From the IMG/VR virus record IMGVR_UViG_2698536570_000009, positions 1-42,963 of that record: a stretch of 42,963 nucleotides of DNA; one strand, given 5' to 3'. Positions within the stretch are counted from its first letter, which is position 1. Each line of letters starts with the position of its first letter. The notes below the pieces were generated by a model. It worked only from the letters and a program-made list of their open reading frames with translations, had not been told where the DNA came from and did no database searches. The DNA is from a virus (lineage: Duplodnaviria > Heunggongvirae > Uroviricota > Caudoviricetes). Below are positions 1 to 42,963 of the stretch, one piece after another. The position numbers and the translations under genes are program-made.

Positions 1-1248
1 ATGGCACTGAATATTCCATTCAGAAATGCGTACTATCGTTTTGCATCCAGTTACTCATTTCTCTTTTTTATTTCCTGGTCGCTGTGGTGGTCGTTATACG
101 CTATTTGGCTGAAAGGACATCTAGGGTTGACAGGGACGGAATTAGGTACACTTTATTCGGTCAACCAGTTTACCAGCATTCTATTTATGATGTTCTACGG
201 CATCGTTCAGGATAAACTCGGTCTGAAGAATCCGCTCATCTGGTGTATGAGTTTCATCCTGGTCTTGACCGGACCGTTTATGATTTACGTTTATGAACCG
301 TTACTGCAAAGCAATTTTTCTGTAGGTCTAATTCTGGGGGCGCTCTTTTTTGGCCTGGGGTATCTGGCGGGATGCGGTTTGCTTGACAGTTTCACCGAAA
401 AAATGGCGCGAAATTTTCATTTCGAATATGGAACAGCGCGCGCCTGGGGATCTTTTGGCTATGCTATTGGCGCGTTCTTTGCCGGCATATTTTTTAGTAT
501 CAGTCCCCATATCAACTTCTGGTTGGTCTCGCTATTTGGCGCTGTATTTATGATGATCAATATGTGTTTTAAAGATAAGGATCACCAGTGCGTAGCGGCG
601 GATGCGGGAGGGGTAAAAAAAGAGGATTTTATCGCAGTTTTCAAGGATCGAAACTTCTGGGTTTTCGTCATATTTATTGTGGGGACGTGGTCTTTCTATA
701 ACATTTTTGATCAACAACTTTTTCCTGTCTTTTATGCAGGTTTATTCGAATCACACGATGTAGGAACGCGCCTGTATGGTTATCTCAACTCATTCCAGGT
801 GGTACTCGAAGCGCTATGCATGGCGATTATTCCTTTCTTTGTGAATCGGGTAGGGCCAAAAAATGCATTACTTATCGGTGTTGTGATTATGGCGTTGCGT
901 ATCCTTTCCTGCGCGCTGTTCGTTAACCCCTGGATTATTTCATTAGTGAAGCTGTTACATGCCATTGAGGTTCCACTTTGTGTCATATCCGTCTTCAAAT
1001 ACAGCGTGGCAAATTTTGATAAGCGCCTGTCGTCGACGATCTTTCTGATTGGTTTTCAAATTGCCAGTTCGCTTGGGATTGTGCTGCTTTCAACGCCGAC
1101 TGGGATACTCTTTGACCACGCAGGCTACCAGACAGTTTTCTTCGCAATTTCGGGTATTGTCTGCCTGATGTTGCTATTTGGCATTTTCTTCCTGAGTAAA
1201 AAACGCGAGCAAATAGTTATGGAAACGCCTGTACCTTCAGCAATATAG
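1..1248 (+). CDS. LacY-family (oligosaccharide:H+ symporter) MFS sugar permease, apparently complete (415 aa)
   Basis: Translation is hydrophobic with about 12 TM segments; recalled blocks shared with E. coli LacY (e.g. 'ARNFHFEYGTARAWGSFGYA' vs 'RRSNFEFGRARMFGCVGWA', 'FYNIFDQQ', 'GPKNALLIG', 'HAIEVP'). Substrate not assignable. Confidence 0.85.
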   Translation: MALNIPFRNAYYRFASSYSFLFFISWSLWWSLYAIWLKGHLGLTGTELGTLYSVNQFTSILFMMFYGIVQDKLGLKNPLIWCMSFILVLTGPFMIYVYEPLLQSNFSVGLILGALFFGLGYLAGCGLLDSFTEKMARNFHFEYGTARAWGSFGYAIGAFFAGIFFSISPHINFWLVSLFGAVFMMINMCFKDKDHQCVAADAGGVKKEDFIAVFKDRNFWVFVIFIVGTWSFYNIFDQQLFPVFYAGLFESHDVGTRLYGYLNSFQVVLEALCMAIIPFFVNRVGPKNALLIGVVIMALRILSCALFVNPWIISLVKLLHAIEVPLCVISVFKYSVANFDKRLSSTIFLIGFQIASSLGIVLLSTPTGILFDHAGYQTVFFAISGIVCLMLLFGIFFLSKKREQIVMETPVPSAI

Positions 1249-1776
1249 ACGTAAACTTTTCCGGTTGTTGTCGATATCTCCCTATCCCTCAACCGGAAAA
1301 TAATAATACTAAAGTGCTTAGCCCTGCTAATAATCACCTAATCTAAACGCCTCATTCATGTTCTGGTACAGTCGCTCAAATGTACTTCAGATGCGCGGTT
1401 CGCTGATTTCCAGGACATTGTCGTCATTCAGCGACCTGTCCCGTGTATCACGGTCCTGCGAATTCATCAAGGAATGCATTGCGGAGTGAAGTATCGAGTC
1501 ACGCCATATTTCGCTATCAGGATTCTGTGTGATGGTTACATCGCCCGGCCCAGGGCTGTTTAGTCATCAGCGCTTTCTGACAGTGCTGAGATTTCAACCT
1601 GTTGCAGTAAAAATGAGTAGATATAAGGCAAGTGTGCTGCCAAACCTATCTTTTACGGGGTGAAGGTAGATTTCGTTTGAAGGGTATCTGGTGTCCCCTG
1701 CAGACATCTACTTGAGGCGGCAGGGGATTGATTGGAATGGTGTTTTTTAGATGTGAAAAATATTTTACCCGCTATT

Positions 1777-1977
1777 TTACCCATTGGCGCGGCTTAAGAG
1801 CTTATTTTTGAATTCACAATGGTCACGATATAACCATCTTGCTCGTCCGTGGATAACTTTGGCTTTTGGCAGGTCGCCGGACTTAATCCGGTCGTAGATG
1901 AAGGTTTTACCAAAGCCAGTATCGGCCATGATGAATTTCAAATCAACCAGTGAATCAGGTTGTAGTTCGTGTTGCAT
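1777..1977 (-). CDS. AlpA-family prophage regulator / excisionase-like DNA-binding protein
   Basis: 66-aa ORF; 'FIMADTGFGKTFIYDRIKSGDLPKAKVIHGRARWLYRDHCEF' matches the AlpA/Xis-type HTH pattern recalled from CP4-57-type elements; last gene before the host junction. Confidence 0.7.
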   Translation of the reverse strand: MQHELQPDSLVDLKFIMADTGFGKTFIYDRIKSGDLPKAKVIHGRARWLYRDHCEFKNKLLSRANG

Positions 1978-2081
1978 GAGTGCTATCTCCGAATAGGGAA
2001 TCGAACCTGCAAATCAGGCAAGAAAAAGCCGCATTGATGCGGCGATGGTAGGTCTGGATATCATTGAGCAATGAACAGGCC

Positions 2082-2360
2082 TCATCGAGTGTGAGGCTGT
2101 ATGATTCCATGGTTACCTCTGCTTTTTGAACGCATGTCACGTAACTTCTTAATGTGTTCTGCCGTTTCGATCTCTTCTGCTATCCGATCTGCATCAGCTT
2201 TATTCACAGGTTCAAAGTCATGATTAAAGCGGAACATGCTGGCGATACATGTTCTGCCTTTTCGGATGTAGTGAACTTTGTTGTGGGTAGAACGCAGGAT
2301 TTTGCAGGGAGTGCCGTGGTGGTCGACGTACCAGGTGTTAGGAAAAATGATTCTGAACAT
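2082..2360 (-). CDS. hypothetical phage early protein
   Basis: 92-aa ORF with SD 'AGGTG' about 6 nt upstream of ATG on minus strand; co-oriented with neighbouring early genes; no firm family assignment. Confidence 0.5.
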   Translation of the reverse strand: MFRIIFPNTWYVDHHGTPCKILRSTHNKVHYIRKGRTCIASMFRFNHDFEPVNKADADRIAEEIETAEHIKKLRDMRSKSRGNHGIIQPHTR

Positions 2361-2407
2361 TTTTACACCTCAGTTGGACGATGTTGAAATTTGCTGCTTT
2401 GAGGCCA

Positions 2408-2626
2408 TCACAGTCCCCATTGTTTGTTCTTAAGTTCGATCTCCTCCTGGCAACTTGCACAAGTCCGACAACCCTGAACAGCCAGGCGTCTTCGCTCATC
2501 TATCGGATCGCCACACTCACAACAATGAGTTGCGGATACAGTCTGGTAGTTCAGACGACGTATTTTTATTGCTGTATTGCGCTGTAATTCTTCGATTTCT
2601 GATGCTGAATCAATGATGTCTGCCAT
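2408..2626 (-). CDS. TraR/DksA-family C4 zinc-finger protein
   Basis: 72 aa; paired CxxC motifs 'CCECGDPI ... CRTCASCQ' near the C-terminus, typical of phage/plasmid TraR-like proteins. Confidence 0.75.
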   Translation of the reverse strand: MADIIDSASEIEELQRNTAIKIRRLNYQTVSATHCCECGDPIDERRRLAVQGCRTCASCQEEIELKNKQWGL

Positions 2627-2724
2627 CTTTCATTAATCCCTGAATTGTTGGTTAATACGCTTGAGGGTAAATGCGAATAATAAAAAAGGAGCCTGTAGCT
2701 CCCTGATGATTTTGCTTTTCATGT

Positions 2725-2940
2725 TCATCGTTCCTTAAAGACGCCGTTCAACATGCCGATCGCCAGGCTTAAATGAGTCGGTGTGAATCCCATCAGCGTT
2801 ACCGTTTCGCGGTGCTTCTTTAGTACGCTACGGCAAATGTCATCGACGTTTTTATTCGGAAACTGCTGTCTGGCTTTTTTGATTTCAGAATTAGCCTGAC
2901 GGGCAATGCTGCGAAGGGCGTTTTCTTGCTGAGGTGTCAT
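2725..2940 (-). CDS. hypothetical phage protein (71 aa, start MTPQQEN)
   Basis: ATG at 2938-2940 overlaps the TGA of the upstream small ORF (ATGA coupling); the ORF-track 93-aa version (start 3006) is an N-terminal extension lacking an SD. Confidence 0.5.
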   Translation of the reverse strand: MTPQQENALRSIARQANSEIKKARQQFPNKNVDDICRSVLKKHRETVTLMGFTPTHLSLAIGMLNGVFKER

Positions 2941-3020
2941 TGAACAAGCCCCATGTCGGCAAGCATAAGCACACAGAATATGAAGCCCGCTGCCAGAAAA
3001 ATGCATTCAGTGGCTGTCAT
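2937..3020 (-). CDS. small hydrophobic peptide (27 aa, MTATECIFLAAGFIFCVLMLADMGLVQ), single predicted TM helix
   Basis: Below the ORF-track cutoff; found by hand translation. Start ATG overlaps the stop of the upstream gene and its stop overlaps the start of the downstream gene (ATGA at both ends). Confidence 0.35.
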   Translation of the reverse strand: MTATECIFLAAGFIFCVLMLADMGLVQ

Positions 3021-3208
3021 ACCTGGTCTCTCTCATCTGCTTCTGCTTTCGCCACCATCATTTCCAGCTTTTGTGAAAGGGATGTGGCTAACGTATGAAA
3101 TTCTTCGTCTGTTTCTACTGGTATTGGCACAAACCTGACTCCAATTTGAGCAAGGCTATGTGCCATCTCAATACTCGTTCTTAACTCAACAGGAGATGCT
3201 TTGTGCAT
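3017..3208 (-). CDS. hypothetical phage protein (63 aa)
   Basis: Strong SD 'GGGAGG' 4 nt upstream of the ATG at 3208 (minus strand); acidic C-terminus. Confidence 0.5.
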   Translation of the reverse strand: MHKASPVELRTSIEMAHSLAQIGVRFVPIPVETDEEFHTLATSLSQKLEMMVAKAEADERDQV

Positions 3209-3369
3209 ACCGCCTCCCGTTTATTATTTATCTTCTCAGCCAGCCGCTGTGCTTTCAGTGGATTTCTGATAACAGAAAGGCCGGGAAATACCCAGCCTCG
3301 CTTTGTAACGGAGTAGACGAAAGTGATCGTGCCTACCCGGATATTATCGTGAGGATGCTTCATCGCCAT
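3181..3369 (-). CDS. hypothetical small protein (62 aa), uncertain
   Basis: ORF immediately downstream of exo on the same strand; overlaps the 3017..3208 ORF by 28 nt and the exo stop by 10 nt; no recognisable motif. Confidence 0.3.
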
Positions 3370-4046
3370 TGCTCCCCAAATGCAAAACCAATTTCAGCCA
3401 GTGCCTCGTCCATTTTTTCGATGAACTCCGGCACCATCTCGTCAAAACTCGCCATGTACTTTTCATCCCGCTCAACCACGACATAATGCAGGCCTTCACG
3501 CTTCATACGCGGGTCATAGTTGGCAAAGAACCAGGCGTCTTTTCCGGTTACCCACATGCTGTACTGCACCTGGGCCATGTACTCGGACTTAATGGCTTCG
3601 AAACCGCCGAGGCGGAATTTCATAAAGTCGCGGGAGGTGAACGGGCATTTCAATTCGAGGCCGAAATCGTTACTGCAAAGGCCGTCAGGGGAGCATGCAG
3701 TGCGCATGCTCTCGTCACGGAACAGGATCGGAGACTCCGTGACTTTCACGTCAGTAGTGAACTCGAAGAGGGTGCGGGCGTCTTCCTCGTACTGCTTGCC
3801 CCAGGCCAGAGCCTTGGCGTTAACCTCTGGCGCGACGCCGGTGCATACCTCGGCGAGTAGGGTGTGGAAGTAGGACATCTTCATGCCCGTCCATTTGGTG
3901 CCGGAGCGCGGCTTGGAAATGACGTTGTGAGCGTCAGAGGCAGTAATAACTCCGAGTCTCGCCCTTGCCCATGTCTCGCTGCCTTGCTCAATTTGTGCAA
4001 TTGGCCCAAATATTTGCTCAAATTTAATGAGCCACCTGTTATCCAT
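3360..4046 (-). CDS. exo: lambda-type exonuclease (Red-alpha / YqaJ-like)
   Basis: Near-identical blocks to recalled lambda Exo ('LRLGVITAS', '[32 protein letters not shown]', 'CSPDGLC', '[25 protein letters not shown]', C-terminal 'EIGF.FGEQWR'). Start taken at internal ATG 4044-4046 with SD 'AGGAGAGGA'; ORF-track start 4109 would overlap the upstream gene. Confidence 0.9.
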
Positions 4047-4659
4047 ATTTCCTCTCCTTTCGGCAGTTGGCTCTTGGCGGGATGCTAATCCCTCTATTGT
4101 TGTAGCCATGACACCATTTGTGGATGGTTGCTGATTTCACGCCAAAATGATTCGCCGCGGCTCCGGCGCTTTCAAAACGCAACCCATCAACAAACCAGTA
4201 AAACGATGTACTTCTGTTTTCCGCCTGCTTGGTAACCGTTGCCCATCTGCAATTGTCTTTTGAATACGGGCCTTCATTGTTCTTCCGATCTAGCTGATGC
4301 TTAGGCGTAGGAGGTGGCCCCATATCTTCAAGAAATAGCTCGAACGTCAGCCATCTTTCGCAGATACCGCGCTTACTGTATTTTTCGAAGTCTTTGTTGT
4401 TCGGGTTCGTGCAGCGGTTTTTCATTCCGCTCCAAATCCTGTAAACGCGGGTATTTCGCTGGCCGTGAGTGGCGTTTTTTCCTGCCATGCATCCGCAGCT
4501 GCTTATTGAACTGTTTTTAAGCTGATTTGCGGCTCTATAGCAGGAATTACCGCACACACAAAGGCATAGATACATCCTTCTACCTCTCAGCATGTGCGAG
4601 CATTCTTTGACGGTTAAGTGCCCATATTTTTCACCGGGCATAAGTGGATTGGCGTTCAT
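4039..4659 (-). CDS. HNH-like (homing-endonuclease-type) protein inserted between the recombinase and exo
   Basis: 206 aa; Cys/His-rich; block '[42 protein letters not shown]' resembles a block I recall from phage free-standing HNH endonucleases (family not verified). Start overlaps the recombinase stop (ATGA); ends 2 nt before exo start. Confidence 0.55.
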
Positions 4660-5573
4660 GCTGCCGCCTTTTGCCTGAGGAACCCGAGAGCCTTAACACC
4701 TTCCATTTCTGTCAGGTCGGCTGGCTGCGAGATAGGGCGTTTGAAAATGCGTGAACAGAGAGGGAGAAGATCGGCATCCCATGTCTTATCCAAAGAGACA
4801 AGGAGGTCGTTTATCTCTTTCTGCGTGGCTTCGCTAAGCGGCGTTATATCGCGCTCAGGCTGACGCTCTGCTGTAAAGTTGATACCTTCTTCGCCCTCGG
4901 TGTTAACGTGGTCTATGGCGGCGTCCAGGCGCTCACGGCGAGGCCAGTATTTTGCTGCCTGCTTCACGACCGTCTTGAGGATCATCTGCTCTTCATCGGT
5001 GACCCATGGACACTTCTTGCTATTGTCGGATTTGTACTTCTTCCACGCTTCTGAGCGGTCACGGATGGAGTAGATGGCATCGATGCGCATCGTATGGGTG
5101 AGGTAATCACCATCGTCAGTTTTTACCGTTACATACGCGCCTACGATGTCCCCGCGCTGCTCTTCAGTATCGAAGTCGTTGTAGATGTGGATTGGCGGCT
5201 TATCGAGCCCCTCGCGGCGGAACTGGTCGTTTCTTCGAACAATAGCCGACTGGCACCACTTAATGGCGCCAGACTGCTGCGCGATGTGCATCAGGCCCAT
5301 GTAACTGATGTCTAGGCAAATAGCCCCTTTACGCGGAACCAGGTAAGCCAGCTTCTGAGCTGGGTTTAGCGAAATACCGATAGCCGCAACGTTGATGATT
5401 GCGTTCTGTGTGCTGGTCTGGTTCTGGAAAGCGACTTTCGCGAGGTAGTCGTTGTTCTGAAATAGTTGGATGGCAAACTGGCTTTCCTTCGCCCACACCA
5501 TCCGCTCGTCTGTGGCCGCCTTCATGAAAAGCGGCTCCTGTTGTTTGACGAAATCAACAAGGGTTAAGCTCAT
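4656..5573 (-). CDS. single-strand annealing recombinase, RecT-like core with lambda Bet-like C-terminal tail
   Basis: N-terminal 230 aa show RecT-like blocks ('[10 protein letters not shown]', '[16 protein letters not shown]', '[24 protein letters not shown]'); C-terminal about 70 aa ('[12 protein letters not shown]...LDKTWD.DLLPLCS.IF...VKALGFL.QKAA') closely match the recalled C-terminus of lambda Bet. SD 'GGAGGGG' upstream. Confidence 0.85.
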
Positions 5574-5582
5574 AGCCCCTCC

Positions 5583-5864
5583 TTAAAATGGGCAGGTTGG
5601 ATGAAGGCGATCCCACTCTTCTTCGGCGCGGTCGTAACAGATGCGTGTGACATAGTCGTTATAGGCTTCCTCTGCCTTTTCACCGACTAGTGCCATTTGC
5701 GCTTCTTTTGGGAGAAACAGGCTACTCATTTGCAGAGCATATTTCGGGAACATGGCGATCAGTTCTTTCGCCCGGTCGTCGATCCACTTCTCTTTCTCGT
5801 CGGTGAGTTGCTGCTCAACCCACCGCCGATCTTCGATGCGGTCGTAAGTGAGGTATGCGTTCAT
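5583..5864 (-). CDS. hypothetical phage early protein (93 aa)
   Basis: ORF co-oriented in the leftward early operon; acidic; no family recognised. Confidence 0.5.
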   Translation of the reverse strand: MNAYLTYDRIEDRRWVEQQLTDEKEKWIDDRAKELIAMFPKYALQMSSLFLPKEAQMALVGEKAEEAYNDYVTRICYDRAEEEWDRLHPTCPF

Positions 5865-5871
5865 GGTTGCC

Positions 5872-6843
5872 TCAGTAATGAATTTTCGCGCAGGGGATCA
5901 GGTCATCTTTCAGAGCGGTAAGCACTTCGATAGCCTGCTCTCGGGTTAAGCTGGTTTGGCTGGTGAGCGCGTTAACGATGTTGGTGCCGACCGTCTTGCG
6001 GTGCTTAACGTCAGCTTCACGCTTTGCCTGCTCATCGGCGAGGCGCTTCTCTTCGGCCAGGCGGGCATCTTCGGCCTGTTTGGCCTTCAGGCGCTCGGCT
6101 TCAACCGCCGCGGCTTTTTCGCGTTCCGCCCGGGCTTCCGCTTCCTGCTTCTCGCGAGCTGCACGCTGTTCCGCTTCGACGCGCTGGCGCTCCGCCAGTT
6201 CAGCGCGGGCTTTCTCTTCGGCTTCACGGCGCGCTGCGGCTTCAATCTCCGCTTTGTGCTTCGCTTCGGCATCGCAGCGGGCTTGTTCTGCCGCTTCCTG
6301 TTTCAGCCGCTCATCACGTTCACGCTGAGCCTGTTCCGCCAGACGGCGCTGCTCTTCGCGGTCACGGTCAAAATCCTTGTTCATCAGTAGAGCCATTTCG
6401 TGGTCCGCTTCGAACTTGGCAGCCAGCTCCTGATCGAACCTGATGTTCATCTCCAGCGCTTCGGCGTGCATCGCGTTCATGGCTTCTTCAGCCTTAATGC
6501 GTTCCTGCTCGGCTTCCCATTCGGTGAGTGGGCGGCGGGTCGCATCGCGCAGCTCGTCGCAGGCATCAACGAATCGCTTAATTTCGGCCTCGGCAGGGCG
6601 TACAGCCTCTTTCAGGCGCTTCAGGTACTCACGGCCCGGCTTTTCGATTGCCGTCTTGCTGCGGGACACCTGCGCTGCCAGAGAGGCAACACGGTCACGG
6701 CCTTTCTTCGTGGACAGGTCCGGCACTTCGTTTACAGCCTGGCGGATTTGCTCAAGGTACGCGTCAAGGCCGCCCGCTACGTAAAGCACTGGGGCCTGTT
6801 CCGGCTTGATTTCGATGACAGTTAAGTCCGTTACTTCGCTCAT
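5872..6843 (-). CDS. coiled-coil protein with long A/E/R/K-rich repetitive central region
   Basis: 323 aa; strong SD 'AGGAGA' before ATG; central about 150 aa of EAERAA/KQEAE-type repeats; the GC-rich repeat generates spurious antisense ORFs 5956..6443. Confidence 0.6.
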   Translation of the reverse strand: MSEVTDLTVIEIKPEQAPVLYVAGGLDAYLEQIRQAVNEVPDLSTKKGRDRVASLAAQVSRSKTAIEKPGREYLKRLKEAVRPAEAEIKRFVDACDELRDATRRPLTEWEAEQERIKAEEAMNAMHAEALEMNIRFDQELAAKFEADHEMALLMNKDFDRDREEQRRLAEQAQRERDERLKQEAAEQARCDAEAKHKAEIEAAARREAEEKARAELAERQRVEAEQRAAREKQEAEARAEREKAAAVEAERLKAKQAEDARLAEEKRLADEQAKREADVKHRKTVGTNIVNALTSQTSLTREQAIEVLTALKDDLIPCAKIHY

Positions 6844-6913
6844 GGTTTCTCCTGAAATTTGGATGTGCAGATCCCGCCCGCGTAATGCCAGGCCGATCGG
6901 TTGAATAGGGTGG

Positions 6914-7111
6914 TTACTGCTGCGCGATGGATTTCGCCGGGAACTCGCCGTTGCGGATGATGCTTTCTACCGGCCAGCACTCAGCTGACACTTTCTGCTC
7001 TGTAGCTGCCAGGCTGCATTCCTGCTGGCTGTCGTAAACGCCGAGAATGACATCCTGATAATCACCGTTGGTCATTGCCACGGTCAGGACGAGTGCGAAT
7101 AAAGTTTCCAT
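6914..7111 (-). CDS. small protein with signal-peptide-like N-terminus (65 aa from METLFALVLTVAMTNG)
   Basis: Start placed at the first ATG (7109-7111); the ORF-track start at 7165 is a GTG. Hydrophobic N-terminus and two Cys. Confidence 0.45.
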   Translation of the reverse strand: METLFALVLTVAMTNGDYQDVILGVYDSQQECSLAATEQKVSAECWPVESIIRNGEFPAKSIAQQ

Positions 7112-7401
7112 CAGTGAAGAGTCCTCCCGATGGCGACGGCGTAAAGGCGTTTTGCTTCTTCCCACGCCGGAGCATTGCGATGGAGCACCGCGAACGACGC
7201 GAGCCGTTGGGCCTCTCTGATCTGCTGCTGGTTTACCATGATTTCCTCTTGGCCTTATCGCGGCGAACGGAACGGTTAATACAAGACTTCAACGCATTTA
7301 TTCAGTGTTTCAATGGGCGGTGGATGGCCGCCGGTTGTCATAACTAAGCAACCTCTTTGAAGTTGCTGAGGTATGGCCGATAAAAAACCCGCCGGAGCGG
7401 G

Positions 7402-7851
7402 TTACTTAATTAGTGAAGCTGCGTATTCGAGGAGATACAGTTTTGGGGCCAGCCAGATTTTTAGCCACGTCAGGTCAGATAAAACGACGAAGGCGATGAC
7501 CGAATACAGGAACATAATGGTGCCAAAAAACACTGAGGAAGCACTGATAGTGCCGTCTTTGTCCCAGACCAATGTAGGTCTATATTTTGGCTTTCCGCGT
7601 TCCCATGAATATCCCTCGTCGCCATAAACTCCGTCCTGCTCGCGCTTCATCATTACCCTGAAGAATTTAATCGCAACCGGGATAGTCGCCAGAATAACCA
7701 GCGTGAGCATCATGCTTTTGGTAAATTTCCATACCAGCAACTGATGCACAACTTCCGGAATCTGCGCCTGGCTAAATGACACCGCAGCATCGATGCCATT
7801 CGCCGCTTTCTGTAACAGCTCAACGAGAATTTTGTTCGCTTGGTCGTTCAT
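7402..7851 (-). CDS. inner-membrane protein with two TM helices; possible superinfection-exclusion-type protein
   Basis: 149 aa; SD 'GAGGG' 6 nt upstream; two hydrophobic segments ('MMLTLVILATIPVAIKFF', 'VFFGTIMFLYSVIAFVVL'); position left of the immunity region is where lambda carries sieB. Function is inferred from position only. Confidence 0.55.
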   Translation of the reverse strand: MNDQANKILVELLQKAANGIDAAVSFSQAQIPEVVHQLLVWKFTKSMMLTLVILATIPVAIKFFRVMMKREQDGVYGDEGYSWERGKPKYRPTLVWDKDGTISASSVFFGTIMFLYSVIAFVVLSDLTWLKIWLAPKLYLLEYAASLIK

Positions 7852-7871
7852 GATTACCCTCTGTAATTACC

Positions 7872-7899
7872 CGCAAAAAAGGCCGCCATCAGGCAGCCT
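7872..7899 (-). terminator. rho-independent terminator on minus strand (tL1-like position)
   Basis: On the minus strand a near-perfect 7-bp stem (GGCTGCC / GGCGGCC, one mismatch) is followed by T6; lies between the N-position ORF and the membrane-protein gene. Confidence 0.5.
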
Positions 7900-7976
7900 C
7901 AGCTTGAATTAGTGCCGGGATTTTTAGCCACGCCCGGCGCGTGGTTTCCCGCTATTCCCCAACAGCAAGAAATCGC

Positions 7977-8318
7977 TTACTCTTTAATCTCCCCAACAGT
8001 AGAAAGGATATATTCATGCAAACCATGCGGACCGTGTGCCCTGACTGTGGAAGTGAGATGTTCAACCAGCCCGATGATTTTGACTTTGAGACAAATTTCA
8101 CCGGCGTCAGTTGTGCTGACTGTGGTCGCGAAATCACTAAGGACGATGTTGTCAATCAGGCCACGGACACGGTCAAAAAACAGCTCGACGACATGCTCAG
8201 GAATTCCCTCAAAGGAACTGGCTGGAAGTTCGACTAATTTCAAAAGCTCCCCGAACTGAGTAAGTACCTCGCTGGCGTCTACGTTAAGCAGTAGTGGCGC
8301 CGTTTTTTTATCTGCCAT
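7977..8318 (-). CDS. hypothetical acidic protein (113 aa) at the N-gene position of the pL operon; mutually exclusive with 8016..8237
   Basis: Strong SD 'GAGGAG' 5 nt before ATG (8316-8318); followed by the minus-strand terminator at 7872..7899. No Arg-rich motif, so not a classical N. Confidence 0.35.
   Translation of the reverse strand: MADKKTAPLLLNVDASEVLTQFGELLKLVELPASSFEGIPEHVVELFFDRVRGLIDNIVLSDFATTVSTTDAGEICLKVKIIGLVEHLTSTVRAHGPHGLHEYILSTVGEIKE
8016..8237 (+). CDS. small zinc-ribbon protein (73 aa, CPDCG...CADCG); mutually exclusive with 7977..8318
   Basis: Two CxDCG motifs 26 residues apart; SD 'AAGGA' about 8 nt upstream of ATG; codon usage looks typical. Fully antisense to the minus-strand ORF. 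Confidence 0.45.
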   Translation: MQTMRTVCPDCGSEMFNQPDDFDFETNFTGVSCADCGREITKDDVVNQATDTVKKQLDDMLRNSLKGTGWKFD

Positions 8319-8845
8319 ACACACTCCTCTTTTTGTTTACCGTCAGCCCCTCGCAAAGAGCTGCTGGTAAACTTCGCCACACTCTCGCAGTGGCCGCGCA
8401 CATGCCCTTGAGACCTTGTCGCTCATCGCCGCTCATAACCGGTGCGCGTCTGGCGTTCGCGCTGCTTTACCGGAGCTTGTTTTGATATAAGAACCTTGAC
8501 CCATCACTACACAGGCTCGCCATTCGGCGACTCAGGGCGGCATCATTACTGCTGCATTGCCTTTAGGCTGCGGTCTGTCCGCTTTAGTGCTTCATTGGAA
8601 TCACTCCTCTAATTTGATGGTTTATTTTTTTACCCTGCATCCGACATTGTCCGCCGCTTGCCCGTCGTGCCATTTTATGAACCTACCCCCATGAGGGCTG
8701 GGAATCGCCGGGGAACTGAGTTATGCGAATCTCTTCGCTCAACCTCGGATGCAATTTCTGATTTGTTAAAGAAGCAGGCGACTTGCTGTCCGCCGCTGGC
8801 TAACTTCGCTCAGCTGTCGATGTTTCGTTTCGATGAGTCAAAGAT

Positions 8846-8914
8846 ACAGATAAAACTGTATTTCCGTCAACAGACAAAACTGTAATTTGCGTTGTAATTT
8901 ACACATGTATCTGT
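8846..8914. promoter_or_regulatory. OL operator cluster (pL region): two clear plus one degenerate 14-bp ACAG-N6-CTGT site
   Basis: 'ACAGATAAAACTGT' (8846-8859), 'ACAGACAAAACTGT' (8870-8883), degenerate 'ACACATGTATCTGT' (8901-8914); same motif family as the three OR sites. Confidence 0.6.
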
Positions 8915-8944
8915 AATAGAAGGTTATTTATTTTTGTTGAGGCG

Positions 8945-8973
8945 AAAAAAAACCGGCAAATGCCGGTTTATTT
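8945..8973. terminator. bidirectional rho-independent terminator downstream of cI
   Basis: A8 - CCGGC AAAT GCCGG - TTTATTT: hairpin flanked by an A-run on one side and a T-run on the other. Confidence 0.7.
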
Positions 8974-8989
8974 GGATGGGGTAGGATGG

Positions 8990-9622
8990 TTAGCGCTTTC
9001 TGCGGTAAATTCGGTGCTCAATCATCACGCCGATGATAGTTAAATGCTGATGATCGCTATTGATAACCGGGTAATCATTATTGAGGGGGACAAGTTCGAA
9101 ATGCTGTCTTCCGTTATTGTCCGTATAAGTTGGACGATATTTTTTGAATGTCGCCTGATCTCCGCCGTTTTTGGCAACAACAAATTCACCAGGAGCGGGC
9201 TCAATCTCTGGATCAACAATAATCACATCGCCAGCTTTAAAATCAGGCTCCATCGAGTCGCCCTCAATACGCAAGGCAAAGCTGTGTTCTGATAAATCAA
9301 GATCAGTAAGAATGTATTCAAGACTGCCATCAAACGCCTCTATCGGGCTTTTTTCTGCAAGTGCCCCTGCTTGCACATAGCTTATCAACGGAACTCTCCT
9401 GCTGTTCACTTCTGCCAACGGCATAAATGCGCCGCCATTCATCAGCCAGTCTGCATCGCAGCGCAATGCTTTAGCTATGCCGATTATATTACGCGGCTTA
9501 AGCGTTTTCCCATCCTCAATGCTTTGCCAGGATTGCTGACGAATACCAGCCTTTTCTGCTGCTTCTGTTTGCGTCAGGCCAAGTTCAATCCTTTTCTGTT
9601 TTACGCGATCTGCAAGGCTCAT
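8990..9622 (-). CDS. cI: cI-type repressor (N-terminal XRE-family HTH plus C-terminal LexA-like S24 peptidase domain)
   Basis: 210 aa; HTH 'LGLTQTEAAEKAGIRQQSWQSIEDG'; C-terminal self-cleavage-domain blocks 'IEGDSMEPDFKAGDVIIVDP' and '...ATFKKY'; divergent from cro across the OR operators. Confidence 0.9.
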   Translation of the reverse strand: MSLADRVKQKRIELGLTQTEAAEKAGIRQQSWQSIEDGKTLKPRNIIGIAKALRCDADWLMNGGAFMPLAEVNSRRVPLISYVQAGALAEKSPIEAFDGSLEYILTDLDLSEHSFALRIEGDSMEPDFKAGDVIIVDPEIEPAPGEFVVAKNGGDQATFKKYRPTYTDNNGRQHFELVPLNNDYPVINSDHQHLTIIGVMIEHRIYRRKR

Positions 9623-9651
9623 AAATTCCTCTCTTCATATGCCCTGATGGT

Positions 9652-9711
9652 CACAGCAAAAACTGTATTTGACAAACAGAAATAGCTGTCAGAGAATACA
9701 GATAAAACTGT
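9652..9711. promoter_or_regulatory. OR operator cluster (OR1-3) with pR/pRM; candidate pR -35 TTGACA at 9669-9674
   Basis: Three 14-bp sites 'ACAGCAAAAACTGT' (9652-9665), 'ACAGAAATAGCTGT' (9676-9689), 'ACAGATAAAACTGT' (9698-9711) between cI start (9622) and cro start (9721); SD GGAGGG precedes cro. Confidence 0.7.
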
Positions 9712-9720
9712 GGAGGGCAT

Positions 9721-9942
9721 ATGGAAACAATTTCTCATCGCCTCAAACAAAAACGTGAAGAGATGAACCTTTCTCAATCCAAGCTGGCCGCTTTGGTTGG
9801 CATGAGTCAGCAATCTCTTCAGGCCATCGAGGCTGGTGCTACGAAGCGCCCACGTTTTTTGGTTGAGTTGGCTCGCGAGCTTAACTGCGAACCGGAATGG
9901 CTTCTTTTCGGAGACGCCAAAAATAAATCAACTGCCGCCTGA
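9721..9942 (+). CDS. cro: Cro-type XRE-family HTH regulator
   Basis: 73 aa; HTH 'MNLSQSKLAALVGMSQQSLQAIEAG'; first gene rightward from OR. Confidence 0.8.
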   Translation: METISHRLKQKREEMNLSQSKLAALVGMSQQSLQAIEAGATKRPRFLVELARELNCEPEWLLFGDAKNKSTAA

Positions 9943-9982
9943 CCGGCGGCCATAACCAATTAAATCAGAGGAATTATCGCAA

Positions 9983-10204
9983 ATGGAGACCTTAACGACA
10001 CGCAACAAAGCGGAGGCACGACGAATTGAGAGCTGGGTGCAGCGGCAAATCGCAGATCTTGGGACAACCAGGATCGCCGAAGTAGCTGGCGTGAACAAAT
10101 CAACCGTAAGCCGGTGGCGGGAGAACCTGGTGCCGAACATGTCGCTGCTGCTCGCCATCCTGATTTCTAGCAGGGATGGAGTGAAGGGAGATTTTGAAGC
10201 ATGA
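9983..10204 (+). CDS. cII: CII-like transcriptional activator
   Basis: 73 aa; 'RIESWVQRQIADLGTTRIAEVAGVNKSTVSRWRENLVPNMSLLLAIL' parallels recalled lambda CII 'RIESALLNKIAMLGTEKTAEAVGVDKSQISRWKRDWIPKFSMLLAVL'. Confidence 0.7.
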   Translation: METLTTRNKAEARRIESWVQRQIADLGTTRIAEVAGVNKSTVSRWRENLVPNMSLLLAILISSRDGVKGDFEA

Positions 10205-10286
10205 ACGCAGAAAGGGCAAAAGCCGCGGTGCTGGAACACCAACGGCTTTCAGGTGGAATTAACTGGATCAATTCACAGGAGCAATT

Positions 10287-11141
10287 ATGGCAAACACTGC
10301 CGAAGTAATCAATTTCCCTGTGCCTGACGTGGCACCTAAGGAGCCGCGCGTGGCAGATCTTGATGATGGCTATACGCGCATCGCCAATGAACTTCTGGAG
10401 GCTGTCATGCTGGCTGGATTGTCTCAGCATCAGCTGCTGGTCTTCATGGCAGTAATGCGCAAAACATACGGTTTCAACAAAAAGGCAGACTGGGTAAGCA
10501 ATGATCAGTTATCTGCCCTGACCGGCATCCTCCCACACAAATGCTCTGCTGCTAAAAGCGCGTTAGTTAAGCGCGGGGTATTTACCCAAATCGGGCGAAC
10601 TGTGGGGATTAACAAAGCGGTCAGCGAATGGGTGAAATTACCCAAATCAGGTAACGAAAATAAAGTTTACCTGAAAGAGGTAAATTTACCCGTATCAGGT
10701 AAGAAATGTTTACCCGAATCAGGTAACGACACTTACCCAAATCAGGTAAACACAAAAGACAAACATACAAAAGACAATAAAGACAATATTAATAAACCCC
10801 CTAAATCCCCCAAACCGGCTTCGTTCGATCCGGCCGGTGTTGACCTTCCTGAATGGCTGTCAGTTTCAGTCTGGAAGTCATGGGTCGATTATCGTCGCGA
10901 CCTGAAGAAACCGATCAAGTCTCAGCAGACGGTTACCCAGGCCATCAACCTGCTCGAGCGTTGCAAGTGCAGCGGATATCAGCCTGAAGAAATCATCAAC
11001 CAGAGCATTGCGAACGGCTGGCAGGGATTGTTTGAACCGAAAGGCATCAAGCAGCCAGCCCGCAATCAGACTCGCGTATCCGAGAACTTCGCTGGCAAGG
11101 ACTATGGCCAGACTGAAATCCCGTCATGGGCGAGGGACTGA
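10287..11141 (+). CDS. replication initiator O-like protein (origin-binding); ori iterons lie inside the gene
   Basis: 284 aa; position after cII; internal direct repeats encode a repetitive 'LPKSG/LPVSG/LPESG' peptide segment; SD AGGAG. Confidence 0.8.
   Translation: MANTAEVINFPVPDVAPKEPRVADLDDGYTRIANELLEAVMLAGLSQHQLLVFMAVMRKTYGFNKKADWVSNDQLSALTGILPHKCSAAKSALVKRGVFTQIGRTVGINKAVSEWVKLPKSGNENKVYLKEVNLPVSGKKCLPESGNDTYPNQVNTKDKHTKDNKDNINKPPKSPKPASFDPAGVDLPEWLSVSVWKSWVDYRRDLKKPIKSQQTVTQAINLLERCKCSGYQPEEIINQSIANGWQGLFEPKGIKQPARNQTRVSENFAGKDYGQTEIPSWARD
10638..10800. repeat. phage replication origin: 4-5 iterons (consensus TTACCC-N5-AGGTAA, about 24-bp spacing) followed by an A-rich tract
   Basis: Iterons at about 10638-10654, 10669-10686 (degenerate), 10685-10702, 10709-10726, 10733-10749; A-rich 'CACAAAAGACAAACATACAAAAGACAATAAAGACAATATTAATAAA' at 10750-10800. 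Confidence 0.7.
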
Positions 11142-11143
11142 GT

Positions 11144-11998
11144 ATGGAGCTGCTCGAAAAAATCGACGCTATCGAAAAAATGCTGGAAGTTCTCGGCAGG
11201 CCGCCAGAGCAACTCCCTAACTGCGAGACCGTCTTCGAAACGGTGCTTTGCGAGAAACACGGCGAATACGAACAGCGTAAACGCGTGCTTACCAGCAGCC
11301 TAATCAAGCTGCCGTCGCCGCCGACTCGTTGTCCGGGCTGCCTTCGCGATGAGCTGAGCTTCCTGTATGACGAGAAAAAGCGTTGGGAAGACCGCACTCG
11401 CCAGCAGAACATCGATCGCCTGCTGCGTCAGCTCGAAATCCCTGAGCGCTTTGTGACGTGCACGCTGGAAAACTATCAGCCGGTTGGCAAGGAGTCAGAA
11501 CGTGCGCTGCGGGTTTGTCAGGCGTATGCCGCGAAGTGGCCCGAGCGGCTGAAGCAGGGAGGTGGTCTGGTGATGTGCGGCAAGCCGGGAACCGGTAAAA
11601 ACCACCTTGCCCTGGCGATCGCCCGTGATGTCATCGAGAAACACCAGAGCCCGGTAATTTTTACCACCGCGCTGAAGATTGCCCGTGAGTTCAAATCAAC
11701 GTGGTCGAAAACTGCGACGCGCAGCGAGAACGACGTGATTGCGCACTTCACCACTCCGGACCTTTTGATCATCGACGAGGTTGGCGTCCAGTTCGGCAGC
11801 GAGGCCGAGAAGCTGATCATGTTCGAAATCATCAACACCCGGTACGAGCGGATGAAGCCGACCATCCTGATCAGCAACCAGACCAAAGAAGAGTTGGCAG
11901 CGTTCGTGAGTGAGCGTGTTATTGACCGCATGAGCGACGGCGGCGGGTGCACGCTGTCATTCACCTGGGATTCTTACCGTTCCAAGGGGGCAGCATGA
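11144..11998 (+). CDS. DnaC/IstB-like AAA+ helicase loader (lambda P functional analogue)
   Basis: Walker A 'GKPGTGKNHLALAIA', Walker B 'LLIIDEVG'; start ATG 11144 with SD GAGGGA just after the O stop. Confidence 0.8.
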   Translation: MELLEKIDAIEKMLEVLGRPPEQLPNCETVFETVLCEKHGEYEQRKRVLTSSLIKLPSPPTRCPGCLRDELSFLYDEKKRWEDRTRQQNIDRLLRQLEIPERFVTCTLENYQPVGKESERALRVCQAYAAKWPERLKQGGGLVMCGKPGTGKNHLALAIARDVIEKHQSPVIFTTALKIAREFKSTWSKTATRSENDVIAHFTTPDLLIIDEVGVQFGSEAEKLIMFEIINTRYERMKPTILISNQTKEELAAFVSERVIDRMSDGGGCTLSFTWDSYRSKGAA

Positions 11999-12336
11999 CC
12001 ATAACAATCCGTGAGCAGGTGCTGGCGGCCCTGCGCAATAACCCAGGGCTGAATAGTGCTCGTATTGCCAGCATGATCGGCATGACCACAAAAAAGATTT
12101 CCGGCCCGTTAAGCACGCTGCTGGCAGACGGCCTGATCGAGTTCGAAGGCAAGCACGGACAGCGGCTTTATCGGCTGACCGATTACGGCATGAAATACGC
12201 ACCAGAAACAATCCCGGCTATGCCGAAGGGAAATTCGAAGCTGGTGCAGCGTACAGAGGCAAACGTGATCTGCCAGGAGTGCCGCAACAGCGCGGCGATG
12301 AGAAGAATTTTAAGCGTATACGGGGTGAGAGCATGA
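11995..12336 (+). CDS. hypothetical protein, possible winged-helix DNA-binding protein (113 aa)
   Basis: Start MTITI with SD 'AAGGGGG'; N-terminal region resembles wHTH regulators; overlaps the loader stop by 4 nt. Confidence 0.45.
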   Translation: MTITIREQVLAALRNNPGLNSARIASMIGMTTKKISGPLSTLLADGLIEFEGKHGQRLYRLTDYGMKYAPETIPAMPKGNSKLVQRTEANVICQECRNSAAMRRILSVYGVRA

Positions 12337-13034
12337 AAAATAATACACAGCCAGCACTGAAAGAACGAATCGAAAAGGCACTTGAAGACTTCACCAAAGG
12401 CCGCGCCAGCATGCATGTTCCTCCGCTTGATACCGATGTTGATGTGGTGCTGGCGGAATGCAGTGACCGATTATCAGAGCTTAAAGCCAGATGCGCGGCG
12501 CTGGCTGCGGAGAGTGCGATGTTGAAGCAACGGACACAGCAACTTATCGACATCATTAGCAATACTGACAATAACTACTGCATGTGTGGTTCTGCTATGA
12601 AAAACCACGTGCACGGCGGATGTGGTTATCCTACTGGCATGTTCGATTATTACTACAACCAGTGGCTGGAGTCAGATAACAAAACCCCAGCCACCGATGC
12701 TTTTCTGGCTGAAGTGCGGGCGCAGGGTGTGACCGAATACTCCAGTAAGCGAGGGTTCTCATTCCAGCACGGAAGTATCCATGCACACTTCGGTACCGGC
12801 GATGTGATGGTGGGTTCGGTGACATTCGAAAACGGTGATGCCGGAATTAACTTCGCTCCAGTTCGCGAGAAAACTGGCGGCGTTGGCACTCATTACGAAT
12901 GGACTAAAGGCAAAACAGCGGAACAGGTCGATTCAGTTTTTGTCATTGCCAGCAGTAACGCCGAAGGCCTTGAAGTTATCCGAGACAAGCTATCAGAGGC
13001 TATCGCCCAGCTTCGCAAAGGAGTGCAGTCATGA
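12333..13034 (+). CDS. hypothetical nin-region protein (233 aa): N-terminal coiled coil plus Cys/His/Gly-rich C-terminal domain
   Basis: ATGA overlap with the upstream stop; motif 'CMCGSAMKNHVHGGCGYP' suggests metal binding; no family recognised. Confidence 0.5.
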   Translation: MKNNTQPALKERIEKALEDFTKGRASMHVPPLDTDVDVVLAECSDRLSELKARCAALAAESAMLKQRTQQLIDIISNTDNNYCMCGSAMKNHVHGGCGYPTGMFDYYYNQWLESDNKTPATDAFLAEVRAQGVTEYSSKRGFSFQHGSIHAHFGTGDVMVGSVTFENGDAGINFAPVREKTGGVGTHYEWTKGKTAEQVDSVFVIASSNAEGLEVIRDKLSEAIAQLRKGVQS

Positions 13035-13279
13035 GTACTCGTCGCAAAATTAACAAAATTCTGAAAGAGAAAGGCCTGACGGCTAATGTCGAGTACGACG
13101 GAAGCGGTGCCGGTAGAGATGAATATGGTTGGTGGACCGTTACTTTCGAACCGGCATCTGCTGATTTTATTCGTCTTAAGCTGAATGAGCCCGAATTCAC
13201 TGGCTCGATAGAATTTTGCGAACTCGAGGATGGGTTTGAGCAGCTTTCGGAGTTACCCGCAGTGGAGGCCGCCCAATGA
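13031..13279 (+). CDS. hypothetical small protein (82 aa)
   Basis: ATGA-coupled to the upstream gene; co-oriented. Confidence 0.45.
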   Translation: MSTRRKINKILKEKGLTANVEYDGSGAGRDEYGWWTVTFEPASADFIRLKLNEPEFTGSIEFCELEDGFEQLSELPAVEAAQ

Positions 13280-13515
13280 GCAACATCGACAAACAGGCGC
13301 TGCGCTTAACAGCAGAGAAGGCGAAAGATAACTTCATGCCTAACCTCATGGTTCCGACTCGCGACGTGCTGGCGCTGCTGGATGAGCTGGAAGCCAAGGA
13401 CAAGCGGATTGCTGATTACCACGATCTCATCAGTGGGCTGGTTGGTGTTTCGTCATCCATTCTGCGCGAAGTAGAGCACATCAATAACGCCGCCGCAGCC
13501 GGTAAAGGAGAGTGA
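13276..13515 (+). CDS. hypothetical small protein (79 aa)
   Basis: Overlapping start/stop with neighbours; co-oriented. Confidence 0.45.
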   Translation: MSNIDKQALRLTAEKAKDNFMPNLMVPTRDVLALLDELEAKDKRIADYHDLISGLVGVSSSILREVEHINNAAAAGKGE

Positions 13516-13517
13516 GC

Positions 13518-14273
13518 ATGATTCACTATCATGGCGGTCCAATAACGCCTGATACATGCGCTCTGAAGGCGTGGAAAGGACGCCATGCGTTTATCAGCTT
13601 TGCGCACTCCGGGCAGATCAATCTGGCGTCTGAATACTGCCAGTCCTTCGCACTGGACAATGGAGCATTCACTGCATGGAAAGCGGCTGGCCGGAACAAA
13701 ATCGACTGGAGCGACTACTACGAGTTTGTTGATCTCTGGAAGAATCACCCTGGCTTTGACTTCGCCATCATCCCTGACGTTATCGACGGGGGAGAAACAG
13801 AGAATGATGCGCTATTGCTCGAGTGGCCGCACGGTAAATTCTTCGGCGTTCCGGTCTGGCACATGAATGAACCTGATGAGCGATTTATCCGACTTTGCAA
13901 CGAATATCCCCGCGTGGCTATCGGAAGCTGCGGTGAGTACGACGTGAAGCGACCGAAGGAAGCAATAGCTAGGCTCCGTGATTTGATACGTCATGTTGTA
14001 AACGACCTTGGACAGCCGGTTGCCAAGTTACACGGGCTGAGAATGCTCAGGCCGCAAATATTTACAAGCATCCCGTTAGCTAGCGCCGACAGCACCAATG
14101 TCGCGAGAAACATTGGCATCGACAAAGCCTGGAAAGGCTCATATGCGCCAGCCAGCAAAGAGACACGCGCCGCACTAATGGTTGAGCGTATCGAGTCTCA
14201 TAACAGTCCTGGCTCGCTCAACTACTGCGCTGAAAAAGACAAGTTCAACATGCAACTGCAGTTAGCAGTTTAA
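13518..14273 (+). CDS. hypothetical nin-region protein of unknown function (251 aa), possibly enzymatic
   Basis: ATG 13518 with SD 'AAGGAG'; globular composition with His/Asp-rich blocks ('HYHGGPITP', 'IIPDVIDGGETEND'); I could not assign a family from memory. Confidence 0.55.
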   Translation: MIHYHGGPITPDTCALKAWKGRHAFISFAHSGQINLASEYCQSFALDNGAFTAWKAAGRNKIDWSDYYEFVDLWKNHPGFDFAIIPDVIDGGETENDALLLEWPHGKFFGVPVWHMNEPDERFIRLCNEYPRVAIGSCGEYDVKRPKEAIARLRDLIRHVVNDLGQPVAKLHGLRMLRPQIFTSIPLASADSTNVARNIGIDKAWKGSYAPASKETRAALMVERIESHNSPGSLNYCAEKDKFNMQLQLAV

Positions 14274-14283
14274 GGACTAACCC

Positions 14284-14591
14284 ATGAGCACTATTACCAA
14301 AGAATTCACCAAAGAGCGCCTCGAAGAAATTGCAGAGGACGGCTTCCTGAAGCACGGAGAAAGTAAGGAGTTGGCGCGTATCGCGCTGGCATCGCTCGAA
14401 GCGGAGGCTGTACATCAGTTCATTTACAACAATCCGTATGAAGAGGGTTATACGGAATGGCTGGACTGCAATGAAGACTATTTCAATGGCGTTCCTGAAG
14501 ACTGTCGACGAATTCTTTACACCGCCCCTCCAGCGCCGGTATCTGTGCCCGCTGCGATGGAAATTGATGATGACTTTGACAGCGCGTTTGA
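14284..14591 (+). CDS. hypothetical protein, 3' end lost in assembly gap (partial)
   Basis: ORF with good start runs into the N-run at 14592; frame continuity across the gap cannot be determined. Confidence 0.4.
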
Positions 14592-14641
14592 NNNNNNNNN
14601 NNNNNNNNNNNNNNNNNNNNNNNNNNNNNNNNNNNNNNNNN
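14592..14641. other. assembly gap (50 N)
   Basis: Run of exactly 50 'n' characters in the sequence. Confidence 0.97.
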
Positions 14642-14992
14642 CTGGAGTGGGCTGCACAATTGGCAGAAGCCAATCATCCGCAAACAGGTGACTGGTTGTA
14701 CGATGACCCAATCGATCTTGCCAGGGCGATTCGCAAAGGTCCTGATATGCCTACTGTTCAGGGTGGCAACTCTCCGGTAACTCCGGATGGTTGGATAAGC
14801 TGTAGTGAGCGAATGCCAGATGATGGTCAGCACGTAATTATTTTATGTGATGGCGCATTCGTTCTTTATGCGCAATATCGAGACAGTGAGTTTTTTGATG
14901 TTGTCCGCAATGGTGAGGAGTTCTTCGAAACACAGAGCCGCAATGTAACCCACTGGATGCCACTGCCAGCAGCACCGCAGCAGGAGGCATGA
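14642..14992 (+). CDS. DUF551-like phage protein C-terminal portion (partial; 5' end in gap)
   Basis: C-terminal block 'PDDGQHVIILCDGAFVLYAQYRDSEFFD...VTHWMPLPAAP' resembles the DUF551 signature I recall from lambdoid nin regions. Confidence 0.5.
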   Translation: MEWAAQLAEANHPQTGDWLYDDPIDLARAIRKGPDMPTVQGGNSPVTPDGWISCSERMPDDGQHVIILCDGAFVLYAQYRDSEFFDVVRNGEEFFETQSRNVTHWMPLPAAPQQEA

Positions 14993-15231
14993 TGTACGAC
15001 AAATATCACCTTAGCCGATGCGATGCCATGGAATGGCTTGCTGAGCACTATCCTGTATTTCCTGCGTCAATGCCTGATGTTCCGATGCGTATCGAATGGT
15101 GCAGCGAAAACCTGTTTAAGGGGTGGAGTTTCGTTATCTTGCTCGATGGTTCACTGGTCTTTGCTGACTGCCTGTCACCTCCCATCCGGGCAGAAGACAT
15201 GGCTGGCTTCAAACTGCCTGAGTTGACATAG
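14989..15231 (+). CDS. hypothetical small protein (80 aa)
   Basis: ATGA-type overlap with the upstream stop; co-oriented. Confidence 0.45.
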   Translation: MMYDKYHLSRCDAMEWLAEHYPVFPASMPDVPMRIEWCSENLFKGWSFVILLDGSLVFADCLSPPIRAEDMAGFKLPELT

Positions 15232-15275
15232 CTACCATACAAGCGATATGGGGATTCACATATCGACCCGCCCAG

Positions 15276-15299
15276 GGCCTCTTCGGAGGCCTTTCTCTT
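15276..15299 (+). terminator. rho-independent terminator
   Basis: GGCCTC-TTCG-GAGGCC hairpin (tetraloop) followed by TTTCTCTTG. Confidence 0.5.
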
Positions 15300-15481
15300 G
15301 AGTTGATTTTGTTGAATCAACCGTCCATACTTTCTTTGCTGACGGCCTGAACACCCGGCGGTGACTTCTGCGCATTTAAGGGGACTTAAATGCGACCACA
15401 ATCTGAACTCCTCACCTTGTCACAGATGCAGAAATGCACCTGCGATTTTCTGCATTCTACGTTACCTCTCGGAGGTGGCGT

Positions 15482-15919
15482 ATGAAACAGCCTGTTTTCT
15501 ACCTCCGCGACGAACGCGTTCGCGATAACCTCATCGACTACATCAGGAAGCTGCCCGTTAACGACGCTCTGCCGCTCGTGGTGAAGTTTTCTGAGGCTGA
15601 CCGCACTCTCGCCCAAAACGACCTCTTCCACGCTCTCTGTGGCGATACAGCGAAGCAATTGCAATGGGCTGGCAAGTCGCGCGACCTCGCTTCATGGAAA
15701 GTCCTGTATGTCTCAGGCCATGCCATTGCCACCGGTAAGCCTGGTGAAGTGGTGCCGGGTCTGGAAGGGGAGTTCTGCGCCATCCGGGAAAGCACTGCGA
15801 AGATGGGCATCCGTCGCATGACCAGTCTCATCGAATACAGCCAGGCATTTGCTGTGCAAAACGGCGTGCAACTCCGTGAAGTTCGCTACTCAGGTGATTA
15901 CTTCGGGAGGGTTGCGTAA
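15482..15919 (+). CDS. ninB: NinB (Orf-family recombination mediator)
   Basis: 145 aa from ATG 15482 (SD GGAGGTGG); blocks 'LAQNDLFHALCGD', 'WKVLY', 'MTSLIEYSQAFAVQNGV' parallel recalled lambda NinB. Confidence 0.8.
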   Translation: MKQPVFYLRDERVRDNLIDYIRKLPVNDALPLVVKFSEADRTLAQNDLFHALCGDTAKQLQWAGKSRDLASWKVLYVSGHAIATGKPGEVVPGLEGEFCAIRESTAKMGIRRMTSLIEYSQAFAVQNGVQLREVRYSGDYFGRVA

Positions 15920-16089
15920 TGGCTAGCCCTCTCGCTCGCATCATCACCAACGAAATCTACCGGGTCCGGACACGCACTAAGCGAAAGCCTGAACTCAAGC
16001 CATCCGAAATCCCATCACTGCTCGGCTACACCGCGCGACTGACCCAGGTGAAATGGGATCGCCTGAAAGCGCGGAGGTCACATGGCTAA
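15919..16089 (+). CDS. small basic hypothetical protein (56 aa)
   Basis: Hand-translated ORF (below track cutoff) filling the gap between NinB and the next gene; start overlaps the NinB stop. Confidence 0.3.
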   Translation: MASPLARIITNEIYRVRTRTKRKPELKPSEIPSLLGYTARLTQVKWDRLKARRSHG

Positions 16090-16372
16090 TTTATGCAAAG
16101 CGGCACGCGGCCGCGATTGTCAGGTGCGGATCCCCGGCGTATGCAACGGCAATCCTGAAACCTCAGTACTGGCTCACATACGTCTTGCTGGTCTATGCGG
16201 GACCGGAATCAAGCCGCCTGACCTGATCGCCACCATCGCATGCAGCAGTTGCCACGACGAGATTGATCGCCGCACCCGTCTGGTCGATGCGGAATTTGCA
16301 AAGGAGTGCGCGCTGGAAGGCATGGCTCGCACGCAGGTCATCTGGCTTAAAGAGGGGCTCGTGAAAGCATGA
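16082..16372 (+). CDS. Cys-rich zinc-binding nin-region protein (DUF1364-like)
   Basis: 96 aa with multiple Cys pairs ('[17 protein letters not shown]', '[11 protein letters not shown]'). Confidence 0.6.
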
Positions 16373-16731
16373 ATGAATACCGCATTAGCCTCCCGTGGCC
16401 GCCGAGCAACAACCGCTACTACCGGCATAACCGCGGGCGCACGCACATCAGCACAGAGGGGCAGGCGTACCGCGACAGTGTCGCCAGAATCATCAAAGAC
16501 TCAATGCTGGATATCGGCCTGGCTACACCCGTGAAAATCCGCATTGAGTGCCACATGCCGGATCGCCGTCGCCGTGACCTGGATAATCTGCAAAAGGCCG
16601 CTTTTGACGCACTCACCAAAGCAGGTTTCTGGCTGGACGATGCTCAGGTCGTTGATTATCGCGTTGTGAAGATGCCCGTTAACAAAGGTGGAAAGCTGGA
16701 ACTGACAATCACCGGGCTGGAGGCCGTATGA
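16369..16731 (+). CDS. rusA: RusA Holliday-junction resolvase
   Basis: Near-identical to recalled RusA sequence ('[21 protein letters not shown]', '[46 protein letters not shown]'). Confidence 0.9.
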
Positions 16732-16864
16732 CATTTGAATCCTGTTTTTCCGATCACCTCCGCGTTCGCTGGCAGCGGCTTCGCTTATACCACTTTCCCG
16801 GCTCTGTGCTAACGGACTACCGGATACTGAAGAATTACGTGAAAACTTATGCTGGAGAAGCGCT

Positions 16865-17959
16865 ATGAACCTTGAAAACACAGTGAAATACCACTTCGCT
16901 AAATCCACACTGATTAGCGATTCTCCGCGCGCTACCGCCTCCGATTCACTGACCGGTACCGACATAATGGCTGCCATGGGCATGACGCAGGAACGCGCCG
17001 CAATGGGTTACAGCGCCTTCCTCGGCAAGATGGGCATAAGCAATAACGACCGGGATCGGGCGATCGGTCTGCTGGCTGAGTACGCGATGACAAAATGCGA
17101 CAAGGTTGCCGCACTGCGTAAGCTCGGTGCCGCGGTTAAACCTCAGGTGATGCACCAGTTGGCCACCTTCGCTTTTGAGGACTATTCCCGCAGCGCTGCC
17201 AGCGTGAAGCAGTGCGATTGTTGTGACGGTCAGGGGGTCAGGACCTGTATTGCTTCTCTGGAGCTTAAACCAGGCAAAATGCTTGCCCGACTCACGCGGC
17301 AAACCATCTGCACCTCCTCACCGAAGCGTGAAGAAATCATTATGACCAACGAATGGTTTTCTGACCGCCTTTGGGTATTCAAACTTACCGGAACGGCCAA
17401 AGCAGACCGGCTTCTTGAGATTTTTGCCTATGCCCGGCGTCGCTATGGCATTGAGCTGTTCGTCATAGATAACCTGGCTAAATGTGGTTTAGACGAAGAA
17501 GACTACACAGGTCAGAAAGACTTCATCGATACCCTTTGCGACTTCAAGAACGAACATAACTGTCACGTCCTGCTGGTTACCCATGCCAGAAAAACAAACG
17601 ACTCCGCTCCAACCGGAAAGATGGACGTAAAAGGCACCGGTGCTTTAACGGATATGCCCGACAACGTGATGGCCGTCTGGCGCAACATTCCCCGTGAGCT
17701 GGCGCAGAGAAAAGCGGACCGTATGGGTTATGAGAGCCTCGACAAAGACGAACAGGCCGCAATCAATCTTCCTGCCTCAATGATTCGCTTGTTGAAGCAA
17801 CGAGAGGGCGAAGGGTGGATCGGTGACATCGGAGCTAATTTCGACTCTCGCTCTCACCAGTTCCTGGAAGGCGAGAAAAAACCATTTAACTACCTGGTCG
17901 GTAAGCCGCAAAGCGAGTTTGATCTCGAGTGGGAAGCCAGCAACGTAACGAGGGTTTGA
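16865..17959 (+). CDS. chimeric ORF: lambda-Q-like N-terminal region (about aa 1-135) fused in frame to the C-terminal half of a DnaB-like RecA-fold helicase (Walker B present, no Walker A)
   Basis: N-terminus 'KYHFAKSTLISDSPRATASDSLTGTDIMAAMGM...ATFAFEDYSRSAA...CDCCDGQG' parallels recalled lambda Q; C-terminal 'LFVIDNLAKCG...HVLLVTHARKT...DVKGTGALTDMPDNVMAVWRN' parallels DnaB motifs ('LIVIDYLQL', 'DLRESGSIEQDADLIMFIYR'). An intact, different Q allele follows immediately. Confidence 0.6.
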   Translation: MNLENTVKYHFAKSTLISDSPRATASDSLTGTDIMAAMGMTQERAAMGYSAFLGKMGISNNDRDRAIGLLAEYAMTKCDKVAALRKLGAAVKPQVMHQLATFAFEDYSRSAASVKQCDCCDGQGVRTCIASLELKPGKMLARLTRQTICTSSPKREEIIMTNEWFSDRLWVFKLTGTAKADRLLEIFAYARRRYGIELFVIDNLAKCGLDEEDYTGQKDFIDTLCDFKNEHNCHVLLVTHARKTNDSAPTGKMDVKGTGALTDMPDNVMAVWRNIPRELAQRKADRMGYESLDKDEQAAINLPASMIRLLKQREGEGWIGDIGANFDSRSHQFLEGEKKPFNYLVGKPQSEFDLEWEASNVTRV

Positions 17960-17962
17960 GAT

Positions 17963-18799
17963 ATGAAACTTGAAGCTTCACTAAAACACTTTAGCCCTCA
18001 GGGTATGCACATCAGCGACGACGTGAAAGGAACCTCTCCGGACCGCCTTACAGGAACAGATGTAATGGCGGCAATTGGCACCACCAGCAGCCGTGCGCGC
18101 TTCGGACTGGCGGCGTTCTTCGGTAAAGCGGGAATCAGCAAAACGGATGAACAGCTCGCAGTTCAGGAGCTGGCGCGATATGCGATGGATGTCGCACCGA
18201 AGAATGTTCGCAAAGCAGCTGGTGGGCAGTTCGGATGGTGCATGCAGATGTTGGCACAATTTGCCTTTGCTGATTATTCACGTTCGGCGGCTACAAGCGT
18301 GACGTGTCACAGCTGCAGTGGTACCGGACGAACAACCCGCGAACAGATTACCCGCAAGGTTTCGTACCCATGGGGTAAAGCTCCATACTGGGCCTGCCGC
18401 TCTCGTGCTGTTCGACCGTCTGACTGGGAGCAGTGGATGGAGGTAACAGAGGTTGTACCGGCGGTCTGTGATGCTTGCGAAGGCAAGGGAACGATCAGCG
18501 CCCGTTGTCGTTGCGGCGGTAAAGGCGAGGTTCTAGACCGCAAGGCCACAAGCGAGCGCGGCGCGCCGGTGTTTAAAACCTGCGAGCGCTGCAGCGGAAA
18601 TGGATTTTCTGCGGTGCCGTCTACCGCAGCCTATAAAGTGATACTGAAGCGCGTTCCGGATCTGCACGTCAGAACATGGACTCGCAACTGGAAACCGTTT
18701 CTTGAGGCGCTGGTAAGCATTTGTCAGCAGGAGGAGGGAAACGCTGCAAGAGAATTTCAATCTGCAACCAGTTTAGGCGAAGAAGGTGACGAAATTTAG
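17963..18799 (+). CDS. late antiterminator Q (intact, 278 aa, extended zinc-finger region)
   Basis: Q-family blocks ('LTGTDVMAAIG', 'AQFAFADYSRSAA', Cys clusters 'CHSCSGTG', 'CDACEGKG', 'CRCGGKG', 'CERCSGNG'); followed by the candidate pR'/tR' unit. Confidence 0.85.
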   Translation: MKLEASLKHFSPQGMHISDDVKGTSPDRLTGTDVMAAIGTTSSRARFGLAAFFGKAGISKTDEQLAVQELARYAMDVAPKNVRKAAGGQFGWCMQMLAQFAFADYSRSAATSVTCHSCSGTGRTTREQITRKVSYPWGKAPYWACRSRAVRPSDWEQWMEVTEVVPAVCDACEGKGTISARCRCGGKGEVLDRKATSERGAPVFKTCERCSGNGFSAVPSTAAYKVILKRVPDLHVRTWTRNWKPFLEALVSICQQEEGNAAREFQSATSLGEEGDEI

Positions 18800-18818
18800 C
18801 ATTATTACGACATAAGGC

Positions 18819-18848
18819 TTGATTTTGTCCGAAGTTGTCGTGTATGCT
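18819..18848 (+). promoter_or_regulatory. candidate late promoter pR' (-35 TTGATT, 18-nt spacer, -10 TATGCT)
   Basis: Sigma70-like hexamers directly downstream of Q and about 40 nt upstream of a terminator, as for lambdoid pR'/tR'. Confidence 0.35.
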
Positions 18849-18889
18849 TCTAATCATGCGGAGTAACGCCTGAAAGATTTCAACAATAA

Positions 18890-18909
18890 GCCCCTTGCGG
18901 GGCTTTTTT
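18890..18909. terminator. rho-independent terminator (tR'-like; also terminates the convergent minus-strand moron)
   Basis: GCCCC-TTGC-GGGGC hairpin followed by T6; an A-rich tract precedes it. Confidence 0.6.
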
Positions 18910-19321
18910 ATGGCAGCGAGTTAACGAAAGAACTGAAAAGGGCCTTATCTTTATTGCTAATTGATTTTTTCAAATGTAGTTGATGATTTAAAGGTTTAAA
19001 GTTTTCCTTTGTGAGATATATACATGCTTTCTCAAAACGATCCTGAAGGAATTGAAATCTTTCATTCAGCCTGGAAACTTTTAATCCTAATGACATGACC
19101 TTCTTCTCAGGAATATCGTCAGGATTGCAATTATTGAGTTCTTCCAGCACAAGGCGAATATCTCTTTCGAAGATTAGCGCTATGTTATAATCGTTGAGGA
19201 GGCATTCAGGATTACGAACAATGCCAATTACTTCGTCGATGAATTGTGGTTTTACATTATCCTCAGCATTTTCATCTTCGTTATCGGAAGGTTTTTGAGA
19301 CATAACATTCGACAACTGCAT
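18908..19321 (-). CDS. hypothetical moron protein in an AT-rich island, convergent with Q (137 aa from the SD-supported start; ORF-track version extends to 19528)
   Basis: AT-rich coding region; SD 'AGGAAG' 4-5 nt upstream of the ATG at 19319-19321; the longer 19528 start lacks an SD and overlaps the tRNA-like gene; acidic N-terminus, no family recognised. Confidence 0.45.
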   Translation of the reverse strand: MQLSNVMSQKPSDNEDENAEDNVKPQFIDEVIGIVRNPECLLNDYNIALIFERDIRLVLEELNNCNPDDIPEKKVMSLGLKVSRLNERFQFLQDRFEKACIYLTKENFKPLNHQLHLKKSISNKDKALFSSFVNSLP

Positions 19322-19506
19322 TTCTTCCTTGGTTTTCCTTCTGGGAAGTAAAACTTTTCCATCTCCTAAAGCAGCCATACGTTTCAAAGCTTGACTCCCG
19401 GCTCGGCCAACTACTATCGCAGGCTGAGAGGTCTGTAAAATGCAATCCCGAAACAGTTCGCAGGTAATAGTTAGAGCCTGCATAACGGTTTCGGGATTTT
19501 TTATTT

Positions 19507-19581
19507 GGGTCAGTCGTATAAAGGTCATTACGGAAGGCTGTTAACCTTCTTATCGTGGTTCGAGTCCACGCTGTCCCGCCA
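19507..19581 (+). tRNA. tRNA-like gene, Asn(GUU)-like anticodon arm, non-canonical 5' half (possible pseudo-tRNA)
   Basis: 3' half is canonical (T-arm CGTGG-TTCGAGT-CCACG, acceptor plus GCCA); anticodon stem-loop GAAGG-CUGUUAA-CCTTC; acceptor stem has one T-T mismatch and the D-stem is weak. Confidence 0.45.
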
Positions 19582-19584
19582 AAT

Positions 19585-19660
19585 TCGCCTGTAGCTCAGA
19601 GGAAAGAGCAACCGCCTTCTAAGCGGTTGGTCGCTGGTTCGAATCCAGCCAGACGAGCCA
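19585..19660 (+). tRNA. tRNA-Arg (anticodon UCU)
   Basis: Cloverleaf: D-arm GCTC-AGAGGAAA-GAGC, anticodon arm ACCGC-CTTCTAA-GCGGT, T-arm GCTGG-TTCGAAT-CCAGC, 3' CCA; one C-A mismatch in the acceptor stem. Confidence 0.7.
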
Positions 19661-20165
19661 AATTCTAATCTGGTGTAATTCCACCATTTCGAGGATGTCC
19701 TCGGTATGGTTACAATCCCGCCCCATCCCCTAGCTGTGTGGGATTTACCGCATTTGTGATGATGCCGATATGGTGCATAACTGACTCGCGATTAGGTTGT
19801 GTCGTCAGCTCCACGAAACGGAGTCCATAACAGCAAAAGCCACTACCATATTGCGCATAGTAACGGAATGACGCATACGGAATAGTGGAGTGGTTTTTGC
19901 GTTGTGGTGAATGTTCTGATGGCGTCGTAAAGCGATAGCCGTGAATGCCGGATAGCAGCACCGGCCACCACAAACCAAACCCACTACCTGGGACCCTTCG
20001 GCCAGAGAGCCGACATTGCCTTACCCTCATCTTCCTGGCTTGTCGCCAGGTTTTTTATCCCAGGCCCCGGGAACCATCATCGACACGCCTACTTGTTAAA
20101 TCGTCCCGAGGGCCTGCCCCCTTTCAAACACACAGCCCCCGCTTTTAAGCCGGAGGTTAGAGACT

Positions 20166-20507
20166 ATGAAAATGCATAACGATCCCCACTCCTGGACGGA
20201 GTTTATCGAACTACTCCACAGTTGGTGGCGTGGCGAAACGCCGATGGGTGCCGTATTGCTATCGGTTGTCATGGCCGCCATGCGAATCGCTTACGGCGGT
20301 GGCGGCTGGAAGAAAATGCTCCTTGAGGGGGCAATCTGCGGAGCTCTAACCCTTACCGCTGTGTCAGCTCTTGATTACTTTAACCTTCCACAGTCTCTGT
20401 CGATAGCTATCGGCGGCGCGCTAGGGTTTGTTGGCGTAGAGCAGGTTAAGGTTATGGCTTCCCGGGTGTTTAATTCTCGCTTTGGAGGCGGTGATGCAAA
20501 TCAGTGA
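20166..20507 (+). CDS. lambda-family holin (S-like) with dual-start Met1-Lys2-Met3
   Basis: 113 aa with three hydrophobic segments and a charged C-terminus; pattern parallels recalled lambda S; SD GGAGG upstream; first gene of the lysis cassette. Confidence 0.8.
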   Translation: MKMHNDPHSWTEFIELLHSWWRGETPMGAVLLSVVMAAMRIAYGGGGWKKMLLEGAICGALTLTAVSALDYFNLPQSLSIAIGGALGFVGVEQVKVMASRVFNSRFGGGDANQ

Positions 20508-20934
20508 TAAAGGCATTGCCCTGATCAAGCAATTCGAAGGCTGCAAACTCACCGCGTACCAGGACAGCGTCGGTGTATGGACGATCGGCTATGGCTGGAC
20601 TCAGCCTGTCGACGGGAAACCAATCCACGCCGGAATGGTGATTAAGCAGGAGACGGCGGAGCGATTGCTGAAGACCGGACTGGTCAGCTATGAAAGTGAC
20701 GTATCCCGCCTGGTTAAAGTTGGTCTGACTCAGGGGCAATTCGACGCCCTGGTGTCGTTCACGTATAACCTCGGAGCCCGATCTTTATCGACATCGACTC
20801 TCCTGCGAAAACTCAACGCCGGTGATTACGCTGGCGCAGCCGATGAGTTCCTGCGCTGGAATAAAGCTGGCGGTAAAGTCCTGAACGGACTGACCCGTCG
20901 GCGTGAGGCGGAGCGCGCTCTGTTCCTGCCGTGA
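20494..20934 (+). CDS. endolysin, T4-lysozyme-like (GH24) muramidase
   Basis: Catalytic E-x8-D-x5-T spacing in '[21 protein letters not shown]'; '[12 protein letters not shown]' block; SD GGAGG; no N-terminal SAR segment. Confidence 0.9.
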
Positions 20935-21401
20935 TTAGCGCACTGGTTAAGCGTTACTGGCTACAGTTGCTGGTGCTGGCGTTAATCGGCGTGCTGGCGT
21001 TCTTCGTTAACCACTACCGCGACAACGCCATCACTTACAGAGACCAGCGCGATAAGGCCACTGAGAAACTCCTCCTGGCGACCGCCACCATTAAAGACAT
21101 GCAGACCCGCCAGCGTGATGTCGCTGCACTGGATGCCAAATACACCGGAGAACTGGCTGATGCGAAAGAAACCATTGAGCGTCTGCATAGCGATGTCATT
21201 GCTGGCCGTAAGCGGCTGCAGCTCAACGCAAACTGTCCCGCGAACGGAACGACCAGCACCGGCGGCCTGGGCGATGTTACCGGCCCCCGACTTACTGACT
21301 CCGCTGAACGGGATTATTTCACCCTCAGAGAGCGAATCGTCACAGTGACGAAACAGGTTGGATATTTGCAGGAATACATCAAAGAGCAGTGCTTAAATTG
21401 A
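20931..21401 (+). CDS. Rz-like i-spanin
   Basis: GTG start overlapping the lysozyme stop; N-terminal TM ('[16 protein letters not shown]') then coiled-coil periplasmic domain; contains the embedded Rz1 frame. Confidence 0.8.
21160..21348 (+). CDS. Rz1-like o-spanin (lipoprotein) embedded in the +1 frame of Rz
   Basis: Lipobox 'LLAVSGC' after a short signal sequence; Pro-rich mature region; wholly within Rz. Confidence 0.7.
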
Positions 21402-21433
21402 TGTTAAATTAACCTTTTACATACGGAGGGGTT

Positions 21434-21838
21434 ATGCAAATAGATCAAGAATACCTTAAAGGTTTGCTCGAGGCTTTCGAGGCATCGGATTCACCTGATA
21501 CCGATATTATTCGATTAAATGATTTAGGGTTCAATTGTGAAACTGACACATTTGTGTTTCATATGCGTTTGCTTGAGGATAGAGGGCTGATTATCAGGAG
21601 TGATGGAGAGCCCGGCTTTGGTGCTATTCAGTCTTTAGACGGAATGACTCACTGGGCTGTAATGCCCTTGCGATTGACCGCGATGGGGCATGACTTCTTG
21701 GATGCTCTCCGTAACAAAGAGGTTTGGGCAACATTAAAAACCGGATTCAAAGATGCCAGTATGGGCACGCTGATGACAGTTTCGAAGGAGCTGTTTAACC
21801 GAGCTCTTGCTAAGCAACTTGATAAAATGTTCGACTAA
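21434..21838 (+). CDS. hypothetical moron protein after the lysis cassette (134 aa)
   Basis: AT-richer than neighbours; own terminator directly after the stop; no family recognised. Confidence 0.5.
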   Translation: MQIDQEYLKGLLEAFEASDSPDTDIIRLNDLGFNCETDTFVFHMRLLEDRGLIIRSDGEPGFGAIQSLDGMTHWAVMPLRLTAMGHDFLDALRNKEVWATLKTGFKDASMGTLMTVSKELFNRALAKQLDKMFD

Positions 21839-21859
21839 CCGCCTACGGGCGGTTTTTTA
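21839..21859 (+). terminator. rho-independent terminator
   Basis: CCGCC-TACG-GGCGG hairpin followed by TTTTTTATT immediately after the stop codon. Confidence 0.6.
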
Positions 21860-21914
21860 TTGTCAACTTTATGAGCAAACTGATCTTAATTACTGTAACT
21901 AGGTGGTCAATGAT

Positions 21915-22556
21915 ATGGCAACGCTTAAGGACCTTTCCAGTCAGTTAAGACAGCTGCAGAAGCAAATACCGTTTGCGACTGCCCAGGCTATGACTAAAGT
22001 GGTTCGCCAGATAGAAGCGGCCCAAAAAACAGCATTTGAGCGGAAGCTGGATAATCCAACACCTTTTACAGTTAAATCGGTAGGGTCAGTTGGTGCCAGG
22101 AAAAACAGCCTTCGTGCGAAGGTGTTTGTTCGTGATACTGCTGCTGGCTACCTTGAACCCTTCGAGTTCGGCGGAGCGCACAAGCTTAATGGTGGTGCTT
22201 TGCTTAACCCGAAAGACATAAAGCTTAATAAATACGGCAACCTGCCGCGTAATAAGCTCTCTCAGCTCAAAGCAAAGCCAAACGTATTTATTGGTGACGT
22301 TGGTGGCGTGAATGCCGTGTGGCAGAGAAAAAAGCCGAAAACCAAAAAAGGGAAGAAACGGGCAAAACGTTCTCCGAACGGCACGCGCAGAGACAAGATT
22401 AAGCAACCTGCACCAAAATTGCTTATTCGGTTTGGAGACGCGCTTCCAGTCAAACCAACGCTCGGCTATATGGACAGGGCAAACACCATGGCCAACGCAT
22501 TGTTACCCTCAGCGCTGCACCAGGCGATTGCTGAGGCGATCAGCTCGGCCAGATAG
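21915..22556 (+). CDS. hypothetical phage protein with Lys/Arg-rich segment (213 aa)
   Basis: ATG 21915 with SD AGGTGG (the ORF-track start 21903 is a GTG); basic stretch 'QRKKPKTKKGKKRAKRSPNGTRRDK'; sits just upstream of the terminase-site repeats. Confidence 0.5.
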   Translation: MATLKDLSSQLRQLQKQIPFATAQAMTKVVRQIEAAQKTAFERKLDNPTPFTVKSVGSVGARKNSLRAKVFVRDTAAGYLEPFEFGGAHKLNGGALLNPKDIKLNKYGNLPRNKLSQLKAKPNVFIGDVGGVNAVWQRKKPKTKKGKKRAKRSPNGTRRDKIKQPAPKLLIRFGDALPVKPTLGYMDRANTMANALLPSALHQAIAEAISSAR

Positions 22557-22644
22557 CCCCCCCAGGGATTTTGGGTCCTTCCTGAGCCTTTTGTAAGGCA
22601 CGGGCATTGCGCGCCGCGGTGTTTTCCTAGCTACAACTTTCAGA

Positions 22645-22796
22645 TTTGTGTCCCATGTCCCACCTCTGGCGATCATTACGGACACCTCGCCAGCTCTGGC
22701 TATTCCAGTTTATTCCAGTGGGACATTCTGGTGGGACATGGCAAAAATGTCCCAGGCGAATGTCCCACCCCAGAAAATGTCCCAGGTGATGTCCCA
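22645..22796. repeat. array of eight TGTCCCA / TGGGACA heptamer copies immediately upstream of terminase small subunit (candidate cosB-like binding sites)
   Basis: 'TGTCCCATGTCCCA', 'GTGGGACATTCTGGTGGGACATGG', 'ATGTCCCAGGCGAATGTCCCA', 'ATGTCCCAGGTGATGTCCCATG'; the last copy overlaps the small-subunit ATG. Confidence 0.5.
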
Positions 22797-23365
22797 TGAC
22801 CACGATGAACCAGAGTCAGTACGCACAACATTCAGGTGTGGATCGCAAAACAATTGGCCGGTGGATTAAAGCCGGGCGCTTCATTGTGATGGACGGAGAC
22901 CTGATTGACGTAGAGGCCAGCGATGCGGCATTGAAGAAAAACCGCGATGGCAAAGACCCGCGCGCCTCGAACGCGAAGAAAAAGAAAACTCCCGTCGTTA
23001 GCGATAACGATGATGACGGTGATGAAATCAATAAAACTGTCCGCCAGATAATGCTCACTGAAGGGGCAGATCTTTCGAGAGAGGAAGCGGGACGTATCCG
23101 CGAGAATTACATGGCCCTGCAGGCAAAGCTGCAGTATGAAAAAGACAGCGGCCAGCTTATTGAGCTGACAGCAGCCGAGGAGGTTTTATTCAACGCCTTT
23201 CGCCAACAGCGTGATGCCTGGCTTAACTGGCCGTCCAGGGTGGCGCCGCTAATGGCTGCTGATCTGGATGTACCGGCGGACAGGATGACAGAGGTGCTGA
23301 TTGAACATGTCCACAAACACATCTCAGTCCTCGGAGAGCCAGAGTTTAACCCGGCAGAAGATTGA
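22796..23365 (+). CDS. terminase small subunit (Nu1-like, N-terminal HTH)
   Basis: 189 aa; N-terminal 'NQSQYAQHSGVDRKTIGRWIKAG' HTH resembles recalled Nu1 'NKKQLADIFGASIRTIQNWQEQG'; directly precedes and overlaps the large subunit. Confidence 0.7.
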   Translation: MTTMNQSQYAQHSGVDRKTIGRWIKAGRFIVMDGDLIDVEASDAALKKNRDGKDPRASNAKKKKTPVVSDNDDDGDEINKTVRQIMLTEGADLSREEAGRIRENYMALQAKLQYEKDSGQLIELTAAEEVLFNAFRQQRDAWLNWPSRVAPLMAADLDVPADRMTEVLIEHVHKHISVLGEPEFNPAED

Positions 23366-25430
23366 GCGTCTTGAATTAAGCGTCCGCAAAGGCTGGACAC
23401 CCCCGCCGCGTATCAGTGTGCCGCAGTGGGCAGATGACTATCGTAAGCTGGCAAAAGAGGCTGGGAGCACTTCGGGAAACTGGGAAACATCGACGGTAGA
23501 AATTGCCCGCGGACCGATGCTTGCCGCGACGGAGTCCGGGGTTCATATCATCACTGTAATGTGCTGTACCCAGTTGATGAAGACAGCACTGCTGGAAAAC
23601 CTTTTTGGCTATTTTGCCCACCTCGATCCTTGTCCGATACTGCTGCTGCAGCCGAAAGAAGAAGCCGCTGAACAGTTTTCGAAAGAGCGTATTAGCCCGC
23701 TGGTAAGGGTGACGCCGGTACTGCGTAAAATCATCGGTGATTCGAAACAGAAAAGCTCGAAAGAAACCATTCTTTACAAGGCATTCACTGGCGGATTTCT
23801 GGCGCTGGCGGGTGCTGGTAGCCCTGATAACCTTGCGCGTCGTCCGATTCGTGTCCTGCTGGCGGATGAAGTGGACAAGTACCCGATAACCCGCGAAGGC
23901 GATCCAATTGCGCTGGCCGAAGAGCGTACAGCGACATTTGGCCTGACCTGGCTGTCTGTACGCGCCTGTTCGCCGACGGTGGAGGATGAGAGCCGCATTG
24001 CTGACAGCTACGCCGACTCCGATCAGCGCCGGGCATCTGTGGTTTGCCCGCACTGTGGCCACCGCCAGTTCCCCGACTTTTTCAAACACGTTCAGTGGCC
24101 GAAAGAGGGAGATAAACACCTGACTAAATCGGCGATGCTCTATTGCGAATGCTGTGGTAGTGGCTGGTCCGAAGGACAGCGCCTCAGAGCTCTGCACACT
24201 ATTCGATGGCATCAGACGCGCCCATTTGAGTGCTGCGGGGAGCGGCACTCACCGCTGATGGATTATGACCTTGCCTGGCGGGCGGCAGACGAGGGCAGCG
24301 TTGAAAAGGTCTGGCAATGGTCAGAGTCGGAACGGCATGCGGTCTATCGCGCAATCTGCCCCTCCTGTGGAAAGGAGGCAGTCGATAACCACCACGCGGG
24401 GTACCAGGCATCCAAGCTTTTCAGCCCCTGGCAAAAAGATAAGCCGTCGGATATTGCGAAAAAATATATCGATGCGAAGGGCGATCCGGATAAGGAACAG
24501 GCGTGGTGGAATACCCAGATGGGGCTTCCGCACCGACCTAATCATGGGAAACAGCTCCCTGTTGATGTTCTGCTGGCGCGCCGGGAAATATTTCCGGCCG
24601 TCGTTCCGGACGGGGTGGCATTGTTAACAGCTGGAGTTGATACCCAGGACGATCGCTTCGAAATTACGATCACCGGCTGGGGGAGAGATGAAGAATCGTG
24701 GTCGGTCGCGCATGACGTTATTTATGGTGACCTTGAGACGGAAGAACCCTGGAAGCGACTGGATGCATACCTGAAACAGATCTGGCGACGTGGTGACGGG
24801 CGCGGCCTGAATATCATGGCAACGTGCATGGACTCCGGTGGCCACCATACGCAGAAGGTATACGAATTCGCCAAAGAGCGTCTTGGCCGTCGTGTCTGGG
24901 CAATTAAGGGGGAGTCTGCACAGGGAGGTAAACGCAATCCTGTCTGGCCGACCAAACGACCATCATCGAAAAGCAAAGCCAGTTTCCGCCCTGTCATTCT
25001 GGGGGTTAACTCAGCGAAAGACGTGATACGCGGTCGCCTGCATCTTGAGCCACCCAAACCTGGCGCCGCCGCTGCGGGTTATATGCATTTTCCTGACGAT
25101 CGCGATCTCGGGTACTTCAATCAGCTGCTGGCGGAGCGACTGGTTTACAAAGTCATTTCCGGGCAGCGGTACAGTATCTGGGAAGCAATACCAGGACGAG
25201 CTAACGAAGCGCTTGACTGCCTCGTTTACAGCTATGCCGCGCTGTGCGGTCTCAAACATATGGGGTTAAAACTCAACGTCCGGGCCGCCAACCTCGAAGC
25301 CGATCCGGATAAGTTCCTGCCAGCGCCAGTTGGACAGGAAGAAAAAATCAATTACGAGCTGCCGGGTGCGGTTATTGAAGAACCAGCGCCGGTCAAACGT
25401 AAGCGAATATCGCAACTCCTGCCGAAATAA
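23301..25430 (+). CDS. terminase large subunit (lambda GpA family)
   Basis: 709 aa; GpA-like blocks ('VPQWADDY', 'LTAGVDTQDDRFEITITGWG', 'NEALDCLVYSYAA'); Cys-rich zinc-finger region. Confidence 0.9.
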   Translation: MNMSTNTSQSSESQSLTRQKIERLELSVRKGWTPPPRISVPQWADDYRKLAKEAGSTSGNWETSTVEIARGPMLAATESGVHIITVMCCTQLMKTALLENLFGYFAHLDPCPILLLQPKEEAAEQFSKERISPLVRVTPVLRKIIGDSKQKSSKETILYKAFTGGFLALAGAGSPDNLARRPIRVLLADEVDKYPITREGDPIALAEERTATFGLTWLSVRACSPTVEDESRIADSYADSDQRRASVVCPHCGHRQFPDFFKHVQWPKEGDKHLTKSAMLYCECCGSGWSEGQRLRALHTIRWHQTRPFECCGERHSPLMDYDLAWRAADEGSVEKVWQWSESERHAVYRAICPSCGKEAVDNHHAGYQASKLFSPWQKDKPSDIAKKYIDAKGDPDKEQAWWNTQMGLPHRPNHGKQLPVDVLLARREIFPAVVPDGVALLTAGVDTQDDRFEITITGWGRDEESWSVAHDVIYGDLETEEPWKRLDAYLKQIWRRGDGRGLNIMATCMDSGGHHTQKVYEFAKERLGRRVWAIKGESAQGGKRNPVWPTKRPSSKSKASFRPVILGVNSAKDVIRGRLHLEPPKPGAAAAGYMHFPDDRDLGYFNQLLAERLVYKVISGQRYSIWEAIPGRANEALDCLVYSYAALCGLKHMGLKLNVRAANLEADPDKFLPAPVGQEEKINYELPGAVIEEPAPVKRKRISQLLPK

Positions 25431-25438
25431 GGAAAATC

Positions 25439-25702
25439 ATGTTCAACCGGAACACCAGCCTGCTTGCCGGCGCAATGACTGACGATCAGCTCAGGGATGC
25501 GCTTGCGAAAGCTCAGCAGGCGTACATTGATTTAGCAACCGGGAGCCACGGTGTTTCGTTTTCCTATACGCAGGGAGACGGGACGCGATCAGTGTCCTAT
25601 CAGCAAAGCACCCTGGCTGATCTGCTGGCCCTGATTCAACTTCTGCAGGCGCAACTGGGGATTATCTCTCGTCCCCGGAAACCAGCGAGGTTTAGATTCT
25701 GA
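25439..25702 (+). CDS. head-tail joining protein, lambda gpW-like
   Basis: 87 aa; pattern 'A..AL.DL.TG...Q.DG..V......DL...I..L..Q.G' parallels recalled lambda W; SD AAGGA. Confidence 0.6.
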   Translation: MFNRNTSLLAGAMTDDQLRDALAKAQQAYIDLATGSHGVSFSYTQGDGTRSVSYQQSTLADLLALIQLLQAQLGIISRPRKPARFRF

Positions 25703-27339
25703 TGAATAAAGTACAGATACTGGGCTCTGATGGGCAGCCGTTGCGACAGCAGCGTCCCTCTATGCTGGTGGGGGGGAGCCGCGTACCTTATGACGCAGCT
25801 GACTCTTTCAGCGATCAACTGGCGAACTGGCAACCCGCGCTGTGGTCCCCGGACAATGAAATTAACATTTACCGGGATCGCATCGTGTCCCGCGCACGCG
25901 ATCTGGTCCGTAATGACGGCTGGGCAAACGGTGCAGTCACACGTCTGCTGGATAATGCGGTTGGTGCCAACTTCCGCCCCATCATGAAACCCGATTACCG
26001 TGTTCTCAGAATGATCACCGGAAACAAGGCGTTTGATGCATCCTGGGCGGAAGAGTACGGAAAAGCACTGGACGGGCACTGGCGGACCTGGAGTAACGAT
26101 CCTGGCCGGTATTGTGATGTTGAACGAAAACTCACCGTGTCGCAGATGTTACGCCTGGGATTTCGTCATAAGCTTATTGACGGGGATGCTCTGGCCATTC
26201 TCCAGTACAGAACTGACAGGCTTGGTCCCGGAAGAGGGCGTTACGCCACCACGGTACAGATTGTCGATCCTGACCGCCTCAGTAATCCTCAGCAGAATTT
26301 CGATATGCCAAATGTCCGTGGTGGCGTTGAAATTGATGCGGACGGTGCGCCGGTTGCTTACCACATCAGGGAGGCCCATATCGGTGACTGGTGGAGCGGG
26401 GCTAAAACCATGACGTGGCAGCGTATCCCGCGTGAAACTGACTGGGGCCGCCCGCATGTGGTTCACGATTTTGATCATGAGCGTGGCGCGCAGCACCGCG
26501 GTAACGGCATCCTGACTCCGGTTATTCAGCGTCTGAAAATGCTGGTGAAGTATGACCAGAGTGAGCTTGAGGCAGCAATTCTTAATGCCATATTCGCCGC
26601 TTACATTGAGTCACCCTATGACCCTGCGATGGTTCAGTCTGCCCTGGGCGAGACCTATGACGAGTCGGAGTTAGGCACTTATCAGGACGGGCGTGTTGAG
26701 TTCCATAACGATCGGCGTCTGACACTTCAGAATGGTGCCCGAATGCCCATTCTTTATCCTGGTGAGAAAATCACGACGGTTAACGCGGCGCGGCCCTACA
26801 GCAATTTTGAAGTCTTCGAATCTGCTGTTCTCCGTAATTTTTCTTCAGGAACAGGGTTGTCCCCACAGCAGGTCACCCAGGACTGGTCTGACGTTAATTA
26901 CAGTTCTGCACGCTCCTCGTTGCTGGAGGCATGGAAAACACTGACTCGCCGCCGGGACGATTTTTCTACCGGCTTCGCTCAGCCCATTCTCACCGCCTTT
27001 GTTGAAGAAGTTCACGACAATGAGGATTTACCCCTGCCCGCAGGCGCACCTGATTTTGTTGACGCCAGAGCCGCGTATTCTCGCGCGCGCTGGATGGGGC
27101 CAGGGCGCGGCTGGGTGGATCCGGTTGCAGAGAAAAAAGGCGCCATTCTTGGTCTGGATGCCGGACTTTCCACCCTCGAGATTGAGGTGGGTGAAAACGT
27201 CGGTGAAGACTGGGAAGAAGTGCTTGATCAGCGCCAGAGAGAAATTGAGTCATGTCTTAAACGCGGATTACCGCTTCCGAGCTGGGCACAGGCTGACCAG
27301 TTTGCGAGCCAGACCATTACCGATCCGGAGGAAAAGTGA
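25702..27339 (+). CDS. portal protein (lambda gpB family)
   Basis: 545 aa; position W-portal-protease identical to lambda W-B-C; ATG overlaps the W stop. Confidence 0.85.
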   Translation: MNKVQILGSDGQPLRQQRPSMLVGGSRVPYDAADSFSDQLANWQPALWSPDNEINIYRDRIVSRARDLVRNDGWANGAVTRLLDNAVGANFRPIMKPDYRVLRMITGNKAFDASWAEEYGKALDGHWRTWSNDPGRYCDVERKLTVSQMLRLGFRHKLIDGDALAILQYRTDRLGPGRGRYATTVQIVDPDRLSNPQQNFDMPNVRGGVEIDADGAPVAYHIREAHIGDWWSGAKTMTWQRIPRETDWGRPHVVHDFDHERGAQHRGNGILTPVIQRLKMLVKYDQSELEAAILNAIFAAYIESPYDPAMVQSALGETYDESELGTYQDGRVEFHNDRRLTLQNGARMPILYPGEKITTVNAARPYSNFEVFESAVLRNFSSGTGLSPQQVTQDWSDVNYSSARSSLLEAWKTLTRRRDDFSTGFAQPILTAFVEEVHDNEDLPLPAGAPDFVDARAAYSRARWMGPGRGWVDPVAEKKGAILGLDAGLSTLEIEVGENVGEDWEEVLDQRQREIESCLKRGLPLPSWAQADQFASQTITDPEEK

Positions 27340-28202
27340 ATCTACCCCATCTGGCCCAGCGATTATTTAACACCCCGCTGGCGCTGCACCCGAGTAAAGC
27401 CGAAGTCATCATGGCATCCGTAATGGACCGATTTGGTATCAGTAAAATCGAATCTTCTCTTGCCATGGAGGATGACTGGTACGGATATGACGATAACCGG
27501 GGACGTGAATCCCGTAGTGATCCGGGTTATGACAATGTGCTGGGTGTCGCCGTCATCCCGATATGCGGAACGCTGGTGCAAAAACTGGGCAGTCTGCGTC
27601 CGTACAGTGGAATGACAGGGTATGACGGCATTCGTCAGGCGTTTCTTACTGCGATGGAAGATCCCGACATTTCGGGCATTTGCCTGGATATCGACTCACC
27701 TGGCGGCGAGGTCGCTGGATGCTTCGATCTGGTTGATGTCATTTACGGCTCCCGGGGGAAAAAGCCTATCCATGCCATTCTGACGGAAAGCGCTTATTCC
27801 GCTGCGTATGCCATTGCCAGTGCAGCGGACCGGATTTCTGTTCCGCGCACCGGCGGAGTGGGTTCTGTGGGTGTGATCACCATGCACCTTGACTGGACGC
27901 AGCGGATTAAAGATGACGGTCTTAAAGTTACGATCATCACCTATGGATCCCGCAAGGCTGAAGGTTCGCCGCTGAGAGAGTTGTCAGATGAAGCGCTGGC
28001 CGCCATCCAGCAGGACATTAACACCATGGGCGAATTGTTTGTGAACACTGTTGCCAGAAACCGGGGGATTAGCGCAAAGGTTATAAAAAGTACCCAGGCC
28101 GCCTGTTTTATGGCTGCTGATGGCGTTGAAATTGGACTGGCTGATGAGGTGTGTCCTCCTGATGCTGCGTTCAAAAACTTACTTGAAAAAACAGGAGCCT
28201 GA
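27336..28202 (+). CDS. head maturation protease (S49/ClpP-like, lambda gpC-type)
   Basis: GTG start with SD GGAGGA overlapping the portal stop; S49-like blocks ('CLDIDSPGGEVAGCFDL', 'TESAYSAAYAIASAADRI'). Confidence 0.8.
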   Translation: MNLPHLAQRLFNTPLALHPSKAEVIMASVMDRFGISKIESSLAMEDDWYGYDDNRGRESRSDPGYDNVLGVAVIPICGTLVQKLGSLRPYSGMTGYDGIRQAFLTAMEDPDISGICLDIDSPGGEVAGCFDLVDVIYGSRGKKPIHAILTESAYSAAYAIASAADRISVPRTGGVGSVGVITMHLDWTQRIKDDGLKVTIITYGSRKAEGSPLRELSDEALAAIQQDINTMGELFVNTVARNRGISAKVIKSTQAACFMAADGVEIGLADEVCPPDAAFKNLLEKTGA

Positions 28203-28203
28203 A

Positions 28204-28794
28204 ATGGCAAAGAAAAAGACGTTTAGTTTTGCTCACCTCATTGGTCTTGGCCCTTCCGCTTCTGAGGAAGAAGAGGATAAAAAAGCCAAAAAAGCGAAAG
28301 CCCGTCGCGCGGAAGAGGACGAGCGCGAAGATGATGCCGATGATGATGAGCGCGACGACGACGCGGAAGAAGACGAACGCGACGATGATGCTGAAGATGA
28401 CGGCGATGATCCGGATGCGTCAGAAGATGATGATTCTGAAGACGACGGCGACGACGATCGCAAAGAGAGTAAGGCGGTAAAAAATGCACGCGCTGCTGAG
28501 CGTAAACGCTGCGCCCGTATTTTCGGCAGTAAGCATGCAGCTGCGAATCCTTCACTGGCCGCGTCACTGGCTTTCAATACCGGGATGAGTTCTGCGGCAG
28601 CAATTAATGTCCTAGCCTCTTCGGCTCCGGCCGCAGCCGCATCTCAGCCATCCCGTAAACGCTCTCTCGATCAGCGTATGCAGGAAAGCCACCAGGTCCG
28701 GCTTAATCCGGATAGCGGACAGAAAGAGACCGGAAAGTCTGCGCTGGTAAGTAAAATGACCGGCCTCTACAACTCCACAAGAGGAGAGAAATAA
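28204..28794 (+). CDS. scaffolding protein with highly acidic D/E repeat region
   Basis: ATG 1 nt after the protease stop; about 70-aa run of 'DDDERDDDAEEDERDDDAEDDGDD'; position matches lambda Nu3. Confidence 0.6.
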   Translation: MAKKKTFSFAHLIGLGPSASEEEEDKKAKKAKARRAEEDEREDDADDDERDDDAEEDERDDDAEDDGDDPDASEDDDSEDDGDDDRKESKAVKNARAAERKRCARIFGSKHAAANPSLAASLAFNTGMSSAAAINVLASSAPAAAASQPSRKRSLDQRMQESHQVRLNPDSGQKETGKSALVSKMTGLYNSTRGEK

Positions 28795-29198
28795 TGGATC
28801 AGTTTGGTCAGAATGCGTTTGCGCCTGGCATGAAGAGCGCGCTGTTTGTTCCGGATCAGCTTGTCGCTGGCACGCTCCAGCTGGTGACTGACACCGGGAT
28901 CATTACGGGCGGTGCCTTTAAGCGTGGTACTGTCCTGGGCCTGGTGGCTGCCAGCGGGAAATACACGCAATGTGTGAAAACGGCTGAAGATGGCAGTCAG
29001 TTACCCGTTGCTATTCTGGTTGATGATGTTGATGCATCGTCTTCCGATCAGAACGGCGGCCTGTATCTGATGGGGGAATTCAACCAGCACCGAATTATTT
29101 TTGATAACTCCTGGACGACCGCTGACCTGAAAAAAGCGCTCCGACCGCTGGCTATCTTCCTGAAAGACAGTGACCAGGCACCTGTAACCACCTCCTGA
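28794..29198 (+). CDS. head decoration protein (gpD-like), tentative
   Basis: 134 aa, Gly/Thr-rich, between scaffold and major capsid as in lambda; similarity to gpD not verified at motif level. Confidence 0.5.
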   Translation: MDQFGQNAFAPGMKSALFVPDQLVAGTLQLVTDTGIITGGAFKRGTVLGLVAASGKYTQCVKTAEDGSQLPVAILVDDVDASSSDQNGGLYLMGEFNQHRIIFDNSWTTADLKKALRPLAIFLKDSDQAPVTTS

Positions 29199-29295
29199 TT
29201 TCCCCCACGGCTCTCCTGACGAATGCTTTAACCGGCAGGGGCTGGCTCGTTTAAATTTTTTGCCAGCTGCGGCTGGCACTATCAAGAGACTGAAT

Positions 29296-30345
29296 ATGGA
29301 AAATATTTTTGATACCAGCGTGCTGGTGCAGGTTGTTCCTAACCTGAAAACCAGTCAGAACTGGCTGCTCGATCGCTTCTTCCCGAATGTCGTGACTTAC
29401 GAGACTGAAGAAGTGGCGATTGATGTTGATGTCGGCCTGCGTCGTATGGCGCCGTTCGTCTCCCCGCTGGTGGAAGGTAAGCTGGTCGAGTCCCGTAAAT
29501 ACCAGACCAATACGTTCAAACCGGCATACATCAAAGATAAGCGCGCGCCGGACCTGCGCAAACCTATCCGCCGCCAGATTGGTGAGCGTATTGGCGGGGA
29601 ATATACCGCTGCCGAGCGCGAAATGCTGAACCTTCAGTTTGAAATGACTGACCAGATTGACATGATCAACCGTCGTCTGGAATGGATGGCGGCGAGTGCG
29701 CTGGTGTCCGGTACCGTCACGGTTGCCGGGGAAGGCTATGAAACCAAAGTGGTGGATTTCGGGCGCTCTCCGGATCTGACTATTACCCTGAGTGGTTCCG
29801 ATAAGTGGCCGCTGACGGTTGCCGCTGGTGCCACCAATACCCAGCCCTCTGATGATATTGAAATCTGGCAGACACTTTTCCTGAAAGAATCCGGTTCCGT
29901 CGCAACGGATCTGGTGTTCACAAGCAAATCATGGCGGGCGTTCCGACTAGATACCACCATCAAAGATAACGCCATCACGTTCCCGGCGCTGAGCCCGTTT
30001 GGCAACCAGATCAACGCTGGCCCACAGGCGATGAAGGGCGCTATCTATAAAGGACGCTGGGGTAACTTTGACCTCTGGTTATATAACGACTGGTTTATTG
30101 ACCCACTTGATAATGTTGAGAAGCCGATGATCCCCGACGGGGCCGTTATTATGTCTGGCGCTGATCTGATGGGTACCCGCGCTTTTGGCGTTATCCTGGA
30201 CCCGGCATTTAACTACGGTCCCCTGGCCTATGCGCCAAAATCCTGGGTGAAAGAAGATCCGGCCCAGCGTCTTATCCTGATGCAATCCTCTCCGCTGGTT
30301 ATTCCGAGCCGGGTAAACGCATCCCTCTGTGCGACGGTGGTCTGA
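29296..30345 (+). CDS. major capsid protein (lambda gpE family)
   Basis: Blocks shared with recalled lambda E ('MAPFVSPLVEGKL' vs 'MALYVSPIVSGEV', 'DDIE', 'MQSSPLVIP' vs 'MIQSAPLML'); start at ATG 29296 (MENIFD). Confidence 0.85.
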   Translation: MENIFDTSVLVQVVPNLKTSQNWLLDRFFPNVVTYETEEVAIDVDVGLRRMAPFVSPLVEGKLVESRKYQTNTFKPAYIKDKRAPDLRKPIRRQIGERIGGEYTAAEREMLNLQFEMTDQIDMINRRLEWMAASALVSGTVTVAGEGYETKVVDFGRSPDLTITLSGSDKWPLTVAAGATNTQPSDDIEIWQTLFLKESGSVATDLVFTSKSWRAFRLDTTIKDNAITFPALSPFGNQINAGPQAMKGAIYKGRWGNFDLWLYNDWFIDPLDNVEKPMIPDGAVIMSGADLMGTRAFGVILDPAFNYGPLAYAPKSWVKEDPAQRLILMQSSPLVIPSRVNASLCATVV

Positions 30346-30346
30346 T

Positions 30347-30727
30347 ATGGCTAAAACAACCAAAACTGTACTGGGCGATGATCTGAATGCGGAAGGATCT
30401 GCCAAAGACGGCCTGAGCGTTGACGACCTGAATGCTGGCGATAACACCCAGGAAAAACAGCCTTTGAGCAAAACAGATGATGCCGAATTGTCTGTTGATG
30501 ACGATGGTGGTGACGAAAAATCCGGAGACACTGAATCGCAGGAGTATGTGGTGTTGAAAGGGAATTGCATTCGTCATGACGGGGAGATGTACCGCGAAAA
30601 TATGCGCATCCCTGTAACCGGCAAAGATGCTGAGCGTCTTCTGCAGTCCGGCGTTATTGCTGATGTTGATGTGCTTCGTAAGCGAGTTCTTGCTTCTCAG
30701 CCATCAGTTTCAGTTACGACAGGGTAA
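30347..30727 (+). CDS. FI-like DNA-packaging / head accessory protein, tentative
   Basis: 126 aa, acidic middle region; lambda FI position directly after the capsid gene. Confidence 0.45.
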   Translation: MAKTTKTVLGDDLNAEGSAKDGLSVDDLNAGDNTQEKQPLSKTDDAELSVDDDGGDEKSGDTESQEYVVLKGNCIRHDGEMYRENMRIPVTGKDAERLLQSGVIADVDVLRKRVLASQPSVSVTTG

Positions 30728-30731
30728 TGAC

Positions 30732-31091
30732 ATGGGCGTGGACTGGGATTCTCATCTTCTGAGTCCGCTGCATGATGTCTTTGGCGATGAGCACGAGTAC
30801 CGTCCACGTAACGGTACTCCTTTTACAATTAACGGGATTTTTGACCGTGGTTATGCGCAGGTTGCTGAAAACCTTGATGGCGATTCAGAAATTAACACCT
30901 CCAGCCCGATGTTGGGTGTGCGCGATGCTGAATTTCGCAAGCTGGGTAAATCGCAACCTGCTGTATCTGACCGGGTATTTATAAAGACGGTCGGTGGTCA
31001 CATCATCAATCAGTTATTTGTTGTGTCAAACGTCGAACCCGACAGTCATGGCGGATCTCGTCTTGTCCTCAATGTGGTAAAACCGCGATGA
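30732..31091 (+). CDS. FII-like head-tail connector protein
   Basis: 119 aa; C-terminal 'SHGGSRLVLNVVKPR' parallels recalled lambda FII 'GGSCHLWLGRGVPPA...'; ATG follows the FI stop. Confidence 0.55.
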   Translation: MGVDWDSHLLSPLHDVFGDEHEYRPRNGTPFTINGIFDRGYAQVAENLDGDSEINTSSPMLGVRDAEFRKLGKSQPAVSDRVFIKTVGGHIINQLFVVSNVEPDSHGGSRLVLNVVKPR

Positions 31092-31633
31092 ATTCAGCAG
31101 CGATACGGCAAATGGTTGTCACTGCACTAACCGGGACAACCAGCGCGGGCGACCGCGTATTCTCTCCACGCGACTGGTCAACTTCACCAGATATGTATCC
31201 TGTGTTGTTGGTTCAGACGCCTTTTGAACAGAAAAAATCACAGGGGCGTAATACCCCTGCTTTTACCACCCTCACCACTGTCAGGATCACTGGGCGCGTT
31301 CAGGAGTATGACGGCGATACAGTAGATGATGGAGCCATGCGGGCAGAGCTGGCGCTTGAAAGCCTTCGCGAGCAGGTGGAGCGCGCGGTGATCAACAGCT
31401 ACGAACTGACGCGGAATATTCAGAAATACGCGGAAGTTCGTTCAACCATCAATGTTGATTCAGAAGGAGAGGCCCATATGGGGCAGCTTCTTTTCGAGAT
31501 CGACATAGAGCATTACCAGGGGCCGGAAGATTTTTATCCTGTCCAGTCGGTTCCCCTTGAGGGCATGGATATTGCGGTCGACATGCCAGACGGCACAGTT
31601 AAACCGGGTATCAGCCTCAATCTTCAGGAGTAA
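31088..31633 (+). CDS. head-tail adaptor / tail completion protein (lambda Z-like or Mu gp37-like)
   Basis: 181 aa; ATGA-coupled; last gene before the Mu-type tail block. Confidence 0.5.
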   Translation: MNSAAIRQMVVTALTGTTSAGDRVFSPRDWSTSPDMYPVLLVQTPFEQKKSQGRNTPAFTTLTTVRITGRVQEYDGDTVDDGAMRAELALESLREQVERAVINSYELTRNIQKYAEVRSTINVDSEGEAHMGQLLFEIDIEHYQGPEDFYPVQSVPLEGMDIAVDMPDGTVKPGISLNLQE

Positions 31634-31636
31634 TCC

Positions 31637-31834
31637 ATGTTTGTTAAGCCGAACAACGGGCTCAGCGTTCGCTGCCCCGTCAAGGGCATCCCATTGCCTA
31701 AAGAGGGTGCTGAAGTACCTGACAATATTTTCTGGCGTCGCCGTCTGAGCGATGGGGACGTGATCCTCTCTAAAAAGGATGAGGGCGCGCCAGAGAAACA
31801 ATCATTACCTAAAAAAGCGGGAGAAAATGAATGA
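31637..31834 (+). CDS. small hypothetical tail-module protein (65 aa)
   Basis: Between adaptor and sheath; Mu carries a small gene at this position. Confidence 0.4.
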   Translation: MFVKPNNGLSVRCPVKGIPLPKEGAEVPDNIFWRRRLSDGDVILSKKDEGAPEKQSLPKKAGENE

Positions 31835-33333
31835 CCGTACCTTTCGCTCGTGTTCCCGATAACCTGCGGGTAGGGCTTTTCTTCGTTGAGTTTGATAACT
31901 CAATGGCGAATAACGCCACTGCCACGCAGCGCACCCTGCTTATCGGTGGGATGCTCAGTACCGGCTCAACCCTCCCTGGTATTCCGCAGCGAGTTTCCTC
32001 TTCGGATACCGTCGGTGAGCTGACAGGAAAAGGGGGAATTCTGCAGGCCATGATGGCGGCGTATCAGAAAAATGATACCGCAGCCGAAGTCTGGATCCTG
32101 CCGCTGGAGGAAGACTCCGATTCCATGGTGGCTGCAACCGGCACCATTAAAGTGAGCAGCGCACCGACGGCAACCGGAGTGATCTCCCTTTATATTGCTG
32201 GTGAGCGCATTCAGTTGACCGTTGTAGCAACAGATACGGTGGCAGCGATCGCCACCTCTCTGGCCGCGGCGATTAACGCAAAAACCACGCTACCTGTAAC
32301 CGCCAGTGCTACTACGGATACCGTAACCCTGACCGCGAAGAATCTTGGTGCTACGGGTAATGGGATCGACATTCGCCTGAACTTCCTCGGCTTACCTGGA
32401 GGCGAGTCCACACCTGCAGGCCTGGAACTGACGATTACTGCTATGTCTAACGGAGTCGGGGCTCCGGATATTACCGGCGCGCTGGCAAACCTGCAGGATC
32501 GGACATTCGATTTCATCATCAACCCTTACGACGATACAACCTCGTTGAATGTGATGAAGGAGTTCCTGTCAGACACTGGCGGTCGCTGGGCATGGGACAA
32601 GCAGCTTTATGGCCATTCCTTTGGTACCACCACCGGGACTTACGCCCAGCTCGGTACCAAAGGTGAGCTGCGCAATAACCAGCATGAGACCCTGCTGGGC
32701 GTAAATAAATCGCCGTCCCCTTCCTGGGCATGGTCTGCAGCTTACACCGGCGCAGCTGCGGTGAGTCTGCGTAATGACCCCGGCCGCCCGCTACAGTCGC
32801 TCGCTGTTCAGGGGGTGCTTGCGCCAGAACTGCAGGATCGCTTTGAGCTGACCGAGCGTAACAATCTGCTGTACAGCGGCATTTCGACATTTACGGTCGA
32901 TGACGATGGCACGGTGCGCATTGAAAACCTGATCACCACCTACCAGAAAAACAGCTATGGCGATGCAGATGACAGTTATCTGGAAGTGGAGACGCTGTTC
33001 AGCCTGATGTTTGTGACCCGCTACCTGCGCACAGCGGTGACCAGCAAGTTTGGCCGTATGAAGCTTGCTGCGGATGGAACCCGATTTGCACCTGGCGCGG
33101 CGATCGTCACGCCAAACATTATCAAGGCCGATCAGATTGCCGAGTACCAGACTCTGGTATGGAACGGTTATGCGCAGGATGCGGAGGCATTCGCAAAAAA
33201 TATCATCGTCGAGCAGAACGCCAAAAATCCGAACCGCGTCGATGTGCTGTGGCCGGGAACCCTCATGAACCAGTTGCGCATTTTCGCGCTGCTCAATCAG
33301 TTCCGCACTCGGGCTGAATCAACAGGAGCTTAA
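31831..33333 (+). CDS. contractile tail sheath protein (Mu gpL-like)
   Basis: 500 aa; followed by tube, chaperone and tape-measure genes in Mu order; Thr/Ala-rich central region. Confidence 0.8.
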   Translation: MTVPFARVPDNLRVGLFFVEFDNSMANNATATQRTLLIGGMLSTGSTLPGIPQRVSSSDTVGELTGKGGILQAMMAAYQKNDTAAEVWILPLEEDSDSMVAATGTIKVSSAPTATGVISLYIAGERIQLTVVATDTVAAIATSLAAAINAKTTLPVTASATTDTVTLTAKNLGATGNGIDIRLNFLGLPGGESTPAGLELTITAMSNGVGAPDITGALANLQDRTFDFIINPYDDTTSLNVMKEFLSDTGGRWAWDKQLYGHSFGTTTGTYAQLGTKGELRNNQHETLLGVNKSPSPSWAWSAAYTGAAAVSLRNDPGRPLQSLAVQGVLAPELQDRFELTERNNLLYSGISTFTVDDDGTVRIENLITTYQKNSYGDADDSYLEVETLFSLMFVTRYLRTAVTSKFGRMKLAADGTRFAPGAAIVTPNIIKADQIAEYQTLVWNGYAQDAEAFAKNIIVEQNAKNPNRVDVLWPGTLMNQLRIFALLNQFRTRAESTGA

Positions 33334-33336
33334 ACG

Positions 33337-33708
33337 ATGGCAGGTGATACTACTAACCGCCTGGCGGGAACCGCCTATGTCACTGTTAACGGTGTGACGG
33401 TAATGGTGGAGGGCTCGTTTAAATACCAGGCTGCCACCGTAAACCGTACCACCCTGACAGGGATGGATGGTGTGCACGGATATAAGGAAAAACCTGTGGC
33501 GCCATACATTTCTGCCCGACTGCGTGACAGTGGCGGAACGAATGTGCAGGGCTTTAACCAGCAGACGAACGTCAACGTGATCGCCGAGCTGGCTAACGGG
33601 AAAACTATCATTGGCCGTTCACTCTGGACGGTCAACGTCCAGGAAGTGGAAAGCGAAGATGCAGTATTTGATGTTCGCTGGGAAGGCCGCGACGTAACGG
33701 AGAACTAA
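33337..33708 (+). CDS. tail tube protein (Mu gpM-like)
   Basis: 123 aa immediately after sheath. Confidence 0.7.
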   Translation: MAGDTTNRLAGTAYVTVNGVTVMVEGSFKYQAATVNRTTLTGMDGVHGYKEKPVAPYISARLRDSGGTNVQGFNQQTNVNVIAELANGKTIIGRSLWTVNVQEVESEDAVFDVRWEGRDVTEN

Positions 33709-33709
33709 G

Positions 33710-33988
33710 ATGGCTGAGATTGAACGCGTTAAAACCATTCCATTAACCGTAGCGCTGGATGATGCTGCGGAGAAGACCACTTATACGCAGCTGGAGCTGA
33801 AAGCACCCACGCTAAGCCAGGCTGAGCAGTTTTACGAGAAACAGGCTGCGTCAACGTCGCTCGCGGCGATGCGCCTGCTTATTGCGCTGGTTTCCGGTAC
33901 GCGTGAAAGCGTACTGCAGCCGATGGATTTTCTCGACTTCCGTAAGTGTGAGGAGTATCTGCTCAGTTTTTTGACCTGGAAGCCCTGA
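33710..33988 (+). CDS. tail assembly chaperone (zero-frame product)
   Basis: 92 aa directly upstream of the tape measure gene; contains slippery heptamer T_TTT_TTG about 15 nt before its stop. Confidence 0.55.
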   Translation: MAEIERVKTIPLTVALDDAAEKTTYTQLELKAPTLSQAEQFYEKQAASTSLAAMRLLIALVSGTRESVLQPMDFLDFRKCEEYLLSFLTWKP

Positions 33989-34002
33989 CAACCTGGCAGG
34001 AA

Positions 34003-34137
34003 ATGGCCGCTGACGTCACCTTCTATTTCCGCTGGTCTGAGGACAGGGCGTGGGGAATGACCCGCGCCCGGCTGAAATGGTGGGTGGCGCAGGCATCCCG
34101 GATAAACAAGCTTAGGAAACCTGAAGACGATGAGTAA
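34003..34137 (+). CDS. -1 frame extension ORF of the tail assembly chaperone
   Basis: The -1 frame is open from the slippery site through a 44-codon ORF that overlaps the tape-measure start by 8 nt. Confidence 0.4.
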   Translation: MAADVTFYFRWSEDRAWGMTRARLKWWVAQASRINKLRKPEDDE

Positions 34138-36067
34138 TTCTTTTGATTTTGAGCTGGTGGCCAGCGACCAGGTTAGCGAGGCTATAGACCGCATTAATGA
34201 GGCTGTCCGTGACCTGGAGCCGAAGCTAGATAAAACTAAAGAAGGGCTCAAGTTAGGCGGTCAGGAAACAGCCGACGGACTGAGCGGTTTTATTTCTCGC
34301 CTCGAGAATATGTCGAAGAGCGCGCGGGATAACGTGCAGTTTATTGGCGACATGGTTCCCCCACTGAAAATGGTGGGGGAGCTATCTGGTAAGTTGGGTT
34401 TACTCGGTATTGCTGGTGCTGCAGGGTACGGGCTTAAACAGGTCGCCTACGGTTTTCGCGAAGCGTCCAGGGAAGCGTATAACCTGGACGTTTCATCAAA
34501 AAATGCAGGTATGCGTGTAGGCGATTTTTCCCGTCTTGCTGGAGCTATGCGCATCCTTGGCGCTGATAGTGAAAGTGCAAATGCTTCTATTGGTGGCATG
34601 GCGAAAACGCTGAAAGAAGCCGCCAGTGGCGCGAATGGGCAGGTACTTGGTGCGCTCGCACAGATCGGTGTTCAGATACAGAAAAATAATGATGGTTCTG
34701 TTGATACGCTAAAAACATTACAGGAGATAGCTCGAGTCTTCCCTTCGTTGCGGCCTGAGCAACAAAAGTCCGTAGCCGATGCTCTTGGGATGACGCCAGA
34801 AATGTTGGCGTTAATGCGTGAAGGTGAGCGCATGAAAACGCTGCTGGCTAAATCTGACGAGTTTGGGCTAACAATTGATCCTGAACTTAATAAAGAACTA
34901 AGCGACATCAATGGAACGATGAATGAACTTAGCGCCTCCTGGGATGGGCTGTGGCAACGTTCAAAAAATAAAGCGCTAAAGACATTACTCTCTGATGGAT
35001 CAGTTAAAGATGGGTTGGAAGGTGTTACCGATCTGTTCACTAATGGTGATTTTACTGGGCTGTCTCATGCTCTCGGTTTTATCAACAGCAATGATGCTGA
35101 GAAACTACGGCGCATTCAGAACGATAAGGAACTTTATAACAGCTTACCCCGCAGTGAACGTGGGCAGGTTGACGCGGGTTTCATGACTGATGCTGTAAGA
35201 AAGCGGTACGATGCGAATTACCGCGCGACCGATTCTGCGATTCAATTGCAGAATGACTTATCCGCTATCAGCCAGCCACAATCCAACGTTGCACGCGGCA
35301 ATGTTCCTTACGGGGAAACAAGGAATAACGCAATTGGCTTCAGAAATAATAATCCCGGTAATTTGAGGGTTGCAGCAAACGCAACGGGTAAAAATGGCGG
35401 ATTTTCTACCTTTGCGAATGATGCCGACGGAAGAACTGCAATGGCGAGACAGCTGATGTTGTATGGTGACAGGGGGAATAATACTCTGGATGGGATTATT
35501 CATACCTATGCTCCGCAATCAGAGAATAATACTCGTGCATATATTGACTCCGTCTCAAAAGCCACTGGATATGGAGCCAAAGAGCAAGTAAATCTGCACG
35601 ATCCGGAAACATTAAAAACGATAATGGCAGCCATGATTAAACATGAGAATGGCGCACAACCTTATACTGAGGAACAACTGCTAAACGCCATCCAGACCGC
35701 CATTACTGATGATCGGTGGTCAGGGAAGAGAAATCCGGATGTGCTGGCCCAGCAGCGGTATGACATTATCTCTGGATCACGCGGCGTGGATCAAGAACCC
35801 ACGATACTCAGAACACAACAAGGGAAAAGTGATGCTTTCCCTGACAGTCCGGTGAACGAACAATCCTCTGGAGACGGAATCATTCAGCCAGAGTTGCAGC
35901 GTTCGGGACCAGATAAGACCCTTACCGATAATATTACGCGCTCCTTCATGAGTGCGATGGCTGAGCAAAAATTGAAACTTGAGATCACCATGATCGACGG
36001 GAAGGGAGGGCGAAGGGAATACAGCGCCGAAGATGGCGGAAGAATAACGTTACCCATGTCTTACTGA
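34130..36067 (+). CDS. tail tape measure protein
   Basis: 645 aa; helical Ala/Leu/Gly-rich N-terminal two-thirds; position after chaperone; C-terminal region with distinct motif 'GFRNNNPGNLR'. Confidence 0.8.
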   Translation: MSNSFDFELVASDQVSEAIDRINEAVRDLEPKLDKTKEGLKLGGQETADGLSGFISRLENMSKSARDNVQFIGDMVPPLKMVGELSGKLGLLGIAGAAGYGLKQVAYGFREASREAYNLDVSSKNAGMRVGDFSRLAGAMRILGADSESANASIGGMAKTLKEAASGANGQVLGALAQIGVQIQKNNDGSVDTLKTLQEIARVFPSLRPEQQKSVADALGMTPEMLALMREGERMKTLLAKSDEFGLTIDPELNKELSDINGTMNELSASWDGLWQRSKNKALKTLLSDGSVKDGLEGVTDLFTNGDFTGLSHALGFINSNDAEKLRRIQNDKELYNSLPRSERGQVDAGFMTDAVRKRYDANYRATDSAIQLQNDLSAISQPQSNVARGNVPYGETRNNAIGFRNNNPGNLRVAANATGKNGGFSTFANDADGRTAMARQLMLYGDRGNNTLDGIIHTYAPQSENNTRAYIDSVSKATGYGAKEQVNLHDPETLKTIMAAMIKHENGAQPYTEEQLLNAIQTAITDDRWSGKRNPDVLAQQRYDIISGSRGVDQEPTILRTQQGKSDAFPDSPVNEQSSGDGIIQPELQRSGPDKTLTDNITRSFMSAMAEQKLKLEITMIDGKGGRREYSAEDGGRITLPMSY

Positions 36068-36097
36068 TCATTTTCAACTGTCATTGTATATACGGTA

Positions 36098-36120
36098 ACC
36101 GCCGACATGGCGGTTTTTTT
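36098..36120 (+). terminator. intra-operon rho-independent terminator or attenuator
   Basis: ACCGCC-GACA-TGGCGGT hairpin followed by T7, between tape measure and the next gene. Confidence 0.5.
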
Positions 36121-36135
36121 ATTTCCGGAGGCGTG

Positions 36136-37539
36136 ATGCCGTCAATTATCCAGGACGCAATAACTTCTCTTTTGGGGGGAGATGCCAGCGATGACTGGCA
36201 GGGGCAGTTACGGCCCAGCTCATTCAGAGGCGTGCCATTTGCAATTGTTGCTGAGGAAGGGAGCCACGGTCGACGCCAGGCGGTACATGAATATCCCTAC
36301 CGTGATACAGCCTGGATAGAGGATATCGGGCGAGCAACGCGGCGATTTGTTATTCGCGGTTTCTTGATCCAGAACAGCCAGGTTTACGGCGGCGGCGATG
36401 CTATCACACAGCGCCAGTCACTGATTGAAGCCTGTGAACAAAAAGGTAGCGGTACGCTTGTCCATCCGACACTGGGCGAATTAACGGTTTCCATCCCTGA
36501 GAATGGTTTGCGTATTTCCGGGTCGATGGAGAACGGGCGAGTATTTGAATTTACCCTGATGGCAATTGAATCAGGGCTTAAAGTGTTTGCTGTCACGGGC
36601 AGTACCGTTGCAGGCGCCACGGTGAAAACCAACTATCTGAAACTGGTCAGCACTGCTGTGCTGAGCACGATTGCCAGGGTTAAGAGTGAAATCCGCGGTG
36701 TCACACAGGCTATAAACACCATCAGAGGCACGGTCACGTTCTGGACTAACATGGTTGACAGCACCATCAGTCAGGTCACGAATCTCAGCAATGTCCTGAA
36801 CTCCACGTTCGGGAATACCCGGTACGGACGTTACAGTAAAGGCTCTGTGGGCGGTAGTTCCTCTGCTGTTGCTGGCAAATCGTCAGTTGCTGATGTGGAT
36901 GATGAGAGAGCACTGGCTGACAAGGTAACAGCCCAGTCGGTAATGGACCGGAAAAATGTTACCGACAGGTCGAGCCAGCTTAGCAGCTCCAACACACCTG
37001 ATGAGTTTGTCCAGGGCGTCGCCGACGTGGTAAACGCAATTCTTAACAGCGCCGGCAGCGTTAATGACCGAATCACAGCGCTGGAAAAACTGGCTAATTC
37101 AATCAGCACGGAGTACCAGCAGTCCGACAGCAGCAAAGCGATTTCGGCGACCATGAACACGCTGATTGTTGTGCTATGTACTGGTGCCATGACCAGTGCC
37201 GCTGCGGACTCCAGACCAGCCAGTACAGACGAGGCAGAAGAGTTAACTCAACGAGTTTCTGTGCAACTTGATACGGCGCTGGTTCTGGCTGGAGACCGCG
37301 CGGACGATGATATGTATAACGCGCTTCTCGCCGTCAGATCGGCATTCCTTTCTACGATGAGTGAGCGTGCTTCTGGTCTGAGCGAGATTCTGCAGGTTAC
37401 TACCGCTCAGCCGCTTCCGGCGCTGACGCTGGCAAACCGATTATACCAGGATGCCACCCGTGCAGATGAACTGGTACAGGAAGCGCGCGTACCGCATCCG
37501 GCGTTTATGCCGACAACCATGAAGGTACTGAGGCAATGA
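36136..37539 (+). CDS. DNA circulation protein (Mu gpN-like)
   Basis: 467 aa; SD GGAGG; order after tape measure as in Mu. Confidence 0.75.
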   Translation: MPSIIQDAITSLLGGDASDDWQGQLRPSSFRGVPFAIVAEEGSHGRRQAVHEYPYRDTAWIEDIGRATRRFVIRGFLIQNSQVYGGGDAITQRQSLIEACEQKGSGTLVHPTLGELTVSIPENGLRISGSMENGRVFEFTLMAIESGLKVFAVTGSTVAGATVKTNYLKLVSTAVLSTIARVKSEIRGVTQAINTIRGTVTFWTNMVDSTISQVTNLSNVLNSTFGNTRYGRYSKGSVGGSSSAVAGKSSVADVDDERALADKVTAQSVMDRKNVTDRSSQLSSSNTPDEFVQGVADVVNAILNSAGSVNDRITALEKLANSISTEYQQSDSSKAISATMNTLIVVLCTGAMTSAAADSRPASTDEAEELTQRVSVQLDTALVLAGDRADDDMYNALLAVRSAFLSTMSERASGLSEILQVTTAQPLPALTLANRLYQDATRADELVQEARVPHPAFMPTTMKVLRQ

Positions 37540-38621
37540 ATGCAGACAGCGATCTGGATGTTGTTTCTTTGACGGTCGACGGCAAAATCATCGAGGGGTG
37601 GGATTCTGTCCGGGTAACGCGGGGTATTGAGCGTTTTCCCTCTGATTTCGATCTTGGGCTAATGGATTACTTCCCTGGCAACGAAGATCTTCAACTCGTT
37701 GAAGAGGGAATGTCTTGTGAAGTTCGTATCGGAGATGATCTGACACTGACGGGATATGTTGATGACTGGGAACCAGCGATATCACGCTCTCGGCATGAAG
37801 TAAGAGCCACGGGGCGCAGTAAATGTCAGGACCTTGTGGATTGTTCTGCGGAGTGGCCCAATAACGTTATTAATGCCAGTAATGCGCTTGAAATTGCTCA
37901 GCGCCTGGCATCGTACTATGACATTCAGGTTTCGACTGATGTCGATGACTTGATTAAGGTACCTCAATTCACAATTAACTGGGGTGAATCACCACAGGAA
38001 ATTATTGAAAGGGTGGCCCGTTGGTCAGCATTGCTCTATTACGACCAGCCTGATGGAAATTTGCTTCTGACTCGTGTTGGTACACGACGGGCCGCAAGCG
38101 GTATTGCAGAAGGCGTAAATGTTGAACAGGCATACTATCGTAGGTCAATGGCGGATCGGTTCTCGGACTATGTTGGCGTGTCTATGGGAATATCACCGAT
38201 AGCCGGATTTTCACCTGATACAGCATATGACGCGGTAACGCTGGCGACGGCAAGGGACCCTGAAGCTGCCAAAATGCGTTATAGAAAGCATATTTCTATT
38301 ATCGAAAGTACGTTGATGGCCTCGCATCAGGCACAGCGTGCAATAGATTGGGAAATGAATCGTCGATATGGCCGCTCAAAACAATTATCTGTAACCATCG
38401 ACTCCTGGCGGGACAGGGATGGGAAACTTTGGGAGCCCAATACTCTGATCCCGGTTGACCTTCCAACACTGCAACTTCCTGATACTGAATTACTCATTGC
38501 TGAAGTCACTTATATGCGAGACGACAACGGCACACATGCGCGTCTATCGCTGATGCCGCCGGAAGCTTTCGCCGTTCAGCCATATGCCTTCTACCAGAAC
38601 CTGGCGGGATTCAATACATGA
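37536..38621 (+). CDS. baseplate hub protein (Mu gpP-like)
   Basis: 361 aa; ATGA-coupled; Mu order. Confidence 0.7.
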   Translation: MNADSDLDVVSLTVDGKIIEGWDSVRVTRGIERFPSDFDLGLMDYFPGNEDLQLVEEGMSCEVRIGDDLTLTGYVDDWEPAISRSRHEVRATGRSKCQDLVDCSAEWPNNVINASNALEIAQRLASYYDIQVSTDVDDLIKVPQFTINWGESPQEIIERVARWSALLYYDQPDGNLLLTRVGTRRAASGIAEGVNVEQAYYRRSMADRFSDYVGVSMGISPIAGFSPDTAYDAVTLATARDPEAAKMRYRKHISIIESTLMASHQAQRAIDWEMNRRYGRSKQLSVTIDSWRDRDGKLWEPNTLIPVDLPTLQLPDTELLIAEVTYMRDDNGTHARLSLMPPEAFAVQPYAFYQNLAGFNT

Positions 38622-39202
38622 AGAAACTATTTAAACATGCAGCGACTAGGATCGCCGGCATGCTGGGGATTGGCCGGATCACGGCTATGAAAGATGGTGG
38701 GGTGGTGCAGTCAATCCAGTACCAGACTCCGCTGGAGGTGGCCAGCGCACCGCGGATGGCTGAATTTGGCTTTTCATCCGGCCTGCCGTCAGGGACTGAC
38801 GTGGTTCTGGCTTTTATTGGCGGTGATCGTTCCAGCGCGGTGGTAATTGCGTCCAACCATCAGGGGTTCCGTCATACAGGCCTGAAAGCGGGCGAAACGG
38901 TCATGTATAACCAGTGGGGCCTTAATATTCTCCTGACGGAGAAGGGGATCTTCCTGGATGCAAAGGGCCAGAATGTTGAGGTCAATAACGCCACTAACGT
39001 GACCATCAATGCCAGCCAGGGGATCCTTGCAAATACCCCGATCCTGAGGTGCACGGGTGACATTGTTGATAACTGTGAAACCAATACCCGAACACTGAAA
39101 GAGCTGCGGGATGCACATAATGACCATGATCATGTGGTTAAAAATGCCCAGAGTGGCAATGACAATATCCGCAGCCAAAAAACAGAGGATCAGGTGACAT
39201 GA
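38618..39202 (+). CDS. baseplate spike / assembly protein V-like (Mu gp45-like)
   Basis: 194 aa; C-terminal His-rich 'AHNDHDH' typical of spike apex regions. Confidence 0.65.
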   Translation: MKKLFKHAATRIAGMLGIGRITAMKDGGVVQSIQYQTPLEVASAPRMAEFGFSSGLPSGTDVVLAFIGGDRSSAVVIASNHQGFRHTGLKAGETVMYNQWGLNILLTEKGIFLDAKGQNVEVNNATNVTINASQGILANTPILRCTGDIVDNCETNTRTLKELRDAHNDHDHVVKNAQSGNDNIRSQKTEDQVT

Positions 39203-39636
39203 GTGACATCGCTTCATTCTGGAATGTGGATGAGATGTTTGCTGACTGGCAGAAAGGGCTGGGTGAACTCACCACGGGGAACGATTTACAGACTGCAATA
39301 CTGGACAGCCTGTTTACCGACAGGCTGGCGCGCGCTGACGATGATTATGAAGATAGCGATCGCCGCGGCTGGTGGGGGGATTCCGGGGAGGAATCCCAAC
39401 TGGGATCCCGGCTGTGGCTGCTACGGCGGAAAAAACTGACCCCGGATGTAGCAAAAAAAGCGGAGGAATACTCGAGTGAAGCGCTCAACTGGTTAAAGGT
39501 TGATGGCGTTGTCAGCGAGGTTATTCCTGTTGCAAGGATCGTCCTGCCTGACCGGCTCAATCTCATTATCCGCTATCAGGCACCGGGGAAGGACTGGCAG
39601 GAATTCAGGTTTTACTGGATATGGGAGCAACGTTAA
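39199..39636 (+). CDS. baseplate protein (Mu gp46-like)
   Basis: 145 aa; ATGA-coupled; Mu order. Confidence 0.6.
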   Translation: MSDIASFWNVDEMFADWQKGLGELTTGNDLQTAILDSLFTDRLARADDDYEDSDRRGWWGDSGEESQLGSRLWLLRRKKLTPDVAKKAEEYSSEALNWLKVDGVVSEVIPVARIVLPDRLNLIIRYQAPGKDWQEFRFYWIWEQR

Positions 39637-39637
39637 T

Positions 39638-40780
39638 ATGCCGTTTAAACGACCGACGCTGAGCGAACTCCGCGACGGAAACCGGAAATTTATGCAGGCG
39701 GAGCTTGAGGATGTTGGTGCGCTCCTGCGCTTCGCGAACCTGAAGGTACTGGCTGACATGGATGCGGGGATGGGGCATCTGCATTACGCCTACCTTGACT
39801 ATATTGCCCTGCAGACAAACCCGTTTACCTCTACCGATGAGTATCTCGCCGGGTGGATGGCCCTTAAGCAGGTATTCAGAAAACCAGCTGCAGCGGCGAA
39901 GTCGCCTGCGGTACAGGCTAGTGGCAGTGTTGACTGTATTATCCCTGTTGGCTCGATCATTAACCGCGGGGACGGATACCAGTACCGGACGGATGCAGAT
40001 CTTAAAATTCAGGCAGATGGATTTGGTATCGTCGCGGTGACGGCCATACTGCCGGATATTACCAGTGATGTAACGGGTGGAGGCGCGCGCGGTAACGCTG
40101 ATGCCGGGACCATAATGACCCTGGACGCGAATATTGCTGGCGTGGATCCACAGGTAACGTTACTGTCCGCTGCGACCGGCGGAGCCGATATTGAAACGGA
40201 AGAGGATTTTCGCAGTCGTGGCTTGCTGGCATGGCAGAATCCGCCTCAGGGTGGAAGCGACGCCGATTATAAAAAATGGGCGCTTGAGGTTTCGGGCGTC
40301 ACCCGCGCGTGGGTAAAGCGGCGTCTGAACGGGGCCGGGACCGTTGGCGTGTATATCATGTGTGATCGGAATGACAATGGTGGGTTTCCGGTCGGTACCG
40401 ACGGAATATCCCAACTTGAGGACTGGGGGGCTGTTAAAGCCACCGGAGACCAGCTCGCTGTCGCCGACCACATCTATCCGCAGCAGACAGACACTGCCAT
40501 TGTTTTCGTATGTTCCCCGATCAAGAAAGTCATCAATATTGAAATCTCTGGGATCAAAAATGCCGACAGCACCACAGTTCAGGGGATAAAAGACGCGCTG
40601 ACGGCGCTGTTTTTTGATGAAGCTAACCCTGATGGTTCCGGGAAAGTTTACCTCTCTGATATTAACGGGAGTATCGGCGGTGTTAGCGGCACGACGGGCT
40701 ATATTCTTAACTCTCCGACGGCCAATATCACCTTTGCTGTTGGCGAAATTCCGGTGCTTGGCGGGGTGAATTTTGTATGA
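39638..40780 (+). CDS. baseplate J-like protein (Mu gp47-like)
   Basis: 380 aa from ATG 39638 (1 nt after the previous stop). Confidence 0.75.
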   Translation: MPFKRPTLSELRDGNRKFMQAELEDVGALLRFANLKVLADMDAGMGHLHYAYLDYIALQTNPFTSTDEYLAGWMALKQVFRKPAAAAKSPAVQASGSVDCIIPVGSIINRGDGYQYRTDADLKIQADGFGIVAVTAILPDITSDVTGGGARGNADAGTIMTLDANIAGVDPQVTLLSAATGGADIETEEDFRSRGLLAWQNPPQGGSDADYKKWALEVSGVTRAWVKRRLNGAGTVGVYIMCDRNDNGGFPVGTDGISQLEDWGAVKATGDQLAVADHIYPQQTDTAIVFVCSPIKKVINIEISGIKNADSTTVQGIKDALTALFFDEANPDGSGKVYLSDINGSIGGVSGTTGYILNSPTANITFAVGEIPVLGGVNFV

Positions 40781-41370
40781 GCCTCTTTTCAAAAAATGAT
40801 TATGCCGGTGCGCTTGGTGCGCTGCTACCGACGGGCAGGGCGTGGCCCCGGTCGCAAAGAACGGTACAGGCTGCGGTATTACGGGCACTGGGCAGCGCGT
40901 TTCAGCGTTCTGACAACGATGCGCAAAGCCTGATTACTGGTGCTTTTCCCCCTACAGCGACGGTAATGTTGTCAGAATGGGAAAGCTCTCTGGGGTTACC
41001 AGATGATTGTGCGATTGGTGAATCCGGTGGCGTCAGCGATCGCCAGCGCGCCGTGGTGGCAAAGTTAATCAGCACCGGCGGCCTGAACCGCGATTATTAC
41101 ATCCGGGTGGCTGCAGCTCTTGGTTATACCATCACTATCACACAGTTCCGGCCCGCTATGAGTGGCATGTCAGTATGCGGTGATGCGCTTAACGGTGACG
41201 AGTGGCCATTTACCTGGCGGATAAATGCGCCACAAACAACGATCAAGTATTCGCTTGCTGGCGCGTCCTACTGCGGAGATCCGCTCGCATCGTGGGGCAA
41301 TAAACAACTGGAGTGTTCAATCAACAAAATTGCCCCATCCCATCTGAACATCATTTTCAATTATTCATAA
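40777..41370 (+). CDS. tail protein (Mu gp48 / YmfQ-like)
   Basis: 197 aa; N-terminal 'LLPTGRAWPR' block I recall from YmfQ-type proteins upstream of tail fibers. Confidence 0.6.
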   Translation: MSLFSKNDYAGALGALLPTGRAWPRSQRTVQAAVLRALGSAFQRSDNDAQSLITGAFPPTATVMLSEWESSLGLPDDCAIGESGGVSDRQRAVVAKLISTGGLNRDYYIRVAAALGYTITITQFRPAMSGMSVCGDALNGDEWPFTWRINAPQTTIKYSLAGASYCGDPLASWGNKQLECSINKIAPSHLNIIFNYS

Positions 41371-41421
41371 CTGATATTTCCCCCTCTGATTTTATCGCTT
41401 AACACTAAGTGAGGATTAACT

Positions 41422-42522
41422 ATGCTCCGAATCGGGCAAGTCGAAGCCACTGCAACGCAGGATGGCAAATATACTGATGGAAGTGTTGCTGGTGGTATTG
41501 CCGCAACGAGGCTGCGGGCAGCAGCGTTTAATGCCATGCAGGAAGAGTTAGCGCATATCGTAGAGTCAGCAGGATTGGCGCTCGACATTAACGATATGAC
41601 TCAGGTTTTAAAAGCCATTCAAAAACTCACACTGAGCCGTGCAAACCCATTTGCCGATATCAAATCAGATGGTGCAGCGGCGATTTCTACGGCTCTCACA
41701 AACCTTGGTCTTATAGAAGCGCTAAAAAACAAACAACCCCTCAGCGATACGCTGACAAAACTTTCCACGCTGGGGCCGCAAACTAACGCTGATCAGGTTC
41801 TGTTTTTTTCTGGTAAAAATGTTCCGGCAGTATCAGCGCTGACGCTCGCTGGCCGTCAATTTATCAGTAAAGAAAATGTTCCTGATATGCTTCAGTATCT
41901 GACACTGGGGGACGGCTCAGGACGTTTACTTGGAGTGCAGGTATTCGGTACTTCGGGGATGTACTACAAATCGCCGGGCGTAAAAAAAATTATTGTGGAA
42001 GCCGTTGGCGGTGGTGGTGCCAGTGGCAATTTATCAGCAACAGCCCAAAATAACTGTGGCGTCAGCCCAGCTGGTTCTCCTGGAGCCTACGGGAAGGCTT
42101 TTTATTACCAGAATATACCGGAGTCTGTACCTGTAACGATTGGCTCCGGTGGTGTTGGTGGTGCGGGGTCAGGTGGTTCAGGTGGTGATGGCGGTCAGAC
42201 AAGTTTTGGTTCATTACTAGTTTGTCCTGGCGGAAAAGGCTCACAACAACGTCAGCAGGTTCCTCCGTTCTCGGGTGGAAGTGCCACCGAAGCCTCACCA
42301 CCAACAGGGTCCGGAATTCTGTTTCACTCTGTTTCACGATCAAATTTATGTGGGACACTTGGACTTGGTGATGATCAGGCGATTGGCATTGAAAGCACCA
42401 TAACAACGAATCTCGGGATATATGGGACAGGTGGGACAGGGAAATACAATCCAGCAAACAGTGGACCGTCAAGAGGCAATGACGGTTCTCAGGGTTATAT
42501 TATTGTGTGGGAGTATCAGTGA
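41422..42522 (+). CDS. tail fiber protein with Gly-rich C-terminal domain
   Basis: Conserved fiber N-terminus 'MLRIGQVEATATQDGKYTDGSVAGG'; C-terminal glycine-rich repeats 'GGGGASG...SGGVGGAGSGGSGGDGG'. Confidence 0.75.
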   Translation: MLRIGQVEATATQDGKYTDGSVAGGIAATRLRAAAFNAMQEELAHIVESAGLALDINDMTQVLKAIQKLTLSRANPFADIKSDGAAAISTALTNLGLIEALKNKQPLSDTLTKLSTLGPQTNADQVLFFSGKNVPAVSALTLAGRQFISKENVPDMLQYLTLGDGSGRLLGVQVFGTSGMYYKSPGVKKIIVEAVGGGGASGNLSATAQNNCGVSPAGSPGAYGKAFYYQNIPESVPVTIGSGGVGGAGSGGSGGDGGQTSFGSLLVCPGGKGSQQRQQVPPFSGGSATEASPPTGSGILFHSVSRSNLCGTLGLGDDQAIGIESTITTNLGIYGTGGTGKYNPANSGPSRGNDGSQGYIIVWEYQ

Positions 42523-42734
42523 TGAATAAAAATCAAATTTATGCGGTTGTAAATAATGGTGTTGTCGTCAATATCGCCGTGTGGGATGGGGAATATGAGT
42601 GGAAGCCAACGGATGGCATTGCTGTACTGGCTGAAGGAGGTGTTGGTATCGGCTGGTTATATGATGGTGAAAAATTCATTAAGCCTTCCTTAAAACAAGA
42701 CGACGTTATACTTACTGAGGGGAGAGCCAGTTAA
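42522..42734 (+). CDS. small protein downstream of tail fiber (70 aa), possible fiber accessory protein
   Basis: ATG overlaps the fiber stop; too short for a typical Tfa chaperone; followed by a terminator. Confidence 0.4.
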   Translation: MNKNQIYAVVNNGVVVNIAVWDGEYEWKPTDGIAVLAEGGVGIGWLYDGEKFIKPSLKQDDVILTEGRAS

Positions 42735-42747
42735 TACACAGAGTGCC

Positions 42748-42775
42748 GGAGGGGGCAAACACCCTCCCATCTTTT
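42748..42775 (+). terminator. rho-independent terminator (moderate)
   Basis: GGAGGG - loop - CCCTCC hairpin followed by ATCTTTT. Confidence 0.45.
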
Positions 42776-42924
42776 AATTTCTGCATAAAAAACAAATAAA
42801 TATGTAATAACTTAACGTTTCTATAACTATAGTTAGTAATAAAATAATGATGACTTTTTGATGCGTTTAGAGATAAGATAATTACACATTTTTCTTCGAG
42901 TTTCTGAGGAGTTAAGTTGAAATG

Positions 42925-42963
42925 AAGCCCTGCAAAGCCCTGCAAAGCCCTGCAAAGCCCTGC
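42925..42963 (+). repeat. tandem decamer repeat (AAGCCCTGCA, about 3.9 copies) immediately after a start codon; truncated by window end
   Basis: ATG at 42922 preceded by SD GAGGAG (about 10-nt spacing); repeats continue to the last base of the window. Confidence 0.8.

Follow-up and report, generated by a model that had tools for sequence, protein, structure and literature searches.

Whether a 27-codon open reading frame (ORF), set between two larger genes of a lambda-like prophage, is a gene in its own right, and what its product might do, is the question raised by this locus. Among phages, lambda serves as the reference, and active work on its exo-xis region is motivated by the effect of that region on the induction of Shiga-toxin prophages. 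The window, by which we mean the whole 42,963-nt stretch of viral DNA that was analyzed (IMG/VR record IMGVR_UViG_2698536570_000009), carries the exo-xis segment of such a prophage on its minus strand at positions 2400-4110.

Gene Order and Annotation

The segment contains the following features, given here in the order in which the minus strand is read.

3360-4109, minus strand: exo
3181-3369, minus strand: orf60a (DUF1317)
3017-3208, minus strand: orf63 (DUF1382), 63 aa, first gene of the coupled chain and 5′ of the 27-codon ORF; ends CAG GTA TGA; "DUF1382 family protein" in PGAP (PF07131, phrog_292)
2953-3138, plus strand: antisense 61-aa ORF, considered as another carrier of the selection signal
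3028-3034, minus strand: GAGAGAG, a weak Shine-Dalgarno-like sequence 7-13 nt 5′ of the ATG of the 27-codon ORF, within the 3′ end of orf63
3017-3020, minus strand: ATGA overlap between the orf63 TGA (3017-3019) and the ATG of the 27-codon ORF (3018-3020)
2937-3020, minus strand: 27-codon ORF with its stop, product MTATECIFLAAGFIFCVLMLADMGLVQ; begins ATG ACA GCC and ends GTT CAA TGA; candidate gene for a small single-pass membrane peptide
2941-3006, minus strand: 22 additional codons in frame with the 71-aa gene, from an ATG at 3006; included in the 93-aa "orf61" of 933W and Phi24B annotations and overlapping the 27-codon ORF
2937-2940, minus strand: ATGA overlap between the TGA of the 27-codon ORF (2937-2939) and the ATG of the 71-aa gene (2938-2940)
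2725-2940, minus strand: 71-aa gene, ATG at 2940, directly 3′ of the 27-codon ORF
2633-2728, minus strand: 31-aa ORF, the next link of the ATGA chain, annotated in phages 434B and mEp332
2408-2626, minus strand: TraR/DksA-like orf73, last gene of the segment

A sequence-only reading of this DNA had placed the ATG of the small ORF within the TGA of orf63 and its TGA within the ATG of the 71-aa gene, and both placements are exact, as judged by a reading of the minus strand together with a mechanical ORF list. Running from ATG to TGA, it is a discrete ORF of no more than 50 aa. Overlaps of the ATGA kind recur along the operon, where they join exo to orf60a, orf63 to the 27-codon ORF, the 27-codon ORF to the 71-aa gene, and the 71-aa gene to the 31-aa ORF. 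The counterpart of the 27-codon ORF in lambda lies at J02459 complement(30925..31008). An 801-nt stretch around the ORF is 100% identical in the prophage of E. coli AW1.7 and 97% identical in lambda, and it is matched in 3,385 of 5,426 complete E. coli genomes and in about 180 phage records.

The ORF is annotated in none of the eight records examined (434B, E. coli AW1.7, lambda imm434, mEp332, Turner, Lambda_2E9, Lys19259Vzw and 933W), in which the downstream gene is either begun at the ATG of the 71-aa form, so that 76 nt stay empty, or lengthened to 93 aa. The peptide had been described as invisible to a 60-aa ORF cutoff. In the phage and RefSeq records examined it is indeed unannotated, but it is not hidden altogether, since the exact sequence is present in NCBI nr and UniProt as a "hypothetical" or "uncharacterized" protein (KHH38774.1, A0A0A2SGE8_ECOLX). 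The lambda-type variant of the peptide is encoded on 981 contigs. A search for the peptide string gave no match in the searchable full texts and supplements of the literature, and the peptide belongs to no family in Pfam, NCBIfam, PHROGs or PADLOC, where it found only a sub-threshold, compositional match to the MtrF helix. Two 428-aa members of its 90% cluster are an unrelated glycosyltransferase and represent a clustering artefact.

Composition of the Predicted Peptide

The 27-aa peptide consists of a polar MT(A/T)TE head followed by a hydrophobic segment, Cys6-Val26, that is of membrane-span length, contains a single Asp (Asp22) and, like the rest of the peptide, has no Lys or Arg. Its GRAVY is 1.71, and its best 19-residue window scores 2.33, where the classical Kyte-Doolittle cut-off for a window of this length is 1.6. 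Six-frame translation of the whole window yields 397 ORFs of 20-45 aa, among which the peptide ranks third for hydropathy. Thymine occupies the second position in 14 of the 27 codons. Mononucleotide shuffles of the ORF stay open in 31% of cases, and 0.4% of the open ones are equally hydrophobic. The earlier suggestion that such a composition is improbable by chance is therefore borne out by both the rank and the shuffles. The accompanying description of the peptide as one uninterrupted hydrophobic helix has to be softened: it is strongly hydrophobic, but it has the polar MTATE head and the Asp at position 22.

Conservation and Frame-Specific Selection

Because no distant homologues were found, variation within the population was used as the test of conservation. 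At an identity of at least 70%, the 71-aa family is confined to E. coli, and sensitive blastn adds nothing below 80% identity; the seemingly "divergent" members of the family, L086 and L085, prove to be disrupted by an IS and decayed, respectively. When the peptide was compared by tblastn with 50,697 phage records, matches were found only in E. coli and Stx lambdoid phages, and a scan for orf63 across the genomes of 185,579 species recovered only lambda DNA contaminating unrelated assemblies.

By means of anchors outside the 27-codon ORF, 372 copies (146 haplotypes) were drawn from viral and metagenome contigs. The ORF is intact in 370 of these, with 27 codons in 366 copies and 26 in four, and of 176 phage records with a match, 175 have it at full length. 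The sequence-only reading had directed attention to stops or frameshifts in the small frame of related prophages that keep the 93-aa frame intact; this check does not refute the frame, as the only broken copies among the 372 are one in a prophage that has decayed and one that has lost its stop codon. The major alleles at the nucleotide level, five in number (67, 64, 44, 39 and 26 copies), differ at ORF positions 9, 12, 33, 72 and 81 but all encode MTTTECIFLAAGFIFCVLMLADMGLVQ, and the sole common amino-acid variant is Thr3/Ala3. At window position 2940, an A-to-G change in 38 of the 372 copies converts ATGA to GTGA; the start codon is kept, and within the 27-codon ORF the change is a synonymous one from CAA to CAG.

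Values of dN/dS were obtained by counting each variant once against a transition-weighted neutral expectation, at four frequency thresholds, over the 76 nt that are exclusive to the ORF. With rising thresholds, the synonymous and nonsynonymous variants in the ORF's own frame number 16/16, 11/6, 7/2 and 5/1, where the expected synonymous fraction is 0.27. These counts correspond to dN/dS values of 0.36, 0.20, 0.11 and 0.08 (P = 0.0041, 0.0014, 0.0024 and 0.008, before six-frame correction), in a test that rests on 9-32 variable sites because identity across the module nowhere falls below ~94%. The same bases give dN/dS values of 1.35 to infinity when read in the 93-aa "orf61" frame and 1.36-3.3 in the third sense frame. 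Values for the 71-aa gene (0.50-0.07) are similar to those for the 27-codon ORF. The 31-aa ORF, at 0.4-1.0 (not significant), has no coding constraint, and a terminator-like hairpin lies inside it at 2704-2686. Conservation of the small frame among related phages and prophages, which had been put forward as a check, is thus evident both from the near-universal intactness of the ORF and from purifying selection at a dN/dS of 0.08-0.36. Judging from this pattern of variation, the 27-codon ORF is most likely a genuine protein-coding gene under purifying selection at the amino-acid level.

Alternatively, the signal of selection might derive from the plus-strand antisense ORF of 61 aa (2953-3138). 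In the six-frame control this ORF has a dN/dS of 0.16-0.51 (P = 0.0025-0.05) over the bases that it has in common with the 27-codon ORF, and most copies have it open. The low dN/dS recurs there because the third codon positions of the two ORFs fall on the same bases. The substitution pattern alone cannot separate the two, but length, start loss and the constraint on the part that overlaps orf63 can. Behind orf63 the antisense ORF is 61 codons long, whereas prophages that carry a Dam methylase gene at this place (see below) have a version of 44 codons that ends in an unrelated C-terminal part. An ATG-to-ATA change, synonymous for the 27-codon ORF, has removed its start codon in 15 copies (4 haplotypes), and over the two-thirds of its length that overlap orf63 its dN/dS is 0.74-0.81, which is not significant. 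Moreover, it would run antisense to the pL transcript, and the nearest promoter-like match on the plus strand lies ~270 nt upstream of its ATG, such matches being no commoner than in shuffles. We consider it extremely unlikely that this ORF is the source of the signal.

Just as slight, in our estimate, is the chance that the stretch is conserved as non-coding regulatory sequence, either as an internal promoter "p2" or as mRNA structure that controls the 71-aa gene. A promoter has been predicted by BPROM within the 27-codon ORF (-35 ATGCAT, -10 TCATATTCT), with a low score of 0.59 (PMC4195576), and a local hairpin can pair GGGG before the start of the 71-aa gene with CCUC after it. However, neither a promoter nor a hairpin accounts for the three-base periodicity of the substitutions. 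A consensus scan found no promoter or terminator on the minus strand within the ORF, the region folds no better than its shuffles (z = +0.94) and has no Rfam match, and the majority allele, with A at ORF position 72, breaks a G-C pair of the proposed hairpin.

Mosaic Junctions and Translation Signals

Prophages of the E. coli AR_452 type, which account for 73 of the 372 copies, carry a 185-aa Dam methylase (Pfam E = 2e-56) in place of orf63. When this arrangement is aligned with the lambda-type one, the sequences are unrelated up to the ATG of the 27-codon ORF and near-identical from the ATG onward. The stop codon of the Dam gene overlaps this ATG as GCATGA, with GGGAGG located 4 nt upstream, and the xxA-TGA overlap is kept behind three upstream 3′ ends, those of lambda-type orf63, 933W-type orf63 and the Dam methylase. 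On the downstream side, the 71-aa gene directly follows the 27-codon ORF in all 111 orf63-anchored loci, and the ORF precedes the 71-aa gene in 194 of 199 testable copies. SfI-type phages (SfI and 5 of the 199 copies anchored on the 71-aa gene) have a 250-aa gene in place of both orf63 and the 27-codon ORF, and similarity resumes at the ATG ACA of the 71-aa gene, after GAGG.

These mosaic junctions, the strongest part of the evidence, indicate that the 27-codon ORF forms a module bounded on the left by its own start codon. They also suggest that the peptide is dispensable for the 71-aa gene, which SfI-type phages carry without it. A further "breakpoint" 16 nt upstream of the ORF (H58) is an IS3 insertion and not a mosaic junction.

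The strength of the start signals can be compared through the duplex each is calculated to form with the anti-Shine-Dalgarno sequence. In the Dam context, GGGAGG gives -10.3 kcal/mol, equal to the site of orf63 itself. In the lambda context the 27-codon ORF has -5.6 kcal/mol at a spacing of 6, which places it near the 85th percentile among all ATGs of the window. For the 71-aa gene the duplex is weak (-4.7 kcal/mol), and the 93-aa start has -3.8 kcal/mol at an unusable spacing of 13. With ATGA at each end, kept across contexts, the locus has the architecture expected of an ORF that is translationally coupled on both sides, as had been proposed.

It is possible that this coupling is all that the ORF provides. 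It would then be translated only to carry ribosomes over the 76-nt gap to the weakly initiating 71-aa gene, and the peptide would be functionless and degraded. Consistent with such a relay are the ATGA overlaps at both ends, which are kept in all contexts, the weak Shine-Dalgarno sequence of the 71-aa gene, and the observation that the 27-codon ORF is never found without that gene. SfI-type phages, which do without the ORF, have GAGG just 5′ of the 71-aa start, and the adjoining 31-aa ORF, being unconstrained, resembles such a passenger. Nevertheless, a relay needs only an open frame, whereas the 27-codon ORF has a dN/dS of 0.08-0.36 and yields an identical peptide from all five major alleles. 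The extreme composition of the peptide would likewise be unexpected for a spacer. We therefore regard a role as relay and nothing else as unlikely.

The Forms of orf61

In lambda the annotated orf61 spans the 27-codon ORF completely; in Phi24B and 933W it takes in 70 of the 84 nt. The exo-xis literature uses the 93-aa form for Phi24B and 933W, and describes lambda Orf61 as a protein that "appears truncated" (PMC8614690). It could be argued on this basis that the 93-aa Orf61 of 933W and Phi24B is the real protein and that the 27-codon ORF is a chance frame in its 5′ end. The long form is used by many records and by PHROG 303, its frame is open in essentially all copies, and published modelling treats the 93-aa protein (PMC8614690). 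Furthermore, AlphaFold predicts a short helix at residues 8-17 of this form.

Several lines of evidence stand against this reading, which we consider very unlikely. The common polymorphisms within the extension are all nonsynonymous in the 93-aa frame, and the extension has a dN/dS of at least 1.35, compared with 0.07-0.5 for the 71-aa body. The 93-aa start lacks a Shine-Dalgarno sequence at a usable spacing, the start chosen by PGAP is the 71-aa ATG and not the 93-aa one, and in SfI-type phages all sequence 5′ of the 71-aa ATG is unrelated. The AlphaFold model of the 93-aa form has a pLDDT of 41-55 at residues 1-20 and of 73-91 over the rest, which agrees weakly with a non-coding extension, and in the published work residues 1-23 are inconsistent between models (PMC8614690). 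In addition, overexpressed "orf61" was insoluble (PMC6213356). We judge that the true orf61 is the 71-aa gene and that the 22-codon extension (2941-3006) is an annotation artefact.

PGAP names the 71-aa product "cell division protein ZapA", and the match to ZapA is sub-threshold (17.2 bits, with a cut-off of 23.8). A fold search with the 93-aa model gave no match below E = 1, so that neither "ZapA" nor "homeodomain" is supported as a description of the 71-aa protein.

The 61-aa lambda version of orf61 is the outcome of a frameshift. Within the 71-aa gene, lambda has a run of seven adenines (A7) where other phages have six (A6), and this extra A makes the "61-aa orf61" a chimera of an upstream out-of-frame stretch and a frameshifted body. 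The A7 allele is present in 20 of the 372 copies, in which the 71-aa gene stops after 29 codons and the 27-codon ORF is intact.

Proposed Mechanism and Role

The explanation that we favor as a whole, and hold with moderate confidence, is that the 27-codon ORF is a real gene of the leftward early operon (pL) of lambda-like coliphages, translationally coupled to its neighbors, and that its product is a membrane peptide that acts as a modulator together with the 71-aa protein. Ribosomes that finish orf63, or the Dam methylase gene in about one-fifth of copies, would restart at the overlapping ATG, aided by the Shine-Dalgarno sequence inside the 3′ end of the upstream gene. After the 27 codons have been translated, termination at the TGA that overlaps the next start would hand ribosomes to the 71-aa gene with its weak site. 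The product, predicted to form a single helix, would enter the inner membrane at an early stage of infection or induction. Our best guess is that it stays in the membrane as a small modulator and partners the 71-aa protein, as the tight linkage between the two genes suggests, and that it is not a free-standing toxin. In this role it might contribute to the pro-lytic, host-directed effects that have been mapped to "orf61" and the exo-xis region.

Some observations weigh against this explanation. The peptide is without the basic flanking residues that are usual for membrane helices, and SfI-type phages have the 71-aa gene without the peptide. The antisense frame gives a nearly equal selection signal and is excluded on other grounds. 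Finally, a review of lambda ribosome-profiling data reports, in its passages on this region, translation of the 31-aa ORF (orf2313), and the only extra ORFs listed in those passages are one of 7 aa and this one of 31 aa.

The exo-xis region is non-essential for plaque formation (PMC10695390). According to published work, it inhibits DNA replication in the host, interferes with lysogenisation and reduces the survival of host cells (PMC3824215). Deletion of orf61 raises both lysogenisation and host survival (PMC6213356). Effects of this kind, together with the size and hydrophobicity of the peptide, bring to mind a membrane-damaging toxin similar to those of type I systems (Hok/TisB/Ibs/ShoB-like) or a host-killing takeover factor, and the peptide is predicted to be expressed only on derepression of the prophage. 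However, the searches of Pfam, NCBIfam, PHROGs and PADLOC that gave no family match included toxin, defence and small-protein families. No promoter-like site was found on the opposite strand in or next to the ORF, although consensus scans can miss weak promoters, and no Rfam RNA was found there. The ORF is embedded and coupled within an operon without a tightly controlled leader of its own, its product is devoid of basic residues, and the close association with the 71-aa gene speaks rather for a partner role. On balance we think a toxin or host-killing factor quite unlikely.

The deletions in which orf61 was studied replaced the whole annotated gene (PMC6213356), and the 27-codon ORF was consequently removed as well. 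Because the 71-aa gene is already broken in lambda, the residual phenotype of the lambda orf61 deletion could belong to the peptide. Carried further, this would make the peptide, rather than "Orf61", the active product behind the lambda orf61 phenotypes; from the inner membrane it would act through a host factor on the lysis-lysogeny decision or on the block of the host cell cycle attributed to the exo-xis region. We offer this only as a tentative idea to which we assign a low probability.

If the gene is real, the maps of lambda, 434, 933W, Phi24B and thousands of E. coli prophages miss a conserved early gene. In that case "orf61" has also been studied in the wrong form, since the N-terminus of the 93-aa construct is spurious and rich in Cys, and the 61-aa protein of lambda is a frameshift chimera. 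This may be why the protein was insoluble and why its structure models were unstable. Each published phenotype of an orf61 deletion would then be that of a double knock-out and would have to be re-assigned, and the peptide would be a simple candidate for a membrane-level input to the lysis-lysogeny decision. Were the peptide to drive the lambda orf61 phenotypes, it would be a new player in the best-studied genetic switch. More generally, mosaic junctions and frame-specific polymorphism can validate a micro-ORF even when all of its homologues are more than 94% identical.

Comparison with Known Systems

Translationally coupled ATGA chains are found in phage early operons, and the 27-codon ORF likewise has 4-nt stop/start overlaps on both sides. 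Within the same chain it differs from the 31-aa ORF (orf2313), which is without the amino-acid constraint that the 27-codon ORF has. Lambda orf61 and vb_24B_7c of Phi24B (93 aa) occupy the same DNA as the 27-codon ORF but are read in a different frame and give a different product.

Among short hydrophobic peptides, type I toxins such as Hok, TisB, IbsC, ShoB and DinQ are, like the predicted 27-aa peptide, very hydrophobic, single-helix products encoded on a mobile element. Unlike them, the 27-aa peptide has no antisense RNA partner that we could find, no promoter or leader of its own, no basic residues and no family match, and its ORF is coupled within a long early operon.

A closer resemblance is to KdpF, AcrZ, MgtS, MgrB and YohP, which are small single-pass inner-membrane proteins of enterobacteria. 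Like the 27-aa peptide, members of this class have fewer than 50 residues and one hydrophobic helix, which for the peptide is a predicted one, are missed by gene callers, and are encoded in an operon beside a possible partner gene. KdpF likewise lacks basic residues. The 27-aa peptide differs in being phage-borne, in its restriction to lambda-like coliphages, and in having no sequence similarity to these proteins. Small membrane proteins are a kind already known, and the peptide gene, nearly always left unannotated, is very probably a real but neglected micro-gene of lambda-like phages that adds a new member to them.

Lambda orf61 as a frameshift chimera

Alignment with the window's 71-aa gene demonstrates that the lambda reference 'orf61' (995-1150 of the retrieved lambda locus, L003; lambda 30839..31024) is a frameshift chimera. 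An additional A within an A6 run leaves only 29 codons of the 71-aa gene in lambda. The 61-aa ORF annotated there is composed of an out-of-frame upstream stretch joined to the shifted body. This lambda-type allele is carried by 20 of the 372 copies sampled from viral and metagenome contigs.

The genes concerned are linked by four-nucleotide ATGA stop/start overlaps:

3017-3208, minus strand: orf63
2937-3020, minus strand: small ORF encoding a hydrophobic 27-aa peptide
2725-2940, minus strand: 71-aa gene
2633-2728, minus strand: 31-aa ORF, next in the chain, with a hairpin at 2686-2704

PGAP names the 71-aa product 'cell division protein ZapA'. This name is based on sub-threshold similarity (Pfam ZapA, 17.2 bits; cut-off 23.8). 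A Foldseek search of the PDB with a model of its upstream-extended 93-aa form gave no match with E < 1.

Constraint and start codons along the chain

An NMR structure of orf63 has been solved and phenotypes have been reported for it, yet purifying selection on orf63 is weak in this sample (dN/dS 0.7-0.9); both the 71-aa gene and the 27-aa ORF are under far stronger constraint. No coding constraint is evident for the 31-aa ORF (dN/dS 0.4-1.0, not significant), inside which lies a terminator-like hairpin with a run of T after it. According to a review, a 31-aa product was nonetheless detected here by ribosome profiling, and it may be that the ORF is translated without its peptide mattering.

Both downstream junctions (minus strand, 2940 and 2728) vary between ATGA and GTGA. 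At each junction the change is silent for the ORF upstream and leaves a valid start codon. GTG begins the 71-aa gene in 38-41 of the 372 copies, the count varying with the treatment of disrupted copies, and ATG and GTG are about equally frequent (~50:50) at the 31-aa ORF.

Cassette exchange, IS insertions and probable database artefacts

Cassettes are exchanged at the position just before the small ORF, which is occupied by orf63, a Dam methylase or a 250-aa gene, at these loci:

L351, 593-1150
L352, 423-1175
L095, L106, L142, L146 and L177

With the 250-aa gene, annotated as queuine tRNA-ribosyltransferase and having no Pfam match, the small ORF is lost along with the exchange. IS3-family elements lie within the 71-aa gene (L086, 1805-3017) and in the orf63 3′ end, 16 nt upstream of the small ORF (L350, 259-1428); the small ORF is unbroken in both copies.

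Matches to orf63 also occur in species-representative genomes of Shewanella, Bradyrhizobium, Kitasatospora, Paenibacillus, Pseudomonas and others (L331-L349), several on low-coverage contigs of ~48.4-48.5 kb. These appear to come from assemblies contaminated with lambda control DNA rather than from real prophages. Two 428-aa glycosyltransferase-like proteins (P0083, P0084) share a 90%-identity cluster with the 27-aa peptide, apparently a clustering artefact of the protein collection.

Comparison with published orf61 mutants

In delta-orf61 mutants of lambda and Phi24B, an 87-nt scar replaces the whole annotated ORF (PMC6213356), and thus the 27-codon ORF was deleted too. The same authors reported that overexpressed orf61 forms insoluble aggregates (PMC6213356), as would fit a construct whose ORF had been wrongly delimited.

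Follow-up and report, generated by a model that had tools for sequence, protein, structure and literature searches.

The ORF206 locus

The window (the whole stretch of DNA that was analyzed, 42,963 nucleotides of IMG/VR record IMGVR_UViG_2698536570_000009, a virus of the Caudoviricetes) carries a minus-strand gene for a protein of 206 amino acids, ORF206. It lies between recT, which encodes a RecT-family single-strand annealing protein (SSAP), and exo, the gene for a lambda-type (YqaJ) 5'-3' exonuclease (Table 1). An earlier, sequence-only reading had placed a Cys/His-rich protein between a recombinase and exo at this position, and both its location and its composition (12 Cys and 7 His) were borne out. 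The same ORF206, with agreeing gene coordinates, is found in the PGAP annotation of a prophage in E. coli AW1.7 that matches the window at 100%. ORF206 is not a chance ORF because it has homologues with E values from 1e-138 to 1e-20 and a median dN/dS of 0.13 across 25 copies, in which it is intact. Two candidate cases of decay were rejected; the 128-aa annotation in EF7-18-51 is an artefact (the EF7 ORF is intact), and the copy in PEC148 is truncated by IS3, not decayed. The GC content of ORF206 is 47.7%, versus 53-55% in the flanks, and scans for a promoter or terminator belonging to the inserted cassette gave counts at chance level.

Table 1. Features of the SSAP-exo region of the window, with the basis for each assignment
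Feature	Position	Strand	Basis
recT, RecT-family single-strand annealing protein gene (SSAP), upstream flank	4656..5573	minus	Pfam RecT, E 1.3e-29
Left junction, ATGA, recT stop TGA overlapping ORF206 ATG (GCAGCATGAAC, 4-nt overlap)	4656..4659	minus	junction alignments
ORF206, PacI-like His-Me-finger (HNH-superfamily) endonuclease-like protein, 206 aa	4039..4659	minus	ATG-started ORF
N-terminal beta zinc-ribbon domain, aa 10-57 (C34, C36, C55, C57)	4489..4632	minus	model strands 15-24, 27-34, 39-43
Catalytic-type core, aa 65-150, helical region then beta-beta-alpha motif	4210..4467	minus	model and conservation
Beta-beta-alpha-Me motif, aa 122-148 (D124-R125, Y132, N136, N148)	4216..4296	minus	alignment to PacI GVDRSDSFEGYSPQNARLAC..CN
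C-terminal helix-turn-helix DNA-binding domain (predicted), aa 153-203	4051..4203	minus	HTH_28, matches of relatives
Right junction, exo Shine-Dalgarno AAGGAGAGG (4059-4051) within ORF206 3' end, and 8-nt overlap	4039..4059	minus	sequence, PGAP
exo, lambda-type (YqaJ) 5'-3' exonuclease gene, downstream flank, chimeric 5' end	3360..4046	minus	Pfam YqaJ, E 1.7e-31
Replaced exo 5' end, codons 1-18	3993..4046	minus	without homology to MTPEIILARTGIDV... start of insert-less exo
Mobile cassette of ~730 bp, ORF206 and first ~120 nt of exo	3927..4655	minus	E. coli vs Klebsiella comparison

The 4-nt overlap between the recT stop and the ORF206 start, which had been read correctly from the sequence, marks the left junction. 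When the junction was aligned with those of phi80, CobraSix, and Klebsiella phages that carry (ORF+) or lack (ORF-) the gene, its ATG proved to be the exo start of insert-less alleles, and the insertion point lies at ATGA. At the right junction, the proposed 2-nt spacing gave way to an 8-nt overlap of ORF206 and exo (ATGGATAA, 4046-4039), in which the exo ATG occupies 4046-4044 and the ORF206 stop TAA 4041-4039; the exo Shine-Dalgarno, AAGGAGAGG, is strong. The precise wedging that had been described therefore applies to the location between the two genes but not to a clean insertion, since exo codons 1 to ~17 are exchanged relative to insert-less alleles, whose start reads MTPEIILARTGIDV.... 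Outside the N-terminus, the Exo of the window shares 90% amino acid identity with phi80 Exo. Of 5,426 E. coli genomes, all 11 with ORF206 contain the replaced 5' segment, and none of the others does. A 26-mer, GGCAGCATGACACCAGAAATTATCCT, is identical in the empty sites of phi80, CobraSix, and Klebsiella phage 2b, and the cassette interrupts it.

Protein architecture and relation to PacI

The AlphaFold2 model of ORF206 (mean pLDDT 92.7) contains an N-terminal zinc ribbon, a catalytic-type core, and a C-terminal domain. The zinc-ribbon cysteines are kept in 79-86 of about 89 non-gap sequences, and one homologue (P0011) has a Pfam CapR zinc-ribbon match at this domain. In the core, the model places helices at residues 71-113, strands at 122-125 and 137-140, and a helix at 142-147. 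Residues that are invariant or nearly so in the family are H65, W76, R82, C83, C100, W103, F109, D/E124, R125, Y132, N136, C137, R138, W139, and N148; among 99 members, D/E124, R125, Y132, and N136 are conserved in all 99, N148 in 97, and H65 in 94. The predicted C-terminal helix-turn-helix (HTH) matches Pfam HTH_28 at residues 164-191 with an E value of 0.0025, a match that falls short of the curated cutoff. Two family members match I-TevI_DNA-bd in their C-termini (best E 7e-5) and one matches NUMOD1; the top Foldseek match in the PDB was also the I-TevI DNA-binding domain, albeit weak.

The sequence-only reading had proposed an HNH-like block in this protein. ORF206 is assigned to phrog_374 'HNH endonuclease' in PHROGs (E 2e-50), the sole source of that label. 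Searches for HNH, NUMOD, and AP2 domains, the check proposed with the reading, gave no Pfam match in ORF206. No HNH-family Pfam match at E <= 1 was obtained in ORF206, 99 aligned relatives, or 10 longer or phage relatives; the NUMOD4 and AP2 models found nothing on the core of the same proteins, and the NCBIfam HNH models did not match ORF206. The Pfam and NCBIfam scans also excluded that the PHROG label stems from a canonical HNH domain in another part of longer members. The position of the HNH general-base histidine, at the end of the first beta strand, is occupied by R125, invariant in 99/99 members. ORF206 nevertheless has the features of the His-Me finger (beta-beta-alpha-metal) superfamily, so the nuclease fold of the earlier reading stood and the canonical HNH assignment did not. 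ORF206 is not a canonical HNH protein, and its best match is the PacI type.

PacI (PDB 3LDY/3M7K; His-Me finger 'group 20', Jablonska et al. 2017) is the best structural match to ORF206. The catalytic set of PacI has been described as 'H, DR, Y after DR, CxxCN' (PMC11529989), with tyrosine replacing histidine and the metal held by Asp and Asn (PMC5714182, PMC4081073, PMC11529989). [quoted passage not shown] Alignment by hhalign, with the PacI sequence checked against PDB 3ldy, paired H65 with H42, D124-R125 with D92-R93, Y132 with Y100, N136 with N104, R138 with R106, and N148 with N113; the D-R-x6-Y-x3-N spacing is identical, and ORF206 has the PacI-like set H...D-R...Y...N. The cysteines of PacI zinc site 1 (C4, C7, C24, C27) have counterparts in C34, C36, C55, and C57. 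The match at zinc site 2 is partial, with C83 paired with C63, C100 near C66, C137 conserved, and C109-x-x-C112 absent in ORF206. Comparisons of the ORF206 family with PacI gave P values of 0.0046, 0.0021, and 0.0011 at hhalign probabilities of only 8-20%, with a PacI profile built from few relatives; the search for PacI homologues yielded 9 clusters, too few for a decisive profile-profile comparison. A profile search of the PDB with ORF206 did not retrieve PacI at E <= 10, and PDB sequence and profile searches returned chance matches only (papillomavirus E6 and phage Mu Ner). PacI itself fails to reach the Pfam HNH threshold, so a Pfam-negative ORF206 may still have the fold.

The relation to PacI is at the level of the motif, and the two proteins fall in separate PHROGs. 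In ORF206, the CxxC that directly precedes Asn in PacI is missing, the helical insert is longer (aa 65-120), and an HTH is added at the C-terminus. The ORF206 family is large and phage-borne; PacI, by contrast, is a solitary restriction enzyme of small size from bacteria, and its relatives are few. I-HmuI and other HNH_3-type homing endonucleases resemble ORF206 in their modular build, with an HTH-type DNA-binding tail behind the nuclease core, and in being phage-borne and sporadically distributed, and I-HmuI D74, H75, and N96 (PMC12724721) correspond in position to D124-R125 and N148. They differ in that ORF206 has no match to the Pfam HNH_3, zf-His_Me_endon, or NUMOD models, the catalytic histidine is arginine in ORF206, an N-terminal zinc ribbon is added, and the gene is not intron-encoded. 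A further parallel is F-CphI of cyanophage S-PM2, an Endo VII-type 'DHHRN' non-canonical His-Me finger that was recognized by remote similarity alone and proved to be a free-standing homing endonuclease (PMC6083498). F-CphI retains the Endo VII D-H-H-R-N residues, including the histidines, in contrast to the PacI-type D-R...Y...N of ORF206.

Distribution and transfer of the cassette

ORF206 is missing from the same recT-exo junction in phi80, CobraSix, and E. coli G3/10 and M37H. It is also missing in 16/17 Klebsiella phage records that share bet at 96.5-100%, and Klebsiella phage 2b LV-2017 has an empty bet-exo site. In two other lineages, RecT abuts exo without ORF206, and the exo relatives there are 69-87% identical in amino acid sequence. 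Lambda-type exo DNA was matched in 3,571 of 5,426 E. coli genomes and ORF206 in 11; among wild E. coli with the recT type of the window, 11 have the gene and 2 do not. The IMG/VR records include 22 contigs with a filled junction (12 RecT, of two subtypes, 6 Bet, and 4 partial) and at least 120 with an intact 26-mer (29 RecT and 81 Bet). Filled and empty junctions occur in both RecT and Bet backgrounds with the ATGA breakpoint in common, which is the presence/absence pattern expected of a free-standing homing gene. ORF206 is not found in every SSAP and exo operon, as a core component of a lambda Red/RecET-type operon would be. The view of ORF206 as an obligate partner of exo was rejected as the leading model, as empty RecT-exo junctions exist in three or more lineages. 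The sequence-only reading had named two outcomes that would speak against it, the lack of a nuclease domain and universal presence of the gene; instead, a nuclease fold was detected and the gene was missing in close relatives.

Between the E. coli RecT and Klebsiella Bet backgrounds, cassette identity is 98-100%, while the flanking DNA is either unrelated or no more than ~83% identical. The one ORF206-bearing phage of the 17 Klebsiella phages carries the same cassette set in local Bet/exo surroundings. Its exo has the window variant at 60/60 informative sites (4036 to 3927) and is then of the local Klebsiella type, and its bet is 98.6% identical to that of ORF- phages as far as the stop. On the E. 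coli side, the recT of the window is 97-100% identical to the insert-less G3/10 allele as far as the junction. The earlier reading had suggested that the insertion might drive exchange of the flanking recombination genes; the only flank that demonstrably moves with ORF206 is the ~120 nt of exo, while the upstream SSAP gene is of local type to its stop codon. The nucleotide of insertion is identical in RecT and Bet backgrounds, and at least three SSAP backgrounds share identical boundaries. From the Klebsiella ORF+ exo and bet comparison, the history of ORF206 differs from that of its flanks, and the chimeric exo 5' end is of the kind expected from a co-conversion tract. The claim of a homing-endonuclease insertion into the Red operon held for a mobile gene of homing-endonuclease type, given the empty junctions and the cassette in RecT and Bet settings, but not for a canonical HNH enzyme. 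The surrounding region is visibly mosaic, with gam-proximal and exo-distal flanks that vary from one ORF+ E. coli prophage to another.

The close homologues examined, from 68% down to 44% identity, all lie immediately upstream of a YqaJ/lambda-type exo, and the SSAP upstream of them varies (RecT, Bet, or ERF). Identities of the ORF and of exo co-vary (68/73, 62/60, 52/43, and 48/40). The wider family is very large, with about 90,000-200,000 clusters (about 200,000 at 50% identity), and has no Pfam model; relatives were detected by tblastn in 907 phage records, scattered over unrelated positions. More distant members occur in unrelated contexts, for example beside endolysin genes, and a distant relative in Pseudomonas phage D3 lies beside the NinB and NinG recombination genes. 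Database labels for the family are 'HNH endonuclease', 'HTH protein', or 'hypothetical', without a curated model, and NCBI names close copies of ORF206 'helix-turn-helix domain-containing protein'.

Proposed homing and alternative explanations

We hold with moderate confidence that ORF206 is a putative free-standing PacI-type homing endonuclease gene carried by a mobile ~730-bp cassette, whose present/absent pattern resembles that of a self-spreading homing nuclease gene. The enzyme would belong to the PacI type of the His-Me-finger/HNH superfamily, and its gene is neither intron- nor intein-borne. With an arginine at the canonical histidine place, the loop tyrosine and a distal histidine would activate or provide the nucleophile, and Asp and Asn would hold a single metal ion; the zinc ribbon and nuclease core would be combined with a C-terminal HTH giving site recognition. 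Sitting at the overlap of the SSAP stop and the exo start, the cassette takes the original ATG of exo and its ATGA translational coupling and gives exo a new Shine-Dalgarno, a new start, and a new N-terminus. ORF206 would be transcribed as part of the early leftward operon that also encodes Gam, the annealing protein, and Exo, and the enzyme would cut or nick insert-less alleles in lambdoid phages that co-infect the cell or already reside in it. The putative target would lie at or near the conserved junction of GGCAGCATGA and CACCAGAAATTATCCT, a sequence that the cassette interrupts in the genome carrying it. The flanking Red-type functions would repair the break from the cassette-bearing genome, so that ORF206 and a short exo tract would be copied into the recipient. 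The gene, its fold class, the conserved PacI-type residues, the filled and empty sites, the common insertion point in different backgrounds, the chimeric exo, and the purifying selection are observed; nuclease activity, the target site, and nuclease-driven spread are inferred.

The strong purifying selection and the lack of decayed copies among the 25 count against homing. They would fit a different, though unlikely, explanation, in which ORF206 serves the Red-like module as an accessory nuclease and is not selfish; Exo and the annealing protein would act on DNA ends that it generates or processes (double-strand breaks, nicks, or branched structures), and it would be kept for better recombination or replication and have been lost in many lineages. 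A useful accessory gene also fits the constant position of the subfamily beside exo, to 44% identity and whichever SSAP is present, and the co-varying ORF/exo divergence. The translational coupling on both sides, with the exo N-terminus and Shine-Dalgarno encoded by the cassette, the 11 to 2 ratio among wild E. coli of the same recT type, and the D3 relative beside NinB and NinG point the same way. Against this, most lambda-type exo operons lack ORF206 (11 E. coli genomes bear it vs 3,571 with exo matches), as do 16/17 closely related Klebsiella phages, phi80, and the 69-87%-identity exo relatives in other lineages; distant members occupy unrelated contexts such as those beside endolysin genes, and the cassette moves as a discrete patch among local backgrounds.

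That movement could have another origin, since the same filled/empty and chimeric patterns could arise, with no nuclease needed, from ordinary homologous recombination wherever gene boundaries are conserved. ORF206 would then be a passenger of lambdoid mosaic recombination, with crossovers at short conserved SSAP-stop and exo sequences and its own activity irrelevant. The left boundary, GGCAGCATGA, is common to all alleles, the right boundary falls within a conserved part of exo, and the ORF+ E. coli prophages are mosaic on either side. We consider this quite improbable in view of the conserved nuclease-type active site and homing-endonuclease-style HTH of the cassette product, the identical boundaries in at least three SSAP backgrounds, and the scattered, multi-copy distribution of the whole family, which is typical of homing endonuclease genes. 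The possibility that ORF206 is a catalytically dead His-Me finger that only binds DNA, for example as a regulator, was raised by analogy with the Smad MH1 domain because ORF206 lacks the HNH histidine, and is the most doubtful of all. The invariant arginine at the general-base position, the NCBI name for close copies, and the inactivity of His-Me groups that lack both His and Tyr (PMC5714182) speak for it, but 94-99 of 99 sequences keep the complete PacI constellation, loop tyrosine and both metal ligands included, and PacI, with the same D-R pair, is active.

The homing endonuclease assignment has close parallels in the T4-type (SegF, SegG, and MobE) and Skunavirus free-standing genes. These are likewise wedged between conserved operon genes without inactivating either, are polymorphic for presence among close relatives, are co-inherited with a short flanking tract, and are expressed alongside phage recombination functions. 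They differ in catalytic family (GIY-YIG for Seg and canonical HNH for Mob, vs the PacI-type residues of ORF206) and in that cleavage and marker exclusion were demonstrated there, whereas ORF206 is known from sequence comparison and a model; ORF206 also resides in a temperate lambdoid prophage, at a Red-type SSAP/exo junction. In Skunavirus phages, 'PacI-like' free-standing HNH genes were already noted by HHpred, and the one that was tested is absent from the pair of genes for which a reduction in plaque numbers was reported (PMC12724721).

A broader interpretation can be put forward only tentatively. In it, the subfamily would comprise tyrosine-type homing endonucleases specialized on the SSAP/exo junction, a site retained beside RecT, Bet, and ERF genes although the proteins have diverged to <50% identity, and would form a self-contained cut-and-copy drive between E. 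coli and Klebsiella phages, and the parent family would be a major unrecognized class of histidine-less homing nucleases. If this is true, ORF206 would be co-expressed with Gam, SSAP, and Exo, which would protect and repair the break that it makes. The PacI-type assignment in itself gives a very large phage protein family a testable function, with conserved residues predicting PacI-style tyrosine chemistry, not an HNH histidine. If active, ORF206 would represent a site-specific nuclease of natural origin that has co-evolved with the Red recombination functions, relevant to phage mosaicism and possibly to recombineering.

Free-standing homing endonuclease genes are well known from virulent phages, and we know of no textbook case of filled/empty-site pairs inside a temperate lambdoid recombination operon. 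The case is unusually tractable, as the filled site is present in a sequenced E. coli isolate and the empty site in phi80, a standard laboratory phage whose remnant survives in DH5alpha- and DH10B-type strains.

Gene organization at the recT-exo junction

The window is a 100% match to the E. coli AW1.7 prophage, and PGAP coordinates for gamL, the RecT-family gene (recT), ORF206, and exo are the same as those tabulated. The sequence-only reading placed ORF206 precisely between recT and exo, with a 4-nt overlap upstream and a 2-nt spacing downstream. The former is correct, with ATGA spanning the end of recT and the beginning of ORF206; the latter is instead an 8-nt overlap, because the exo ATG (4046-4044) precedes the ORF206 stop (4041-4039). 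A scan within the region found no promoter or terminator signals above chance. The GC content of ORF206 is 47.7%, compared with 53-55% in its flanks, and its GC3 is 52.7% vs. 71.4% for exo.

Features of the window and of the ORF206 protein (AlphaFold2 model)
Feature	Position	Strand	Remarks
CscB-like oligosaccharide permease gene	1-1248		adjoined by prophage end
TorI-like excisionase gene	1777-1977		after permease gene; no integrase ORF between the two
exo, lambda-type exonuclease gene	3360-4046	-	Pfam YqaJ, E 2e-31; after ORF206
ORF206	4039-4659	-	206 codons; after recT
Strong Shine-Dalgarno AAGGAGAGG	4059-4051		within ORF206
recT, RecT-family gene	4656-5573	-	Pfam RecT, E 1e-29; after gamL
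gamL	5583-5864	-	first in transcription order of gamL, recT, ORF206, and exo
GamL (93 aa), then 323-aa highly charged Glu/Arg/Ala-rich protein	5583-6843		phi80 homologue of the 323-aa protein annotated 'agt/Mog, anti-toxin for Gam'
tRNA genes Asn(gtt) and Arg(tct)	19507-19660		adjacent, inside prophage
Predicted N-terminal beta zinc ribbon	aa 10-57		
Predicted helical region, then strand, loop, strand, helix	aa 122-125 (strand), 137-140 (strand), 142-147 (helix)		
Predicted C-terminal HTH-type domain	aa 153-203		

That ORF206 is a gene is clear: homologues match with E values as low as 1e-138, no internal stop occurs in 25 copies (15 alleles), and the median pairwise dN/dS among these is 0.13. 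As had been noted, the product is Cys/His-rich (12 Cys, 7 His). In E. coli EF7-18-51, the full 206-codon ORF is intact (positions 3180-3800 of the compared locus), and the RefSeq annotation gives just a 128-aa 'HTH domain protein' from an internal Met. In E. coli PEC148 (3493-6617 of the compared locus), recT is largely lost to IS3-family elements, and so are the first ~30 codons of its ORF206 homologue. In the homologous protein P0118, the RecT C terminus is fused to the ORF206 N terminus and then runs out of frame, which suggests a frameshift, or a mistake in assembly, where the two genes meet at ATGA. The gene for the 323-aa charged protein is absent from some relatives with ORF206 and some without it.

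Predicted fold and active site of the ORF206 protein

No Pfam or NCBIfam HNH model picks up the HNH block proposed for ORF206 in the sequence-only reading. Pfam returned just a sub-threshold HTH (aa 164-191) and NCBIfam nothing; at E <= 1, Pfam HNH families matched none of 99 aligned relatives and none of 10 longer or phage relatives annotated 'HNH endonuclease'. PHROGs phrog_374 (E 2e-50) is the sole source of the HNH label, and ORF206 lacks both the profile match and the histidine of canonical HNH enzymes. The AlphaFold2 model, built on the 99-sequence alignment, is confident (pLDDT 92.7), and the protein is predicted to have a His-Me-finger fold.

Profiles of the ORF206 family were compared with PacI (query sequence identical to PDB 3ldy/3m7k) and with a 9-sequence PacI alignment, giving P = 0.0046, 0.0021, and 0.0011. 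The profile alignment paired C34/C36/C55/C57 with PacI C4/C7/C24/C27, H65 with H42, D124-R125 with D92-R93, Y132 with Y100, N136 with N104, R138 with R106, and N148 with N113, and the D-R-x6-Y-x3-N spacing is the same in both proteins. D/E124, R125, Y132, and N136 are conserved in all 99 family sequences, N148 in 97, and H65 in 94. PacI is without the HNH histidine, whose role is taken by a Tyr in the inter-strand loop; its metal is held by Asp and Asn, and its catalytic set is described as 'H, DR, Y, CxxCN' (PMC5714182, PMC4081073, PMC11529989). In the sequence alignment ORF206 carries the PacI residues, but the second CxxC of PacI is missing, and both the zinc-site match and homology to PacI are tentative. 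PacI itself falls below the Pfam HNH threshold (E 0.027), so the negative Pfam result is no argument against the fold. Two ORF206 relatives matched I-TevI_DNA-bd (E 7e-5) and one matched NUMOD1, and the top Foldseek match, a weak one, was the I-TevI DNA-binding domain; the predicted C-terminal domain resembles homing-endonuclease HTH modules.

Filled and empty junctions

ORF206 is not universal at this position in its relatives. In phi80 and Enterobacter phage CobraSix, whose recT and exo share ~90% nucleotide identity with the window, recT overlaps exo directly by ATGA; the junctions of E. coli G3/10 and M37H likewise lack ORF206, and G3/10 recT is 97-100% identical to that of the window up to the junction. 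Relative to these empty alleles, ORF206 is added and the exo 5' end is replaced. Divergence is complete from ATGA until homology resumes at GAGCAAGG (EQG motif, about 3992), and therefore the exo N terminus MTPEIILARTGIDVSTV has given way to a different start of 19 residues. This variant start occurs in exactly the 11 of 5,426 E. coli genomes with ORF206; lambda-type exo DNA was matched in 3,571. The phi80-type recT was found in 72 genomes, 59 of them carrying laboratory phi80 remnants; among wild strains with this recT, 11 have ORF206 and 2 do not.

The same ORF (97% amino acid, about 98% nucleotide identity) lies between a Bet-type gene and exo in Klebsiella phage ST16-OXA48phi5.2, the only one of 17 Klebsiella phage records sharing that bet (96.5-100%) to carry it. 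Its Bet-type protein is unrelated to RecT except for a similar C-terminal tail. The empty junction of phage 2b LV-2017 reads GGCAGCATGA followed by CACCAGAAATTATCCT, with the canonical exo start MTPEIIL. The ORF-bearing Klebsiella exo is a chimera: it agrees with the E. coli cassette variant at 60/60 informative sites from 4036 to 3927, is mixed to about 3860, and beyond that is the local ORF-minus variant. The adjoining bet is 98.6% identical to that of an ORF-minus phage up to its stop codon. A patch of ~730 bp (4655 to about 3927) was therefore transplanted between local backgrounds. The cassette splits a 26-mer, GGCAGCATGACACCAGAAATTATCCT, that phi80, CobraSix, and Klebsiella 2b share without a single difference. 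In IMG/VR, the 26-mer is intact in at least 120 contigs (at least 29 RecT and at least 81 Bet), and filled junctions occur in 22 (12 RecT of two subtypes, 6 Bet, and 4 partial), with the ORF full length wherever the contig permits.

The RecT C-terminal ~50 aa (window 4656-4810) match the Bet-type PHROG phrog_252 and are like the C termini of the Klebsiella Bet and of the RecT or ERF proteins paired with other YqaJ exonucleases (LTE.EA.KAL.FL..KA.AA). By sequence, this segment may be an exonuclease-docking tail that annealing proteins with unrelated cores have in common; such a tail would account for conservation of the junction DNA across annealing-protein families.

The closest metagenome homologues of ORF206 are all immediately upstream of a YqaJ-type exo, preceded by RecT (P0002, 68%; P0003, 62%; P0006, 52%; P0010, 46%) or ERF (P0008, 48%), and ORF and exo identities co-vary; contexts of distant members (35-37%) are unrelated. 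The ORF is absent upstream of exo in 22 IMG/VR loci with exo 29-70% identical to the P0006-linked gene and in 5 with exo 76-87% identical to the P0010-linked one, and RecT adjoins exo with a 4-nt overlap in both ORF-less loci checked. In all lineages examined, the ORF thus has a patchy distribution but keeps to a single site. In one ORF-less RecT-exo relative (L190), the gene for a same-family protein (4491-5015; E 1e-42) lies on the downstream side of exo, ~800 nt away, which is a separate insertion site within this region.

Interpretation and wider family

Filled and empty sites and the transplanted patch uphold the proposed homing-endonuclease insertion, but not a clean insertion between intact genes, given the replaced exo 5' end. 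ORF206 is adapted to the overlap of the annealing-protein (SSAP) gene with exo in a way that does not silence exo: the exo ATG and ATGA coupling now serve ORF206, which supplies exo with a new Shine-Dalgarno and start. It is probably a free-standing PacI-type homing endonuclease gene. In the proposed cycle, ORF206 would be expressed from the early operon along with Gam, SSAP, and Exo, the enzyme would cleave insert-less alleles near the conserved junction, and Red-type repair off an insert-bearing genome would copy the cassette with a short exo tract. The strict linkage to exo, ORF/exo co-variation, and strong purifying selection would also suit an accessory nuclease of the recombination module, but ORF206 is missing from most such operons and this role is unlikely. 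That it is a passenger moved by passive mosaic recombination is doubtful, and an inactive DNA-binding derivative is highly improbable, the whole PacI catalytic set being conserved.

ORF206 behaves much like Seg and Mob, which are free-standing genes of T4-type phages, and like the Skunavirus HNH genes. In Skunavirus phages, HHpred identified free-standing 'PacI-like' genes, of which the single one assayed does not figure among the genes reported to lower plaque numbers (PMC12724721). Because phi80 has an empty site, the homing hypothesis can be tested directly, and the outcome would assign a chemistry and a biological role to a very large unmodeled phage protein family: 200,853 clusters (50% identity, E <= 1e-3), 91,527 of them at E <= 1e-30, with no Pfam model for the core. 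Relatives occur in 907 phage records and share no common genome position: in Staphylococcus Twortvirinae the gene is next to endolysin, and in Pseudomonas phage D3 it is flanked by ninB and a DksA-like gene. The names given to BFVD relatives are 'HNH endonuclease', 'HTH homing endonuclease', and 'AP2', and others are listed as uncharacterized. Many representatives (P0130-P0279) have lengths of 350-900 aa and repeat the module or its zinc ribbon in 2-11 tandem copies.

What the first reader, a model, noticed from the sequence alone, without database searches (positions are those of the whole stretch)
4656..5573. Annealing recombinase combines a RecT-like core with a lambda-Bet-like C-terminal tail
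The N-terminal 230 aa carry RecT-type motifs, whereas the last 70 aa are nearly identical to my recollection of the lambda Bet C-terminus, the region that contacts lambda Exo. The partner exonuclease here is lambda-type. This suggests domain-level mosaicism that preserves the Exo-interaction tail while swapping the annealing core.
Basis: partly seen in the sequence, partly recalled or inferred. Interest (0 to 1): 0.45.

Follow-up and report, generated by a model that had tools for sequence, protein, structure and literature searches.

The report
RecT-core annealase with lambda Bet tail
This prophage recombination gene joins a RecT-type DNA-annealing core to the small C-terminal domain that lambda Bet uses to dock onto lambda exonuclease. 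It is a 90% identical relative of the known phage phi80 recombinase, so the gene is ordinary, though the domain swapping it shows seems little discussed in the papers I could read.

Summary
ORF 4656..5573(-) encodes a 305-aa protein. Residues 31-213 match Pfam RecT and NCBIfam TIGR00616 (rect), not TIGR01913 (bet_lambda). Residues 229-304 are 66% identical to lambda Bet 180-255 (E 3e-32), the solved Exo/SSB-binding three-helix domain. That is similar, not "nearly identical".

The partner Exo (3360..4046) is 85% identical to lambda Exo. Every core interface residue defined in the 6M9K crystal structure is conserved on both partners.

Nucleotide homology between phi80 and lambda starts at the codon for A235 of the AERQPERD linker. 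It then runs unbroken through the C-terminal domain (CTD) and all of exo. The same CTD family sits on Bet, RecT and ERF cores, next to a lambda-family exonuclease in nearly every case examined. One RecT relative with no exo nearby has an unrelated tail.

The domain-mosaic reading is therefore supported. The gene itself is not new: it is 90% identical to phi80 RecT, which was shown genetically to be a recombinase, and close relatives are common in enterobacterial prophages.

In this window an HNH-like endonuclease gene is inserted between rec and exo.

Interest is modest. The accessible literature does not discuss a portable CTD, and the idea could help in designing chimeric recombineering proteins.

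The parts
4656..5573 (-). rec gene: 305-aa single-strand annealing protein, a close relative of phage phi80 'rec'/RecT (PHI80_38)
   Evidence: ORF listed. It is 90% identical to phi80 Rec over the full length and 98% identical to database proteins annotated 'recombinase RecT'.
4890..5573 (-). N-terminal annealing core, residues 1-228, RecT subfamily (Pfam match covers residues 31-213 = 4935..5483)
   Evidence: Pfam PF03837 E 1.3e-29. TIGR00616 is above its cut-off and bet_lambda gives no hit. tblastn relatives reach RecT proteins of Gram-positive phages. There is a weak PDB hit to Listeria RecT 7UB2.
4833..4889 (-). Linker, residues 229-247 ([19 protein letters not shown]). It contains the mosaic junction: DNA homology to lambda starts at about 4874, and identity to phi80 drops between about 4874 and 4849.
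   Evidence: blastn block boundaries. Per-60-nt identity profile. AlphaFold pLDDT is below 50 and there is no secondary structure for residues 224-247.
4659..4832 (-). C-terminal three-helix domain, residues 248-305, of the Red-beta CTD type. Pocket residues are L272, I276, F298 and L299, plus K302.
   Evidence: 66% identity to Bet 180-255. The model has helices 248-260, 265-277 and 289-304 with pLDDT 81-92. It superposes on the 6M9K and 8TG7 CTD chains at 0.4-0.6 A rmsd. Interface residues come from Caldwell 2019 and their conservation.
4039..4659 (-). Inserted 206-aa HNH-endonuclease-like gene between rec and exo. It is translationally coupled: ATGA overlap with the rec stop and 8-nt overlap with the exo start.
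   Evidence: PHROG 374 'HNH endonuclease' E 2e-50. Absent from phi80 and CobraSix, present in Klebsiella phage ST16-OXA48phi5.2 and in IMG/VR loci L043, L058 and L059.
3360..4046 (-). exo: 228-aa lambda-type 5'-3' exonuclease, the partner of the CTD. The helix-E ridge (lambda Q83-T95) lies at about 3756..3794.
   Evidence: 85% identity to lambda Exo. Pfam YqaJ. Q83, D87, T90, L91, F94, T95, L184 and Y186 are all conserved. RBS lies before the ATG at 4046.
5583..5864 (-). gamL: phi80-type host nuclease inhibitor, immediately upstream in the same operon
   Evidence: NCBIfam NF033500 phi80_GamL E 3e-44. Same position as in phi80.
5872..6843 (-). Homolog of phi80 agt/mog (annotated as anti-toxin for GamL), upstream operon member
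   Evidence: Megablast match and synteny with phi80 PHI80_40. PHROG 1376, unknown function.

Best explanation
The gene encodes a two-module single-strand annealing protein of the phi80 RecT type.

**Mechanism**
- The N-terminal ~228 residues form a RecT-subfamily annealing core. This core binds ssDNA, oligomerises and anneals complementary strands.
- A flexible linker follows, containing [11 protein letters not shown].
- The last ~60 residues form a Red-beta-type three-helix domain.
- I infer that this domain docks onto helix E of the lambda-type exonuclease encoded downstream. [quoted passage not shown]
- I also infer that the same pocket afterwards binds the C-terminal tail of host SSB, as described for lambda Red-beta.

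**Evolution**
- The CTD belongs with exo rather than with the core.
- Recombination within or next to the linker-coding DNA has placed the [CTD + exo] unit behind different cores (Bet, RecT, ERF).
- In this window the unit has been further split by an HNH-like endonuclease gene inserted exactly at the rec/exo junction.

**What is shown:** the domain composition, the homology boundaries, the conservation of interface residues, and the co-occurrence with exo.

**What is inferred:** physical binding to Exo and SSB. Annealing activity is also inferred for this protein; it rests on the genetic test of the phi80 protein, which is 90% identical.
For: **Domain assignment:**

**CTD structure:** the CTD model has pLDDT 81-92. 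It superposes on the 6M9K and 8TG7 CTD chains at 0.4-0.6 A rmsd over 61-64 residues.

**Interface in this window**:
- Red-beta L223, I227, F249, L250, Q252 and K253 correspond to window L272, I276, F298, L299, Q301 and K302.
- Exo Q83, D87, T90, L91, F94, T95, L184 and Y186 are all conserved.

**Interface across 121 CTDs and 109 Exos** (120 IMG/VR loci plus this window):
- F249, L250, Exo L91 and Exo F94 are 100% conserved.
- I227 and K253 are 99% conserved.
- L223 is L or V.

**Mosaic boundaries**
- phi80/lambda DNA homology starts at the A235 codon and runs through exo.
- Window/phi80 identity drops from about 96% to about 65% at the same place.

**Co-occurrence with exo**
- Of 120 IMG/VR contigs carrying the CTD motif, 89 have Bet cores and 28 have RecT-phi80 cores.
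- 115 of the 116 with enough downstream DNA have a lambda-type exo downstream, usually with a 4-nt overlap.

**Other cores with this CTD**
- ERF core plus CTD, followed by exo, in L006; ERF core plus CTD in P0030.

**CTD tracks Exo across 12 systems**
- CTD identity to lambda follows Exo identity regardless of core (Spearman 0.88, non-independent data).
- Tails of Yersinia and Vibrio RecT and of Vibrio and Oceanospirillum ERF proteins are remote CTD homologs by hhalign (96.5% probability, E 9e-10). Their exonucleases are 37-44% identical to lambda Exo.
- The RecT of phage mEpX1 has a core 59% identical to the window's and no exo within 2.5 kb. Its tail is unrelated (hhalign probability 0.3%).

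**Function:** phi80 RecT is required for phage-prophage recombination (De Paepe 2014, PMC3945230).
Against: - No binding or annealing experiment exists for this protein.
- Three peripheral contacts differ from lambda: Q226->R275, R229->K278 and E256->A305. The last five Bet residues are also missing.
- Within the RecT-type loci, CTD alleles and Exo alleles assort independently (Spearman 0.1). There is therefore no sign of fine-scale co-evolution, and the CTD is separable from exo.
- The broad CTD/Exo correlation rests on few, phylogenetically non-independent systems.
- The 'exo-less RecT has no CTD' contrast rests on one phage.
- The AlphaFold model of the core is unreliable (pLDDT below 50). 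Assignment of the core therefore rests on sequence profiles alone.
- The direction of transfer is unknown.
Confidence: 0.85

Rival explanations
1. No domain swap took place. RecT-type and Bet-type proteins inherited the CTD vertically from a common ancestor. The CTD simply evolved much more slowly than the annealing core.
For: Both cores belong to Pfam PF03837. The cores keep weak residual similarity (z about 4). Remote CTD homologs exist in distant RecT and ERF proteins, so the association of a CTD with such cores is old.
Against: - DNA-level homology of about 75% starts abruptly at one codon and continues through exo, with nothing detectable upstream.
- Cores that are 51-59% identical to the window's carry tails ranging from 50% identity to lambda's CTD to unrelated.
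- The same high-identity CTD sits on an ERF core, which is a different Pfam family.
- Window and phi80 cores are 99.6% identical, but their CTDs are only 62% identical.
Confidence: 0.05
2. The CTD is kept mainly as a host SSB-tail binding module. Its linkage with exo is incidental gene order and not an Exo-docking function.
For: The Red-beta CTD binds the SSB C-terminal peptide through the same pocket (PDB 8TFU/8TG7; Caldwell 2019). In lambda, mutations at L223, F249 and K253 also reduce ssDNA recombination, which needs no Exo.
Against: - The Exo helix-E ridge is conserved alongside the pocket.
- The CTD diverges in step with Exo across phages of Gammaproteobacteria. From general knowledge, the SSB C-tails of these hosts are nearly invariant.
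- The E. coli phage mEpX1 RecT has no nearby exo and lacks the CTD.
- The two roles are not exclusive, and the main explanation includes both.
Confidence: 0.08
3. The chimera is an assembly artefact or a one-off aberrant recombinant in this window.
For: None found.
Against: The same 303-309-aa architecture is present in the complete phi80, CobraSix and ENT47670 genomes. It is also present in the best 120 database hits from many enterobacterial genera and in 28 IMG/VR contigs.
Confidence: 0.01

Closest known systems
Phage phi80 Rec / 'RecT-phi80' (PHI80_38, AFV29174.1)
   Same: - Same length (305 aa) and 90% identity overall; the core (residues 1-228) is 99.6% identical.
- Same operon order agt - gamL - rec - exo.
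- Shown genetically to drive phage-prophage recombination (PMC3945230).
   Different: - The CTD allele differs: 62% identity, with DNA about 65% identical from nt ~720. The window's allele is the one in Enterobacter phage CobraSix (95% protein identity).
- The window has a 206-aa HNH-like gene between rec and exo, and a replaced 5' end of exo.
Lambda Bet (Red-beta), C-terminal domain (PDB 6M9K, 8TFU)
   Same: - Residues 229-304 are 66% identical to Bet 180-255.
- Three-helix bundle, with pocket residues L, I, F, L plus K253 conserved.
- The partner Exo is 85% identical, with an intact helix-E ridge.
   Different: - The annealing core is not Bet-type: no TIGR01913 hit and no BLASTP similarity.
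- Peripheral contacts Q226, R229 and E256 are changed, and the tail is 5 residues shorter.
E. coli Rac prophage RecT (partner RecE)
   Same: Same Pfam and TIGR RecT family. Same presumed annealing mechanism.
   Different: - Not an ortholog: 69.6 bits against a cut-off of 296 for the RecT equivalog model NF007351.
- Rac RecT pairs with RecE and does not work with lambda Exo (PMC5052646). This protein instead carries the lambda Exo-docking domain and sits next to a lambda-type Exo.
ERF-core annealases with the same CTD (P0030; IMG/VR L006 3992..4747)
   Same: The CTD is 55% identical to the window's. In L006 a lambda-type exo (75% identical to lambda Exo) overlaps the stop codon.
   Different: The core is Pfam ERF PF04404, not RecT.

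Membership tests
RecT family (Pfam PF03837 / NCBIfam TIGR00616 'rect') | Profile score above the curated cut-off over the annealing core | tested here: met
   PF03837 scores 103.6 bits against a cut-off of 24, over residues 31-213. TIGR00616 scores 55.7 bits against 52.65.
RecT family (Pfam PF03837 / NCBIfam TIGR00616 'rect') | RAD52-like beta-beta-beta-alpha annealing fold | tested here: inconclusive
   The AlphaFold model of residues 1-240 has pLDDT mostly below 50 because the alignment was shallow. Foldseek still ranks Listeria RecT 7UB2 first for this part, but with TM 0.2-0.3.
RecT family (Pfam PF03837 / NCBIfam TIGR00616 'rect') | ssDNA annealing / recombination activity | not testable with these tools
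   Only indirect evidence: the 90% identical phi80 protein is required for phi80-prophage recombination (PMC3945230).
Rac RecT orthologs (NCBIfam NF007351 equivalog) | Score at or above the equivalog cut-off of 296 bits | tested here: not met
   69.6 bits.
Lambda Bet (NCBIfam TIGR01913 bet_lambda) | Bet-type N-terminal annealing domain | tested here: not met
   No hit at E <= 0.01, whereas lambda Bet scores 169.5 bits and the Klebsiella phage Bet 131.8 bits. BLASTP finds no core similarity.
Red-beta C-terminal domain (no Pfam model; PDB 6M9K/8TFU) | Sequence homology to Bet residues ~183-261 | tested here: met
   66% identity, E 3e-32. phmmer against PDB gives E 9e-28. Pfam has no model for it.
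Red-beta C-terminal domain (no Pfam model; PDB 6M9K/8TFU) | Three-helix bundle | tested here: met
   Helices 248-260, 265-277 and 289-304 with pLDDT 81-92. Rmsd is 0.4-0.6 A to the 6M9K, 8TG7 and 8TFU chains, with TM 0.90-0.95 normalised by target.
Red-beta C-terminal domain (no Pfam model; PDB 6M9K/8TFU) | Hydrophobic pocket (L223, I227, F249, L250) and K253 | tested here: met
   The window has L272, I276, F298, L299 and K302. These positions are 96-100% conserved in 121 CTDs.
Red-beta C-terminal domain (no Pfam model; PDB 6M9K/8TFU) | Cognate lambda-type Exo with helix-E ridge (T90, L91, F94, T95) encoded downstream | tested here: met
   Exo 3360..4046 is 85% identical to lambda Exo and all ridge residues are conserved. 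It is separated from rec by one inserted gene.
Red-beta C-terminal domain (no Pfam model; PDB 6M9K/8TFU) | Physical binding to Exo and to the SSB C-tail | not testable with these tools
   Needs a pull-down, ITC or multimer modelling. The structure tool here folds single chains only.

The most novel reading that the evidence does not exclude
The Red-beta-type three-helix CTD may not be a 'Bet' feature at all. It may be a portable adaptor that belongs evolutionarily with lambda-family (YqaJ) exonucleases.

On this reading, nature has joined the adaptor+exo unit to at least three annealase cores (Red-beta, RecT, ERF) by recombination at the linker. The core and the Exo/SSB-docking function would then be freely recombinable.

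This predicts two things:
- phi80-type RecT and the ERF-CTD proteins work with lambda Exo.
- Grafting the CTD onto other annealases would make them compatible with lambda Exo.

The 2019 structure paper states that the CTD has no significant sequence homology to other proteins. A 2023 review says it is unknown whether RecT-type annealases use a similar CTD.
Probability: 0.55. Interest if true: 0.5.

Novelty: new member of a known kind. Interest (0 to 1): 0.35.

Why it matters
**Evolution.** The gene is a clean, base-resolved example of phage mosaicism at a domain boundary inside a gene. It indicates that partner specificity in two-component recombinases (annealase plus exonuclease) sits in a small exchangeable module.

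**Recombineering.** Heterologous annealase/exonuclease pairs such as Rac RecT with lambda Exo do not work. Here natural RecT-core and ERF-core proteins already carry the lambda Exo/SSB-docking domain. They are ready-made templates for chimeric annealases that could be paired with lambda Exo in enterobacteria.

**Annotation.** Databases label these proteins either 'RecT' or 'Bet', depending on which part the annotator matched. The two-module description resolves that inconsistency.

Tried and rejected
- **CTD-only search of the 5.8-billion-protein index:** it returned only short fragments and said nothing about architectures. The exhaustive representative search and tblastn against phages replaced it.
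- **First degenerate DNA pattern:** it was one N short, which cost one scan of viral contigs. The corrected pattern worked.
- **AlphaFold with 27 close homologs:** it gave a good CTD but an unusable core, so I did not use the model to classify the core.
- **Fine-scale co-variation of CTD and Exo alleles within RecT-type loci:** not found, Spearman 0.1. I therefore dropped any claim of allele-level co-evolution.
- **'It is simply Bet':** rejected.
- **'It is an ortholog of Rac RecT':** rejected.
- **Papers not held:** Rotman et al. 2012 (phi80 genome) and Iyer et al. 2002 could not be read. I cannot exclude that the chimeric nature of phi80 Rec was already remarked on there.

Full report
**1. 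What is there**

ORF 4656..5573 on the minus strand encodes 305 aa. An AAGGAGG ribosome-binding site lies just upstream. The gene sits in a leftward early operon with the order agt/mog-like (5872..6843), gamL (5583..5864, NCBIfam phi80_GamL E 3e-44), rec, a 206-aa ORF (4039..4659), and exo (3360..4046). Apart from the 206-aa ORF, this order matches phage phi80. The window as a whole is a mosaic lambdoid phage or prophage of an enterobacterium, and no sequenced phage matches it closely over its length.

**2.

- The N-terminal part is RecT-type. Pfam RecT matches residues 31-213 (E 1.3e-29). NCBIfam TIGR00616 'rect' is above its cut-off, and the Bet model TIGR01913 gives no hit.
- Lambda Bet aligns only to residues 229-304. 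These match Bet 180-255 at 66% identity and 83% positives with no gaps, E 3e-32.
- Against PDB sequences the tail hits the Red-beta CTD entries 8TFU and 6M9K (E 9e-28 and 1e-20). The core weakly hits Listeria RecT 7UB2 (E 0.006).
- An AlphaFold model is confident only for the tail (pLDDT 81-92). The tail forms three helices and superposes on the crystal CTD at 0.4-0.6 A rmsd.
- Exo is 85% identical to lambda Exo.

Two corrections are needed. First, 66% identity is not 'nearly identical'. Second, lambda Bet's own core also belongs to Pfam RecT. The two cores are therefore remote relatives within one superfamily (forced global alignment 26% identity, z about 4), not unrelated folds.

**3. The mosaic is demonstrable at the DNA level**

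- phi80 and lambda share one continuous block of nucleotide homology: 75% over 908 nt. It starts at phi80 rec nt 703 / lambda bet nt 556, which is the codon for the A of the shared linker motif AERQPERD. It runs through the CTD and the whole exo gene, with nothing detectable upstream.
- The same boundary appears between close relatives. The window and phi80 rec genes are about 96% identical over nt 1-700 and about 65% identical over nt 720-900. At the protein level the cores are 99.6% identical and the CTDs 62%.
- The window's CTD allele is the one in Enterobacter phage CobraSix (95% identity).

**4. The CTD goes with exo, not with the core**

The CTD family is narrow. Only 26 representatives at E <= 1e-3 were found among 1.84 billion protein clusters. 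Even so, it sits on at least four kinds of core:

| Core type | Example |
|---|---|
| Lambda Bet | lambda |
| Divergent Bet-type | Klebsiella phage ST16-OXA48phi5.2 |
| RecT-type | phi80 group; Stx-phage ArgO145 group (core 54% identical to the window's) |
| Pfam ERF | P0030; IMG/VR locus L006 |

I scanned IMG/VR for the motif KTW[D/E]xxLLPxC and recovered 120 contigs. Of these, 89 carry Bet cores and 28 carry phi80-type RecT cores. Of the 116 with enough downstream DNA, 115 have a lambda-type exo downstream, normally overlapping the stop codon by 4 nt.

Across 12 systems, CTD identity to lambda tracks Exo identity irrespective of core (Spearman 0.88; few and non-independent points).

| System | CTD identity to lambda (%) | Exo identity to lambda (%) |
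|---|---|---|
| phi80 (RecT core) | 74 | 85 |
| Window (RecT core) | 66 | 85 |
| ArgO145 (RecT core) | 50 | 87 |
| Klebsiella phage (Bet-like core) | 47 | 82 |
| L006 (ERF core) | 46 | 75 |
| Yersinia phage vB_YenM_22 (RecT core) | 30 | 41 |
| Vibrio / Oceanospirillum phages (RecT and ERF cores) | marginal or no BLASTP hit | 37-44 |

The tails of the four distant systems (vB_YenM_22 and the three marine phages) are still recognisable as CTD homologs by profile-profile comparison (hhalign 96.5%, E 9e-10). By contrast, phage mEpX1 has a RecT core 59% identical to the window's and no exo within 2.5 kb. Its tail is unrelated (probability 0.3%).

Within the RecT-type loci, CTD alleles and Exo alleles assort independently. 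The CTD/exo gene junction is therefore also a recombination point, and I claim no allele-level co-evolution.

**5. Why exchange is tolerated**

The 6M9K structure paper defines the interface. The Exo helix-E ridge (T90, L91, F94, T95) inserts into a CTD pocket (L223, I227, F249, L250). Peripheral contacts involve Q226, R229, Q252, K253 and E256. Single mutations at Exo L91 or F94, or at Bet L223 or F249, abolish the complex.

- In the window the pocket and K253 are conserved as L272, I276, F298, L299 and K302. All listed Exo residues are conserved too.
- Only Q226->R, R229->K and E256->A differ.
- Across 121 CTDs and 109 Exos (120 IMG/VR loci plus this window), F249, L250, Exo L91 and Exo F94 are invariant.

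A constant interface would let any allele pair work together. This explains the free reassortment.

**6. Mechanism**

The best-supported reading is a RecT-core annealase carrying the Red-beta adaptor.

- The CTD docks on the Exo trimer, so that the core is loaded onto the nascent 3' overhang.
- The same pocket then binds the SSB C-tail at the replication fork. This is the hand-off model proposed for lambda.
- Annealing and recombination activity is inferred from the phi80 protein, which is required for phi80-prophage recombination (PMC3945230).
- Binding to Exo and SSB is inferred, not shown.

**7. Known or new**

The gene is a close relative of phi80 Rec. Very similar proteins (75-98% identity, 303-309 aa, annotated 'recombinase RecT') occur in Salmonella, Leclercia, Citrobacter, Kluyvera, Enterobacter, Klebsiella, Cronobacter and E. 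coli. It is therefore a new member of a known kind.

I could not find the two-module reading in the literature:

- The 2019 CTD structure paper says the CTD has no significant homology to other proteins.
- A 2023 review says it is unknown whether RecT-type annealases use a similar CTD.
- De Paepe 2014 reports only an overall 32% identity between phi80 RecT and Red-beta.
Prior mention cannot be excluded.

**8. Side observation**

The rec/exo junction is an insertion hot spot.

- The window carries a 206-aa HNH-endonuclease-like gene there (PHROG 374, E 2e-50). It is translationally coupled on both sides. It comes with a replaced 5' end of exo.
- The same cassette lies behind a Bet-type gene in a Klebsiella phage.
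- Other RecT-type loci carry a 95-aa Cys-rich ORF or a 68-69-aa ORF at exactly the same position. A Yersinia phage carries a different HNH gene between rec and exo.

**Verdict**

The gene is ordinary and belongs to a known family. The general point about a portable Exo-docking module is a modest but useful insight.

Noticed in passing
window 4039..4659 (-): A 206-aa HNH-endonuclease-like gene (PHROG 374, E 2e-50) is inserted exactly between rec and exo. It has an ATGA overlap with the rec stop and an 8-nt overlap with the exo start. It is absent from phi80 and CobraSix. It is present at 90% DNA identity in Klebsiella phage ST16-OXA48phi5.2, behind a Bet-type gene, and in IMG/VR loci L043, L058 and L059. 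It looks like a homing-type mobile gene.
   Followed up: partly
window ~4000..4046 (-), first ~15 codons of exo: In the two phages that carry the 206-aa insert, the Exo N-terminus is replaced and is 2 aa longer ([18 protein letters not shown]... instead of MTPEIILARTGIDV...). The insert therefore brought its own flank, which suggests co-conversion.
   Followed up: partly
IMG/VR loci L067, L072, L107 (95-aa Cys-rich ORF); L075, L100 and Cronobacter phage ENT47670 L005 ~2800..3001 (68-69-aa ORF, unannotated): Other small genes sit at precisely the same rec/exo junction, each starting with an ATG that overlaps the rec stop. 8 of 26 RecT-type loci have an insert here, against 0 of 86 Bet-type loci. 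Yersinia phage vB_YenM_22 has a different HNH gene between its rec and exo genes.
   Followed up: partly
window 3360..4109 (-): The exo reading frame stays open upstream to an ATG at 4109 (249 aa). The ATG at 4046 has the strong RBS (AAAGGAGAGG) and matches homologs, so the 228-aa product is the likely one.
   Followed up: yes
window 5872..6843 (-): A 323-aa, very charged (E/A/R/K-rich) homolog of phi80 agt/mog, which is annotated as the antitoxin for GamL. It has no Pfam or NCBIfam family, only PHROG 1376 of unknown function. The local GC content peaks at 60%.
   Followed up: no
protein P0020 (E. coli chromosome, 113 aa): A Gam N-terminus fused in frame to the Bet CTD. It is presumably a deletion remnant in a cryptic prophage and is annotated as a Gam family protein.
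   Followed up: no
IMG/VR locus L080: A Bet-type reading frame of 464 aa with no separate exo hit downstream. It may be a fusion or a frameshift.
   Followed up: no
GenBank MW057783 'Campylobacter phage CJLB-4' (hit H35): This 48.4-kb record gives the same bet CTD match score as lambda. It looks like lambda DNA rather than a Campylobacter phage.
   Followed up: no

What the first reader, a model, noticed from the sequence alone, without database searches (positions are those of the whole stretch)
7872..8324. Two well-supported ORFs fully antisense to each other at the N-gene position downstream of pL
The minus-strand ORF (7977..8318, 113 aa, acidic) has a strong SD (GAGGAG) and is followed by a minus-strand terminator at 7872..7899, which is the lambda N-tL1 arrangement, but it lacks any Arg-rich motif. 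The plus-strand ORF (8016..8237, 73 aa) has an SD and two CxDCG zinc-ribbon motifs. Only one is likely to be real. If the plus gene is real, it is a convergent zinc-ribbon moron embedded in the pL operon; if the minus gene is real, the antitermination function here is not a classical N.
Basis: seen in the sequence. Interest (0 to 1): 0.5.

Follow-up and report, generated by a model that had tools for sequence, protein, structure and literature searches.

The report
Two conserved genes on opposite strands
The same ~340 bp of this E. coli prophage, just downstream of the early-left promoter, seems to encode two conserved proteins, one on each strand and read from exactly complementary codons, so the answer to "which ORF is real" is probably "both", which is rare in bacteria and phages.

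Summary
The window is a lambdoid prophage of E. coli AW1.7. The minus ORF (7977-8318) is the first ORF downstream of a repressor-controlled pL and is followed by a conserved intrinsic terminator. The plus ORF (8016-8237) is a two-knuckle zinc ribbon.

The plus ORF is certainly coding. It passes the curated NCBIfam ECs_2282 model, and substitutions in the overlap fall 158/29/55 on its codon positions 3/2/1.

The minus ORF (HK639 gp45 homologue) is probably coding too.
- Both frames stay open, in the same exact codon-complement register, in 78 related viral contigs and about seven deeper lineages, in three genomic contexts.
- Its 27 N-terminal codons lie outside the plus gene. They show minus-frame periodicity and dN/dS of about 0.4-0.5, and carry the family's only invariant residue.
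- A Shine-Dalgarno sequence and a start codon (ATG; GTG in one) precede it in all eleven lineages checked.
- Plus-synonymous changes are biased toward conservative minus-frame replacements; four control genes show no such bias.

The minus protein is not N. HK639 carries a putL antiterminator RNA at this position, but this window lacks it. No expression data exist and the functions are unknown. Public annotation records one strand or the other, never both.

The parts
8016..8237 (+). Plus gene: 73-aa C4 zinc-ribbon protein (CPDCG...CADCG), ECs_2282 family. It lies wholly inside the minus ORF, on the antisense strand.
   Evidence: NCBIfam NF047912 scores 83.4 bits against a cutoff of 37, matching residues 7-63. 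PHROG 4852 gives 2.6e-8. Substitution steps at plus codon positions 3/2/1 are 158/29/55 and plus dN/dS is about 0.15. All four Cys codons change only synonymously. RefSeq annotates it, but from 8058, which cuts off the first zinc knuckle.
7977..8318 (-). Minus gene: 113-aa acidic protein, homologue of HK639 gp45, and the first ORF of the pL operon.
   Evidence: 95% identical to HK639_45. The frame is open at 113 or 116 codons in all 78 loci and in the deeper lineages. A profile search finds 32 clusters at 50% identity. AlphaFold2 gives pLDDT 79 and pTM 0.63, with no fold match.
8238..8318 (-). The N-terminal 27 codons of the minus gene, which lie outside the plus ORF (motif AP-L-x-L-x-V-DASE).
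   Evidence: Steps at minus positions 1/2/3 are 60/42/92, chi-square p = 5e-5. Minus dN/dS is about 0.4-0.5, with synonymous excess p = 0.008 for transitions and 4e-4 for transversions. There are no indels. D14 is the only invariant column of the deep family alignment.
8325..8330 (-). Shine-Dalgarno sequence GAGGAG of the minus gene.
   Evidence: A GAGG/GGAG/GGGG motif lies 5-9 nt before the start codon in all 11 lineage representatives, although their upstream sequences are otherwise unrelated.
7872..7899 (-). Intrinsic terminator ending the first pL transcription unit (a tL1 analogue).
   Evidence: Hairpin plus U6. Present with compensatory stem changes in L066, L070, L075 and L076.
7913..7950 (.). 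Conserved pair of overlapping hairpins (CCACGC/GCGTGG and GCCGGG/CCCGGC) between the minus stop codon and the terminator, i.e. upstream of the plus gene.
   Evidence: Both helices covary between lineages (GCCGGG/CCCGGC, GCCTG/CAGGC, GCCCGG/CCGGGC). The element is also present in Edwardsiella phage Edno5. Weak Rfam isrK similarity, 19 bits, E = 0.16. The functional strand is unknown.
7955..8007 (+). Conserved 5' control region of the plus gene: direct repeats TCCCCAACAG (7956-7965 and 7990-7999), a candidate promoter TTCCCC-17-TACTCT (7955-7960 / 7978-7983), and SD AGGA (8004-8007).
   Evidence: The architecture is conserved in 15 lineages. The two repeats change together (CCACAGTCAA in L084/L087/L090, CCCCAATAG in L088), and a TAnnnT hexamer keeps its aligned position. 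The consensus scanner did not call this promoter, so its function is inferred.
8841..8870 (-). The pL promoter (TTGACG-18-TATCTT), lying within three repressor operators (8846-8914).
8336..8371 (-). Leader hairpin immediately 5' of the minus SD.
   Evidence: Conserved in almost all related loci, whatever their leader type. It folds. It forms the 3' part of the feature annotated 'putL-like antiterminator RNA' in HK639.

Best explanation
This is a bidirectionally coding cassette in which both strands encode a protein.

The minus-strand gene (HK639 gp45 homologue) is the first gene of the repressor-controlled pL early-left operon. After induction it is transcribed across a 515-nt leader and translated from its own SD and ATG. 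That transcription unit ends at the intrinsic terminator at 7872-7899 unless RNA polymerase has been made terminator-resistant.

The plus-strand gene lies wholly inside the minus gene. It is read from the exact reverse-complement codons and encodes a 73-aa C4 zinc-ribbon protein of the ECs_2282 family. It has its own conserved 5' control region (7913-8015).

The two genes are convergent and their mRNAs are fully complementary. I therefore infer that their expression is mutually exclusive: the zinc-ribbon gene in the lysogen, when pL is repressed, and the minus gene once pL fires. This would work through transcriptional interference and RNA duplex formation.

Shown here: both reading frames, their translation signals and their register are conserved, and there are signs of purifying selection on both.

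Inferred only: expression timing, mutual exclusion, and the biochemical functions of both proteins, which remain unknown. The minus protein is not an N-type antiterminator.
For: Plus gene is real:
- NF047912 scores 83 bits against a cutoff of 37.
- Substitution steps at plus codon positions 3/2/1 are 158/29/55, chi-square p about 1e-25.
- The same pattern holds between the 8 cluster representatives: 0.373/0.112/0.171 differences per site.
- Cys codons change only synonymously.

Minus gene is real:
1. It is open at 113 or 116 codons in all 78 IMG/VR loci. It is also open, in the same register, in Edno5, KP12, Klebsiella phage 2b, Escherichia sp., Kluyvera, Yersinia and one further viral contig. 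Given each plus protein and this window's codon usage, the joint chance of no TTA/CTA/TCA codon is about 1e-8 for 15 lineages treated as independent, and about 7e-7 for the 11 most divergent. 20 of 26 plus-frame Leu codons are CTC, against a 15% background.
2. The 27 codons outside the overlap show minus-frame periodicity (60/42/92, p = 5e-5) and dN/dS of about 0.4-0.5. They have no indels and hold the family's only invariant residue.
3. An SD and a start codon (ATG; GTG in L067) are conserved in front of it in otherwise unrelated upstream sequences.
4. Plus-synonymous substitutions in the overlap cause more conservative minus-frame replacements than the set of possible ones. With unique events, P = 0.001-0.003 for transitions and 0.003-0.014 for transversions. 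The same test on the antisense frames of four control genes, and on the reverse frame of the non-overlapping part, gave P = 0.03-0.95, with one of ten below 0.05.
5. Plus third-position divergence in the overlap (0.373) is lower than minus third-position divergence in the non-overlapping part (0.537).
6. AlphaFold2 gives pLDDT 79.
7. The minus ORF is co-oriented with its host operon in all three genomic contexts.

Plus gene has its own control region: conserved and co-varying direct repeats plus a TAnnnT hexamer.

Precedent: in phage Fc02, a lysogen-expressed gene and an early-lytic gene overlap on opposite strands (PMC9936078).
Against: - There is no transcript, ribosome-profiling or peptide evidence for either ORF.
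- This exact-complement register is the one in which conserved shadow ORFs arise most easily.
- By tree-based counts, plus-synonymous sites in the overlap evolve about as fast as minus-synonymous sites in the non-overlapping part: 1.51 against 1.51 per transition opportunity, and 0.65 against 0.77 for transversions. Any constraint from the minus protein inside the overlap is therefore weak.
- The naive minus dN/dS in the overlap is about 1.
- The rate contrast between changes synonymous in both frames and those synonymous in plus only rests on 18 events (p = 0.017 and 0.22).
- The joint openness probabilities assume independent lineages, which overstates significance.
- Only 2 of 5 AlphaFold models of the minus protein are confident, from a 17-sequence alignment. 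The plus model is poor (pLDDT 58).
- The minus protein has no known fold or family.
- The candidate plus promoter is weak (3/6 + 3/6) and the scanner did not call it.
- RefSeq's curated pipeline annotates only the plus gene.
Confidence: 0.6

Rival explanations
1. Only the plus zinc-ribbon gene is real. The minus ORF is a conserved shadow of it in the exact-complement register, extended by chance or by non-coding constraint. It has been mis-annotated in HK639, Edno5, KP12 and many older genome records.
For: - The plus frame dominates the substitution pattern in the overlap.
- The naive minus dN/dS in the overlap is about 1.
- Plus-synonymous rates in the overlap are close to the neutral benchmark.
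- In a single genome the minus frame would be open by chance with P of about 0.2-0.6.
- Current RefSeq annotation keeps only the plus gene.
- The minus protein has no family or fold relatives.
Against: This does not explain the following.
- The 27-codon extension beyond the plus stop codon has minus-frame periodicity, dN/dS below 1, no indels and an invariant Asp.
- An SD and a start codon sit in front of the ORF in 11 of 11 lineages with unrelated upstream DNA.
- TTA/CTA/TCA codons are absent from the plus frame in about 15 lineages, and Leu codons are heavily biased to CTC.
- Induced minus-frame replacements are biased toward conservative changes, and the controls show no such bias.
Confidence: 0.3
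2. Only the minus gene is real, as annotated in HK639 (gp45). The plus zinc-ribbon ORF is the shadow.
For: - It is the longer ORF.
- It is co-oriented with the operon in every context.
- It has a strong SD.
- Its AlphaFold confidence is higher than that of the plus ORF.
Against: - In the overlap, minus position 1 takes 158 steps against 55 at minus position 3. No single-gene model for the minus strand produces this.
- All four Cys of the two CxxCG knuckles are kept, while the opposite minus residues toggle between Thr and Ala.
- The plus ORF passes a curated HMM.
- The plus frame would need about 20 minus-frame Leu/Ser codons per lineage to avoid TTA/CTA/TCA.
- The plus gene has a conserved upstream region of its own.
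Confidence: 0.03
3. The minus ORF is translated, but only the act of translation or its N-terminal segment matters. For example, translation might keep the long pL transcript from Rho-dependent termination, or tune the antisense plus gene. The C-terminal 86 residues would be an unselected passenger sequence.
For: - The clear coding signature lies in codons 1-27, while constraint in the overlap is weak.
- The 515-nt untranslated leader precedes the ORF.
Against: - The stop codon position and length (113 or 116 codons) are conserved.
- The frame is kept open through the whole overlap in all lineages.
- Replacements within the overlap are biased toward conservative changes.
- AlphaFold packs the N-terminal strand and helix against the rest of the protein.
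Confidence: 0.07

Closest known systems
Antisense overlapping gene pair olg1 / gene 10 of Pseudomonas phage Fc02 (PMC9936078)
   Same: In a temperate phage, right beside the immunity region, a gene on the repressor strand that is expressed in the lysogen overlaps, on the opposite strand, an early gene of the lytic operon. Both are reported to be functional, in superinfection exclusion.
   Different: There is no sequence relationship, and the phage type (Mu/B3-like) and host differ. Expression and phenotype were measured for Fc02 and not here. I did not compare register or depth of conservation.
Embedded antisense overlapping genes reported in E. coli O157:H7 and Pseudomonas aeruginosa (PMC9927249, PMC8850804; review PMC7457138)
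   Same: A protein-coding ORF lies fully inside another gene on the opposite strand, and the case is argued from conservation and selection tests.
   Different: Those cases rest on ribosome profiling. By my recollection they are mostly young and taxonomically narrow. Here there are no expression data, but both frames persist across Escherichia, Enterobacter, Klebsiella, Kluyvera, Yersinia and Edwardsiella phages and across three genomic contexts.
Lambda pL - nutL - N - tL1 arrangement
   Same: A repressor-controlled leftward promoter, a first small ORF, then an intrinsic terminator before the recombination genes.
   Different: The ORF product is acidic, has no Arg-rich motif and no N homology. 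No boxA/boxB-type element was identified. The gene carries a second gene on its opposite strand.
HK022 / HK639 put antiterminator RNA (HK639 GenBank annotation; PMC9378689)
   Same: In HK639 and about 25 of the 80 related viral loci, a putL core lies between pL and this same gene. That core shares a 90%-identical 30-nt stretch with HK022 putL. The window shares the start of the transcript and the hairpin just before the gene.
   Different: In the window the roughly 72-nt two-stem put core is replaced by about 400 nt of other sequence. A covariance model of put finds nothing significant in the window (best hit 10.6 bits, E = 0.16, elsewhere).
Small CxxCG...CxxCG zinc ribbons (MqsA/YgiT N-terminal finger, Lar, TFIIB-type ribbon)
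   Same: Two CxxCG knuckles about 20 residues apart, with weak profile matches (E = 5e-4 to 7e-3).
   Different: All of these matches fall below the family cutoffs. Only the ECs_2282 model is passed, and no function follows from it.

Membership tests
NCBIfam NF047912, ECs_2282 family putative zinc-binding protein (plus ORF) | Whole-protein HMM score at or above the curated cutoff of 37 bits | tested here: met
   83.4 bits, E = 7.6e-24, residues 7-63 on profile positions 4-60 of 60.
NCBIfam NF047912, ECs_2282 family putative zinc-binding protein (plus ORF) | Two CxxC(G) zinc knuckles conserved across members | tested here: met
   CPDCG and CADCG are present. C33, C36 and G37 are invariant, and C8, P9, D10, C11 and G12 are invariant or nearly so. 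The knuckles are kept in all 15 lineages.
HK639 gp45 family (minus ORF) | Full-length similarity to HK639_45 at the same position downstream of pL | tested here: met
   95% identity over 113 aa, with the same flanking gene.
Lambda N-type antiterminator protein | N-terminal arginine-rich motif, basic protein | tested here: not met
   pI 4.99, with 3 Arg in 113 aa, none of them clustered.
Lambda N-type antiterminator protein | Sequence-family membership | tested here: not met
   No Pfam or NCBIfam hit at E <= 1. The only PHROG hit is an unannotated family at E = 0.003.
Lambda N-type antiterminator protein | A nut site (boxA plus boxB hairpin) between the promoter and the gene | not tested
   No dedicated nut search was run. 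Rfam at a permissive threshold found nothing relevant in 7800-9000.
put antiterminator RNA (HK022 putL/putR, HK639 putL) | A two-stem element of about 70 nt matching the put consensus, downstream of an early promoter | tested here: not met
   A covariance model built from 5 put sequences, run with filters off, gave a best window hit of 10.6 bits, E = 0.16, at 11518-11601 (+), and nothing in the pL leader. Motif searches were negative. BLAST finds the core in about 25 related loci but not in the window.
Antisense overlapping (dual-coding) gene pair | Both ORFs intact across divergent homologues, more often than one-frame selection predicts | tested here: met
   78 of 78 loci and about 7 deeper lineages. 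Joint P is about 1e-8 to 7e-7 under independence.
Antisense overlapping (dual-coding) gene pair | Purifying selection demonstrable on each frame | tested here: inconclusive
   For plus it is clear: dN/dS about 0.15. For minus it is clear in the non-overlapping 27 codons (dN/dS about 0.4-0.5, p = 0.008 and 4e-4). Inside the overlap it is only indirect: the conservative-replacement bias (P about 0.001-0.014) and reduced third-position divergence, while rate-based contrasts are weak.
Antisense overlapping (dual-coding) gene pair | Independent translation-initiation signals for both ORFs | tested here: met
   An SD and a start codon are conserved before each ORF in all lineages checked.
Antisense overlapping (dual-coding) gene pair | Both products expressed | not testable with these tools
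   No RNA-seq, ribosome-profiling or proteomic data are available here. A literature search for ECs_2282 found nothing.
Intrinsic (Rho-independent) terminator | GC-rich hairpin followed by a U-run, conserved with compensatory changes | tested here: met
   The consensus scanner did not list it.

The most novel reading that the evidence does not exclude
This would be an old, mobile dual-coding cassette of enterobacterial temperate phages. Two functional proteins are written in exactly complementary codons of the same DNA. The antisense layout itself would be the regulatory device. The zinc-ribbon protein is made only while the host operon (here pL) is silent, and the acidic protein only when that operon fires. 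This forms a self-contained lysogeny/lytic toggle, or a two-component exclusion- or toxin-antitoxin-like pair. The co-evolving direct repeats upstream of the zinc-ribbon gene would be its autoregulatory sites.
Probability: 0.25. Interest if true: 0.85.

Novelty: new variant of a known kind. Interest (0 to 1): 0.62.

Why it matters
Well-supported cases of long antisense overlapping protein genes in bacteria and phages are few and disputed. Annotation pipelines forbid them by rule. Here, public records annotate the minus ORF in some genomes and the plus ORF in others, never both.

This pair is unusual for three reasons. Both frames persist across several genera and three genomic contexts. The register is the exact codon complement. 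The pair sits at the switch point of a temperate phage, directly behind pL.

The locus is also easy to test. Single synonymous changes in one frame create stop codons in the other, so the two genes can be knocked out separately in HK639 or in an AW1.7 lysogen.

If both are functional, the locus gives a clean model for two questions: how two proteins co-evolve on one DNA segment, and how convergent overlap enforces mutually exclusive expression. If only the zinc-ribbon gene is real, the result still settles an annotation conflict that affects hundreds of records. It also shows that the plus gene's start in RefSeq (8058) cuts off the first zinc knuckle.

Tried and rejected
- **Interrupted-frame test.** No informative case exists. 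A few frameshifted or deleted variants in metagenome proteins (P0016, P0020, P0021, P0043, P0045) break or rearrange both frames and may be errors.
- **Genome collection scans.** The scan with the minus alignment gave no confirmed locus. The scan with the plus alignment gave 4 true and 2 spurious loci. Three further viral scans with distant minus proteins gave one locus. The deep minus alignment was too divergent to scan with.
- **put RNA.** I expected it from the HK639 annotation, but it is not present in this window. The King 2011 paper on HK639 put is not held. What I say about HK639 antitermination rests on the GenBank feature and on my memory of that paper.
- **Rfam.** Only two tRNAs were found elsewhere in the window. 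In the region there was a sub-threshold isrK match.
- **Defence-system profiles.** Only a weak hit of the plus ORF to candidate PDC-M14A, E = 1e-5.
- **ECs_2282 itself.** Neither the literature nor a DNA search in E. coli genomes located its own context.
- **Naive dN/dS for the minus frame in the overlap.** Rejected as uninformative, because it is confounded by the plus frame.
- **Recurrent events in the replacement test.** The first version of the conservative-replacement test counted recurrent events, and one Ala/Ser site contributed 16 steps. I redid it with unique events.
Full report
**Where we are**

The window is 100% identical to the chromosome of E. coli AW1.7 over the stretch I queried. 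The region is the immunity region of a lambdoid prophage.
- A LexA/S24-type repressor gene lies at 8990-9622 (-).
- A cro-like gene and a CII-family gene follow on the plus strand.
- The operator ACAG-N6-CTGT occurs three times at 8846-8914 and three times at 9653-9711.
- A TTGACG-18-TATCTT promoter at 8870..8841 (-) sits among the left operators. This is pL.

**The observation**

All stated features are present.
- The minus ORF is 7977-8318, 113 aa, pI 4.99, with GAGGAG 5 nt before the ATG.
- The plus ORF is 8016-8237, 73 aa, with CPDCG and CADCG motifs and an AGGA 8 nt before the ATG.
- The minus-strand hairpin plus U6 at 7872-7899 is there. It recurs with compensatory stem changes in relatives.

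The two ORFs use the same triplets, so every minus codon is the reverse complement of a plus codon. In this register the antisense frame is closed only by sense codons TTA, CTA and TCA, so shadow ORFs are common. With 3 Leu and 3 Ser in the plus protein, the minus frame would be open across the overlap by chance with P of about 0.38. The pair in one genome proves nothing; comparison between genomes is needed.

**What the databases say**

They disagree.
- HK639, 95-97% identical here, annotates the minus ORF as gp45, function 'unknown'. It places a 'putL-like antiterminator RNA' directly upstream.
- RefSeq annotates only the plus ORF, as 'ECs_2282 family putative zinc-binding protein'.
- The plus ORF scores 83.4 bits against NCBIfam NF047912, whose cutoff is 37.
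- The minus ORF has no Pfam or NCBIfam match.
- Both exact proteins exist in public collections under separate accessions.
- RefSeq starts the plus gene at 8058, which removes the first zinc knuckle. The HMM aligns from residue 7 of the 73-aa ORF, so 8016 is the better start.

**Comparative data**

I collected the following.
- 80 related viral contigs, with 100% to 49% minus-protein identity.
- Phage records for HK639, Edwardsiella phage Edno5, Klebsiella phages KP12 and 2b.
- Genomic loci from an Escherichia sp., Kluyvera and Yersinia, and one more viral contig.

In all 78 viral loci with a full-length match, both frames are open. The minus ORF is always 113 or 116 codons, the difference being a 9-nt in-frame insertion. 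In the deeper lineages (43-45% plus-protein identity for three of the phage records) both frames are again open and in the same exact-complement register.

In Edno5, KP12 and phage 2b the depositors annotated the minus ORF. The three contexts differ: a pL operon, a KilA/Rha region, and a tail-gene cluster. In each, the minus ORF runs with the surrounding operon and the zinc-ribbon ORF runs against it.

**The plus frame is coding**

- On a neighbour-joining tree of 56 distinct sequences, parsimony steps in the overlap fall 158/29/55 on plus codon positions 3/2/1 (chi-square p about 1e-25).
- Between the eight cluster representatives the mean differences per site are 0.373/0.112/0.171.
- Plus dN/dS is about 0.15.
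- A gene on the minus strand alone would show the opposite pattern.
- The four Cys codons change only synonymously, while the opposite minus residues switch between Thr and Ala.

**The minus frame is probably coding too**

*1. The part outside the overlap.* Codons 1-27 (8238-8318) lie beyond the plus stop codon.
- Steps fall 60/42/92 on minus positions 1/2/3 (p = 5e-5). Between representatives the values are 0.376/0.283/0.537.
- Synonymous changes are about twice as frequent per opportunity as non-synonymous ones (p = 0.008 for transitions, 4e-4 for transversions).
- There are no indels.
- A profile search of 1.84 billion representative proteins finds 32 clusters of this family. In their alignment the only invariant column is D14, in the motif AP-x-x-L-x-[IV]-D-A-S-E, which lies in this segment.
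- The nearly invariant L28 is the complement of the plus stop codon. The end of the plus ORF is therefore fixed across the family as well.

*2. Translation signals.* An SD-like GAGG/GGAG motif lies 5-9 nt before the start codon in all eleven lineage representatives. The start is ATG in ten and GTG in L067. The upstream DNA belongs to several unrelated leader types.

*3. Frame openness.* The plus frame contains no TTA, CTA or TCA in about 15 lineages.
- With this window's codon usage, the joint probability is about 1e-8, or 7e-7 for the 11 most divergent lineages. These figures treat lineages as independent, which overstates significance.
- 20 of 26 plus Leu codons in eight clusters are CTC, against 15% in the window's long ORFs. 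CTC is the complement of minus-frame Glu (GAG).

*4. Type of replacement.* Among substitutions that are synonymous in plus and change the minus protein, the observed minus replacements are more conservative (BLOSUM62) than the set of possible ones.
- Counting each site and change once, P = 0.001-0.003 for transitions and 0.003-0.014 for transversions.
- The same test on the complement frames of four neighbouring genes, and on the reverse frame of codons 1-27, gave ten P values between 0.03 and 0.95.

*5. Structure prediction.* AlphaFold2 folds the minus protein into a beta-alpha-alpha-beta-beta-alpha unit with pLDDT 79 and pTM 0.63. Only two of the five models are confident.

**What speaks against the minus frame**

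- Rate-based measures inside the overlap are weak. Plus-synonymous changes that alter the minus protein occur at 1.51 per transition opportunity. That equals the rate at minus-synonymous sites in codons 1-27.
- The excess of doubly synonymous changes rests on 18 events (p = 0.017 and 0.22).
- There are no expression data. A literature search for ECs_2282 found nothing.
- The zinc-ribbon model is poor, at pLDDT 58.

Weighing these, I put about 0.97 on the plus gene being real and about 0.65-0.7 on the minus gene being real. That gives 0.6 on the full dual-coding explanation.

**Control region of the plus gene**

The 110 nt upstream of the plus ATG are conserved in 15 lineages with a fixed architecture.
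- A pair of overlapping hairpins, whose helices covary (7913-7950).
- Two direct repeats 34 nt apart: TCCCCAACAG at 7956-7965 and 7990-7999.
- A TAnnnT hexamer between the repeats (TACTCT, 7978-7983), 17 nt after TTCCCC.
- The SD.

The two repeat copies change together between lineages: CCACAGTCAA in Edno5, Escherichia sp. and Yersinia, and CCCCAATAG in Kluyvera. That points to recognition by a co-evolving factor. Calling this a promoter is an inference, because the hexamers are weak and the scanner did not call them.

**Antitermination**

The minus protein is not N.

HK639 and about 25 of the 80 loci carry a two-stem put core between pL and this gene. Its best stretch is 90% identical to HK022 putL over 30 nt. 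According to PMC9378689, put RNA acts in cis on RNA polymerase through the beta-prime zinc-binding domain and needs no phage protein.

The window shares with HK639 the first roughly 45 nt of the transcript and the hairpin just before the SD (8336-8371). Between them it has about 400 nt of different sequence. A covariance model built from five put sequences finds nothing significant in the window.

At least three leader types occur in front of the same gene. The window's type contains two features shared with L075 and L076: a conserved element of about 100 nt (8362-8462) and a 3-codon mini-ORF behind a strong SD (8595-8584). L028 shares the element and L039 the mini-ORF. I could not tell whether either replaces put.

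**Comparison with known systems**

- The layout resembles lambda pL-N-tL1, but membership in the N family fails.
- The closest functional precedent I found is phage Fc02. There a lysogen-expressed gene and an early lytic gene overlap on opposite strands beside the repressor gene, and both act in exclusion (PMC9936078).
- Antisense overlapping genes as a class are known but contested (PMC7457138, PMC8850804, PMC9927249).

This pair differs in its exact-complement register, its breadth of conservation, and its position at the lysis-lysogeny switch.

**Verdict**

The interpretation that only one ORF is real is probably wrong. The zinc-ribbon gene is real, and the gp45-like gene is likely real as well. 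Function and expression remain untested.

Noticed in passing
window 8319-8835 (-); loci L001, L016, L020, L028, L039, L075, L076: The pL leader in front of this gene is mosaic. The same transcript start and the same final hairpin flank at least three unrelated inserts. One is the HK639 putL core, found in about 25 of the 80 loci. The window has a different insert of about 400 nt, and no put is detectable.
   Followed up: partly
window 8362-8462 (-): A conserved leader element of about 100 nt with three predicted hairpins, shared with L028, L075 and L076. Four base pairs show compensatory changes, but only four sequences were available. It could be a different antiterminator or regulatory RNA.
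   Followed up: partly
window 8584-8595 (-): A mini-ORF, ATG AAG CAC TAA, lies behind a GAGGAG Shine-Dalgarno sequence in the pL leader. It is kept as a 3-4-codon ORF followed by AGCGGA in L039, L075 and L076.
   Followed up: no
window 8336-8371 (-): A hairpin immediately 5' of the minus gene's SD is conserved in nearly all related loci, whatever the leader type. L076 has an apparently compensated variant. It forms the 3' part of HK639's annotated 'putL-like' feature, although it lies outside the HK022-like two-stem core.
   Followed up: partly
window 7956-7965 and 7990-7999 (+): The direct repeats TCCCCAACAG lie 34 nt apart upstream of the zinc-ribbon gene. Both copies change together in other lineages (CCACAGTCAA, CCCCAATAG), which suggests a co-evolving binding factor.
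   Followed up: partly
window 7876-7952 (-): Covarying overlapping hairpins plus the terminator give a sub-threshold Rfam match to the Salmonella Gifsy-1 sRNA IsrK (19 bits against a gathering score of 50, E = 0.16).
   Followed up: no
window 8058-8237 (+): RefSeq starts the zinc-ribbon gene at 8058 (59 aa), which removes the first CPDCG knuckle. Starts called for this protein in public records range from 58 to 150 aa.
   Followed up: yes
L001 2700-2790 (HK639, minus strand): Between gp45 and gp44, HK639 carries an insert resembling the 3' half of a tRNA (GGTTCGAATCC...CCACCA). The window lacks it.
   Followed up: no
window 19507-19657 (+): Two adjacent tRNA genes inside the prophage (Rfam 55 and 66 bits).
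   Followed up: no
window 11518-11601 (+): This is the best, non-significant match of the put covariance model (10.6 bits, E = 0.16). It lies downstream of the replication gene in the rightward operon.
   Followed up: no

Follow-up and report, generated by a model that had tools for sequence, protein, structure and literature searches.

How should a long prophage reading frame that joins parts of two phage proteins be understood, as a new gene or as the trace of a recombination event? The window analysed here (the whole stretch of DNA, 42,963 nucleotides of a tailed-phage record from IMG/VR) raises this question with a frame of 364 codons. An earlier note had described it as a lambda-type Q N-terminus fused in frame to a helicase C-terminus, with RusA upstream and an intact Q downstream. 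Exact coordinates, Pfam and PHROGs agree with the fusion, RusA and YlcG precede it, and the downstream Q is a 278-aa protein. We conclude that the chimeric frame is very probably a by-product of the swap of a Q/late-promoter cassette between two temperate phages and has no function of its own. Most likely it is the scar of a recent recombination and has no function, as phage mosaicism ordinarily produces. The features on which this conclusion is built are as follows.

16369-16731, plus strand: rusA (Pfam RusA, E 1.4e-21; also called by PGAP), from the nin region of the left parent.
16728-16868, plus strand: small reading frame of the ylcG family, its stop overlapping the start of the chimeric frame (ATGA) as in the parent phages.
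16865-17959, plus strand: chimeric frame, Q1 N-terminal fragment joined to helicase C-terminal fragment; 364 codons, ATG start.
16865-17235, plus strand: Q1-derived segment, codons 1-124, equivalent to lambda Q residues 1-125.
17213-17235, no strand: patch of imperfect similarity between the two parents, most of about 24 nt matched, with a 1-nt indel.
17229-17235, no strand: crossover point, an exact 7-nt microhomology (GTCAGGG) common to both parents in identical codon phase.
17229-17959, plus strand: piece from the helicase gene, ~242 codons at its 3' end; the full protein is a Toprim primase/SF4 helicase of 623 aa.
17963-18799, plus strand: Q2, intact 278-aa Q-family antiterminator (Pfam Antiterm, E 2.3e-53).
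18819-18912, plus strand: candidate late promoter and strong intrinsic terminator, a candidate pR'/tR'-like unit that travels with Q2.
18908-19528, minus strand: reverse-strand gene with its 5' end cut by the right-hand joint (phrog_7003 positions 124-308 of 309).
19415-19416, no strand: right-hand joint of the cassette, 0-1 nt microhomology (blunt).

The frame is uninterrupted through all 364 codons, with the Q and helicase parts in the same phase. In Pfam, Antiterm (PF03589, E 1.8e-19) covers aa 23-111. AAA_25 (PF13481, E 6.2e-08) covers aa 123-246, over profile positions 71-195 of 195; because the match begins at profile position 71, the P-loop part is absent from the chimera. PHROGs likewise assign aa 1-126 to the Q-like phrog_127 and aa 96-339 to the DNA primase/helicase phrog_239. 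The RefSeq PGAP annotation treats the frame as two 'incomplete' pseudogene fragments.

At least six E. coli genomes (AR_0119 and five others) have an intact 260-aa Q gene that matches the Q1-derived segment at 100 % identity; beyond 17235 the window diverges from these genes abruptly. The segment aligns to lambda Q residues 1-125 (PDB 7UBM included) with 50 % identity. The earlier proposal that it resembles lambda Q more than the downstream Q does is right, but only marginally so (50.0 % against 46.7 % over the N-terminal ~124 residues). Our alignment places in the chimera the lambda Q 1-60 segment that forms a torus and contacts the flap-tip helix, its conserved motif included; these roles, and the limits of the Q domains used here, are those given in PMC9388147. 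What is kept amounts to the disordered N-terminus, two of the four body helices and the first CxxC knuckle. Q homology stops at residue 124, and of the 253 positions of phrog_127 only 1-126 are covered, so the complete four-helix body with its HTH (lambda Q 61-113 and 153-207) is absent. The complete zinc ribbon, two Cys pairs on the lambda Q arm 114-152, is absent as well: of the two pairs, the first alone (CxxC, in CDCCDGQG) lies ahead of the joint, and the sequence after it is helicase-derived.

The remainder, chimera residues ~123-364, is the C-terminal two-thirds of a helicase domain that matches the Twinkle and T7 gp4 structures. At the DNA level it is 99.6 % identical to a metagenomic copy (L015) and 96.5 % identical to phage SaltyDalty; as protein it equals SaltyDalty residues 382-623 save for one residue beyond the junction codon. 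The donor is thus a T7 gp4/Twinkle-like bifunctional primase-helicase (Toprim plus SF4), and not the stand-alone P22 gp12-type helicase that had been suggested. Absence of Walker A with retention of Walker B, also noted earlier, is borne out: the Walker A of a full-length relative, GVNGHGKT, ends 13 residues short of the break and was not carried over. Lost too are the linker and the Toprim primase domain, which the full-length relative carries as Toprim_2 at aa 206-293. Walker B and the downstream motifs are present and identical to those of the parent helicase: ELFVIDN at aa 197-203, LLVTHARK at aa 236-243 and a KGTG...WR region, which we take to be H2-H4 from general knowledge of SF4 helicases. 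Judged from the RecA-type core of T7 gp4, the first core strand and the linker for hexamer formation are presumably missing from the piece as well.

The two parents meet at a single short word. On the left, the parent is a Q of the AR_0119/mEp237 type; identity up to 17235 is 100 % with the former and 95.5 % with the latter, and in the nin region the similarity of both to the window spans 16066-17235. The right parent is a primase/helicase gene followed by Q, as in SaltyDalty and many IMG/VR and metagenome loci. Similarity begins at 17213/17214 in 68 relatives, never further left, the patch being where relatives that carry the helicase set in. In L029, L060 and L110, which have the helicase at full length, the whole of 17214-19415 is matched collinearly at 97.7-98 %. 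Both parents are near-identical to the window and collinear with it on only one side of a sharp breakpoint. Within the patch of about 24 nt, whose flanks are unrelated between the parents, the crossover falls on GTCAGGG, which in Q1 spans codons 122-124 and in the helicase gene codons ~381-383 (41-mer across the joint, CGATTGTTGTGACGGTCAGGGGGTCAGGACCTGTATTGCTT; residues 118-130 of the fusion protein, …KQCDCCDGQGVRTCIASLE…). At the breakpoint the parents share microhomology and no extended homology, and a microhomology of at least 7 nt at a random blunt joint has P ~3.8e-4. Since both genes read the word in one and the same phase, the two frames are joined; a fusion in frame is expected by chance in 1 in 3 cases, and this locus was originally picked for being in frame.

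With parents found on both sides, the proposal of the earlier note stands: the locus is a scar of illegitimate recombination or module exchange, in which two Q alleles and another phage's replication gene were brought together. Its details shift: the junction, put at about 17270-17330 or aa 135, maps 35-100 nt further left at 17229-17235, and the helicase piece measures about 240 aa in place of 220.

Is the joint real, and is it shared? Similar prophages can in general yield chimeric joins during assembly. An assembly or sequencing artefact linking two prophages is nevertheless exceedingly improbable at this locus, given that two independent complete assemblies of strain AW1.7, CP073624 and CP072539, are 100 % identical across the frame and its flanks and that the 7 nt shared by the parents at the joint are far too little to mislead an assembler. 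The left joint occurs in 2 of 5,426 E. coli genome assemblies, both of AW1.7, and in none of 139 related viral and metagenome loci encoding the helicase, 124 of which carry it at full length. The joint is lineage-restricted and not a conserved architecture.

A natural, conserved Q family with a C-terminal ATPase extension would be recommended by the open reading frame and nothing further, and we give it next to no probability. As protein, the C-terminal part equals the tail of a primase/helicase of 623 aa, with one residue past the junction codon as the exception, and matches primase/helicases where an extension of Q had been considered. No full-length homologue of the 364-aa protein was found among 5.8 billion proteins; the best matches, covering at most 69 % of the frame, are all primase/helicases or the AW1.7 gene call itself, the top one being that GenBank call from an internal start (69 % coverage). 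The Q family members found are 207-278 aa long and none has an ATPase domain. The identity to the primase/helicase and the absence of full-length homologues refute such a family. A known extension of Q, or a widespread full-length family, is what the earlier note had named as refuting its own view; neither was found, and that view withstands both checks.

The scar borders a larger import. We define the imported cassette as 17229-19415 (2.19 kb), which holds the helicase 3' remnant, Q2, the promoter/terminator region and the truncated reverse gene. Q2 matches its family at full length (phrog_127 positions 1-252 of 253), aligns end to end with lambda Q apart from an insertion of ~70 aa, is 87.5 % identical to the SaltyDalty Q and is presumably the functional late regulator of the prophage. 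In the window, as in the donor phages, 4 nt separate its ATG from the stop of the helicase gene; Q directly after the helicase is the native order in SaltyDalty, Pantoea L008, Enterobacter L006 and E. coli MS 115-1, EC2001 and G3/10. Downstream of Q2, a stem at 18888-18905 followed by a T-run forms the terminator, and the candidate promoter (TTGATT-18 nt-TATGCT, 18819-18848) is weak, below the scan threshold and read by eye. This candidate region lies within the part of the cassette conserved to 19415. The earlier note advised looking for a Q-binding element and a pR'-like promoter after the Q fragment. The DNA that follows the joint is helicase coding sequence, and 16865-17959 holds no promoter-like plus-strand site.

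Q2 has 99.9 % DNA identity in five other E. coli genomes. At the right-hand end of the cassette five relatives terminate exactly at 19415, and to the right of 19415|19416 follows the leader region of a tRNA-Asn, resembling those in other lambdoid prophages; comparison with FAM21845 from one side and with SRY149 from the other locates the joint. SaltyDalty is common to the window in the helicase-Q module only. Comparing the late half of the window (21.5-43 kb) with 50,697 phage records for a whole-genome parent gave one weak match.

How old is the joint? The Q1 piece carries zero substitutions relative to its parent and the helicase piece 2 in 729 nt relative to L015 outside the junction codon (one synonymous, one non-synonymous), which suggests that the event is recent and gives no sign of purifying selection; differences this few allow only recency to be read, not selection. 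Against SaltyDalty the helicase piece shows 24 synonymous and 2 non-synonymous codons, one of the latter being the junction codon. This strong synonymous excess arose as functional helicase genes diverged and is no mark of selection on the fragment.

Taken together, these observations support the following proposed origin. The ancestor would have been a lambdoid prophage ordered ...ybcO-rusA-ylcG-Q1-pR'-tRNAs-lysis, which gained the 2.19-kb segment from a phage of the SaltyDalty type, its donor order being a 623-aa helicase gene, 4 nt, the Q2 allele, its own promoter/terminator region and a reverse-strand gene. An illegitimate left crossover via GTCAGGG, between Q1 codons 122-124 and helicase codons ~381-383, and a blunt right crossover inside the reverse gene may have arisen in one step or two. 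The 3' part of Q1 and its pR' would have been discarded, and the hybrid, retaining the early and nin genes of the left parent, would now rely on Q2 and its cognate site. The helicase is not needed by the prophage, which carries its own replication protein and DnaC-like ATPase; PGAP annotates these as well as RecT and a lambda-type exonuclease.

Since the ribosome-binding site of the parent and the overlap with ylcG at the start are kept, the 364-aa product is probably translated while the early rightward operon is on. It should be inert, to judge from its sequence, because the Q piece lacks the HTH and half of the zinc ribbon, and the helicase piece lacks Toprim, linker and P-loop. A weak effect in trans of the conserved Q N-terminal peptide (torus-forming lambda Q residues 1-44) is nonetheless conceivable.

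A rival reading would have the protein made on prophage induction and acting in trans as a regulator or decoy. In one version, its Q N-terminal segment would compete for the RNA-exit channel of RNAP or for NusA and modulate Q-dependent late transcription; in another, its P-loop-less helicase piece would co-assemble with the helicase of superinfecting phages of the donor type, poison its hexamers and so lead to superinfection exclusion. The frame is intact with the translation start of the parent, the retained residues are those that in lambda Q form the torus and touch the flap-tip helix, and the Walker B region and downstream SF4 motifs persist. However, the architecture is a singleton of one strain, present in no other of the 5.8 billion proteins, 5,426 genomes and 139 loci, with no divergence from which selection could be read. 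Loading at the Q-binding element (QBE) needs the HTH and an intact zinc ribbon, which the fragment lacks, and the Q N-terminal segment adopts its torus fold only when Q has been loaded at the QBE and NusA is part of the complex (PMC9388147). The helicase piece has no P-loop, and similar 5'-truncated remnants of the helicase recur at other mosaic joints and then decay. A trans-acting protein is for these reasons highly unlikely. The idea of a DNA- or RNAP-binding Q domain tethered to an ATPase is unsupported on the same grounds, with the HTH (within 153-207), the arm tip, half of the zinc ribbon and the P-loop all missing. We found nothing relevant in the literature on induction or proteomics of the AW1.7 prophage.

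The sole plausible contribution of the frame would be passive, namely keeping ribosomes translating to 4 nt before the Q2 start, much as the intact helicase gene in the donor would carry them there. One could go further and suppose that in-frame fusions are retained as leaders for Q2, for translational coupling or against Rho-dependent polarity. The spacing of 4 nt between helicase stop and Q2 ATG, here and in the donor phages, fits such a role, and both independent joints upstream of this Q2 allele (AW1.7; FAM21845/MB06232/LR536430/L155) are in frame with the translated start of a 5' gene. Here the other two frames would stop 10 or 35 codons past the joint and leave more than 600 nt untranslated before Q2. 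Yet the independent events are only two, one of them ascertained as in-frame; p is ~0.33 if the unbiased event is counted alone and 0.11 if the two are taken together. A separate Shine-Dalgarno sequence (GAGG) lies ~9 nt upstream of Q2, N-type antitermination normally makes lambdoid early transcripts terminator-resistant, and a third remnant (L152) has decayed. For enrichment of in-frame joints among helicase remnants, one other clean joint (FAM21845 type) and the decayed L152 are too few, and protein-database examples such as P0033 and P0107 were left uncounted as biased towards in-frame cases. We therefore regard retention as a leader as doubtful. Such a role refines the scar model rather than opposing it.

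The locus is a fully resolved example of temperate phages swapping a regulator together with its target site, with both parents known and both joints mapped to the base, one by microhomology and one blunt. As such it bears on the question of phage mosaicism by short-homology versus illegitimate recombination. It also illustrates that long chimeric prophage frames can be recent scars and not new genes, which supports the existing pseudogene annotation and cautions against over-reading domain fusions in prophages. If the trans-acting reading were true, a regulatory or defence protein would have been born de novo from a recombination scar.

The novel joints of mosaic temperate phages, for which illegitimate recombination and 'relaxed homologous recombination' by Rad52-like recombinases are debated (PMC3945230; PMC9836094), share with our locus the abrupt switch of parent with a few bases of homology at the crossover and the exchange of a functional unit, here Q with its target region. 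In contrast to them, the left joint lies inside two coding sequences and not at a gene boundary, and being in frame it leaves a long chimeric reading frame. Its 7-nt microhomology is far below the perfect-identity stretches of PMC3945230, where the longest runs in the regions assayed were 11 to 298 bp.

With lambda Q (PF03589; 4MO1, 7UBJ-7UBN) the chimera shares the SDSPRATASDSLTGTD(I/V)MAAMGM segment and the first CxxCxGxG. It lacks the equivalent of residues ~126-207, that is the second zinc knuckle, the arm tip (which in lambda Q contacts sigma region 4; PMC9388147), H4-H5 (HTH) and the C-terminal helix, and it has no cognate promoter or QBE downstream. Parent Q1 and Q2 differ from lambda Q in belonging to a longer subgroup (260-278 aa) with extra DnaJ-like CxxCxGxG repeats. 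Compared with primase-helicases of the T7 gp4/Twinkle type (phrog_239), chimera residues ~123-364 correspond to the C-terminal portion, as in SaltyDalty gp32, and the N-terminal region, Toprim, linker and Walker A are absent, leaving a fragment and not a helicase.

A further parallel is a second scar, in E. coli FAM21845, MB06232 and LR536430 and in metagenome contig L155, where the same Q2 cassette (99.9 %) follows a 5'-truncated remnant of the same helicase gene, into which an upstream gene of no relation to it again reads in frame from its start. There the breakpoint is at the window equivalent of 17710 and leaves the last 83 helicase codons, the partner is the start of a spanin-like frame after a GH19 endolysin, and the reverse gene on the right of Q2 has kept its full length in that prophage.

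The chimeric ORF is a single open frame in which a Q N-terminal fragment runs into a helicase C-terminal fragment, and it lies among the following genes:

16369-16731, rusA (RusA), upstream of the chimeric ORF
16728-16868, YlcG-family ORF, upstream of the chimeric ORF
16865-17959, plus strand, chimeric ORF, one frame with ATG start, 364 codons
17963-18799, Q2, an intact Q of 278 aa (Antiterm, E 2.3e-53), starting 4 nt past the chimeric stop

In Pfam, aa 23-111 match the Q antiterminator domain PF03589 (E 1.8e-19), and aa 123-246 match the C-terminal part of AAA_25, a RecA-type ATPase domain (E 6.2e-08; positions 71-195 of a 195-position profile). PHROGs assigns aa 1-126 to the Q-like phrog_127 (126 of 253 profile positions) and aa 96-339 to the DNA primase/helicase phrog_239. 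The layout RusA, Q-fragment::helicase-fragment, intact Q described in the earlier note is correct according to both ORF calls and domains. In PGAP, two pseudogenes are annotated in place of the 364-aa ORF, an 'antitermination protein, incomplete, missing C-terminus' and an 'AAA family ATPase, incomplete, missing N-terminus'.

Both parents of the fusion were found, each matching one side of the joint, which supports the proposed origin as a recombination or module-exchange scar. On the left, the first 371 nt of intact 260-aa Q genes from E. coli AR_0119 and at least five other genomes are 100 % identical to window 16865-17235, and phage mEp237, with gene order RusA-YlcG-Q, is 95.5 % identical over 16700-17235 (rusA 3' end, ylcG and Q 5' part). 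On the right, similarity to phage SaltyDalty begins at about 17214 and runs through the helicase 3' end and the downstream Q-like gene, which in SaltyDalty lies 4 nt past a 623-aa 'DNA primase/helicase' with Toprim_2 and AAA_25/DnaB_C domains. The helicase piece is 99.6 % identical to a Logan contig (L015). Compared base by base, the window follows the left parent up to 17235 and agrees with the right one from 17229 on, which places the crossover within the heptamer GTCAGGG (17229-17235). The junction is therefore at codons 122-124, 35-100 nt further left than the previously suggested position of about 17270-17330. The heptamer is embedded in an imperfect similarity patch of about 24 nt with a 1-nt indel, and a microhomology of at least 7 nt is expected in about 4 of 10,000 random joints. 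The fusion is in frame because the heptamer has the same codon phase in both parents (GGT CAG GGG vs AGT CAG GGG). The GCGATTGATGCGATGAGTCAGGG stretch may be prone to breakage. Among database proteins, P0033 is a primase-helicase that has lost Toprim and Walker A through an internal deletion in frame, and the right end of this deletion (…AM|SG…) is two codons away from the crossover in AW1.7; P0107 has a replication-protein-O N-terminus fused onto the helicase domain.

The order helicase then Q is native to a group of Enterobacterales phages and prophages (for example SaltyDalty, Pantoea, Enterobacter, E. coli MS 115-1, EC2001 and G3/10). Similarity to the window starts at 17213/17214 in 68 relatives and ends exactly at 19415 in five, and L029, L060 and L110, all three with the helicase at full length, are collinear with 17214-19415 at about 98 %. 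From 19416 on the window continues with a tRNA-Asn leader region, as downstream of Q in other lambdoid prophages (e.g. SRY149). Taken together, the collinear relatives and the switch at 19415|19416 define 17229-19415 as a 2.19-kb imported cassette with four parts:

first, the helicase 3' remnant
second, Q2
third, 18819-18912, a weak promoter-like sequence and a strong intrinsic terminator
fourth, a truncated reverse gene

The right joint is blunt: its two sides have at most 1 nt in common, and it cuts the 5' end off the reverse-strand gene at 18908-19528 (phrog_7003, profile positions 124-308 of 309). This gene is full length (316 aa) in E. coli FAM21845. Past the right joint, tRNA-Asn(GTT) at 19507-19581 and tRNA-Arg(TCT) at 19585-19660 lie between Q2 and a lambda-family holin.

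The cassette most probably took the place of the 3' part and the promoter region of the resident left-parent allele (Q1); the QBE and pR' of the Q1 parent are gone from the AW1.7 locus. A Q has to move together with its cognate site, and any crossover 5' of the Q2 start that spares the essential early genes gives a viable hybrid, which explains why a piece of the helicase gene came along. The helicase 3' end adjoins differing Q types in differing phages: on Logan ERR028259 contig L014 (8001-9668), a 407-aa 5'-truncated copy of the cassette-type helicase is followed 4 nt on by an antiterminator of a different family (PF06530, 146 aa).

In protein sequence the helicase piece is identical to SaltyDalty residues 382-623, bar one residue beyond the junction codon. 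The Toprim domain and linker are missing, the SF4 motifs from the Walker B region onward are kept, and the parental Walker A (GVNGHGKT) ends 13 residues ahead of the break, confirming a helicase half with Walker B and without Walker A. The Q piece aligns to lambda Q residues 1-125 with 50 % identity. In lambda Q, residues 1-60 are intrinsically disordered, residues 1-44 becoming the 'torus' only within a loaded complex that contains NusA, while residues 61-113 and 153-207 form the body, with H4-H5 making the HTH, and residues 114-152 the zinc-ribbon arm (PMC9388147). Within these limits, the Q piece keeps the disordered segment, two of the four body helices and a single Cys pair out of two; compared to lambda Q, it has neither the HTH nor the arm tip nor the C-terminal helix. 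Its sequence gives no reason to expect a Q fold or binding to a QBE. The suggestion that a tethered DNA/RNAP-binding domain makes the product a dominant regulator is unsupported given these losses, and we consider it very improbable. No promoter-like site was found within the chimeric ORF. Q2 and the Q1 parent (L004 6001-6783) both belong to a longer Q subgroup (260-278 aa); compared to lambda Q (207 aa) they have an insertion of about 70 aa of additional CxxCxGxG knuckles, which gives a weak match to the DnaJ central cysteine-rich domain.

The chimeric ORF is 100 % identical in two independent complete assemblies of the E. coli AW1.7 chromosome and absent from all other strains among 5,426 complete E. 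coli genomes. Across 139 viral and metagenome loci encoding the helicase, the AW1.7 joint is found in none and the helicase is full length in 124. The window is a prophage adjoining the csc sucrose genes that carries its own replication genes (replication protein and DnaC-like ATPase), RecT and a lambda-type exonuclease. An HNH endonuclease pseudogene with missing C-terminus (PGAP; about 12411-12731, L003 15485-15805) is another truncated gene, in the early region. At 14592-14641, inside a DUF551 gene, 50 N stand for 112 bases of the AW1.7 chromosome; to the left of this run, window and genome coordinates differ by 62. In the late region (21501-42963), lambda-like terminase, portal, protease, decoration and capsid genes precede the sheath, tube and baseplate genes of a contractile tail. 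No close relative of this region turned up among 50,697 deposited phage genomes, the sole match there being a Serratia phage capsid gene (79 %).

The Q1 piece has no differences from its parent. Outside the junction codon, the helicase piece has one synonymous and one non-synonymous difference from L015, and it is identical to the FAM21845 copy across the common 250 nt. At the sequence level, the AW1.7 recombination event is recent. The comparisons with the parent, L015 and FAM21845 give no sign of selection on the chimeric product.

Q2 (99.9 %) is also present in E. coli FAM21845, MB06232 and LR536430 and in metagenome contig L155. In FAM21845-type loci just the last 83 helicase codons precede Q2, and the first 33 codons of a spanin-like ORF, which comes after a GH19 endolysin, are fused in frame to them. 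This second, independent in-frame scar is located as follows:

L016 (FAM21845), 4647-4997
L155, 1258-1614
also in MB06232 and LR536430

The FAM21845-type prophage has two antiterminator-type genes and two lysis cassettes in tandem. Further 5'-truncated helicase remnants are found in L014, L044 and L152. In L152 (metagenome Ga0256409_1000390, 3636-4358), an N6-adenine-methyltransferase-like N-terminus shares an open frame with a decayed remnant of the helicase (57 % identity), which terminates at a premature stop; this is probably a third, older scar of like kind. The recurrence of helicase remnants at mosaic joints fits the scar model. Both clean joints (2/2) are in frame, and the other two frames at the AW1.7 joint stop after 10 and 35 codons. 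It is conceivable that selection kept translation running up to the Q2 start, a possibility compatible with these frames; however, two clean joints are far too small a sample and one of them was picked for being in frame.

The locus shows every tested feature of a recombination joint. The chimeric ORF lacks the defining features of the Q family and of the SF4 primase-helicase family and is thus a member of neither. The AW1.7 joint is a well-resolved case of the well-known mosaicism of lambdoid phages, for which short-homology versus illegitimate recombination is debated (PMC3945230, PMC9836094).

Follow-up and report, generated by a model that had tools for sequence, protein, structure and literature searches.

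A probable 5′-truncated remnant of a conserved accessory gene between antiterminator Q and the tRNA genes of an Escherichia coli AW1.7 prophage

An AT-rich minus-strand open frame between the antiterminator gene Q and the tRNA genes of an E. coli prophage is very probably a recent, 5′-truncated remnant of a conserved prophage accessory gene of about 316 aa (PHROG 7003), which we label gene X and of which WP_016240226.1 is the full-length form. The frame is located in a stretch of 42,963 nt (the window), a prophage of E. coli AW1.7 (NZ_CP073624), and the AW1.7 copy is most likely a dead remnant, best read as a by-product of the exchange of a Q module.

The open frame and its two parts

The frame, its right flank and the elements overlapping them are as follows:

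18908–19528, minus strand: open frame of 206 codons (ORF listing)
18908–19483, minus strand: RefSeq CDS WP_225858608.1, 191 aa (RefSeq annotation)
18908–18910, minus strand: native TAA stop codon of gene X (sequence; same layout in relatives)
18911–19414, minus strand: 3′ remnant of gene X, residues 149–316 of the 316-aa family, PHROG 7003 (tblastn, PHROG profile)
19415/19416: recombination junction, ...CCAACTACT / ATCGCAGGCTGAGAGG... (three-way DNA alignment, BLAST end points)
19416–19528, minus strand: spurious 5′ extension of the ORF, codons 1–38 (to 19415), antisense of tR′ and the 5′ end of tRNA-Asn
19416–19506, plus strand: late-leader RNA (6S, lambda type), 3′ half only, including the intrinsic terminator tR′ (HK446/lambda homology, RNA fold)
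19507–19581, plus strand: tRNA-Asn (GTT) (ARAGORN; Rfam tRNA, 55 bits; RefSeq)
19585–19660, plus strand: tRNA-Arg (TCT) (ARAGORN; Rfam tRNA, 66 bits)

The GC content of positions 18908–19415 was 0.376, versus 0.515 for the whole window and 0.552 for the Q gene (z = −3.3; 0.4% of equal-length windows were as low, window-wide), making this the most AT-rich stretch of the window. The sole comparably low region is at the right end (42374–42963, GC about 0.39), just after Mu Gp48-like and glycine-rich-domain ORFs of the tail fibre region. The original prediction, made from the DNA letters, had described an AT-rich minus-strand frame that converges on Q (here at 17963–18799) in the Q-to-lysis cargo slot, and composition, position and orientation all agree with that description. 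The DNA is foreign cargo, and the island extends further than proposed, with its right edge at 19415 and not at 19330.

No family had been recognised for the product, but the ORF matched the PHROG 7003 profile (309 positions) with E = 2.3e-49, at positions 123–308 only, which correspond to residues 149–316, and the full-length architecture is thus absent here. The closest homologue, P0001, showed 97% identity and aligned with the C-terminal 82% of the ORF only. A tblastn search of the whole window with P0001 placed residues 149–316 at 19414–18911 with 97% identity, while residues 1–148 gave no match anywhere in the window. At the DNA level, positions 18908–19415 were 100% identical to the full-length gene X of FAM21845, and only 18911–19414 was homologous to any coding sequence, so the remnant comprises the last 168 codons plus the stop codon, or the 3′ 53% of X. 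The complete gene of 137 or 206 aa that had been proposed is not compatible with coding homology limited to this segment.

Homologues of the coding part in a collection of 5.8 billion proteins were 313–320 aa long, with the exception of the 130-aa P0008. Interruption of the frame in close relatives had been named as an observation that would speak against the gene; in most of them the frame was intact and longer, and the broken copy is the one in AW1.7. One lineage of relatives, the metagenome contigs L009–L011, also carries a frameshift in X (184 + 130 aa; X at 2226–3172 of L009), and this split copy could reflect either genuine pseudogene formation in that lineage or an error in sequencing. 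P0008 is the downstream half of this frameshifted copy and was ruled out as a natural short form.

Three-way alignment showed that the window tracks FAM21845-type prophages to the left of 19415/19416, and HK446 and lambda to the right of it, and in other E. coli genomes the matches to the right-hand flank start exactly at 19416. Residues 1–39 of the ORF matched the antisense strand of HK446 35002–35118 only, and residues 9–39 the antisense strand of lambda 44689–44781 with 93.5% identity. This part of lambda is annotated as "orf-64", an antisense ORF across tR′ that is not known to be a real gene; in the window, this frame happens to run on into the C-terminal half of X. Since the junction happens to be in frame, the frame remains open for about 38 further codons, which gives rise to the ORF of 206 codons and to the RefSeq CDS of 191 aa. 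The RefSeq start (19483) and the start in the ORF track (19528) are both within this spurious extension, and a Shine-Dalgarno (SD) sequence was absent before both ATGs. Neither 19321 nor 19528, the two starts considered previously, is the native one, and both gene models are artefacts of the in-frame junction.

On the plus strand, the DNA directly right of the junction combines homology to the 3′ half of a late leader with a stable hairpin followed by a U-run, as in the 6S/tR′ module of lambda (44689–44781) and HK446 (35003–35174). The long tR′ stem (19447–19454 paired with 19488–19495) precedes a U-run at 19497–19502, and the region folds with −36 kcal/mol (z = −4.85). The leader region is 99.4% identical to that of HK446, where its counterpart is found about 110 nt after the annotated pR′ and is likewise followed by tRNA-Asn. 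Unlike lambda and HK446, the window retains only the 3′ half of the module: homology to HK446 begins at 19413–19416, about 110 nt past the HK446 pR′, and an imported block with a different Q and its own promoter takes the place of the lambda-type pR′, qut and the initial ~100 nt of the leader. Apart from the two tRNAs, Rfam gave no match of meaningful score over 18700–20200.

Setting of the intact gene and its Q module

Three elements lie between the left part of the Q module and the stop codon of the remnant:

17963–18799, plus strand: intact antiterminator Q, 82/21 type, PF03589 (Pfam E = 2e-53; PHROG 127)
18819–18860, plus strand: late-promoter-like element, TTGATT, 18 nt, TATGCT, then a TTCTAATCATGCG box (conserved in 11 Q–X spacers)
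18888–18909, no strand assigned: hairpin terminator GCCCC-TTGC-GGGGC followed by T6 (terminator scan, plus strand only; folds of both strands)

In related lambdoid prophages, intact X is a stand-alone gene between an 82/21-type Q and the tRNA and lysis genes, and is transcribed towards Q, antisense to the late operon. We compared related loci from metagenome contigs, IMG/VR, phage vB_EcoS-611R1 and E. coli genomes, and X was convergent with the same Q family in 31 of the 33 loci with sequence on that side, with a Q–X gap of about 110–140 nt. Identity ranged from 70 to 99.6% for Q and from 58 to 98% for X, and most of these loci have tRNA genes just past the X start, on the Q strand. The window Q is 99.6% identical to that of FAM21845. 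Among the 316-aa proteins of the WP_016240226.1 type in enterobacterial lambdoid prophages, the remnant is 97–100% identical over residues 149–316, and these genes have the same place, orientation, Q and layout of a stop codon within a terminator; the remnant differs from them in lacking residues 1–148, the start codon, the SD and an upstream motif, and in its fusion to antisense tR′/tRNA-Asn. The intact family is an uncharacterised moron tightly linked to one Q type in enterobacterial prophages.

Genes carried between Q and the lysis genes of lambdoid phages include stx in 933W and H-19B, the lc porin gene of PA-2 and nmpC of DLP12. Gene X shares with these morons its foreign composition and its position between Q/pR′ and lysis, and in relatives it has the traits of a moron, being a stand-alone gene of 313–320 aa with an upstream promoter-like motif and a terminator hairpin at its end. 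In contrast, the X product is unrelated to toxins or porins, and the copy in the window is truncated and has lost its upstream region.

The spacer between Q and X contained a conserved TTGAYT, 18 nt and TATGM, followed by the TTCTAATCATGCG box, in 11 regions with Q proteins that are 70–99.6% identical (L001, L002, L008, L009, L013, L022, L024, L026, L030 and L034 compared beside window 18819–18860). The element was not reported by a simple σ70 scan. From this conservation we infer that 18819–18860 is the late promoter cognate to this Q type, and that the adjacent hairpin is the first late terminator. The TTCTAATCATGCG box resembles a −10 element in the initially transcribed region, and may serve as a σ70-dependent pause and engagement site for this Q. 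If 18819–18860 is the late promoter, Q-modified RNA polymerase must cross all of X in the antisense direction to reach the lysis genes, and such Q-dependent late transcription could silence X upon induction.

The TAA stop codon of X (18908–18910) is embedded in the T-run of the hairpin at 18890–18903. The hairpin is kept in diverged relatives with a compensatory stem change (GCCCC/GGGGC versus CCCGC/GCGGG); on the minus strand it directly follows the X stop and has a weaker U-tract (UUAUUGUU), and the terminator scan reported the plus strand only. A terminator shared by Q and the convergent frame had been suggested, and the geometry fits this suggestion, but on the plus strand the hairpin would end a short leader from the late promoter, equivalent to tR′, and not the Q gene.

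Upstream of the gene, 11 diverged full-length loci share a GTGATTAAATATCAA motif about 45 nt before the X start, which looks like an extended −10 element, as well as a AAGGGAAG SD sequence and a start reading MIFIK. The motif, the SD and the MIFIK ATG are all missing from the window, as are the first 148 codons of X, with the cut at codon 148/149. A simple consensus scan of 18700–20200 also gave no promoter-like site on the minus strand. The expectation that the moron would have its own promoter is therefore not borne out by the DNA of this copy, and the scan and the loss of one conserved motif together suggest that the remnant lacks a promoter.

Conservation and predicted structure of the family

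A profile search of 1.84 billion representative sequences gave 511 PHROG 7003 clusters at 50% identity (E ≤ 1e-3), nearly all with members of about 300 aa. Many of the distant members matched profile positions 1–100 only, which marks the N-terminal domain as the core of the family. In an alignment of 57 sequences, the invariant columns were Y43, C52, C57, H61, G64, G78, C81, G82, F86 and N286, and all of these except N286 are within the deleted residues 1–148. The pattern C52/C57/H61/C81 suggests a putative zinc site.

An AlphaFold2 (AF2) model of full-length X based on this 57-sequence alignment reached a pLDDT of 95.8 and a pTM of 0.84 (a first run with 11 close homologues had given a pLDDT of 59.7). 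The model comprises a beta-rich domain at the N-terminus, long helices in the central part, a beta-hairpin with strands 168–174 and 206–213 separated by an acidic linker, and a C-terminal region (about 217–313) that is confidently predicted as a helical bundle. The truncation at residue 148/149 is predicted to be inside the central helical region (helices 134–145, 147–150 and 152–164), and not at a domain border.

The model had no structural neighbour in PDB or BFVD, and a profile search of PDB sequences gave noise only (E ≥ 0.07). Scans with Pfam, NCBIfam and PADLOC of the ORF, the full-length homologues and 57 family members gave no meaningful match: in PADLOC-DB v2.0.0 the ORF, P0001 and P0012 had no match at E ≤ 1, and 2 of the 57 family members had isolated weak matches with E above 1e-3. 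Literature searches gave nothing relevant for the protein accessions, the PHROG 7003 identifier or the AW1.7 prophage.

Distant family members are stand-alone genes in accessory contexts, such as a Chimaeribacter member with a SymE toxin gene and a P4-like primase in its vicinity, a marine-contig member adjoining an integrase, and a Parasulfuritortus member adjoining HicAB. These contexts would fit a self-contained accessory protein, possibly involved in exclusion or defence. A more specific proposal, in which intact X is a new single-gene phage-exclusion or defence factor with a putative N-terminal zinc site, is tentative and rather doubtful. The suggestion of a candidate lysogenic-conversion or defence gene is thus fair for the uncharacterised parent family, but does not hold for this truncated copy. 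If the parent were such a factor, the AW1.7 allele would constitute a natural loss-of-function control.

Origin of the remnant and alternative readings

To the left of the remnant, a second junction delimits the DNA that carries it:

16865–17235, plus strand: 5′ remnant of the resident Q, about 124 codons (Pfam Antiterm residues 23–111 only; RefSeq pseudogene)
17236–19415, no strand assigned: imported block of 2.18 kb (flanks of different origin)

The left junction (17235/17236, ...GACGGTCAGGG / GGTCAGGACC...) is followed by the 3′ part of a primase/helicase gene. The flank up to 17235 matched WEM25-type prophages, which carry an intact 260-aa Q, with 99.3% identity over 16502–17235 and 100% over 16700–17235, whereas 17710–19415 was 99.9% identical to FAM21845. 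As the flanks on either side are of different origin, 17236–19415 is considered an imported block, in which Q with its late promoter and terminator is flanked by the 3′ fragment of the primase/helicase gene on the left and the 3′ 53% of X on the right. A separate observation is that 16865–17959 forms a single frame of 364 codons, in which about 124 codons of the second Q (PF03589) are fused to the C-terminal part of the primase/helicase (AAA_25, PHROG 239); both pieces are RefSeq pseudogenes, and there is a GGTCAGG microhomology at 17235/17236.

We propose that the block entered the AW1.7 prophage in one or several events, taking the place of the resident late promoter and of the 3′ portion of the resident Q. 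Such an exchange would have cut X at codon 148/149, removing the promoter-like motif, the SD and the ATG along with the N-terminus. With a working Q and its cognate promoter arriving together, late transcription would remain functional, and X would be collateral of the Q-module swap. Judged from its sequence, the remnant would not be made as a protein or have a function of its own, and would now be transcribed only as an antisense passenger of the Q-antiterminated late transcript. This transcript would have to read through the terminators at 18890–18909 and 19447–19502, as well as a terminator-like site at 20034–20050. At this locus, the limits of an exchange of Q modules among lambdoid prophages can be placed with a precision of a few bases, with the imported Q and its cognate late promoter landing at a module boundary (19416) that is common to many E. 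coli prophages.

FAM21845, LR536430, MB06232, MS 115-1 and LR536431 were 98.6–99.9% identical to the window as far as about 19415, beyond which they diverged (their matches start at 17900 or 17963; FAM21845 is the one inspected). In FAM21845 the intact 316-aa X is annotated as WP_016240226.1, and is followed by tRNA-Ile, tRNA-Thr and tRNA-Gly. Over 17900–19415, AW1.7 differs from FAM21845 by two bases, both in Q, and the absence of mismatches in the remnant indicates that the truncation is recent; the undecayed state of the frame is therefore uninformative on selection, either way. FAM21845 also shows an arrangement of its own (L004, 2434–4060), in which a complete holin/holin/GH19 lysis cassette lies ahead of the Q–X block, along with a short helicase-fragment ORF. 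The position of this cassette upstream of Q implies that the FAM21845 prophage region has two lysis cassettes and has undergone its own rearrangement.

It is improbable that the remnant still works, either as a 137-aa protein from 19321 or as a chimera of 191 or 206 aa made in the lysogen, with a function kept or gained (such as that of an independent C-terminal helical domain, or of a dominant-negative version of X). The open frame, the RefSeq annotation of a 191-aa CDS and the C-terminal helical bundle of the AF2 model are in line with this possibility, as is the SD-like AAGGAAG located 2 nt before the ATG at 19321, which corresponds to M180 of full-length X. This string is indeed present, as originally noted, but it consists of the codons for a conserved internal Lys-Glu-Glu of the full-length protein (K177 and E178 in at least 90% of sequences, E179 invariant), while position 180 has T, E or A instead of Met in 4 of the 11 full-length homologues; with the Met not conserved, M180 was ruled out as a conserved internal start. 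A C-terminal fragment of 137 aa could nevertheless be translated if any minus-strand transcript exists. Further arguments against a working remnant are the loss of the native promoter-like motif, SD and ATG without a minus-strand promoter-like site found in their place, the position of the cut inside the central helices (with the 137-aa form also lacking strand 168–174), and the loss of the most conserved domain with all invariant Cys and His residues. With 0 mismatches between the remnant and the full-length gene, the intactness of the frame carries no signal of selection. Expression and activity of the truncated fragment itself are very improbable.

A complete gene of 137 or 206 aa, acting as an autonomous moron under a promoter of its own and serving lysogenic conversion or defence in this prophage, would match the AT-rich composition, convergent orientation, terminal terminator and classic cargo position of the frame, and the moron-like nature of the parent family elsewhere. 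Every intact homologue is 313–320 aa long, though, and the DNA upstream of 19415 consists of non-coding late leader and tRNA, so that the junction alignment and tblastn already refute this reading at this locus and leave it exceedingly improbable. The 191-aa RefSeq CDS and both earlier gene models represent chimeric frames of a mosaic junction, and are unfit as candidates for defence or conversion.

An assembly artefact hiding a full-length X in the real genome was weighed since mosaic prophage regions are prone to mis-assembly; no evidence in its favour was found, and it was rejected as extremely improbable, as two complete-genome records of AW1.7 (NZ_CP073624 and NZ_CP072539) are 100% identical over 17900–20200 and the 191-aa product has a separate protein accession, on 5 contigs. 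Among 5,426 complete E. coli genomes, the junction was present in the two AW1.7 assemblies only. The exact 191-aa protein was present on 5 contigs, and the commonest full-length form on 522; the truncated allele is thus not confined to one assembly, which counts against our preferred reading of a dead by-product of the Q-module swap.

The parent family is identified here as widespread and uncharacterised, strictly linked to an 82/21-type Q and antisense to the late leader. The intact allele, such as WP_016240226.1 in FAM21845, is the version worth experiments, with AW1.7 as a natural truncated comparison.

Downstream of the remnant, about 500 nt between tRNA-Arg and the holin gene (19660–20165) are non-coding, and include a 106-codon minus-strand ORF without a Pfam match (19710–20030). 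Just upstream of the holin gene, a plus-strand terminator-like hairpin with a T-run is located at 20034–20050, and with this third hairpin there would be three terminators in the path of the late transcript within 1.2 kb. A second AT-richer patch (21434–21838 and 21903–22556, GC 0.38–0.45) directly follows the lysis genes; it contains a DUF2513 gene and a 217-codon ORF without a Pfam match, and may be another cargo slot.
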